In this document: piece after piece, positions 1 through 27,477 of the stretch | Position numbering within the stretch: the stretch's first letter is position 1 | Layout of the letters: each line of letters opens with the position of its first letter | Origin: a virus | IMG/VR virus record: IMGVR_UViG_3300034069_000595 | Location: 1-27,477 of that record | Length of the DNA stretch: 27,477 bases | Direction: 5' to 3' (one strand) | Notes under the pieces: generated by a model | The model's input: the letters and a program-made list of their open reading frames with translations, nothing else | What the model was told of the DNA's origin: nothing | Database searches by the model: none | Made by a program: the position numbers and the translations under genes

Positions 1-2
1 GC

Positions 3-113
3 ACCGAGGAGCTGGTGGTGGCTGGCCTGCGAGACTGCACCCGGCAGGCGTTCTTCGGCTTCCACGCATCACGCGGAAAGATTCCCATTTCGGTTCAAGG
101 AGAGTTGTTTTGA
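3..113 (+). CDS. 3' end of a hypothetical protein (partial, ...ISVQGELF*)
   Basis: Frame open from the window edge to TGA 111-113, overlapping the next ATG (TGATG). Confidence 0.6.
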   Translation, partial: TEELVVAGLRDCTRQAFFGFHASRGKIPISVQGELF

Positions 114-508
114 TGGAAAATTGCAGAGATTCCAGCGGTCCGGACGTCGGCCTGTCTGAGGGCCCACAAAAACGCGTGCGCGAGGGAGGCTCGAACTCCC
201 TGGATCATGACGCCAACTGGCGACTTGAGCCGCACGTCTGCAAAGCCTGTTTCGGGCGCCTGGTGTCTCGGCAGCTGCTGAACGACATCCGGGAGTACCG
301 CTGCACCAACTGCGAGACCTCAACCCAGCACACCGACGCGACTGTCGGCTGCTGCTGCGGGATCAAGATCCGCAAGCGCAACACTGTCGGCCGTGCTGGT
401 GGGCCGATGATCGATGCGGGCATCCGCTGCATCCCCAATCCCGAGAAAAACGCTGCGTTTCCATCGGCTTACGTGGCATCCGAGGTCGTCAAGGCAAAGC
501 GAAACTAG
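113..508 (+). CDS. Cys-rich putative zinc-binding hypothetical protein
   Basis: CKAC, CTNC and CCC motifs; coupled to the upstream stop. Confidence 0.7.
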   Translation: MENCRDSSGPDVGLSEGPQKRVREGGSNSLDHDANWRLEPHVCKACFGRLVSRQLLNDIREYRCTNCETSTQHTDATVGCCCGIKIRKRNTVGRAGGPMIDAGIRCIPNPEKNAAFPSAYVASEVVKAKRN

Positions 509-514
509 ATTGCC

Positions 515-597
515 AATCTTGTGACTTGGTGCGCCTCGACCAATAAAATCAACAACTTACGACGCGGCGCTGCGAAGTGGGCCCCATATGGGCCCGA
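515..597 (+). repeat. Dispersed att-like element, copy A
   Basis: TCTTGTGACTT 517-527; IHF consensus AATCAACAACTTA 547-559; TGGGCCCCATA-TGGGCCCGA 578-597. Confidence 0.8.
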
Positions 598-633
598 TGC
601 GATCAAGTAAATCGCCGTGTAAATGCTCGGGCA

Positions 634-657
634 TTGATCAAAAATGATGGGTATACT
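634..657 (+). promoter_or_regulatory. Putative promoter: -10 TATACT with a TTGATCAA palindromic operator
   Basis: TTGATCAA 634-641, TATACT 652-657, RBS AAAGGA before ATG 691. Confidence 0.5.
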
Positions 658-690
658 CGGTGCTCCGAACAACCACACGAGCGAAAGGAC

Positions 691-1014
691 ATGAACCACG
701 AATTCAAGCCAGGCGATCTGGCGATGATCAAGATTTGCAGGTCAATCCCCGAGATGGTCGGGAAGTGCGTCGAACTCCATCTGCGGCTCGAAGCCAATCA
801 GCAGGTCTGGTTTGGTGGCCTGCTCTGGTTGGCTGATGGAGTACCGGCCTGGATTGTTTCGGGTGAGGGCCTGTCCCGCCTCACGGTCGATGACAAGGCC
901 ATCTCAAGCCCCTTCGCGTTTCTCGGCGAATTTCAACTCATGCCACTGCGTGGCGATGAAGACCCCGACGCCACCCTGGCGACCGAGCGCCCTGCCGACC
1001 TGGTGAGCGCGTGA
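691..1014 (+). CDS. Phage hypothetical protein (MNHEFKPGDLA...)
   Basis: RBS AAAGGAC then ATG 691; FKPGDLA N-terminus and LMPLRGD C-terminus typical of small phage proteins. Confidence 0.75.
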   Translation: MNHEFKPGDLAMIKICRSIPEMVGKCVELHLRLEANQQVWFGGLLWLADGVPAWIVSGEGLSRLTVDDKAISSPFAFLGEFQLMPLRGDEDPDATLATERPADLVSA

Positions 1015-1346
1015 GCCGGGTTTACATCTCCGGTCCCATGACGGGGCTGCCGGAGTTCAACTACCCGGCGTTCAACGCCGCCGCTGCCCAACTGCGCGCC
1101 GCCGGCTTCCACGTCGAGAACCCTGCCGAGAACCCCGTGCCGGAGTGCAAGAGCTGGCAGGGCTACATGCGCCTGGCGGTGATCCAGCTGGCGACCTGCG
1201 ATCGCATCGTCACGCTGCCCGGCTGGCAGGATTCCCGCGGCGCTCGGGTCGAGGTCGATCTGGGCATCGCGCTGGGCATGGACGTGGTCGATCTGGACTA
1301 CCTGCTCACGCTGCCACCCGTCGTGACGGGAGGCTCCGCAGCATGA
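1011..1346 (+). CDS. DUF4406 family (nucleoside deoxyribosyltransferase-like) protein
   Basis: RVYISGPMTG...NYPAF...NPAE...YMR...CD...LPGW..SRGA..E motif set. Confidence 0.9.
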   Translation: MSRVYISGPMTGLPEFNYPAFNAAAAQLRAAGFHVENPAENPVPECKSWQGYMRLAVIQLATCDRIVTLPGWQDSRGARVEVDLGIALGMDVVDLDYLLTLPPVVTGGSAA

Positions 1347-2836
1347 GCCTGACCAACCTTCCCTACACCCTGCACCTGGGCGATTGCCTGGATGCCATTC
1401 GCACGCTGCCGGATAACTCGGTCGATAGCGTGGTGACCGATCCGCCCTACGGGATCCGGTTCATGGGCAAGAGCTGGGACGGCGCCGACATCGAGGCCCG
1501 CGCCGCCTACCGTGCCAGCATGCCGTCGCACGCCCCGGCCTGCGGTCCGAATGGCGGGCATCGCAGCGTCGCCGCCGAGGCTGGCAAGTACGACCTGACG
1601 CCGGAAGGCATGCGCGCCTTCCAGTCCTTCACGCTGGAATGGGCTGCCGAGTGCCTGCGCGTGCTCAAGCCTGGCGGTCACCTGTTGTCGTTCGCCTCGG
1701 CTCGGACCTACCACCACATGGCGGTGGGCATCGAGATGGCTGGTTTCGAGATCCGCGACCAGATCATGTGGGTGTTCGGCAGTGGCTTCCCGAAGTCGCT
1801 CGACGTGAGCAAGGCGATCGACAAGGCGGCCGGCGCCGAGCGCGAGGTCGTGGGTCGCAAGACCGGCCGAGCTGCCACGCCGATCCCTGACATTCGCGGC
1901 GGCAGGCTCGTCGGCGCTACGGGGCGCATCGACACCTCGGCGATCACGGCGCCCGCCACCGACGACGCTGCACAGTGGGAGGGCTGGGGCACTGCCCTGA
2001 AGCCAGCCCACGAACCGATCTGCGTGGCGCGTAAGCCGCTGGAGAAGGGGCTTACGGTCGCCGCGAACGTGCTCAAGTGGGGCACTGGCGCGATCAACAT
2101 CGGCGGGTGCCGCGTCGGCGTCACCGACGAGGCCTACGCCCGCAACTGCTCCGGCGATCGCGGCGCCGCGGGCACTCGATCGATCGAGGGGCAAGGCGCA
2201 ACCAGCCTGCGCGCGGGCGGCGGGTCTGCTGCCTCTGGACGCTGGCCTGCGAACCTGATCCACGATGGCAGTCGTGTCGTTGTCGAGCTGTTCCCCGCCG
2301 ATGCTGGCGCCAGCTCCCCCGTGAAGGGCACCGAGCCCACGGCCAATGGCTTCAGCGGCGCGGTCGCGTACAGCGGCATGATGGGCCGCGTCGAGGGCGC
2401 GTTTCACGATGACAGCGGCAGCGCTGCCCGGTTTTTCTACTGCGCGAAGACCAGCCGGCGCGATCGGCACGAGGGCCTGGTCGATCCAGGTCCGCAGTTC
2501 AAGCAGGGCACCACCCTGCGCAAGGTCGAGAACACGCCCACGGCCGGCAACAACCACCCGACCGTGAAGCCAACCGACCTGATGGCCTACCTGCTGCGCC
2601 TGGTCACCCCGGTCGGCGGCGTCGCCCTGGATCCGTTCATGGGCAGCGGCAGCACCGGCAAGGCCGCCATGCTGGAGGGCTTCGAGTTCATCGGCTGCGA
2701 ACTGGACGAGGCCTACATGGCGATCGCCCGGGCCCGCATCTCGCACGGACACGCCAAGGCGGCGGCATTGCGCGAGCTGGCGGACGCTGCTGCTGCCCTG
2801 CCGGTACAGCACGACATGTTCGGGGCTGCCCTGTGA
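1343..2836 (+). CDS. DNA methyltransferase, N4/N6 beta class
   Basis: VVTDPPY catalytic motif, HPTVKP, LDPFMGSGSTG SAM-binding motif; ATG overlaps the upstream stop. Confidence 0.95.
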   Translation: MSLTNLPYTLHLGDCLDAIRTLPDNSVDSVVTDPPYGIRFMGKSWDGADIEARAAYRASMPSHAPACGPNGGHRSVAAEAGKYDLTPEGMRAFQSFTLEWAAECLRVLKPGGHLLSFASARTYHHMAVGIEMAGFEIRDQIMWVFGSGFPKSLDVSKAIDKAAGAEREVVGRKTGRAATPIPDIRGGRLVGATGRIDTSAITAPATDDAAQWEGWGTALKPAHEPICVARKPLEKGLTVAANVLKWGTGAINIGGCRVGVTDEAYARNCSGDRGAAGTRSIEGQGATSLRAGGGSAASGRWPANLIHDGSRVVVELFPADAGASSPVKGTEPTANGFSGAVAYSGMMGRVEGAFHDDSGSAARFFYCAKTSRRDRHEGLVDPGPQFKQGTTLRKVENTPTAGNNHPTVKPTDLMAYLLRLVTPVGGVALDPFMGSGSTGKAAMLEGFEFIGCELDEAYMAIARARISHGHAKAAALRELADAAAALPVQHDMFGAAL

Positions 2837-3228
2837 ACGCCTGCAGTTGGGTCGCACCGATGGTGACGCTGCTGGATGGCAGCCAGGTGCGCAGCGACAG
2901 CGAGGAGTGGAGGTTCGAGTGCGAGGCCCGGCACATGCTGAGCTTCCCGCTCGGGCTGGATCGGGGCGCCACCGGCGAGACCCGCAAAACCGCCCTGGAG
3001 CGCATCGGCACGAAGCGCGGACCGGACGCACGTGATGCGCTGGCGGCGAAGATGGATGCCTGCGAGCCTGACCATGTGCTGAGCCTGCCGAACAAGCACC
3101 AGCGCAACCGGTACATCGCCACCGTGCACCACTTCGTCGGCGAGAACGCGGCAGAGCACCTGAAGAATCGCGTCATGGCCCTGCACAAGGCCCGCTCCGA
3201 AAGTAATGGCAGCGCGCCTGCACCGTAG
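2833..3228 (+). CDS. Phage hypothetical protein
   Basis: GTGA overlap; SEEWRFECEAR motif; codon usage matches neighbours. Confidence 0.75.
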   Translation: MNACSWVAPMVTLLDGSQVRSDSEEWRFECEARHMLSFPLGLDRGATGETRKTALERIGTKRGPDARDALAAKMDACEPDHVLSLPNKHQRNRYIATVHHFVGENAAEHLKNRVMALHKARSESNGSAPAP

Positions 3229-3230
3229 TG

Positions 3231-3243
3231 CATAATTGATCAA
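3231..3243 (+). promoter_or_regulatory. Putative -10 (CATAAT) overlapping a TTGATCAA operator
   Basis: CATAAT 3231-3236, TTGATCAA 3236-3243, intergenic ahead of a strong RBS. Confidence 0.4.
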
Positions 3244-3282
3244 TGCCGCCGTGGGCAGCACGGCTTTCGAGGGGAAAGGATT

Positions 3283-3465
3283 GTGACAACTGCATTGTTC
3301 GTAATTGGCATGATTGCCGTGATGGTTTCCTTCCGCATACTTCGGATCGGCCAGCTGAGTTTTCTCCGCCTATTGGCAGGACTGGTGGTCTACGGGGTCG
3401 GCGACAAGATGATTAGTCCAGGTTTGAATGCCATCGCCGCTTGGTGCAAGGCGGTTCTGGCATGA
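3283..3465 (+). CDS. Small membrane protein
   Basis: RBS GGAAAGGA, GTG start, two hydrophobic segments. Confidence 0.6.
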   Translation: MTTALFVIGMIAVMVSFRILRIGQLSFLRLLAGLVVYGVGDKMISPGLNAIAAWCKAVLA

Positions 3466-3656
3466 GCGCCTACGAGTTCATATCGCGAAATCCGATAACT
3501 GTCCTGCTGCTAGCCTACATCGCCTACCGCCTCGTGTTCCTCTGTTGGAACCGCTTGATGCGGCACCTGAACGTCCGCCGTGCTGGCTGGCCCCCTGCCC
3601 ACCTCGACGCAGATGGCGACTGGAAGCCGGAGCCCAAGCCGGAGGCCAAGCCATGA
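3462..3656 (+). CDS. Small membrane protein (…RRAGWPPAHLDADGD…)
   Basis: ATGA coupling; one TM segment. Confidence 0.7.
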   Translation: MSAYEFISRNPITVLLLAYIAYRLVFLCWNRLMRHLNVRRAGWPPAHLDADGDWKPEPKPEAKP

Positions 3657-3757
3657 CCTGCCTGGACCTGTTCGCGCAGAACCCAGAGACCACCGCCATC
3701 ATGGTGGCCGTCCTCGCGGCCTGCCTGCTCTCCTTCGCTGAAGGGGTCGCGCCGTGA
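3653..3757 (+). CDS. 34-aa hydrophobic peptide
   Basis: Coupled at both ends (ATGA / GTGA). Confidence 0.55.
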   Translation: MTCLDLFAQNPETTAIMVAVLAACLLSFAEGVAP

Positions 3758-3999
3758 ATCTTGCCCGCATCCTGGACATCGTGATCCCCCGCTTCGTGAC
3801 CGAGGACGTTGCCGTCAAGCAGGTCGGCCGCTCGTCGATGCACGAGATCGTCTGCTCGATGAAGGACATCAGGCCTCGCGAACGCTTCGACGGAATCGCG
3901 ACCTACCGCATGTTCAACCTGTTCGGCTTCGGGTTCTTCCAGAAGCAGATCGGCGAGGTGCGCCCATGGGCCAACCCGCACGGCCGGGCTGCGCAATGA
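3754..3999 (+). CDS. Hypothetical protein
   Basis: Coupled ORF, high GC3. Confidence 0.65.
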   Translation: MNLARILDIVIPRFVTEDVAVKQVGRSSMHEIVCSMKDIRPRERFDGIATYRMFNLFGFGFFQKQIGEVRPWANPHGRAAQ

Positions 4000-4133
4000 A
4001 GCGCGCCGCCATCACCAGCGTTGCCGTAGTCGGCGCATTCCTGCTGTGCGGCCTGATGTATCCGAACCACGCATCCCGCCTGAACAGCTACCGCCGCCCG
4101 TCGAGCGCCCATGCCGCTTGGGGCCGGGCATGA
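3996..4133 (+). CDS. 45-aa peptide with signal/TM-like N-terminus (MKRAAITSVAVVGAFLLCGLM...)
   Basis: Not in the ORF track; ATGA coupling at both ends. Confidence 0.55.
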   Translation: MKRAAITSVAVVGAFLLCGLMYPNHASRLNSYRRPSSAHAAWGRA

Positions 4134-4423
4134 GCAGCGTGTTTCACGGTTCGGCCGGCGTCTACGGCTCGCACGTCAGCTCGAACTTCTACCACTCGCC
4201 GCGTAGGCCTGCGCCTGGGGTCAGCGGCAATCGCCCGAAGCTGAGCGATGAGCAGATCCTGGAGCTGCGCGCCCTGAGCGAGTTTGCCGGCTGGGACCGC
4301 GTCCGCCTGGCGACCCGCTTCGCCGTCGATATCGAGACCGTCAAACGCATCCTGGAGGGCGTGACTCGATCGCGCCTCATCGCAACCCGAAAGCACCTGC
4401 CTGCGGGCATGGAGACCGTATGA
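4130..4423 (+). CDS. Putative helix-turn-helix protein
   Basis: KLSDEQILELR...LATRFAVDIETVKRILEG HTH-like pattern. Confidence 0.65.
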   Translation: MSSVFHGSAGVYGSHVSSNFYHSPRRPAPGVSGNRPKLSDEQILELRALSEFAGWDRVRLATRFAVDIETVKRILEGVTRSRLIATRKHLPAGMETV

Positions 4424-4842
4424 CCCCTGAGCAGCAATCGCTGTCGGACCAGATCCGCGCGAGCACCGATGCGTTCCTGCGCGCTGGCGGCAGCATCACC
4501 CGTCTGAACTATGCCGGCGTGCCGGTCGACGATGAGTATGGGCGCCCTGTGCACGTACCTGCCTGGGCTGAGCCGCAGTTCGAGACCGCGAAGGAGTGGT
4601 GTGAGCGTGTCATCACCAAGCCCTTCACCGCTGAGCCGCCACCGCCGCCGCGCCACCTCGACGTGCACCTGCCGAAGCCCACTCCGCCAGTCGTCACGCC
4701 CAAGGAGAAGGCCGCGCTTGCCGAGTTCCTGGCCGACATGCGCCCGCTGAAGACCGCCTGCCTGATCACCCGCCTGCGCGCCCTGCGTGCCGACGCCCAG
4801 CGCACCCTCGCCCAACTCAACCGCCTGGTGGAGTCCGTATGA
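4420..4842 (+). CDS. Hypothetical protein
   Basis: Coupled ORF with RBS GGAGA. Confidence 0.7.
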   Translation: MTPEQQSLSDQIRASTDAFLRAGGSITRLNYAGVPVDDEYGRPVHVPAWAEPQFETAKEWCERVITKPFTAEPPPPPRHLDVHLPKPTPPVVTPKEKAALAEFLADMRPLKTACLITRLRALRADAQRTLAQLNRLVESV

Positions 4843-5150
4843 CCAAGAGAAAAAAGGTAACCGTAGCGGAAACCGAAGCGGTAACCGTGCCCGACCTGAC
4901 CCTGATCGCCTACCGGTTCGAGGACCAGCCAGGCACGCCGCCATGGCTGGCCGAGTCGGAGGAGTTCAAATACCTGCACCCCGTGAACGGGCGCGAGTAC
5001 ACCACGTCGATCCAGGCGCGCGGCGACACGAAGGAGCAGGCCACCGCCAACGCGCAGGCCCAGCTCGACGCGTTCATGGGCGACCGCGGCAACGCCATCT
5101 TCGAGGTGATCCCGTTCACCGATGACCAGCTGGCGAGGGCGAAGGCATGA
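4839..5150 (+). CDS. Hypothetical protein
   Basis: Coupled ORF with RBS GGAG. Confidence 0.7.
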   Translation: MTKRKKVTVAETEAVTVPDLTLIAYRFEDQPGTPPWLAESEEFKYLHPVNGREYTTSIQARGDTKEQATANAQAQLDAFMGDRGNAIFEVIPFTDDQLARAKA

Positions 5151-5368
5151 GCCATAGTTTCGTTTGCGTAGGAGGCCCGCACGACGGGAAGTGGATGCCG
5201 CAGCAGCCAGGACAGGACTGGTTCAAGGTGGCGCTCTGGCCTGAGCCGATGACCTGCGCCTTCAGCGTGGAAGGTGCAGCCCTACCTGTCGATCTTGTGG
5301 TTGAGCACCGCTGGTACGTTTTGCAGGAGCATCATGTGCACGGCGCAGCCTGGGTGTTCCAAGACTGA
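5147..5368 (+). CDS. Hypothetical protein (GGPHDG motif)
   Basis: Coupled ORF; N-terminal CVGGPxDG motif common in small phage proteins. Confidence 0.65.
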   Translation: MSHSFVCVGGPHDGKWMPQQPGQDWFKVALWPEPMTCAFSVEGAALPVDLVVEHRWYVLQEHHVHGAAWVFQD

Positions 5369-5380
5369 AACCTGATATCT

Positions 5381-5462
5381 AATCTTGTGACTTAGTACGG
5401 CGCCGTTAACAGAATCAACGACTTACGCAAAACAAACTCAACCGGGCCCCACATAGGCCCCA
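5381..5462 (+). repeat. Dispersed att-like element, copy B
   Basis: TCTTGTGACTT 5383-5393; IHF consensus AATCAACGACTTA 5413-5425; CGGGCCCCACA-TAGGCCCCA 5443-5462. Confidence 0.8.
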
Positions 5463-5501
5463 ACAAACAGCCCGAAATGGGCAGAAAGAGGTAACACCCG
5501 C

Positions 5502-5777
5502 ATGAATTCCCCAGCCATCGCAAGCGTCCCGAACATCGATGACCGCATGAACCGTCTGAAAGATGTGACGAACACCATCGACAACCTGCTGAACGAATTG
5601 GCATCCCGGCTGGCGCCAGTGCTGCTCCCACAGAACTCTGCCGTAGCCGCTGGTGAGGGCGCCTCTGTGAAGGCGAAGGACCAGTCGCCACTGGCAAACC
5701 AGATCGACTTGGTTGTCGATAGCCTGGACCAGCAGGCCGGATACCTCCGCTTCCTGATCAACCGCCTCGAAGTCTAA
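5502..5777 (+). CDS. Hypothetical coiled-coil protein
   Basis: RBS GAGGT, helical heptad pattern. Confidence 0.7.
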   Translation: MNSPAIASVPNIDDRMNRLKDVTNTIDNLLNELASRLAPVLLPQNSAVAAGEGASVKAKDQSPLANQIDLVVDSLDQQAGYLRFLINRLEV

Positions 5778-5824
5778 CCCCAACCCACTCGCGCCACGGA
5801 CGGCCCCTACTGAGAACTACCGCT

Positions 5825-6130
5825 ATGGACCTCGAAATTCAGAAATTCATTGCCCACGTAACCCGCTGGCACGCACATCAGACCGGTCAGCTGCAAAGCA
5901 TCATCGACGCGCCGGCCGATACCCCGATCCACCTGGGCACTGGCGATGACGCCATCGTGCTGACCGGCGATCATGCCAAGGGCTTCGTGGTGGGTATCCG
6001 CATCGCCCTGTCGCTAGTGGGCACCCTGCCGTTCCACATCGAGGCCGCTGAAGGCGAGCTGCCCGCCAGCCTCAAAGACGTGCCAGGCCTTCAGATCATC
6101 GACCCGGCCACCAACTTGCCGAAGCAGTAA
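5825..6130 (+). CDS. Phage hypothetical protein
   Basis: ATG-started ORF with matching codon bias. Confidence 0.7.
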   Translation: MDLEIQKFIAHVTRWHAHQTGQLQSIIDAPADTPIHLGTGDDAIVLTGDHAKGFVVGIRIALSLVGTLPFHIEAAEGELPASLKDVPGLQIIDPATNLPKQ

Positions 6131-6167
6131 CCCTCCCCCGCCGGCCTCCGGGTCGGCACTCCCCTCT

Positions 6168-6183
6168 GTCGTGACACCATCCT
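6168..6183 (+). promoter_or_regulatory. Putative late promoter GTCGTGA-CAC-CATCCT
   Basis: Same motif and spacing at 14881, 24620 and 27242. Confidence 0.6.
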
Positions 6184-6217
6184 CGACCCAGCACTCAACT
6201 CACACGCTGGAACGATT

Positions 6218-6757
6218 GTGTCTGACGATACCGACTTCACCACCCGCATGGGCGCTGCGCGGATCCTGTACGAGGGTTCGCACGGCCTGACCCTCGGCGA
6301 GCTGGCCCAGATGAGCGGCCTCCCCCTGCGCAGCCTCAAGATCTACTCCCGCGACGAGGAGTGGAAGAAGCACCTGTCCACGAAGCACGGCGGCCGATCG
6401 CCGGAAGCCGAGCAGGCGCTTGCCCTGCTCCAGGGTGCTGCCGCGATGGACACCGCGGGCGAGGTGATCACCGCCGAGGAAGCCGCCGCCGTCAATGCGA
6501 TCGCGGAGCCACTGCCGAACGAGCGCGAGGCGCTGCTGGCCCGCCACAAGCAGGAATGGTCGACGCCCCGCGGCATGGCTGCCGAGGCGGTGAAGATGCG
6601 CGAGAGCAACCCCAGCAAGGCATTCGAGCGCGCCAAGATGGCGAAGATCGTCAGCGAGAGCCTGACCCTGATCCAGGCTGGCGAGCGCCGGGCCCACGGC
6701 ATCGACAAGGCGGACGGCAATCACACCGTCGTGCTGGAGCGGGGCGCATCGATATGA
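6218..6757 (+). CDS. Putative terminase small subunit
   Basis: N-terminal HTH ending in W (LTLGELAQMSGLPLRSLKIYSRDEEWKK), helical C-terminus LIQAGERRAHGID; preceded by the same motif as terL. Confidence 0.55.
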   Translation: MSDDTDFTTRMGAARILYEGSHGLTLGELAQMSGLPLRSLKIYSRDEEWKKHLSTKHGGRSPEAEQALALLQGAAAMDTAGEVITAEEAAAVNAIAEPLPNEREALLARHKQEWSTPRGMAAEAVKMRESNPSKAFERAKMAKIVSESLTLIQAGERRAHGIDKADGNHTVVLERGASI

Positions 6758-8259
6758 CCGACATCAGCCGCATGATGGGTCTCGACGTGGACATCCCCCA
6801 GATCAAGCTCTGGCAGATCGAGCACCTGGTGGCATTCGCGAACAACTCGCGGACGCACTCCCCCCCGCAGGTCGAGCAGATCAAGGCATCGCTGCTCGAA
6901 TTCGGCTGGACCAACCCGATCCTTGCAGACGACATGGGCACCGTCGCCGGACATGGCCGCACCCTGGCCGCTGCGGACCTGTACCGCGAAGGCAAGCAGA
7001 TCAAGTTCCCCAACGGCACGCCCATCCCGATCGGCATGGTACCCGTGGTGGACTGCACCGGCTGGAGCAATGCCCAGCGCCGCGCCTACGTGATCGCCGA
7101 CAACAAGCTGGCCCTGAACGCTGGCTGGGACATCGACATGCTCAGTTTGGAGCTGACCGACCTGGCTGCCGCCGACTTCGACCTGGGCCTGACCGGCTTC
7201 AGCGAGGACGAGCTGGCCGACCTGATGCTGCCGGCCGTGGATGAGCCGCCCGACACCGATCCGGATGAGGCCCCGCCGCTGCCGGAGATCCCGGTGTCCG
7301 TGGCTGGCGATGTCTGGGTGCTGGGCCCGCACCGCGTCTGCTGCGGCGACAGCACCAGCCTCGACGACTGGGACCGCCTACTCGCGGGTGAGCGCGTCGA
7401 TGTGGTCTGGACCGATCCGCCCTACAACGTGGACGTGGGCCGGAAGAACCGCCTGATGGACACCGTCGATGGGTTGTCGCGCGGGGCGACCGGCTCGATC
7501 AAGAACGACAAGATGTCCGACGCGGACTTCGCCGAGTTCATGTCCGAGGTCTACGCGTCCGTCCTGGTGCAGATGAAGCCAGGCGCGCCGATCTACGTGG
7601 CCCACGCTGACCGTACCGGCGACGTGTTCCGCAACGCCTTCACGGCCGCCGGCTTCCACTTCAGCCAGACCCTGATCTGGAAGAAAAACAACATCGCGCT
7701 GGGCGTGAGCGACTACCAGAACCTGCACGAGCCGATCCTGTACGGGTGGCGCCCGGGCAGCAAACACAAGTGGCACGGTGGCCGGAAGAACAAGACCGTC
7801 ATCGAGGTCGGTGAGGGCGGGCCGATCAGCCAGCTGGAGGATGGCCGCTGGGTCATCAAGGTAGGTGACCAGGTGCTGGTGGTCGATGGGCAGGCCACCC
7901 TGCAGGAGAGCCCGTCGTCGGTGATCTTCGAGCCCAAGCCCGCGAAGTCGGAGCTGCACCCGACCCAGAAGCCCGTCGCCCTGGTGGAGCGCATGCTGTC
8001 CAACAGCGGACGCGGCGGTGACCTGGTGGCCGATGCCTTCGGTGGGAGTGGCACGACGCTGCTGGCCGCCGACCGCCTGGGCATGTCCGCCAGGCTGATG
8101 GAGCTGGACCCCAAATTCGTCGATGTGATCGTGACGCGCTGGCAGGACTACACCGGCCGCAGAGCCACGCATGCCTCGACTGGCGAGCTGTTCCCCGGGG
8201 CTCACGAGGAGCGCCTGCCGCCCCCAGTCCCATCCGCTGATGATGAGGACGTGTTCTGA
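6754..8259 (+). CDS. ParB/Srx-like N-terminal domain fused to a beta-class DNA methyltransferase
   Basis: NNSRTHS..QVEQIKASLLEFGWTNPIL..VAGHGR..AYVIADNKLA; then WTDPPYNV, HPTQKPV, DAFGGSGTT. Confidence 0.93.
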   Translation: MTDISRMMGLDVDIPQIKLWQIEHLVAFANNSRTHSPPQVEQIKASLLEFGWTNPILADDMGTVAGHGRTLAAADLYREGKQIKFPNGTPIPIGMVPVVDCTGWSNAQRRAYVIADNKLALNAGWDIDMLSLELTDLAAADFDLGLTGFSEDELADLMLPAVDEPPDTDPDEAPPLPEIPVSVAGDVWVLGPHRVCCGDSTSLDDWDRLLAGERVDVVWTDPPYNVDVGRKNRLMDTVDGLSRGATGSIKNDKMSDADFAEFMSEVYASVLVQMKPGAPIYVAHADRTGDVFRNAFTAAGFHFSQTLIWKKNNIALGVSDYQNLHEPILYGWRPGSKHKWHGGRKNKTVIEVGEGGPISQLEDGRWVIKVGDQVLVVDGQATLQESPSSVIFEPKPAKSELHPTQKPVALVERMLSNSGRGGDLVADAFGGSGTTLLAADRLGMSARLMELDPKFVDVIVTRWQDYTGRRATHASTGELFPGAHEERLPPPVPSADDEDVF

Positions 8260-8516
8260 TGGACAAAACCAGCTTCGCGGTCGTCGCGGTCGGCGACCTT
8301 GCTCCGCACTCGTGGGTGCGCCTGGAATGCGGCGACGTGGGCATCATCCACGATAAGGTTGATCAGCCCGACTACCGGAAGGTGTGCGTCGAGATCCCCG
8401 GCCATCGCTACCCGATGCGGTTCCTCGGCTTCGGCGAGAAGGTGGAGCACATTGTGGATAAAATGCCCACTGTGTGCGGTAGTACACGCAACCCTGGGAT
8501 GCGCCTAGACATGTAA
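8259..8516 (+). CDS. Hypothetical protein
   Basis: TGATG coupling with the methyltransferase. Confidence 0.6.
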   Translation: MDKTSFAVVAVGDLAPHSWVRLECGDVGIIHDKVDQPDYRKVCVEIPGHRYPMRFLGFGEKVEHIVDKMPTVCGSTRNPGMRLDM

Positions 8517-8598
8517 TCTTGTGTGGACTTCGGGAAATGCCAACAAAGGCGGACACTTAGCGGTGGCCGCCTTTCGTTTGGGCCCCAGATGGGCCTTT
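8515..8598 (+). repeat. Dispersed att-like element, copy D (degenerate), with an internal hairpin
   Basis: AATCTTGTG 8515-8523; ACTTA 8555-8559; TGGGCCCCAGA-TGGGCC 8579-8595; AAAGGCGG...CCGCCTTT inverted repeat. Confidence 0.65.
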
Positions 8599-8734
8599 CC
8601 GCCGACATTTAGGCCACACTTTGGCACACGGCGCCGTGATACCGCCAAGTCTCGTGAGCAATGGAAAAGAACTGATGAAAACGAACTGCATGATTTTTTC
8701 GGAGCGAATTGGCAGCGGCGCGCGGTGACATGAA

Positions 8735-9607
8735 ATGTACATCACTAACAGTCTGTTAGGATCCGAAGCCACCCAGTACGAACTCAAATCTGTCACCGTC
8801 GCGGAAACCAAGCTTTACGGCGTTGATGGAGCCCTGATAACCCAGCCAACGATCTGTTTTTACTCGCACGAACCCGCGTACAGTCGGGAGGTCTGGGCTG
8901 GAAAGGCCGAACTGCGTAAGCACTGGAACGTTGGATCGGTCGGGTTCATGCCTGCGGGTGCCGAGATCACGTCCACCCCCGAACAACCCTACAGGGAGAC
9001 GGCGATCAAATTCAGCGCCGGTCTGTTCGGAAAGGCGATCGATGGGCTTATCGACCCGTCACAGATCGACTTCCGGTTTGCCGACGTGACCAGCCACGTG
9101 ACCACAGGCCTTGCGTCTGTAATCCAGAACCTGGCCGTGACCGGCGCCTACGTGGATGCCGAGATGCTGGTGGAGAACGTGGCGCTGAGCCTTGCCGTCG
9201 CCATCGTCCGGCAGTTCACCGGCGCCGCATCCAAGGTCTTTACCGCGCCTGATGTCGAGCTGTGCGATGGACGCCTCACCCGTGTGCGGGATTTTATCGA
9301 AGCCAACCTCAGTCGGCGGATCTCCCTGATCGAGCTGGCCGACGTCGCCGCCCTGAGCCAGTACCACTTCAGTCGGCAGTTCCAACGGAAGCTCGGGATC
9401 TCCCCGATGCGGTACGTCATGCAGCGCCGCGTTGAGATGGCGAAGGTTCAGTTGCTGCGGCCGGAGGAGACAATCGCCAGCGTGGCCTACTCATGCGGCT
9501 TCGGCGGGCAAAGCCACTTCTCGACCACGTTCAAAACGTTCACCGGCATCACGCCAGGCGAGTACCGCCGAACGCGCGGGCTGCCACACCTCGGCATGAA
9601 TCCCTAA
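8735..9607 (+). CDS. AraC family transcriptional regulator
   Basis: C-terminal double HTH: ISLIELADVAALSQYHFSRQF...IASVAYSCGFGGQSHFSTTFK. Confidence 0.93.
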   Translation: MYITNSLLGSEATQYELKSVTVAETKLYGVDGALITQPTICFYSHEPAYSREVWAGKAELRKHWNVGSVGFMPAGAEITSTPEQPYRETAIKFSAGLFGKAIDGLIDPSQIDFRFADVTSHVTTGLASVIQNLAVTGAYVDAEMLVENVALSLAVAIVRQFTGAASKVFTAPDVELCDGRLTRVRDFIEANLSRRISLIELADVAALSQYHFSRQFQRKLGISPMRYVMQRRVEMAKVQLLRPEETIASVAYSCGFGGQSHFSTTFKTFTGITPGEYRRTRGLPHLGMNP

Positions 9608-9619
9608 CCAGATCATCAG

Positions 9620-9699
9620 TCTTGTGACTTGGCCGACCGCGCCCAGCAACGTCAGTGGTTTGCGGTCGGCTGGGTCGCTGCGGCCCCACATGGGCCCGC
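9620..9699 (+). repeat. Dispersed att-like element, copy C
   Basis: TCTTGTGACTT 9620-9630; degenerate IHF-like CGTCAGTGGTTTG 9650-9662; CGGCCCCACA-TGGGCCCG 9681-9698. Confidence 0.75.
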
Positions 9700-9736
9700 A
9701 AAACACGTCCTGATCGCCCTTTCGCGCAAAAGGGTA

Positions 9737-9766
9737 TTGCTCAAATAAGATCAACGAGAGCATAAT
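9737..9766 (+). promoter_or_regulatory. Sigma70-type promoter TTGCTC-N18-CATAAT
   Basis: -35 9737-9742, -10 9761-9766, upstream of a long gene run. Confidence 0.55.
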
Positions 9767-9813
9767 CCCTGCAACATCAACAACAGCGGGCATTGCCTGC
9801 GTAGGGAAAGGAA

Positions 9814-10821
9814 GTGGAAAGGTCTTACGGCACCAAAACCCTCGATGATAACGAGGCCGCGGTCTACATCACTGGACCTGATGGAAAGATCATCGGCCAC
9901 ACCGGCATAGCCAAATTTTGCAAGTCTGCCGAGGAAGCAAACGCAGTAACGCAGGCAAACGCCGATATGGCGGTGCGCATCGCGGCCTGCCTTAACGCCT
10001 GTGAGGGCTACGACACAGCGATCCTGGAGCAGCACAACCTGCTCGAAAGTGCCTACGCCGCCGAGGTTCGCCAATTTGAGCTGACCACCCAGCGCGATGA
10101 TCTGCTGGCGGCGCTGGTGACTGCATCTGACGTGCTCGGCAACGTGCAAGGCGACATCAACCCCGAGCGCGGTTACGCAGATGATCTGGAAGGTGACGTC
10201 TCCTCGGCCTTTGGTGCAGCCCGCAACGCTATCGCGAAGGCCGGTCCGCAAACCAAAGGCGCAGAGGATGCTGCGCGCCGCGTGTCGGCCTGCCTTGCGG
10301 CCTGCAAAAGTATCAGCACCAAGGCGCTGGAGGCTGGCGGCCTGAACGTGCTGCAACTGCAACTCGATCGCCTCGTGCTGACACAGCAGCGCGATCGTTT
10401 GGTCGCTGTCCTGGAAGGCCTTTTCGAGATTGGCGATGTCTTCACGAGCGCTATCGAGGCCAAGGACATACATGCGTCCGACTTTGAAGTCTGGGAGGAA
10501 AAGGCTCGCGCTGCTATCTCTGGTGCGAAAGGCCCCATTCACCCAAGCCACATCACTCAGGCCGAATTTGACGCCACTCCGAAGGCTGGCCCGAGCATTG
10601 CCGAGATGCAGGCTGCCGGGCAGTTGTCAACGCCAGAGCGCTACACCCACCCTACCAAGGGCGGCGTCTACGAGAAGCTGGGCGCGATCTACGGCGCTGG
10701 GTCTCTGAAAGGCTTAGCCGGCATCGCGTACTGCAATGATGCTGGCAAGCTGTTCATCCGCGAGCCTGAAAGCTTCGCGGCCCGCATGCACCTCATCAAA
10801 GCCGATGGGGGTGCGCAATGA
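9814..10821 (+). CDS. Phage hypothetical protein with an internal duplication and a DUF1653-like C-terminus
   Basis: Two copies of R(I/V)xACLxAC...QRDxL; C-terminal RYTHPTKGGVY...IAY...LFIREPESF. Confidence 0.75.
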   Translation: MERSYGTKTLDDNEAAVYITGPDGKIIGHTGIAKFCKSAEEANAVTQANADMAVRIAACLNACEGYDTAILEQHNLLESAYAAEVRQFELTTQRDDLLAALVTASDVLGNVQGDINPERGYADDLEGDVSSAFGAARNAIAKAGPQTKGAEDAARRVSACLAACKSISTKALEAGGLNVLQLQLDRLVLTQQRDRLVAVLEGLFEIGDVFTSAIEAKDIHASDFEVWEEKARAAISGAKGPIHPSHITQAEFDATPKAGPSIAEMQAAGQLSTPERYTHPTKGGVYEKLGAIYGAGSLKGLAGIAYCNDAGKLFIREPESFAARMHLIKADGGAQ

Positions 10822-11426
10822 ACCTTCTGAGCATCCTGGTGCGGGATCTAAAGACCTGGCCTGCGCAATGGGGCAGGTTCTGCGTATGGGCGATGGCCGA
10901 AGGCGCTCCGGCGGCGTGGTTCCACACCCGCCGGCCTGAAAAGATCGACGGCGGCTGGAGTGATATCGGCACGGTTGAGCACTGGCTTGGCGAGAAACCC
11001 AGCGATGACTGCGTCGTCACCATGGAGGATTGGGTCGAGGCAATCCGCGAGGCGAAGGCTCTCAATGCCGCTGCTGCCTGGACCGGCGAAGGCACGCCGC
11101 CAGCTGGAACGCAATGTGAAGTCGCGCCTGACTGTATGGCTTGCGTCTGGTCGAAAGCCACGATCCTGGCGGCAGGACCTAAATGGTTTGCCGCTGATAT
11201 CGATGGCAAGCATGAGGTCCTGAGCGTAAGGAACTACAAGTTCCGCCCAATCCGTACTGCCGAGCAGATCGCAGCGCAGGAGCAACTTCACGCTGTGCGC
11301 AATGCCGCAACGGATATAGCGAAAACCCTCGCTCGTTTCGAAAACGATCTTCCTGGAGGAGCAGCTGCGCAAACAGTCATCGAGGCAATGATTGAAGCGG
11401 GCTACCGCAAGCCGGTGGCGCCATGA
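10818..11426 (+). CDS. Phage hypothetical protein
   Basis: WTGEGTPPAGTQCE and FRPIRTAEQIAA motifs typical of Pseudomonas phage proteins. Confidence 0.75.
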   Translation: MNLLSILVRDLKTWPAQWGRFCVWAMAEGAPAAWFHTRRPEKIDGGWSDIGTVEHWLGEKPSDDCVVTMEDWVEAIREAKALNAAAAWTGEGTPPAGTQCEVAPDCMACVWSKATILAAGPKWFAADIDGKHEVLSVRNYKFRPIRTAEQIAAQEQLHAVRNAATDIAKTLARFENDLPGGAAAQTVIEAMIEAGYRKPVAP

Positions 11427-11773
11427 AGCCCATCCCTACCAGCGCAGCCGAGCGCATCGCGAAGGAGTTCGGCTACGACCAGGTGGTCATCATCGCGCGC
11501 AAGGTCGGCGACGCACCGGATCCGCATGGCGAGCACTGCACCACCTACGGAATCGACAAGGCCCACTGTGCTGTCGCGGCGCGTATCGGTGACTTCCTGA
11601 AGTTCAAGGTCATGGGCTGGGTGAAGGACGCTCCTGCCCCAGACCCGAACCGTGAAGAACTGATCAGCGAGCTGGCTGCCGAGCTTGGAACCCACGGCCT
11701 GTTCACCCCAGGGGAGCGCGCCCTTGTCGAGCGTGTCATTGACGCTGGATGGCGCAAGCAGGTGGGGAAATGA
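11423..11773 (+). CDS. Hypothetical protein
   Basis: ATGA-coupled ORF. Confidence 0.7.
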   Translation: MKPIPTSAAERIAKEFGYDQVVIIARKVGDAPDPHGEHCTTYGIDKAHCAVAARIGDFLKFKVMGWVKDAPAPDPNREELISELAAELGTHGLFTPGERALVERVIDAGWRKQVGK

Positions 11774-12030
11774 CCCTGCGCACCCGGAAAGAAGCCAGCG
11801 AGCTGTGGTGCCCGATGGCGCGGACCGCGCGACGCGAGTCGGTCGATCCCAGCGGAACCACCACGGTCGTGGTCGCCGGCTGCAACACCGACGCTCTCGG
11901 CCGCAACCGCGTCCCGGCCAGCTGCCGTTGCATCACCACCCAGTGCGCGATGTGGCGCTGGAGCGAGGTCGATTCCGGTGATGATCGCCTCGGTTACTGC
12001 GGCCTGGCGGGCCCGGCGGTGCACCAATGA
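11770..12030 (+). CDS. Cys-rich hypothetical protein
   Basis: WCP...C..C..CAMWRW...GYCGLAG; coupled. Confidence 0.7.
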   Translation: MTLRTRKEASELWCPMARTARRESVDPSGTTTVVVAGCNTDALGRNRVPASCRCITTQCAMWRWSEVDSGDDRLGYCGLAGPAVHQ

Positions 12031-12284
12031 GCGCTGAACAGACCCCGCCATTCCTCAATAATCCGCTGATGCTTGAGCTGCTGGATATCGCCCGCACTCT
12101 CGAAGTGTCCGTGCTGCAGGCGATGGATGAGGCCGGCTGCACAGTGACGGCCTTCTATCAACATCAGGATGGATCGCGCGAGATCCTGGCTGAGCGTACG
12201 GGTGCCGATATGTTCGACACTACCAAGGCCGCGGTTTGTGCAGCTATCGAGCACATTGACCGTGTCGAGGGGTACGATCAATGA
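12027..12284 (+). CDS. Hypothetical protein
   Basis: Coupled ORF. Confidence 0.65.
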   Translation: MSAEQTPPFLNNPLMLELLDIARTLEVSVLQAMDEAGCTVTAFYQHQDGSREILAERTGADMFDTTKAAVCAAIEHIDRVEGYDQ

Positions 12285-12676
12285 CCACCTCCCGCATCAC
12301 TTCAATCCGCTTCAACACCTCCCCGATCCGTAAGCAGCCCAAACGTGGCGACCTGCGCTACCTGAAGGGCCGCAAGATCTGGCAGATCCGGCAGGAGCGC
12401 ATGACCGACGATCACTTCCACGGGCGCTGCTACATCGTCAGCAACGGGCGGAACCTGTGGGAGTGGGTAGACCGGGCCAGCGATCGCGACCGGCAGTGGG
12501 CGTGGTGTGCTCGCCAGGGCGATCCTGCCGACGCCGGGCGGCGTGCCTACTTCGAGGAGGGCTGCCTGTGCCTCATCGAGGGCAAGATGCAGATCCTGCC
12601 TCGGGAGAGCAACGCGAACGCCTTCGCCCGGTACATGGCCGAGTGCACCTGCAGCCGCCACCCGGAGCGCGGGTGA
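12281..12676 (+). CDS. Hypothetical protein
   Basis: Coupled ORF. Confidence 0.7.
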   Translation: MTTSRITSIRFNTSPIRKQPKRGDLRYLKGRKIWQIRQERMTDDHFHGRCYIVSNGRNLWEWVDRASDRDRQWAWCARQGDPADAGRRAYFEEGCLCLIEGKMQILPRESNANAFARYMAECTCSRHPERG

Positions 12677-12915
12677 GCAAGAACCGTGCGGCCCATGTCA
12701 GCGCCCATTCCCGGGCGCTGCATGAGTACGCCGCCAAAAACGGCTGGACGGTGTCGATCAACAACGCGAGCCACCTGGTGCTGGAAAAACCCGGCTGCCA
12801 AGCGGTGCGGTCCAGCCTGACGCCAAGCTGTAAGTTCGCAACACGTAAGGCCCTGGCAGATCTGAGAAGGTCTGAGCGGGCCGCCAATGAAAACCAACCG
12901 CCTGAGGGCGAATGA
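12673..12915 (+). CDS. HicA-like small protein
   Basis: 80 aa; GWTVSINNASHLVLEKPG resembles the HicA GW...GSH...P pattern; GTGA coupling. Confidence 0.55.
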   Translation: MSKNRAAHVSAHSRALHEYAAKNGWTVSINNASHLVLEKPGCQAVRSSLTPSCKFATRKALADLRRSERAANENQPPEGE

Positions 12916-13196
12916 TGACGACCACTACATTGCGAGAAAAATTCGAGGCCGCCTTCCTGGAAGGCAAGTCTCGCGAAAACATCCTGGTATCCAGCCAGCT
13001 CCAGTTGGGCGCCGATGGCGAATACTTCAACCCGAACACCAAGGCTCTGTTCGCCTACTTCTGCAAGGGGGCGGCGAGCGTCGTGGTGGAGCTGCCCGAA
13101 GTCGATACTTGGTCCCACTCCTCGGAAGGGCTGACCGCATATCGGCGTGAGTGCCAGGAACACATCGAAGCCGCTGGCGGGACGGTGAAGCAATGA
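12912..13196 (+). CDS. Hypothetical protein
   Basis: LREKFEA...VVELPE...IEAAG pattern of small phage proteins. Confidence 0.7.
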   Translation: MMTTTTLREKFEAAFLEGKSRENILVSSQLQLGADGEYFNPNTKALFAYFCKGAASVVVELPEVDTWSHSSEGLTAYRRECQEHIEAAGGTVKQ

Positions 13197-13453
13197 GGGG
13201 TGCATCGCTCCGAAGGCTGCTCATTATTGGCGCGGCGCTAAGCATTGGCGGGCAGCCCGTGGGCTTCGTTAGGACTGCGCCGAAGGTATCTATTGAGCCA
13301 CGCCGCGAACCCTACCGCCACACCCCGACCCAGCGCTGGCGCCGTTACCCAGGCCAGTCGCCGGAAGCAGCTCAGGCCGCTATCGCCTCCGCTGAAGCCA
13401 AGCGCGAGCGTCGAGTTCTCCGCAACAAGCGCCTGGCTGGGGAGGTGGTATGA
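13193..13453 (+). CDS. Basic hypothetical protein
   Basis: ATGA-coupled; AEAKRERR C-terminus. Confidence 0.6.
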   Translation: MRGASLRRLLIIGAALSIGGQPVGFVRTAPKVSIEPRREPYRHTPTQRWRRYPGQSPEAAQAAIASAEAKRERRVLRNKRLAGEVV

Positions 13454-13704
13454 ACCCTACCGACGAGCAACGCGCTGAACGTCAGCGCAACGGTCACATC
13501 GCCGCGCAGAACGCGTGGGCAACCCTGAGGGTCGGCGACCGACTGCGTGTCACCAAGTGCCCCGGCACAAAGCGCTGGATCACGTTCGCGGCGTGGTCCG
13601 GACAGTGGATCGTGTCGAAGTCCGGGATCGACGACTTTCACCCGATCAACGTCGATCGCCTAAATGGCGAACCAGTCAACTTTCTTACGATGGAGGCGCC
13701 ATGA
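13450..13704 (+). CDS. Hypothetical protein
   Basis: RBS GGAGG, coupled. Confidence 0.7.
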   Translation: MNPTDEQRAERQRNGHIAAQNAWATLRVGDRLRVTKCPGTKRWITFAAWSGQWIVSKSGIDDFHPINVDRLNGEPVNFLTMEAP

Positions 13705-14015
13705 AGCGCACCACTACCGCTCGCGGCTTCGAGCTGATCGAGTTCGAGGACCGCTACGGCGCAGCCTGCAACATCCAGGCAAGCAGCCTGGCCGAGGAGG
13801 CAGCTATCTGGTTCGGCGTGGAGGACGCCAATCCGCTGATCATGGCGAAGGATGCTGCGCGGTGCGGTGTCCAGACCGACGAGACTGTCGGCTGGGTGCC
13901 CTACCCGGTGCCGAAGGATGTCCTGATGACAACCCGAATGCACCTCACCCAAGCGCAGGTCGCTGAGCTGCTGCCGACCCTGCAGCGCTTTGCTGCCACG
14001 GGGGTGCTGTCATGA
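13701..14015 (+). CDS. Phage hypothetical protein
   Basis: RBS GGAGG; RGF..F.DRYG..C.IQ.SSLA...RMHLT motif. Confidence 0.8.
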   Translation: MKRTTTARGFELIEFEDRYGAACNIQASSLAEEAAIWFGVEDANPLIMAKDAARCGVQTDETVGWVPYPVPKDVLMTTRMHLTQAQVAELLPTLQRFAATGVLS

Positions 14016-14224
14016 GTAAGCAACCAACGCCGATCGCGGCGCGCAACCTGATTCAGACAATGCGCATGGTGTGCGACATCTGCGGGAAGCCTCGCGGTGG
14101 CACGCACCCGATCAAGCACGACAAGTGCTCGAAGATCCGGCAGGCGCGCGGGTTTCCGGTCGGGATCGCGAAGAAACAAGACTCTGAAGCTTGTTCGCTC
14201 CCACGGGAAAGCCCAGCAGAATAA
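14012..14224 (+). CDS. Small zinc-finger-like protein
   Basis: CDICGKPR...H.KCSK.RQ. Confidence 0.65.
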   Translation: MSKQPTPIAARNLIQTMRMVCDICGKPRGGTHPIKHDKCSKIRQARGFPVGIAKKQDSEACSLPRESPAE

Positions 14225-14280
14225 GGGGCTTTCCGGACTTACTGACTATTTCGCTCCCGCAGGGCCCCACGTGGGCCCCA
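14211..14280 (+). repeat. Dispersed att-like element, copy E (arm repeats intact, core degenerate)
   Basis: ACTTA 14237-14241; AGGGCCCCACG-TGGGCCCCA 14261-14280. Confidence 0.6.
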
Positions 14281-14458
14281 CCACAAAGCAGTTGCAGCGG
14301 CATTCAGCAGGACGCTATGCTTGGGGCCTCTGAAGAAACCAGACATCTGAGGATTCCGAGATGAAGCCGATGTAAACGGGCGCGGCCCACACAGCCAATC
14401 CAGACAGCAAAACTGATCAACCAACGCCAGCAGATGCGGCGGAGTGCACAGCCAGGTA

Positions 14459-14559
14459 GGCTATTGTCAGAGTGCATTCTTCGAGTCGCCAGCCCGCACA
14501 TGCGGAACATCTTCATCAGGGGTGCCACCCGCAGCGCGGTTCGAGTCCGCAAACTAGCC
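14459..14559 (+). ncRNA. Putative tRNA-like RNA element (not a canonical tRNA)
   Basis: T-arm GCGG-TTCGAGT-CCGC 14536-14550; acceptor-like pairing GGCTA 14459-63 with TAGCC 14555-59. Confidence 0.4.
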
Positions 14560-14597
14560 GACAGAGGCAGTGCATGGTGCAAAGGTGGTAGCCCGAT

Positions 14598-14743
14598 GCA
14601 GATGAATGCGCAGGCTGATGCGACCAGGGAGGTTCCTCGCAAGGGAGCGGGCCCCTGAAAGCCACTGACAGTGTGGCGTGGTAGCTGGAGGGCTTGCAAT
14701 CCGCCAGCGGCACCAAAGCCGGAGACCAGCACCGGCCATCTGC
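14598..14743 (+). ncRNA. Putative multi-stem structured RNA
   Basis: Closing stem GCAGATG/CATCTGC; internal hairpins GCCAC/GTGGC, GCTGG/CCAGC, GCCGG/CCGGC; loops GCTG and CAGC are complementary. Confidence 0.5.
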
Positions 14744-14833
14744 TACAAGCGACCGAGGTAGAACCGGCATACCGCCGGGGAGACGAGTAGGTATCACCCC
14801 GCCCTTGTGGCGCCGGATCAGGGTAACCGGCAC

Positions 14834-14859
14834 AGCCCAGCCAACCAGCTGGGCTTTTT
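14834..14859 (+). terminator. Rho-independent terminator
   Basis: AGCCCAGC-caacca-GCTGGGCT-TTTT. Confidence 0.8.
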
Positions 14860-14880
14860 CATGCCCGCAGCTCGGGCGCC

Positions 14881-14896
14881 GTCGTGATGCCACCAT
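14881..14896 (+). promoter_or_regulatory. Putative late promoter GTCGTGA-TGC-CACCAT (leaderless geometry)
   Basis: ATG 14903 lies 6 nt after the -10-like hexamer; no RBS. Confidence 0.65.
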
Positions 14897-14902
14897 CGCG
14901 TC

Positions 14903-17900
14903 ATGAACGAACCTATCGCTGCAACGGCAGGCCCGCGTCGCGTGGTGCTGCTGGTCAAGTCTCAGAAGATCGCCCACCAGGCGGGTTACTACCTGCTCAA
15001 CGGACGCTGGCACGCTGTGAAGCAGGCCAAGCCGGTTCCGAAGGGCGCCCCTGTCGCTGCTCATCCGAAGGCTGCGGGCCACTACGTCCCGATCAAGCAC
15101 TTCACCGATGGCGAGTGGGATCAGCTGAAGTTGCCCGAGAGCAACAGCAACGCCGGCACGTTCAACGCCCAGCTCGAAAAGCTCAAGCAGTACAGCGAGG
15201 CCGGCGACGTCACCGCCATTCTGGGCATGCAGGTCGGCACGAACACCTATGGCAAGAAGCTCGCGCTGATCGCCAACAGCCTGCTCGAACAGCACGGCGC
15301 CGAGCATAAGGTTGCGCCAGGCCAGAAGGCCGGCGAGCACCATGCCGTGAAGGTGGTTCCGGACGATGCCGCCGCTCCGGCGGCGAAGCCCGAGCCGAGC
15401 ACTTTCAAAGAGATCTACGGCGATCCCTTCAAGGACATGCCCAGCCAGGCTGAGAAGCCGGCGCCGGAACCGAAGGCAGAGCCAGTCAAAGTCGAGCCCG
15501 AGAAGGCACCCGAGCCGAAGCCAGAGCCCGCCGCCAAGCCGAAGCTCGGCCCTGTTGGCGAGGCTCTGAAGGAGGCTGTCAGCGCTCCAGCTGCCCCCTC
15601 CCTGTCCATGCCTGAGTTCGCCGAGGGCAAGACCACCAAGGGCGTCCAGAAGCACTACGAGGCCAAGGCCAAAAAGGTGCTGCGTCTGGCTGCTACCAGC
15701 GACGTGGCCGGCCTGACGAACATGCTCCAGGACGGCCTCAAGCCGAACAGCAAGGGCAAGGTCGGTAACACCTGGACCGGGAAGACCCCGAACAGCAAGG
15801 CGTTGCTCGCGCTGCATGCTGCCGCCTTGCAGCAAGCTGGCGGCAAGATGGATGCGGCCCCTGAGGCGAAACCTGCGCCAGCCCCCGCCCCAGCTCCTGC
15901 GCCCGAGCCAGCCCCGGTAGCCCCAGCAGCCCCGGCGCCGGCCGCAGATCCGAAGTCTGACCTGCTCGCCCAGATCCCGTGGGACAAGCTCAGTTCGCCC
16001 GAGGCGAAGGGTGACGGATCTCCGAACAAGGAAGGCATCAACGCGAACAAGAAGCTCGCGGTGATCAAGCAGGCTGCCGAGGCCGGCGACGTGGCCGCGC
16101 TCCAGAGCATGAAATTCGGCGTCAACACGTACGGCAAGAAGCTAAACCAGGCCGTCGCCATCTCGCTCGCGGCGATCGAGGAAGGCGCGCCCGTGCCCGT
16201 GCCCGCGACTGCTCCTGCTCAGGCACCGGAGCCTGCCGCAACTGCCCCTGTTGCCGCTCCTGCCGAGGAAGGCCCGAAGGATGGCGACACCAAGCCCGGC
16301 GCCGATGGCACCATGCTCGTGTTCAAAAATGGGCGCTGGCACAAGTCGGTGCCCACCGATGAGCACGGGGAGATGCCGCCGACGTGGGTTCCCGTCGATG
16401 ACGAGAAAGGCACGCTTGAGCTGACCGATACGGAGAAACAGGCCGTATTCGACTATCTGAACAGCACCGAGAAGACCGAGCACCGGCACGAGGCAGGCAA
16501 AGCCATCTTCAAAAAGCTGCCTGAGGAGCTGAAGCAGGCGCTGAACCTGGCGGCGATCAACTTCAAGGCTGCTGCCGACGTCGAGGCCGCATCCGCGCAC
16601 CCGATTGACGCCGTGCCGTTGCCGGATCTGTCGAACCTGTCCGCTCATAACCAAGCGCTGGTCATTACCGCGCTCAGCCTACTGCAAAGCCAGGTCAAGG
16701 CCGATGGTGCTGCTGCACTGAAGGGCATGACCAAAAAGATGGCCTCGGGCAAGGTGATCACCAACCTGCCCAAGGCCAACGGCAGCAAAATCAAAGTCTC
16801 AGGCGTCCACGGTAAGGGTGAGGCCTTCGACGGGATCTACGATTACGTCGAGGCGCTGAAGGCAGCTGTTGGCAAGTCTGCACCCAAACCCAAGGCCACG
16901 CCGATGTCGGCGCCGGTCACGCCGCAGGCCGATGCACCGATCCCCTCGATGGACGACTGGAAGCAGGTCGGGCCTCAGGGTGGCAGCAACCCGGGTGGCA
17001 AGTTCGTCGATCCGACCGGCACCGAGTGGTACTGCAAATTCCCGTCCGATCCAGACGTGGCGAAGTCAGAGGTTCTGGCGGCCCGCCTGTATGCGGCGGC
17101 CGGCGTGTCCGGCCAGGATGCGCAGCTGATCACCCGCGATGGCAAGATCGGCATCGCGAGCAAGTGGCAGGACGTGAAGAAGGTCGCTCCGGCGGACCTG
17201 GCGAAGACCGATGGTGTCGCATCCGGCTTCGCGGTCGACGCGTGGCTGGGCAACTGGGATGTCGTCGGCATGGAGTTCGACAACCTCCAGGTCGACGTCG
17301 CCACCGGCAAAGCCATGCGTGTCGATGCTGGCGGCTCGCTCCAGTACCGCGCGCAGGGTGGCAAGAAGGCGTTCGGCAACAACGTGGTGGAGCTGGACAG
17401 CCTGCGCGACAAGGCCATCAACCCGCAGGCTGCTGCGGTGTTCGGCAAGCTCACGAAGGCCGACATCACCGCCTCGGTCGCGAAGATCGCCCAGCTGCCG
17501 GACGCGAACATCCGCGCCCTGGTGGAGAAGTTCGGCCCGGGCAACGAGGCAGAGCGCAAGGCGCTGGCTGACACCCTGGTCGCTCGCAAGGCTGACCTGC
17601 TGACGAAGTACCCCAAGGCGGCGAAGGCGGTGAAGAAGCGCCTCGACCCGACCAGCCTGCCCGTTCCCGAGGAGCGGCTGCCGAACGCGCACGACTTCAA
17701 CAACTGGCTGAACTCAGGCAAGCCCCTGTCGAGCCAGGCTCACGTCAACGCGGCGAACGCGAACGTCGAAAAGCAGATGATCGCGCTGGCGAAGACCGGC
17801 AACCTGGTCGAGCTGAAGAAATTCCAATTCGACGCGATCGACAAAGCCACCGGCGAGGCGACTGGACACACGATTCCGATCGCAAATCACCCATCCAAGC

Positions 17901-18688
17901 ACGTCGTTCAGATGCACGCCGACCTGGTGCAGATGCTCGATGAGATCGCGAACCCGCCGCAGCCGCTCAAGATCTTCAACGAGACCGAGGTCGGCACCCT
18001 CAACGAGCTGGCGGCAGCCTTCCCGTCTAAGGCCTTCGGCACCACGGCGGCATCGGTCCACTCGAACGAGAAGCTGGGCTTCTGGGTCGTACTCGGCGGC
18101 GCGAACGGCGGCAGCAAATTCAAGCCTTCTGTCGTGAAGGATTTCACCAGCACGATGGTCGCGGCGGGCAAGGCCAAGTTCAAGGAATGCTTCGGCCTGG
18201 CAAAGCACTTCATCCACTCGGTGCAGGCGAGCGGCAGCTACAACGACCTGTTCCGCGAGGGCAAGTCACACGACCATCAGGGCAACCTGTTGTCGGACGT
18301 CGCCAAGGCCGCGGAGGCGTATGCCACCAGCCACGATGAAGGCACCTCGGTCTATCGCTGGCAGCACATGCCCGACGAGATGGTCAAGAAGATCCTGTCC
18401 GCTCCGGATGGCACCGTGTTTCAGGCCACCGGCCCGATGTGCACCAGCTACTCGCCCACCGCGACCTCGGGCTTCGGTACGCACCGCGTGACAATCCGCT
18501 ACGCCAAGGGGGCCAAGGCGGTCGAGAGCTTCGGCTCTGGCGGGTTCGCTGGTGAAAAGGAAGTTACCACGCTGCCCAATAGCCGGTTCGTGATCCTGTC
18601 TAAGCAAATGGTCCCTAACGAGAAGAACCCAAGCAAGCAGCGATTGGAGCTGGAAGTGCTAATGCTTCCTCCGGATCTTGGGTTATAA
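14903..18688 (+). CDS. 1261-aa multidomain protein: repeats + HipA/PI3K-like kinase + C-terminal ADP-ribosyltransferase (probable virion-associated effector)
   Basis: Kinase motifs GPQGGSNPG, YCKF, SEVLA, DAWLGNWD, VDAG; ART motifs YRW 18353, CTS 18440, EKE 18554; Pro/Ala linkers. Confidence 0.8.
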   Translation: MNEPIAATAGPRRVVLLVKSQKIAHQAGYYLLNGRWHAVKQAKPVPKGAPVAAHPKAAGHYVPIKHFTDGEWDQLKLPESNSNAGTFNAQLEKLKQYSEAGDVTAILGMQVGTNTYGKKLALIANSLLEQHGAEHKVAPGQKAGEHHAVKVVPDDAAAPAAKPEPSTFKEIYGDPFKDMPSQAEKPAPEPKAEPVKVEPEKAPEPKPEPAAKPKLGPVGEALKEAVSAPAAPSLSMPEFAEGKTTKGVQKHYEAKAKKVLRLAATSDVAGLTNMLQDGLKPNSKGKVGNTWTGKTPNSKALLALHAAALQQAGGKMDAAPEAKPAPAPAPAPAPEPAPVAPAAPAPAADPKSDLLAQIPWDKLSSPEAKGDGSPNKEGINANKKLAVIKQAAEAGDVAALQSMKFGVNTYGKKLNQAVAISLAAIEEGAPVPVPATAPAQAPEPAATAPVAAPAEEGPKDGDTKPGADGTMLVFKNGRWHKSVPTDEHGEMPPTWVPVDDEKGTLELTDTEKQAVFDYLNSTEKTEHRHEAGKAIFKKLPEELKQALNLAAINFKAAADVEAASAHPIDAVPLPDLSNLSAHNQALVITALSLLQSQVKADGAAALKGMTKKMASGKVITNLPKANGSKIKVSGVHGKGEAFDGIYDYVEALKAAVGKSAPKPKATPMSAPVTPQADAPIPSMDDWKQVGPQGGSNPGGKFVDPTGTEWYCKFPSDPDVAKSEVLAARLYAAAGVSGQDAQLITRDGKIGIASKWQDVKKVAPADLAKTDGVASGFAVDAWLGNWDVVGMEFDNLQVDVATGKAMRVDAGGSLQYRAQGGKKAFGNNVVELDSLRDKAINPQAAAVFGKLTKADITASVAKIAQLPDANIRALVEKFGPGNEAERKALADTLVARKADLLTKYPKAAKAVKKRLDPTSLPVPEERLPNAHDFNNWLNSGKPLSSQAHVNAANANVEKQMIALAKTGNLVELKKFQFDAIDKATGEATGHTIPIANHPSKHVVQMHADLVQMLDEIANPPQPLKIFNETEVGTLNELAAAFPSKAFGTTAASVHSNEKLGFWVVLGGANGGSKFKPSVVKDFTSTMVAAGKAKFKECFGLAKHFIHSVQASGSYNDLFREGKSHDHQGNLLSDVAKAAEAYATSHDEGTSVYRWQHMPDEMVKKILSAPDGTVFQATGPMCTSYSPTATSGFGTHRVTIRYAKGAKAVESFGSGGFAGEKEVTTLPNSRFVILSKQMVPNEKNPSKQRLELEVLMLPPDLGL

Positions 18689-18706
18689 TCCTGACAAATT
18701 TGAGGA

Positions 18707-19210
18707 ATGACCATGACAGATCCGCGTGAAATTGAGGGTAGCCCCGAGCGGGCTGCCGATCGCGGTCGTGCTGAAGATCTCGGTTTCAGCATGTCCGACC
18801 GCCCCTCGCTGGGCAATGCCGATGTCGTTCGCGGGCTTGTGTCCGAGTTCGCCGGCAAGGTCGTGGACGTGCGCAAGGCGTACAACCAGGACAAGTTCAC
18901 TGGTGAGCAGGCGCAGGAGCGTGTTCGCGCGCTGGCGCATCAGTACGGTGATATCGTCATGGGCCGGAACGGCGCCTATGATGCCCTGCCGTGGAACTCG
19001 CCTGCGAAGCTCGGCCTGCGGATCCGCCTGGTCACCCCCGAGATCGAGGGCATCACCGACCCTGGCGAGCTGCTGTTCGTCACGGTCGGCACGTCGCTGT
19101 CATCCCTCGCCGCGGCGCATGAAGCTGGCCGCCTGACCGATGCGGCTGCCGAGAGCCACACGAAGGAAATGCTCGAGGATACCGCCAACCTGATCCTCGG
19201 TGTCCGATGA
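18707..19210 (+). CDS. Hypothetical helical protein (possible partner or immunity factor)
   Basis: RBS GAGGA; start at 18707 or 18713; directly after the ART domain; function inferred from position only. Confidence 0.7.
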   Translation: MTMTDPREIEGSPERAADRGRAEDLGFSMSDRPSLGNADVVRGLVSEFAGKVVDVRKAYNQDKFTGEQAQERVRALAHQYGDIVMGRNGAYDALPWNSPAKLGLRIRLVTPEIEGITDPGELLFVTVGTSLSSLAAAHEAGRLTDAAAESHTKEMLEDTANLILGVR

Positions 19211-20034
19211 GCAGTTCGTTCGAGATGCAGATGGAATTGCTCGGCGCCGCGCCGTCATCTGCGGAAGCTCTCGTGAAAAGCCGCATCCCTGGCTACACCA
19301 AGCGTGACGGCACCTACGTCAAGCCGCACAGCCGGACCGGTGAAGCCCATGCGCACGTTGCCCAGCAGCATCCCCGAGCTGGCGAGAAAGGCGAAGTCGT
19401 CGTGGTCCATCAGCCCAGTCACGCATCTGCTGTCAGCACGTGGCACAGCCCGAACGCCGTTGCGACCTTCCTGCCTGACGGAGACGTCCCTGCGTCTCTG
19501 AACGGCATCCAGCTGCGTCAGTGGAAGGACCACCCGACCACCGCCGAGGGCTGGGACTACGTGGACGGGGTGAATGACGACCTCGTCGAGCCGAAGTTCA
19601 AGCTGCCCCCGGGCAAGAAGGCGGCGTCCGGCGTGATCATCCAGGAGCCAGACGGCCGCGTTTGGCTGGTGGCTCCGACCAACGCGTTTGGCGGCTACGA
19701 GGCCACCTTCCCGAAGGGCACGGCCGAGCCGGACCTGTCTCTCCAGGCCAACGCCATCAAGGAGGCGTTCGAGGAGTGCGGCTTGCAGGTGGAAATCACC
19801 GGCCTCCTCGGCGACTACGAGCGGACCACCTCGGTCGCCCGCATGTACACCGCAAAACGTGTGGGCGGGACGCCGATCGCCATGGGCTGGGAGAGCCAGG
19901 CGGTGCACCTGGTGCCGAAGGACAAGCTCTACGACGTGCTCAACATGTGGTCAGACCACAGTATTGTTGAAGATATCGGCGGCGGATCGGCTCCTGCCGC
20001 AAGTAATAAGCAAGTAAAGGGTAATACACCTTAA
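19207..20034 (+). CDS. NUDIX hydrolase with N-terminal extension
   Basis: Nudix box variant FPKGTAEPDLSLQANAIKEAFEECGL; N-terminal LVKSRIPGYTKRDGTYVKPH. Confidence 0.88.
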   Translation: MSSSFEMQMELLGAAPSSAEALVKSRIPGYTKRDGTYVKPHSRTGEAHAHVAQQHPRAGEKGEVVVVHQPSHASAVSTWHSPNAVATFLPDGDVPASLNGIQLRQWKDHPTTAEGWDYVDGVNDDLVEPKFKLPPGKKAASGVIIQEPDGRVWLVAPTNAFGGYEATFPKGTAEPDLSLQANAIKEAFEECGLQVEITGLLGDYERTTSVARMYTAKRVGGTPIAMGWESQAVHLVPKDKLYDVLNMWSDHSIVEDIGGGSAPAASNKQVKGNTP

Positions 20035-20046
20035 AAGCTTGCGCCG

Positions 20047-20070
20047 TTGATCAAATTTGAATAAGCTACT
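20047..20070 (+). promoter_or_regulatory. Putative operator/promoter TTGATCAAATTTGA
   Basis: Matches TTGATCAAAAATGA at 634; AT-rich intergenic segment. Confidence 0.45.
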
Positions 20071-20101
20071 CCCATCTTAAACGAACAAGGGGTTGTAGCT
20101 T

Positions 20102-20455
20102 ATGTGGATCTGCCTATCCGATGCGTTCCTTTCCATCGTCCATAAGGATTGCGAGCCTGACGAACTGCTCGTTCGCGCTCGTCGTCAGGGCGATATCCAG
20201 AAGGTATTCCCTGATGCCAAGGTCAAGAAGACCGTCGGCAACGACTACCTGTACCGCGCTGTGATCAAGCGCACTGTTGTGGCCGAGGCCATGACCAAGC
20301 TGACTATGGAAACGATCGACTACCCGAACTTCAAAAACACCGTCCGCGATAACAAGCTGCACAGCGCGTTCAATGCCATCTGGCACACGATCGCGAAGCT
20401 GCAGGTCATCGCGCCGTACAGCCGCCAGTCGCGCCAGCGGGGCCTTGGCCTGTGA
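20102..20455 (+). CDS. Phage hypothetical protein (MW...F.SIV...LLVRAR...DY.YRA)
   Basis: Clear ORF with a recognisable conserved-looking motif pattern. Confidence 0.75.
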   Translation: MWICLSDAFLSIVHKDCEPDELLVRARRQGDIQKVFPDAKVKKTVGNDYLYRAVIKRTVVAEAMTKLTMETIDYPNFKNTVRDNKLHSAFNAIWHTIAKLQVIAPYSRQSRQRGLGL

Positions 20456-21192
20456 ACATTGCCGAACTGGCCGCATCGGGCGCCCTGTTCGTAGCCAGCC
20501 ATTCCGGCGGCAAGGATTCTCAGGCCCAGCTGATCCGCCTGCTCGAACAGATCCCGGCAGCCCAGATCGTCGTGGTTCATGCGTCCCTTGGCGCGATGGA
20601 ATGGCCTGGCGCCATGGAGCTGGCTCGCGATCAGGCCGAAGACGCTGGCCTTCCATTCATCGTGGCGAAGGCTGAGAAAACCCTGCTGGACATGGTCGAG
20701 CGCCGGTTCGCGAACCGTCCCGAAGTCCCGAGTTGGCCGTCCGCCTCCCACCGTCAGTGCACTAGCGACCTGAAACGCGGCCCGATCCAGCGTGAGGTGC
20801 GCCGCTACGCGAAGGCGAACGGATTCAAGGTGATCGTCAACTGTCTGGGCCTGCGCGCGCAGGAGTCGCCCGGCCGTGCCAAGCGGAAGGAGTTCAGCCG
20901 CATGGGCATCAGCAACAGCGTCAACACCTGGTACGAATGGCTCCCGGTGCACGATCTCTCTGTCGCCGACGTGTTCGGCATCATTGAGGGTGCCGGGCAG
21001 AAGCCGCACTACGCCTACGCTCTCGGCAATGAACGGCTGAGCTGCGTGTTCTGCATTATGGCGAGCAAGCGTGACCTCGCTAACGGTGCGGCCAACAATC
21101 CCGAGCTGCTGGCCCAGTATGACGCGCTTGAAAAGCGCACCGGTTACACGATGCACATGAGCCGAATCCCGTTGGTGGAACTAGCGTCTTAA
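20452..21192 (+). CDS. PAPS reductase family (PP-loop) protein
   Basis: SHSGGKDS PP-loop, CTSDLK, GLRAQESPGR, RLSCVFCI. Confidence 0.9.
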   Translation: MNIAELAASGALFVASHSGGKDSQAQLIRLLEQIPAAQIVVVHASLGAMEWPGAMELARDQAEDAGLPFIVAKAEKTLLDMVERRFANRPEVPSWPSASHRQCTSDLKRGPIQREVRRYAKANGFKVIVNCLGLRAQESPGRAKRKEFSRMGISNSVNTWYEWLPVHDLSVADVFGIIEGAGQKPHYAYALGNERLSCVFCIMASKRDLANGAANNPELLAQYDALEKRTGYTMHMSRIPLVELAS

Positions 21193-21228
21193 ATAACCGC
21201 CGAGCATCGCCCGGCCAAGGAAAGGGAA

Positions 21229-21987
21229 GTGAACGAACCAATCAAGATTGACCTCGACGCGATCGAGGCAGCGGCAAATGCCGCGGGTGGCGCTGAGTGG
21301 ATGTTGATCGATGGCGAATCCGGCATCGAGGCTGATAGCCGTTTCATCACCAGTGATGATCGCATCGAAAACAACAAAGTGCCCCTTGTCGAGATCCACT
21401 ATGGGCATCCAGACGCAGGCATGGGTGAGCCGTTCCAGAGCGAGCAGGTTTCAGCCGGCGAGTTCATTGCGGCTGCCAACCCAGCTGTCGTGCTTGAGCT
21501 GGTGCGTCGCCTGCGCGCGGCCGAGACTTTGTTGGCATCACGCATTGAACAGCTACCGTCCGAGGCAAAGGTGGTCTGCGTCTTTTCCGACATCACTCCT
21601 GAACATAAGGCTCAGGCTGAGGAATTTGCCGAGGCCATCAAGAAGCGCTGCACTAGCGGCCGCTGGACGCTGGTCGCGTTCTTCCCAACCGGCGCCGACA
21701 TCACAGCCCTGAACGAGGAGCAGATGCGTCAGGCAGGCTGGATGCGCGCTGATAGCGAGCGCCTATCCGTCCCCGATATCCTGCCGAAAGTCCGCGCCTA
21801 TATGGATAAGCACCCTACTGGGGGAAGCCTGCACATCGTGCTTGAGGATCAAAACGTCCGCGATAGCGATATCCAGTTCTGTATCGACTATGCGGAAGGT
21901 AAGGGTGACGCCGAGGGCGCTGAAATCGGGCGGGCATTGCTTTCGATGTCGAAGACCCAGCGCTTGAAGATCGCCTGTTCCTGCTGA
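21229..21987 (+). CDS. Ead/Ea22-like mosaic phage protein
   Basis: FIAAANPAVVLELVRRL motif followed by further modules. Confidence 0.7.
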   Translation: MNEPIKIDLDAIEAAANAAGGAEWMLIDGESGIEADSRFITSDDRIENNKVPLVEIHYGHPDAGMGEPFQSEQVSAGEFIAAANPAVVLELVRRLRAAETLLASRIEQLPSEAKVVCVFSDITPEHKAQAEEFAEAIKKRCTSGRWTLVAFFPTGADITALNEEQMRQAGWMRADSERLSVPDILPKVRAYMDKHPTGGSLHIVLEDQNVRDSDIQFCIDYAEGKGDAEGAEIGRALLSMSKTQRLKIACSC

Positions 21988-22020
21988 CCCCTGATCCGCC
22001 ATCTCATCGCAAGGTAACAA

Positions 22021-22072
22021 GGCCAGCAACTTAGCCGTTAACGGCATATTCCGGGCGCGTATCGGGCGCCCC
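22021..22072 (+). repeat. Dispersed att-like element, copy F (divergent, no core)
   Basis: GGCCAGCAACTTA 22021-33; CGGGCGC repeated at 22052 and 22063 (11-bp period); 24-bp ACTTA-to-arm spacing as in copy A. Confidence 0.4.
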
Positions 22073-22097
22073 AACAACCAAAACGAGGGACAAACCC

Positions 22098-22625
22098 GTG
22101 AGCATCAATCTGCAAGGCCACATTCTAAATCAGCGCCAGCTCGACGCGATCGTGCCAGTGATGAACCAGCTTATGCAGGGCAAAGTGAGCCAGAAAAAAT
22201 TCGAGGCGAAGTGCGTTGAAGCTTTGGAAGCCGCTGGCTGCCCGCTGGGTTACGACGTCAGCATGCCTGGCGCAGACGAGTCGGTCGAGGTTCGTGCGCG
22301 CCGCTGGATCGTCGATGGTCGCGTTGGCAGTTCGTCGAAAGCGATCTGGTCGCACATGATGGGCGTGCCAGGACAGGACATGAGCTACCCGTCTGATCCT
22401 GATGACCTGAACCGCTGCTTACTGCTGTTGCAACTGATACCCGAGTGGCACCCGCGCATGGCGGAAATGTCCGTGCACGGTAAAGCGTGGGCCGGTCTCG
22501 CCGGACAGTGGAATAAATTGACTGTGCTGTTCCTGGATGAGGTGGGGTTGAACTGGAGCAAAGGCACAAAGCTGCGCGCTACCAAAACCTATGAGCTGAT
22601 GAAGCAGCTTCAGGGGCGCACATGA
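22098..22625 (+). CDS. Phage hypothetical protein
   Basis: RBS GAGGG, GTG start; GSSSKAI...YPSDPDDLNRC motif. Confidence 0.75.
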   Translation: MSINLQGHILNQRQLDAIVPVMNQLMQGKVSQKKFEAKCVEALEAAGCPLGYDVSMPGADESVEVRARRWIVDGRVGSSSKAIWSHMMGVPGQDMSYPSDPDDLNRCLLLLQLIPEWHPRMAEMSVHGKAWAGLAGQWNKLTVLFLDEVGLNWSKGTKLRATKTYELMKQLQGRT

Positions 22626-22789
22626 CAGCCACATCTCAAGAACAGTTCGAGCAGAGCTACAGCGAATACACCGGTCACCCGCTCGAATTCATTAAGTTGG
22701 CCCGCCAGTCCAACGACAGCTACAGCGTGCCGCGCATTGCGACGGCGTACACCTGGTGGAAGCGAGCGCGCGAGGTCCAGCCAGCATGA
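22622..22789 (+). CDS. 55-aa hypothetical protein
   Basis: Not in the ORF track; ATGA coupling at both ends. Confidence 0.6.
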   Translation: MTATSQEQFEQSYSEYTGHPLEFIKLARQSNDSYSVPRIATAYTWWKRAREVQPA

Positions 22790-23520
22790 TCGAAACCATA
22801 GAGATCCAACGCATCAAGCACTTCGCCGCCAACACCGCCGGCCGCGACTTCGCCGTGGGCGACATCCACGGGCACTTCACCCGGCTCCAGGCGGCTCTGG
22901 ACGCGGTCGGGTTCGATCCAGCTGTCGATCGGCTGTTCAGCGTTGGCGACCTGGTTGACCGCGGGCCCGAGTGCCTGGACGTGCTGGATTGGCTGTCCAA
23001 GCCGTGGTTCCACCCAGTGCGTGGCAACCATGACGACTACGTCTGCCGGTACGACACCTGCGATACAGGAAACTGGCTGTTCAATGGCGGCATGTGGTTC
23101 CAGGGGCTGCCGTCGTCGGAGCAGGCGGAATACGCGGTCATGTTCCGCGAGATACCAATCGCGATCGAGGTAGAAACGCCGCAGGGCCTGATCGGCATCG
23201 TGCACGCTGACTGTCCGTTCCCATCGTGGGACGAGCTGCGCCACGAGCTGGAAGCGCCGGAGAGTAATAAGCGGCTGAAGCAAGTGCAGAACACCTGCAT
23301 GTGGTCGCGTACCCGCATCGAGCACGGCGAGACGCATGGAGTCGATGGCATCTACGCCCTCGTGGTTGGGCATACGCCGCTGCGTTCGCCAGGACTGCTC
23401 GGCAACGTCATATTCATCGACACCAAAGGGTGGAGACCTGACGACGACGGCTACTTCACCCTGCTGAACCTGACCACCATGGAAATGGTCCCGCCAGCGC
23501 CAGCGAAGCTGGAGTGGTAG
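22786..23520 (+). CDS. Ser/Thr metallophosphoesterase, lambda NinI-like
   Basis: GDIHG, GDLVDRG, RGNH, VHA, GHTP, IDT motifs. Confidence 0.93.
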   Translation: MIETIEIQRIKHFAANTAGRDFAVGDIHGHFTRLQAALDAVGFDPAVDRLFSVGDLVDRGPECLDVLDWLSKPWFHPVRGNHDDYVCRYDTCDTGNWLFNGGMWFQGLPSSEQAEYAVMFREIPIAIEVETPQGLIGIVHADCPFPSWDELRHELEAPESNKRLKQVQNTCMWSRTRIEHGETHGVDGIYALVVGHTPLRSPGLLGNVIFIDTKGWRPDDDGYFTLLNLTTMEMVPPAPAKLEW

Positions 23521-23523
23521 ACA

Positions 23524-23548
23524 GACCCGCTTCGGCGGGTTTTTCTTT
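23524..23548 (+). terminator. Rho-independent terminator
   Basis: GACCCGC-TTCG-GCGGGTT followed by a T tract. Confidence 0.85.
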
Positions 23549-23550
23549 GC

Positions 23551-23645
23551 ACGCTGCCTGCAAGGTCGTTGCATGCTTCTACCTGTCTGCTATGTAGCTG
23601 CAAGCCGGCAGCAATCTCGCAGCCAGCTTGCAGAAAGTTTGCAGC
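23551..23645 (+). repeat. parS/parH-like 11-bp iterons upstream of parA
   Basis: AAGCCGGCAGC, AATCTCGCAGC, CAGCTTGCAGA, AAGTTTGCAGC etc. in 11-bp phase, ending at the ATG. Confidence 0.7.
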
Positions 23646-24281
23646 ATGACCGCAGTCGTCGCGTTCGTTAGTCAGAAGGGTGGCGTCGGTAAGTCCACCC
23701 TCGCTCGGGCACTCGCCAGGGAAGCCGCAGCCGGCGGCCTCAAGGTGAAGGTCGCTGACCTGGATACCCAGCAGGGCACCTCGGTCGATTGGCAGCGCAT
23801 CCGCCTTCACGCGGGCCACGAGCCTGCCATCTCGGTCGAATCGTTCAAGACCGCCGCGCAGGCACTGGCCATCGCCGGTGACTTCGACCTCCTCATCATC
23901 GACGGCCCCGCCCGCACCAGCACCGCGACGCTGGAGATCGCTCGTGCGTCCAACCTGGTGGTGCAGCCCACCGGCGCGTCAGTGGACGATCTGCGGCCGG
24001 CAGTTCGCGAATTCCATGCCCTGGTGAAAGCTGGGATCCCCACGGCGCGCCTGGCGTTCACGCTCAATCGGGTCGGCACCGACGCGGAGGAAGTCGAGGC
24101 GCGTTCGTACCTGAGCGAGGCAGGCTACCAGGTGACTGATGGCGTGCTGGTCGAACGCCCGGCGTACCGGCAGGCGCAGAACGTGGGCCACTCCATCACG
24201 GAGACCCGGTACCCGAAGCTGAACACACGGGCGGATGCGGTGATCCAGTCGCTGATCGATAGGGTGGTGCTCAATGGCTGA
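23646..24281 (+). CDS. parA: ParA family partition ATPase (type Ib, ParF-like)
   Basis: QKGGVGKST, DLDTQQ, IIDGP; short, no N-terminal HTH. Confidence 0.95.
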   Translation: MTAVVAFVSQKGGVGKSTLARALAREAAAGGLKVKVADLDTQQGTSVDWQRIRLHAGHEPAISVESFKTAAQALAIAGDFDLLIIDGPARTSTATLEIARASNLVVQPTGASVDDLRPAVREFHALVKAGIPTARLAFTLNRVGTDAEEVEARSYLSEAGYQVTDGVLVERPAYRQAQNVGHSITETRYPKLNTRADAVIQSLIDRVVLNG

Positions 24282-24570
24282 TCTGTCCAAGCTGAAAAAG
24301 CGCGGCACGCTGGGCGCCCCTCCCAGCGAGGACGAGGCCAGCCCCAACCTGGTGGCGCCCGAGGTGGCGCCGGTCGAGCCCCAGCCAGCCAAGCGTCGGG
24401 ATGGCCGGAGCGCTCGGCGCACCAACCGAACGATGCCATTCGCCACCCGGGTTAGCCCTGACTTCGACAACCGGATCAGGGATATCGCGGAGCGCGACGG
24501 GCTGCTGCTGGTCGAGCTGCTGGAGCGAGCGCTGGATGCCTACGAGCGCGAGCAGAATGCTGCAGGGTAG
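24274..24570 (+). CDS. ParG-like ribbon-helix-helix partition protein
   Basis: Overlaps parA; flexible N-terminus, then PFATRVS (strand) and two helices. Confidence 0.75.
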   Translation: MADLSKLKKRGTLGAPPSEDEASPNLVAPEVAPVEPQPAKRRDGRSARRTNRTMPFATRVSPDFDNRIRDIAERDGLLLVELLERALDAYEREQNAAG

Positions 24571-24607
24571 CGGCAAGCTTGCAGCAAGGTGGCTGCAAGC
24601 TACGAGC
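24553..24607 (+). repeat. parS-like 11-bp iterons downstream of the par operon
   Basis: CAGAATGCTGC AGGGTAGCGGC AAGCTTGCAGC AAGGTGGCTGC AAGCTACGAGC. Confidence 0.7.
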
Positions 24608-24619
24608 TAGATGGGGCGG

Positions 24620-24635
24620 GTCGTGATGCGACTAT
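24620..24635 (+). promoter_or_regulatory. Putative late promoter GTCGTGA-TGC-GACTAT (leaderless geometry)
   Basis: ATG 24642 lies 6 nt after the hexamer; no RBS. Confidence 0.65.
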
Positions 24636-24641
24636 CGCCCC

Positions 24642-27248
24642 ATGGCGAAATTCAAAATCACACTGCCCCCGCTGCACCCCGTCCAGCGCAAAATCACCAG
24701 CCGGCCGAGCCGTTTCAATGCCATCGCCATGGGCGAGCAAGGCGGGAAAACGACGCTCGGCATTGACGTGCTCATAGCATCCGCTCGGGGAGCGCTCGCG
24801 GGTGGCGCGCCAGTCGCGTGGTTCTCGGCCACCAAGGATGACCTCATCGTAGCGCGGCGCCAGATCATGGCCCTGCTGGACGGGTTCATTCTCCAGCGTC
24901 GTAGCGATACCCGGGTGGAGCTGAAGAACGGCAACACCATCAGCTTCTACTCTCTGGATGAGCTGTCCGACGTGACCGCCCAGTTCGGCCTGGTCGTCGT
25001 CGATGACGTGCGCAAGGTCGAGGGCTTCCTGGATTTCTGGGAAGACATCCTCTCGCAGACGCTGAAGGTCCATGACGGGCAGGCCTGGCTGCTGTCGGGC
25101 GCATACGGCAAGCGCAACGACTTCTATCGCCTGTTCCAGCGCGGCCTGGCCGATCCCAAGGAGTGGTCGTGCTGGCAGTACGATTCGTTCTGCAACCCGC
25201 ACCTGTCCGATGAGACCCGAGAGGAAGCCGACCAGGTGCCGGAGCCGGAGTACCGCCAGCGGTTCGGCGCCGAGTTCCTGGAAGTCGCCGTCGAGCTGAC
25301 CGACGCGCAACGCATCATCGGTCCGAACGAGCGGTTCATCGACTGGTGCGAACGCCTGGAGGCGGAAGGCCTGAAAGTCGATGGCGTGCCCTTCACGCTG
25401 TCCGATCGGCCGGCAATGCGGTTCATCTACGAGCTGATCCCTTCCACCAGGGAGGAGGCGTTCGAGCGCATCGACGTGATCATGAAGTGCACGCAGGTTG
25501 GCTTCACCGTCATGGAGATGCTGGCGGCGCTGTACCTGGCCCTGCGCTTCGCCCCGACGAAGATCGGCATGTTCATGCCGTCCACGTCCCTGGCCGCTGG
25601 TAAGTCGTCACAGCGCTTCCTGCCGATCACGCGAACCATCCCCGCCGTACAGCGCCTGATGACCGAGAAGCACGCCTCAGGCGGTCGTGGCGGCGAGGGT
25701 AACGTGATGATCCGGAACCTCGGGCCGTCGCGCTTCCACTTCCTGTGGACCTCTGGCGCGACCGCGACCGAGTCGTTCCCGATGGACGTCATCTCGTTCG
25801 ACGAGGTGCAGGAAATGCTCATCGCCGACATGGAGAAGGTGGTCGAGCGTCTGTCCGCGTCGAAGCTGAAATACACCCTGATGGGCTCGACGGCGAACTG
25901 GCCGGATAGCGACATCCATTGGTGGTACATGCGGGGCACGCAGCACCAGTTCCACACCGAGTGCCCGTGCTGTGGCGTGGGCCAGGTGCTGGATGAGCAC
26001 TTCCCCGAGTGCATCCAGTTCGACCCGACGCACCCGAAGCGCAACCAGCGCGGCGGCGGCAGCCAGCTCGGCGAGTTCCGCTACCAGTGCCACTCCTGCA
26101 AGGGCTGGATCGATGACCCGCAGGTGGGTCAGTGGATCCCGAAGAACCCCACGGCCGAGATCCAGTCGGTTCACTTCCCGCAGTTCCTGTCGCCGACCAT
26201 CACGCCGCGCAACATCATCGAGGCGTACCGCAACAACGACAGCATGAAGGGCTTCTACAACCGGAAGCTTGGCAAGCCGTACACCGACCCATCGCAGGTG
26301 CCGGTCAACCTGGAGATGCTGAACAACTGCGCGCGCGAAGGCATGCGCCTTGGCGTCGTCTGGAAGGATCGCGCCCGAGGTACGTTCATGGGCATCGACC
26401 AGATGGGTGCCTTCAACGTGGCGATCCTGAAGGAGCGTCTACCGAACGGTAAGCAGGCCGTGATCCACATCGAGTACATCTTCGATGCTGACCCGTTCAT
26501 GCGATGCAGCACGCTGATGGATATGTATGGCGTCCAGTGCTGCGTGGTGGAGACCCTGCCGAACTTCAACGACGCGCATCGCTTCGCACAGCGGCACCCG
26601 GGCAAGGTGTTCCTCGCCGGCTACGGGAACATGGACGGCAACATGATGATCTGGGGCGACACGCCCACGTCCAACCCGTCAGATCGCCGAACTGACGAGG
26701 AGGCCCAGCAGAAATACACGGTTCGCCTCGACCAGTTCAAATGTATGCAGACGTCGATGGCCCGCTTCGCCACTCAGGCGTGCGTGTTCCCCGATCCGGA
26801 TGGGCTGGTCCAGGATTACACGGAGAAGGGCGTAACGACCCGCGTGGCGGTCTGTAAGGAGGTCGCGTTCTTCCACTTCACGCGCACGGCGCTGGTGGTG
26901 GAGAAGGATGAGGACGAGAAGAAGTACAAGCGCAAGGTGGTGAAGGTGGGTATCGACCCCCACACCAGCTACGCGAACATGCTGTGCGATGTGGCCTGGT
27001 CAAGGGCTCACGGCACCAGCACGTTCATACTTCCGGATGTTGAGGGGAAGACCAAGGATCTTCGGCTCAACGCCGTCAAGGTGCCTGGCCTGGCCGGGAA
27101 GATGATTGAGGAGATCAATCAGCTGTCGGGCGACGTCTGTGGGCGCTGCATCAGCCGAGATCCTGACACTGGCATGTGCTCGGAGCTGGAAGCAAGGACG
27201 CAGCCTTCTGACCCCGGATGCTGGGCGTTCATCGCCATCCAGTCGTGA
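24642..27248 (+). CDS. terL: Terminase large subunit, GpA type, with an extra N-terminal terminase-like ATPase domain
   Basis: GpA motifs KCTQVGFT, ISFDEV, CPCC/CHSC, FYNRKLG, MGID; N-terminal LHPVQ...GEQGGKTT...VVVDD. Confidence 0.88.
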   Translation: MAKFKITLPPLHPVQRKITSRPSRFNAIAMGEQGGKTTLGIDVLIASARGALAGGAPVAWFSATKDDLIVARRQIMALLDGFILQRRSDTRVELKNGNTISFYSLDELSDVTAQFGLVVVDDVRKVEGFLDFWEDILSQTLKVHDGQAWLLSGAYGKRNDFYRLFQRGLADPKEWSCWQYDSFCNPHLSDETREEADQVPEPEYRQRFGAEFLEVAVELTDAQRIIGPNERFIDWCERLEAEGLKVDGVPFTLSDRPAMRFIYELIPSTREEAFERIDVIMKCTQVGFTVMEMLAALYLALRFAPTKIGMFMPSTSLAAGKSSQRFLPITRTIPAVQRLMTEKHASGGRGGEGNVMIRNLGPSRFHFLWTSGATATESFPMDVISFDEVQEMLIADMEKVVERLSASKLKYTLMGSTANWPDSDIHWWYMRGTQHQFHTECPCCGVGQVLDEHFPECIQFDPTHPKRNQRGGGSQLGEFRYQCHSCKGWIDDPQVGQWIPKNPTAEIQSVHFPQFLSPTITPRNIIEAYRNNDSMKGFYNRKLGKPYTDPSQVPVNLEMLNNCAREGMRLGVVWKDRARGTFMGIDQMGAFNVAILKERLPNGKQAVIHIEYIFDADPFMRCSTLMDMYGVQCCVVETLPNFNDAHRFAQRHPGKVFLAGYGNMDGNMMIWGDTPTSNPSDRRTDEEAQQKYTVRLDQFKCMQTSMARFATQACVFPDPDGLVQDYTEKGVTTRVAVCKEVAFFHFTRTALVVEKDEDEKKYKRKVVKVGIDPHTSYANMLCDVAWSRAHGTSTFILPDVEGKTKDLRLNAVKVPGLAGKMIEEINQLSGDVCGRCISRDPDTGMCSELEARTQPSDPGCWAFIAIQS

Positions 27249-27257
27249 GGTCAGACT
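27242..27257 (+). promoter_or_regulatory. Putative late promoter GTCGTGA-GGT-CAGACT
   Basis: Overlaps the terL stop codon; same spacing as the other copies. Confidence 0.55.
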
Positions 27258-27286
27258 GGTCATCTCAACAACACGAGGTGACCAGC

Positions 27287-27477
27287 ATGAAATGGTTCTA
27301 TTACCCCTTGGCGCTGCTGCAGGCGATCGGTCTGATCCTGCTGCGCATCGTTCTGATCGTTGCAGGCATGGTGGTCGTCCCGATCGCGCTGCCGTTCCGC
27401 GTCACCGACGCGAGTACCGCGAAGCCGTTCACTGAGCAGCCTGGCACATGGGTGCTGGTCACCTTGCCGCGCTGGGC
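27287..27477 (+). CDS. Membrane-anchored phage protein (partial, 5' end)
   Basis: RBS GAGGTG; MKWFYYPLALLQAIGLILLRIVLIVAGMVVVPIALPF...; runs off the window. Confidence 0.7.
   Translation, partial: MKWFYYPLALLQAIGLILLRIVLIVAGMVVVPIALPFRVTDASTAKPFTEQPGTWVLVTLPRW

Follow-up and report, generated by a model that had tools for sequence, protein, structure and literature searches.

A predicted kinase–ADP-ribosyltransferase effector with a co-exchanged partner and a coupled NUDIX hydrolase in a conserved phage gene block

To our knowledge, virion-injected ADP-ribosyltransferases (ARTs) are known almost solely from Alt of phage T4, which shares with C2, iota and VIP2 the ExE residue pair that is the signature of arginine transferases. 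CtkA and CotH, with which the kinase domain described below is compared, are protein kinases. Alt is packaged in the head according to the available text of PMC5512222, where ARTs also figure as the commonest protein-modifying domain among polyvalent proteins. In the available portions of PMC5512222 and PMC9503650, the ART and kinase considered are of H-Y-D type and of a different kinase family, respectively, Alt/VIP2 ARTs are not placed in genuine polyvalent proteins, and no cognate inhibitor is described. HopAG1, a type III effector of Pseudomonas syringae, carries an N-terminal ART according to PMC9963460 (available text), whose Table 1 lists it for 213 genomes of the species.

The window, that is, the whole 27,477-nt stretch of viral DNA analysed, contains a block of four plus-strand genes that ORF calling placed exactly where the earlier note had them: a 1261-aa effector gene (14903..18688; 479 homologs) with a variable N-terminal arm, a kinase, a linker domain and an ART; a 167-aa partner gene (18707..19210), whose helical, ART-cognate product is a predicted inhibitor or chaperone; a 275-aa NUDIX hydrolase gene (19207..20034), which overlaps the partner ORF by 4 nt; and a gene for a 117-aa NUDIX-associated domain (20102..20455). 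The block is a conserved feature in a family of ~90-kb phages and occurs in eight of the nine cultured Dolphis/ST4-like phages; PHB04 is without it, and hence it is dispensable. Searching 50,697 phage records by tblastn matched 20, none of them T4-like, and the 117-aa protein, used in turn as a query against viral contigs, gave one locus. The ST4 ortholog of the 1261-aa protein is named ADP-ribosyltransferase in its record. The whole 1261-aa protein, the partner and the 117-aa protein had no match in Pfam, PHROGs or NCBIfam except for one sub-threshold partner match, and we found no published description of the block or of its kinase family; figures or supplements of PMC5512222 and PMC9503650 may list such architectures. 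Our best explanation, with a probability of about 50%, is an injected arginine-ADP-ribosylating effector accompanied by a cognate inhibitor and a clean-up arm, with the kinase likely engaged in NAD/ADP-ribose chemistry and not a separate warhead.

Like that of Alt, the block ART (18119..18685, plus strand) belongs to the ExE-bearing R-S-E clade with a C3/VIP2 fold. In an AlphaFold2 model covering aa 670-1261 (pLDDT 91), it matched C3 exoenzyme (Z 15.0, rmsd 2.8, 177 residues aligned) and VIP2 (Z 13.2) and showed the N-terminal helical subdomain of this clade. Over 70 dereplicated cassettes, from which the conservation counts are taken, E1218 and E1220 were present in all and S1182 in 69, and position 1152 was R in 53 cassettes, the other 17 having K, and the R-S-E assignment first made from the sequence letters is thus upheld. 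Cassette ARTs aligned with Pfam-seeded RSE ARTs at 99.3% in hhalign, and the C-terminus searched alone gave only a sub-threshold match to ADPrib_exo_Tox (E 0.012). Late expression and likely head packaging with N-terminal processing, both predicted for the block protein, are further likenesses to Alt. Unlike Alt, however, to which no search, PHROGs included, revealed sequence similarity, the block ART is fused to a kinase, comes with a co-swapped binder, a coupled NUDIX and the 117-aa gene, and resides in Dolphis/ST4-like myoviruses rather than T4-like phages.

The protein also resembles polyvalent and MuF effectors in being large, multidomain and, by prediction, head-packaged, with a variable arm and several enzymatic domains, of which the kinase and the ART are effector domains unrelated to one another. 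Its Pro/Ala/Lys-rich arm (14963..16936, plus strand) consists of repeated helical and G-R-W-H hairpin units, into which homologs have inserted a WGR or an extra ART-PolyVal domain (the latter in P0102), and other phages have the same kinase fused to MuF. It differs in that no ART-PolyVal, MPTase, LPDs or InPase was found in the 1261-aa protein, nor any MuF match along its entire length. A MuF-like gene lies elsewhere within the head operon of relatives.

The kinase domain (aa 679-913; 16937..17641, plus strand) had been described as HipA-like. Its kinase fold was borne out, with Helicobacter pylori CtkA (Z 16.7, rmsd 3.6, 215 aligned) and CotH (Z 13.7), rather than HipA, as the nearest solved folds. 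With CtkA/CotH/HipA-like kinases it shares an atypical kinase fold and the catalytic K-E-D-N-D set (K712, E723, catalytic D786, N794 and the DFG-equivalent D808, invariant in 70/70), but identity is 18%, and its catalytic loop is D-x7-N without the HipA-type His and is followed by a family-specific YRAQG...K segment. HipA_C gave no match to the domain at E<=1 (relatives scored at most 24 bits against a cut-off of 30.5), no HipB/HipS-type antitoxin gene was matched among the neighbours of the big gene, and no Pfam family reached threshold for the domain. A PDB sequence search with kinase, partner and 117-aa profiles returned nothing significant, and HopBF1, a candidate for the nearest kinase, was absent among the structure matches listed.

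HopAG1 has a kinase of the same family (41% identity over 213 aa) and a NUDIX of the same subfamily (42% over 202 aa). With its ART these stand in one chain, and the combination, for which the earlier note knew of no characterised system, is not unique. It differs from the block in being a single ART-kinase-NUDIX chain delivered into plants, in an ART without detectable BLAST similarity to the block ART, and in having neither partner nor 117-aa gene nearby (HopAG1 loci were identified from cluster names); its kinase goes unmentioned in the available text of PMC9963460. The block also provides an entry point to the middle domain of HopAG1. A phage origin of HopAG1 was considered and is not shown: HopAG1 grouped with NUDIX-kinase fusions of phages at a support of 0.966 under FastTree (127 rows), and at an SH-aLRT of only 85 in an IQ-TREE run of 58 rows that was rooted at midpoint and stopped short of completion.

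The kinase recurs with ARTs in proteins that are delivered by capsids, by type VII systems and by type III systems. Of 170 clusters, 116 have an ART or NUDIX alongside the kinase, either on one chain or at one locus, a raw count without base-rate control; at least 27 clusters have MuF/minor capsid domains fused to it, and InPase accompanies it at one locus (L014). Conserved C-terminal domains not confirmable as ARTs occur in 34 clusters; the C-terminal domains of MuF-kinases, the L135 group and DUF3626 are ART-like by eye and, having failed profile tests, were not counted as such.

The NUDIX protein matched PF00293 (E 5.6e-11), and its NCBIfam match to an ADP-ribose pyrophosphatase profile was far below the cut-off. 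In its NUDIX box (Gx5Ex7REUxEExGU, here of KExxEE type) the G and three E are invariant (70/70), with K in place of R in 63/70. Identity of the kinase correlates with that of the NUDIX (Spearman 0.66), and a partial correlation of 0.53 persisted after control for two backbone markers (30 loci). The correlation partly reflects common ancestry, kinase and NUDIX each following the N-terminal domain at about 0.5. Fusions of the two are repeated: in 10 of the 70 cassettes the kinase has been relocated onto the NUDIX, with the partner still directly following the ART, and they are joined in HopAG1 and in a WXG100 protein (L118).

These data bear on whether the protein is a pair of independent injected warheads, along the lines of the two-warhead effector of the earlier note: a Ser/Thr protein kinase shutting down host translation or defence proteins and a separate ART, with partner and NUDIX serving the ART only. 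We regard this as possible, if on balance improbable. CtkA and CotH, the best structural matches, are protein kinases, kinase and ART evolve independently (0.12), and solo kinases (L113, L115 and L119 in Rhodopseudomonas) and a phosphatase-kinase fusion (L165) exist. Polyvalent proteins, moreover, typically combine unrelated activities (PMC5512222, available text). On the other hand, the recurrent kinase-NUDIX fusions count against it, the kinase motifs are the same in phage and plant-delivered forms, which fits a universal substrate, and no kinase-specific co-varying inhibitor family was found. The 117-aa protein had been a candidate for a kinase antitoxin, a role weakened by fusion of its homologs to NUDIX instead. 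Co-variation and fusion with NUDIX, together with recurrence beside ARTs in three delivery classes, point to coupled chemistry, as in our preferred reading.

The partner, by contrast, goes with the ART. It lies immediately 3' of the ART in 90/90 loci, the neighbourhood conservation that the earlier note had proposed to check, and its identity correlates with that of the ART (0.68) and not appreciably with that of the kinase (0.17). In 80 pairs with kinases at least 70% but ARTs at most 30% identical, partners averaged 20% identity (maximum 27%) and NUDIX proteins 70%. The linker domain (17645..18118, plus strand) co-varies with both, and the linker-ART-partner cassette is exchanged among phages like a polymorphic toxin-immunity pair, a variable C-terminal ART swapping with its adjacent downstream gene. 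A complex model of ART and partner scored 0.75 (runs 0.75/0.55/0.77) versus 0.27 for the best control; in benchmarking, the mark was reached by 116/157 solved pairs and 2/215 mismatched pairs. The runs agreed by at least 66%, with partner pLDDT of at least 82, and one of the three had 57 contacts only. In the model, aa 1019-1067 of the linker wrap the partner, and the interface takes in R1152 and N1114 but not S1182, E1218 or E1220, which leaves room for a chaperone or subunit role of the partner instead of a blocking one. Modelling and co-exchange thus support the view that the 167-aa protein binds its cognate ART; the inhibition that had been proposed for it we infer from co-exchange and from orphan host copies.

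That swapped pair also speaks to an anti-defence kit in which the ART would be an NAD glycohydrolase, kinase and NUDIX would destroy NAD-derived alarm signals and no protein would be modified. We consider it unlikely: the exchange is suggestive of an arms race in which a protein-level activity is at stake, the ExE pair, an arginine-transferase signature, is invariant (70/70), and an NAD drain would hurt the phage itself. Its attractions are the tight coupling of kinase and NUDIX and a proposal, in the available text of PMC9503650, that NUDIX proteins packaged in virions act against soluble ADP-ribose signals.

A late-promoter-type motif common to terL and structural operons, TCGTGA-N7-AT (14882..14896, plus strand), occurs in exact form at 14881 and upstream of terL (24620). 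Allowing one mismatch, it has five matches in the window versus 1.11 expected, a number reached in 0/100 shuffles, and the terL-type promoter motif reported at the start of the big gene is hence real. TCGTGA-N7-[AC]T has 20 occurrences genome-wide, many upstream of structural operons, and the late motif precedes the big gene in 41/56 relatives and the 117-aa gene in 0/61; the latter is probably on a separate transcript and not in the late unit. A sigma-70 promoter upstream of the 117-aa gene is visible by eye only and was not listed by the scan. Directly upstream of the cassette is an intrinsic-terminator-like hairpin (14834..14860, plus strand), the evidence for which is positional only, the region having about as many such sites as chance predicts (8 vs 7.0).

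The big protein begins with an LxK[SA] motif (K19; 14948..14962, plus strand), likely a head-maturation or packaging signal judging from similar motifs in the major capsid, scaffold and prohead protease of the same phage. It is present in 49/56 cassette members and 115/120 homologs; the NUDIX has its own LxK[SAG] motif (K24), and the LxK[SA] counts are 63/70 for NUDIX, 2/70 for the partner and 10/62 for the 117-aa protein. In phage fHe-Yen8-01, g129, g130 and g131, orthologs of the big protein, partner (BLAST E 4e-5, HMM 122 bits) and NUDIX, are annotated as particle-associated in GenBank, and g132, the hypothetical 117-aa ortholog, is not; the annotation is that of a single depositor for one relative. 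The virion association suggested earlier thus gains support, packaging of the big protein being likely. A module expressed from a prophage and not injected, acting as toxin-antitoxin or in superinfection exclusion, would suit the tyrosine integrase encoded in the genome, the existence of relatives as prophages and the order of toxin, then antidote, but is very unlikely in view of the late motif, the capsid-type N-terminal motif with particle-associated annotation, and the MuF/minor capsid fusions of the same kinase.

In the injected-effector reading, the block would be transcribed late, as its motif suggests, and the big protein and NUDIX would be packaged via LxK[SA]; the partner, lacking that motif, would be carried along by the big protein. 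The partner would contact the linker together with that face of the ART on which the NAD cleft lies, and would keep the enzyme inactive both in the cell that makes it and in the particle. Once ejected, the ART may modify host arginines through its ExE pair, by analogy with Alt. The NUDIX would cleave NAD(H) or ADP-ribose, the latter either free or attached to protein, and the 117-aa domain may be its cofactor, produced outside the late programme. The kinase may phosphorylate a universal nucleotide-type substrate (NAD, ADP-ribose, or an ADP-ribose/phosphoribose mark), at about even odds against a protein target. More tentatively, and with considerable doubt, the kinase could found an unrecognised family acting on NAD, ADP-ribose or its mark, with ART, kinase and NUDIX writing a new modification or a metabolite that resists erasers, in a module shared by phages, actinobacterial type VII toxins and a phage-derived HopAG1; bacteria would answer it with stolen ART-binding inhibitors and NUDIX fusions, as a so far undescribed defence against ADP-ribosylation. 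An unannotated kinase family, with a predicted tie to NAD chemistry, is exposed across three delivery machines.

The 117-aa protein has invariant W, S, R, R, D, Y, R, K and W residues, and its model (pLDDT 93.6) had no Foldseek match at E<=0.001 and a best Z of 3.9 among 48,161 chains, which is not proof of a new fold. Of its longer homologs, 18/26 are NUDIX fusions, two with a partner-like domain as well (hhalign 96%). The partner is a new protein family by sequence (805 cluster representatives at 50% identity), present also in bacteria without the ART. There, partner, NUDIX and 117-aa domains occur as fusions, as tandem arrays or next to an ADP-ribosylglycohydrolase (annotated in only one of the ART-less host loci examined), and hosts would thus retain the three protective parts alone, probably as antidotes. 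These loci also favour the ADP-ribose-countering role proposed earlier for the NUDIX, its activity being predicted. The block would hence add a cognate, co-swapped family of ART inhibitors that bacteria also hold as orphans, with a predicted, directly testable host resistance to phage ADP-ribosylation; culturable pairs are available in the P. putida phages Dolphis and Jeremy and the E. coli phage ECML-606-1. One 117-aa-NUDIX fusion lies inside a WYL-ADP-ribosylglycohydrolase (ARG) defence island, and for islands of this type section 3.8 of PMC9503650 predicts a role against viral ADP-ribosylation; that section, in its available text, names neither the 117-aa nor the partner domain, and in the phage, unlike in ARG-centric host systems, both sit beside an ART. 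Orphan partners form tandem arrays in two genomes.

The four open reading frames of the block, encoding a 1261-aa protein (14903-18688), a 167-aa partner (18707-19210), a 275-aa NUDIX protein (19207-20034) and a 117-aa protein (20102-20455), all on the plus strand, lie where the earlier note had placed them, and so do all the motifs it described. The full phage record, of which the window is the initial 27.5 kb, has 93,589 bp and encodes a tyrosine integrase; its terminase shares 92% identity with the Pseudomonas phage Touem01 enzyme and 40-67% with the terminases of ST4, Dolphis, Jeremy, phiT5282EW, ECML-606-1, fHe-Yen8-01, Mecenats66 (described as a myovirus in PMC9503643) and PHB04. The block is carried by eight of nine cultured family members, no part of it being found in PHB04, and the four-gene order is kept in all six cultured relatives fetched. 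In a set of 90 loci, not dereplicated, that have a complete ADP-ribosyltransferase (ART) domain and 2.5 kb or more of sequence downstream, the gene after the ART is always the partner, NUDIX is always present and the 117-aa gene is found in 86; this supports the co-conservation of neighbours on which the earlier note had made its proposal depend. In a reciprocal search, eight of 50,697 phage records were matched by the 117-aa protein and nine by NUDIX; these are the very eight carriers of the big gene, and one unannotated record besides. The block is thus real and conserved, and includes three unnamed protein families; its functions are predicted. No account of it was found in the article texts searched.

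Several features of the surroundings were also recorded. The terminase (24642-27248; 868 aa) has an additional N-terminal region of ~230 aa that matches a second terminase profile and is missing from the PHB04 match. A PAPS-reductase-like gene (20452-21192) follows the block, in a slot occupied by a restriction-type gene in ST4, Touem01 and Dolphis, and 2.3 kb further on is a calcineurin-like phosphoesterase (22756-23520), a possible counter-enzyme of the kinase. An AraC-family regulator (8735-9607) is AT-richer, and in ST4 the big gene has an AraC gene immediately 5' of it. Between a 70-aa ORF and the late promoter, some 650 bp (14230-14880) hold no gene that convinces.

The big protein was not matched by the profile libraries Pfam, PHROGs and NCBIfam. 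A structure model of aa 670-1261 (pLDDT 91, pTM 0.59, alignment of 104 sequences) recovered both expected folds: aa 679-913 matched CtkA (Z 16.7, rmsd 3.6, 215 aligned) and CotH (Z 13.7), and aa 1073-1261 matched C3 (Z 15.0, rmsd 2.8, 177 aligned), as well as iota and VIP2. The model supports a kinase fold, as proposed in the earlier note, with CtkA and CotH rather than HipA as the closest solved folds; the big protein is not a HipA. We fetched ~250 kinase-bearing loci, 100 of them with all five parts and 70 left after dereplication; across these 70, the kinase K, E, D, N and D and the ART ExE (E1218 and E1220) are invariant, and NUDIX keeps three glutamates, with the box Arg mostly replaced by Lys. 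With catalytic residues conserved in this way, the enzymes look intact from their sequences. Among homologues including P0012, P0077 and P0102, many have a WGR domain (the nucleic-acid-binding module of PARP) inserted in the N-terminal arm, and one has an added second ART.

The block divides into two modules. Touem01 is 93% identical in the N-terminus, 79% in the kinase, 75% in NUDIX and 78% in the 117-aa protein, with no BLAST match for ART and partner; ST4 is 79% identical in the ART and 72% in the partner. Pairwise-identity correlations over the 70 loci, which are descriptive since pairs are not independent, were high for ART-partner (0.68), linker-ART (0.73) and kinase-NUDIX (0.66) and low for kinase-partner (0.17), kinase-ART (0.12) and ART-NUDIX (0.09); after partialling on backbone markers (30 loci), ART-partner was 0.69 and kinase-NUDIX 0.53, although kinase and NUDIX each correlate at ~0.5 with the N-terminal domain. 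In 10 of the 70 loci the kinase is attached to the NUDIX C-terminus, with the partner still behind the ART. Linker, ART and partner are thus exchanged as a single cassette.

Modelled as a complex, aa 915-1261 and partner aa 18-167 gave a score of 0.75 (runs 0.75, 0.55 and 0.77) against 0.27 for the best control; 116/157 solved complexes and 2/215 mismatches attained the mark used, counts only approximate for the alignments used. At least 66% of contacts agreed between runs, with partner pLDDT at least 82. The modelled interface comprises aa 1019-1067 and ART residues 1111-1118, 1152-1196 and 1226-1230, including R1152 and N1114 and leaving out S1182 and the ExE. The partner family has 805 representatives at E<=0.001 and, among 401 genomes from the order to which G001 belongs, occurs in 4: in two as arrays of some three divergent copies in tandem, and in two at the end of a NUDIX-X-partner fusion, of which one adjoins type III restriction genes and the other is truncated. 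The stretches fetched around these genes gave no match to kinase or ART profiles. Orphan arrays of this kind characterise the immunity genes of polymorphic toxin systems, and by this analogy we read the partner as a probable inhibitor, as the earlier note had suggested, the alternative being a chaperone or subunit. Tandem arrays of divergent family members (L275:5401-7120, L276:4982-7255) follow an NfeD-SPFH pair on bacterial chromosomes and have no ART in their vicinity. In the host proteins P0180, P0191, L277 and L262, an unnamed domain with the motif WF.YF...HRSW.G and no Pfam match lies between the NUDIX and partner domains.

The 117-aa protein has a confident predicted fold, whose model matched no solved structure. 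NUDIX is fused to 18 of its 26 longer homologues, two with the block's own NUDIX subfamily and two with an extra partner-like domain. In the 401 genomes, the domain occupies eight places in seven genomes: one locus of phage type, four fusions to NUDIX, two sites next to a NUDIX and one where it stands alone. From these host arrangements of partner, NUDIX and 117-aa protein, it follows that the three accessory genes recombine in host loci without the ART. The Aeromonas plasmid pE31A carries, within a defence island, a WYL regulator, an ADP-ribosylglycohydrolase and then a 117-aa-NUDIX fusion; section 3.8 of PMC9503650 predicts that the WYL-glycohydrolase layout counters viral ADP-ribosylation.

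The big gene is preceded by the putative late-promoter motif TCGTGA-N7-[AC]T, the terL-type motif of the earlier note, which terL and many structural operons have as well; among relatives it precedes 41/56 big genes with an intact start, 7/70 NUDIX, 0/70 partner and 0/61 117-aa genes. At the N-terminus of both the big protein and NUDIX is an LxK[SA] motif, which recurs in the major capsid protein, the scaffold and the prohead protease of this phage. It is found in 49/56 big proteins and 63/70 NUDIX (G allowed for NUDIX), and in 2/70 partners and 10/62 117-aa proteins. We take K-S/A to be a maturation-protease site, as in SPO1/A511-type phages, and infer the same use in the block's phage. The fHe-Yen8-01 GenBank record labels the orthologues of big protein, partner and NUDIX particle-associated and that of the 117-aa protein hypothetical; our literature search found no paper giving the method behind these labels. 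A motif-less partner in virions fits with its being carried on the big protein. Within G000:C1:39789-42805, the scaffold protein has many LxKS repeats, and the C-terminal part of the prohead protease gene repeats the N-terminal maturation segment of the major capsid protein.

The 250 kinase loci fall into 170 clusters, of which 67 are cassette-type. Among the other 103, 29 have a Pfam-seeded ART (R-S-E clade, DRAT-like or scabin-like), five NUDIX, five an ART gene nearby and ten more a terminal R-S-E domain (hhalign 83-91%), so that 116/170 clusters are associated with ART or NUDIX; 34 further clusters carry conserved domains whose ART identity profile tests left unconfirmed, and the remainder consist of fragments or of kinases that stand alone. 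Among the settings in which the kinase occurs are MuF fusions, a WXG100-NUDIX-kinase-ART protein, HopAG1 and an ART-kinase of Vibrio. Of the 25 MuF-kinase clusters whose flanks were long enough, 17 also have the 117-aa gene, in many cases on the other strand. That forms delivered to bacteria and to plants still share 41% identity, and that the kinase is repeatedly linked to NAD-using domains, suggests a universal, nucleotide-type kinase substrate; we put this at about even odds only, because the nearest structures are protein kinases and the inference has no base-rate control. The last 235 aa of the MuF-kinase proteins L064, L068, L105 and ~17 others form a conserved domain with motifs H..Y.FTR..NETIF and WPDGR, ART-like by eye and without confirmation by profiles. 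Upstream of the Vibrio ART-kinase gene (L114:4783-6690), a small gene is secretion-chaperone-like by eye; the ART-kinase is a likely type III effector.

The block's predicted effector would work in a similar way to T4 Alt, although the big protein is not an Alt orthologue, and to polyvalent/MuF effectors, although it is not itself a MuF protein; the block would also work like a toxin-immunity pair. It gives testable links to host defence and to the plant effector HopAG1, to which PMC9963460 assigns an ART at the N-terminus and a NUDIX at the C-terminus, with no kinase mentioned in its main text. HopAG1-type effectors (L116, L117, L133, L239-L243, L247, L248) have, between their ART and NUDIX, a kinase of CtkA fold that is unannotated and homologous to that of the phage; in trees this kinase groups weakly with the phage NUDIX-kinase fusions.
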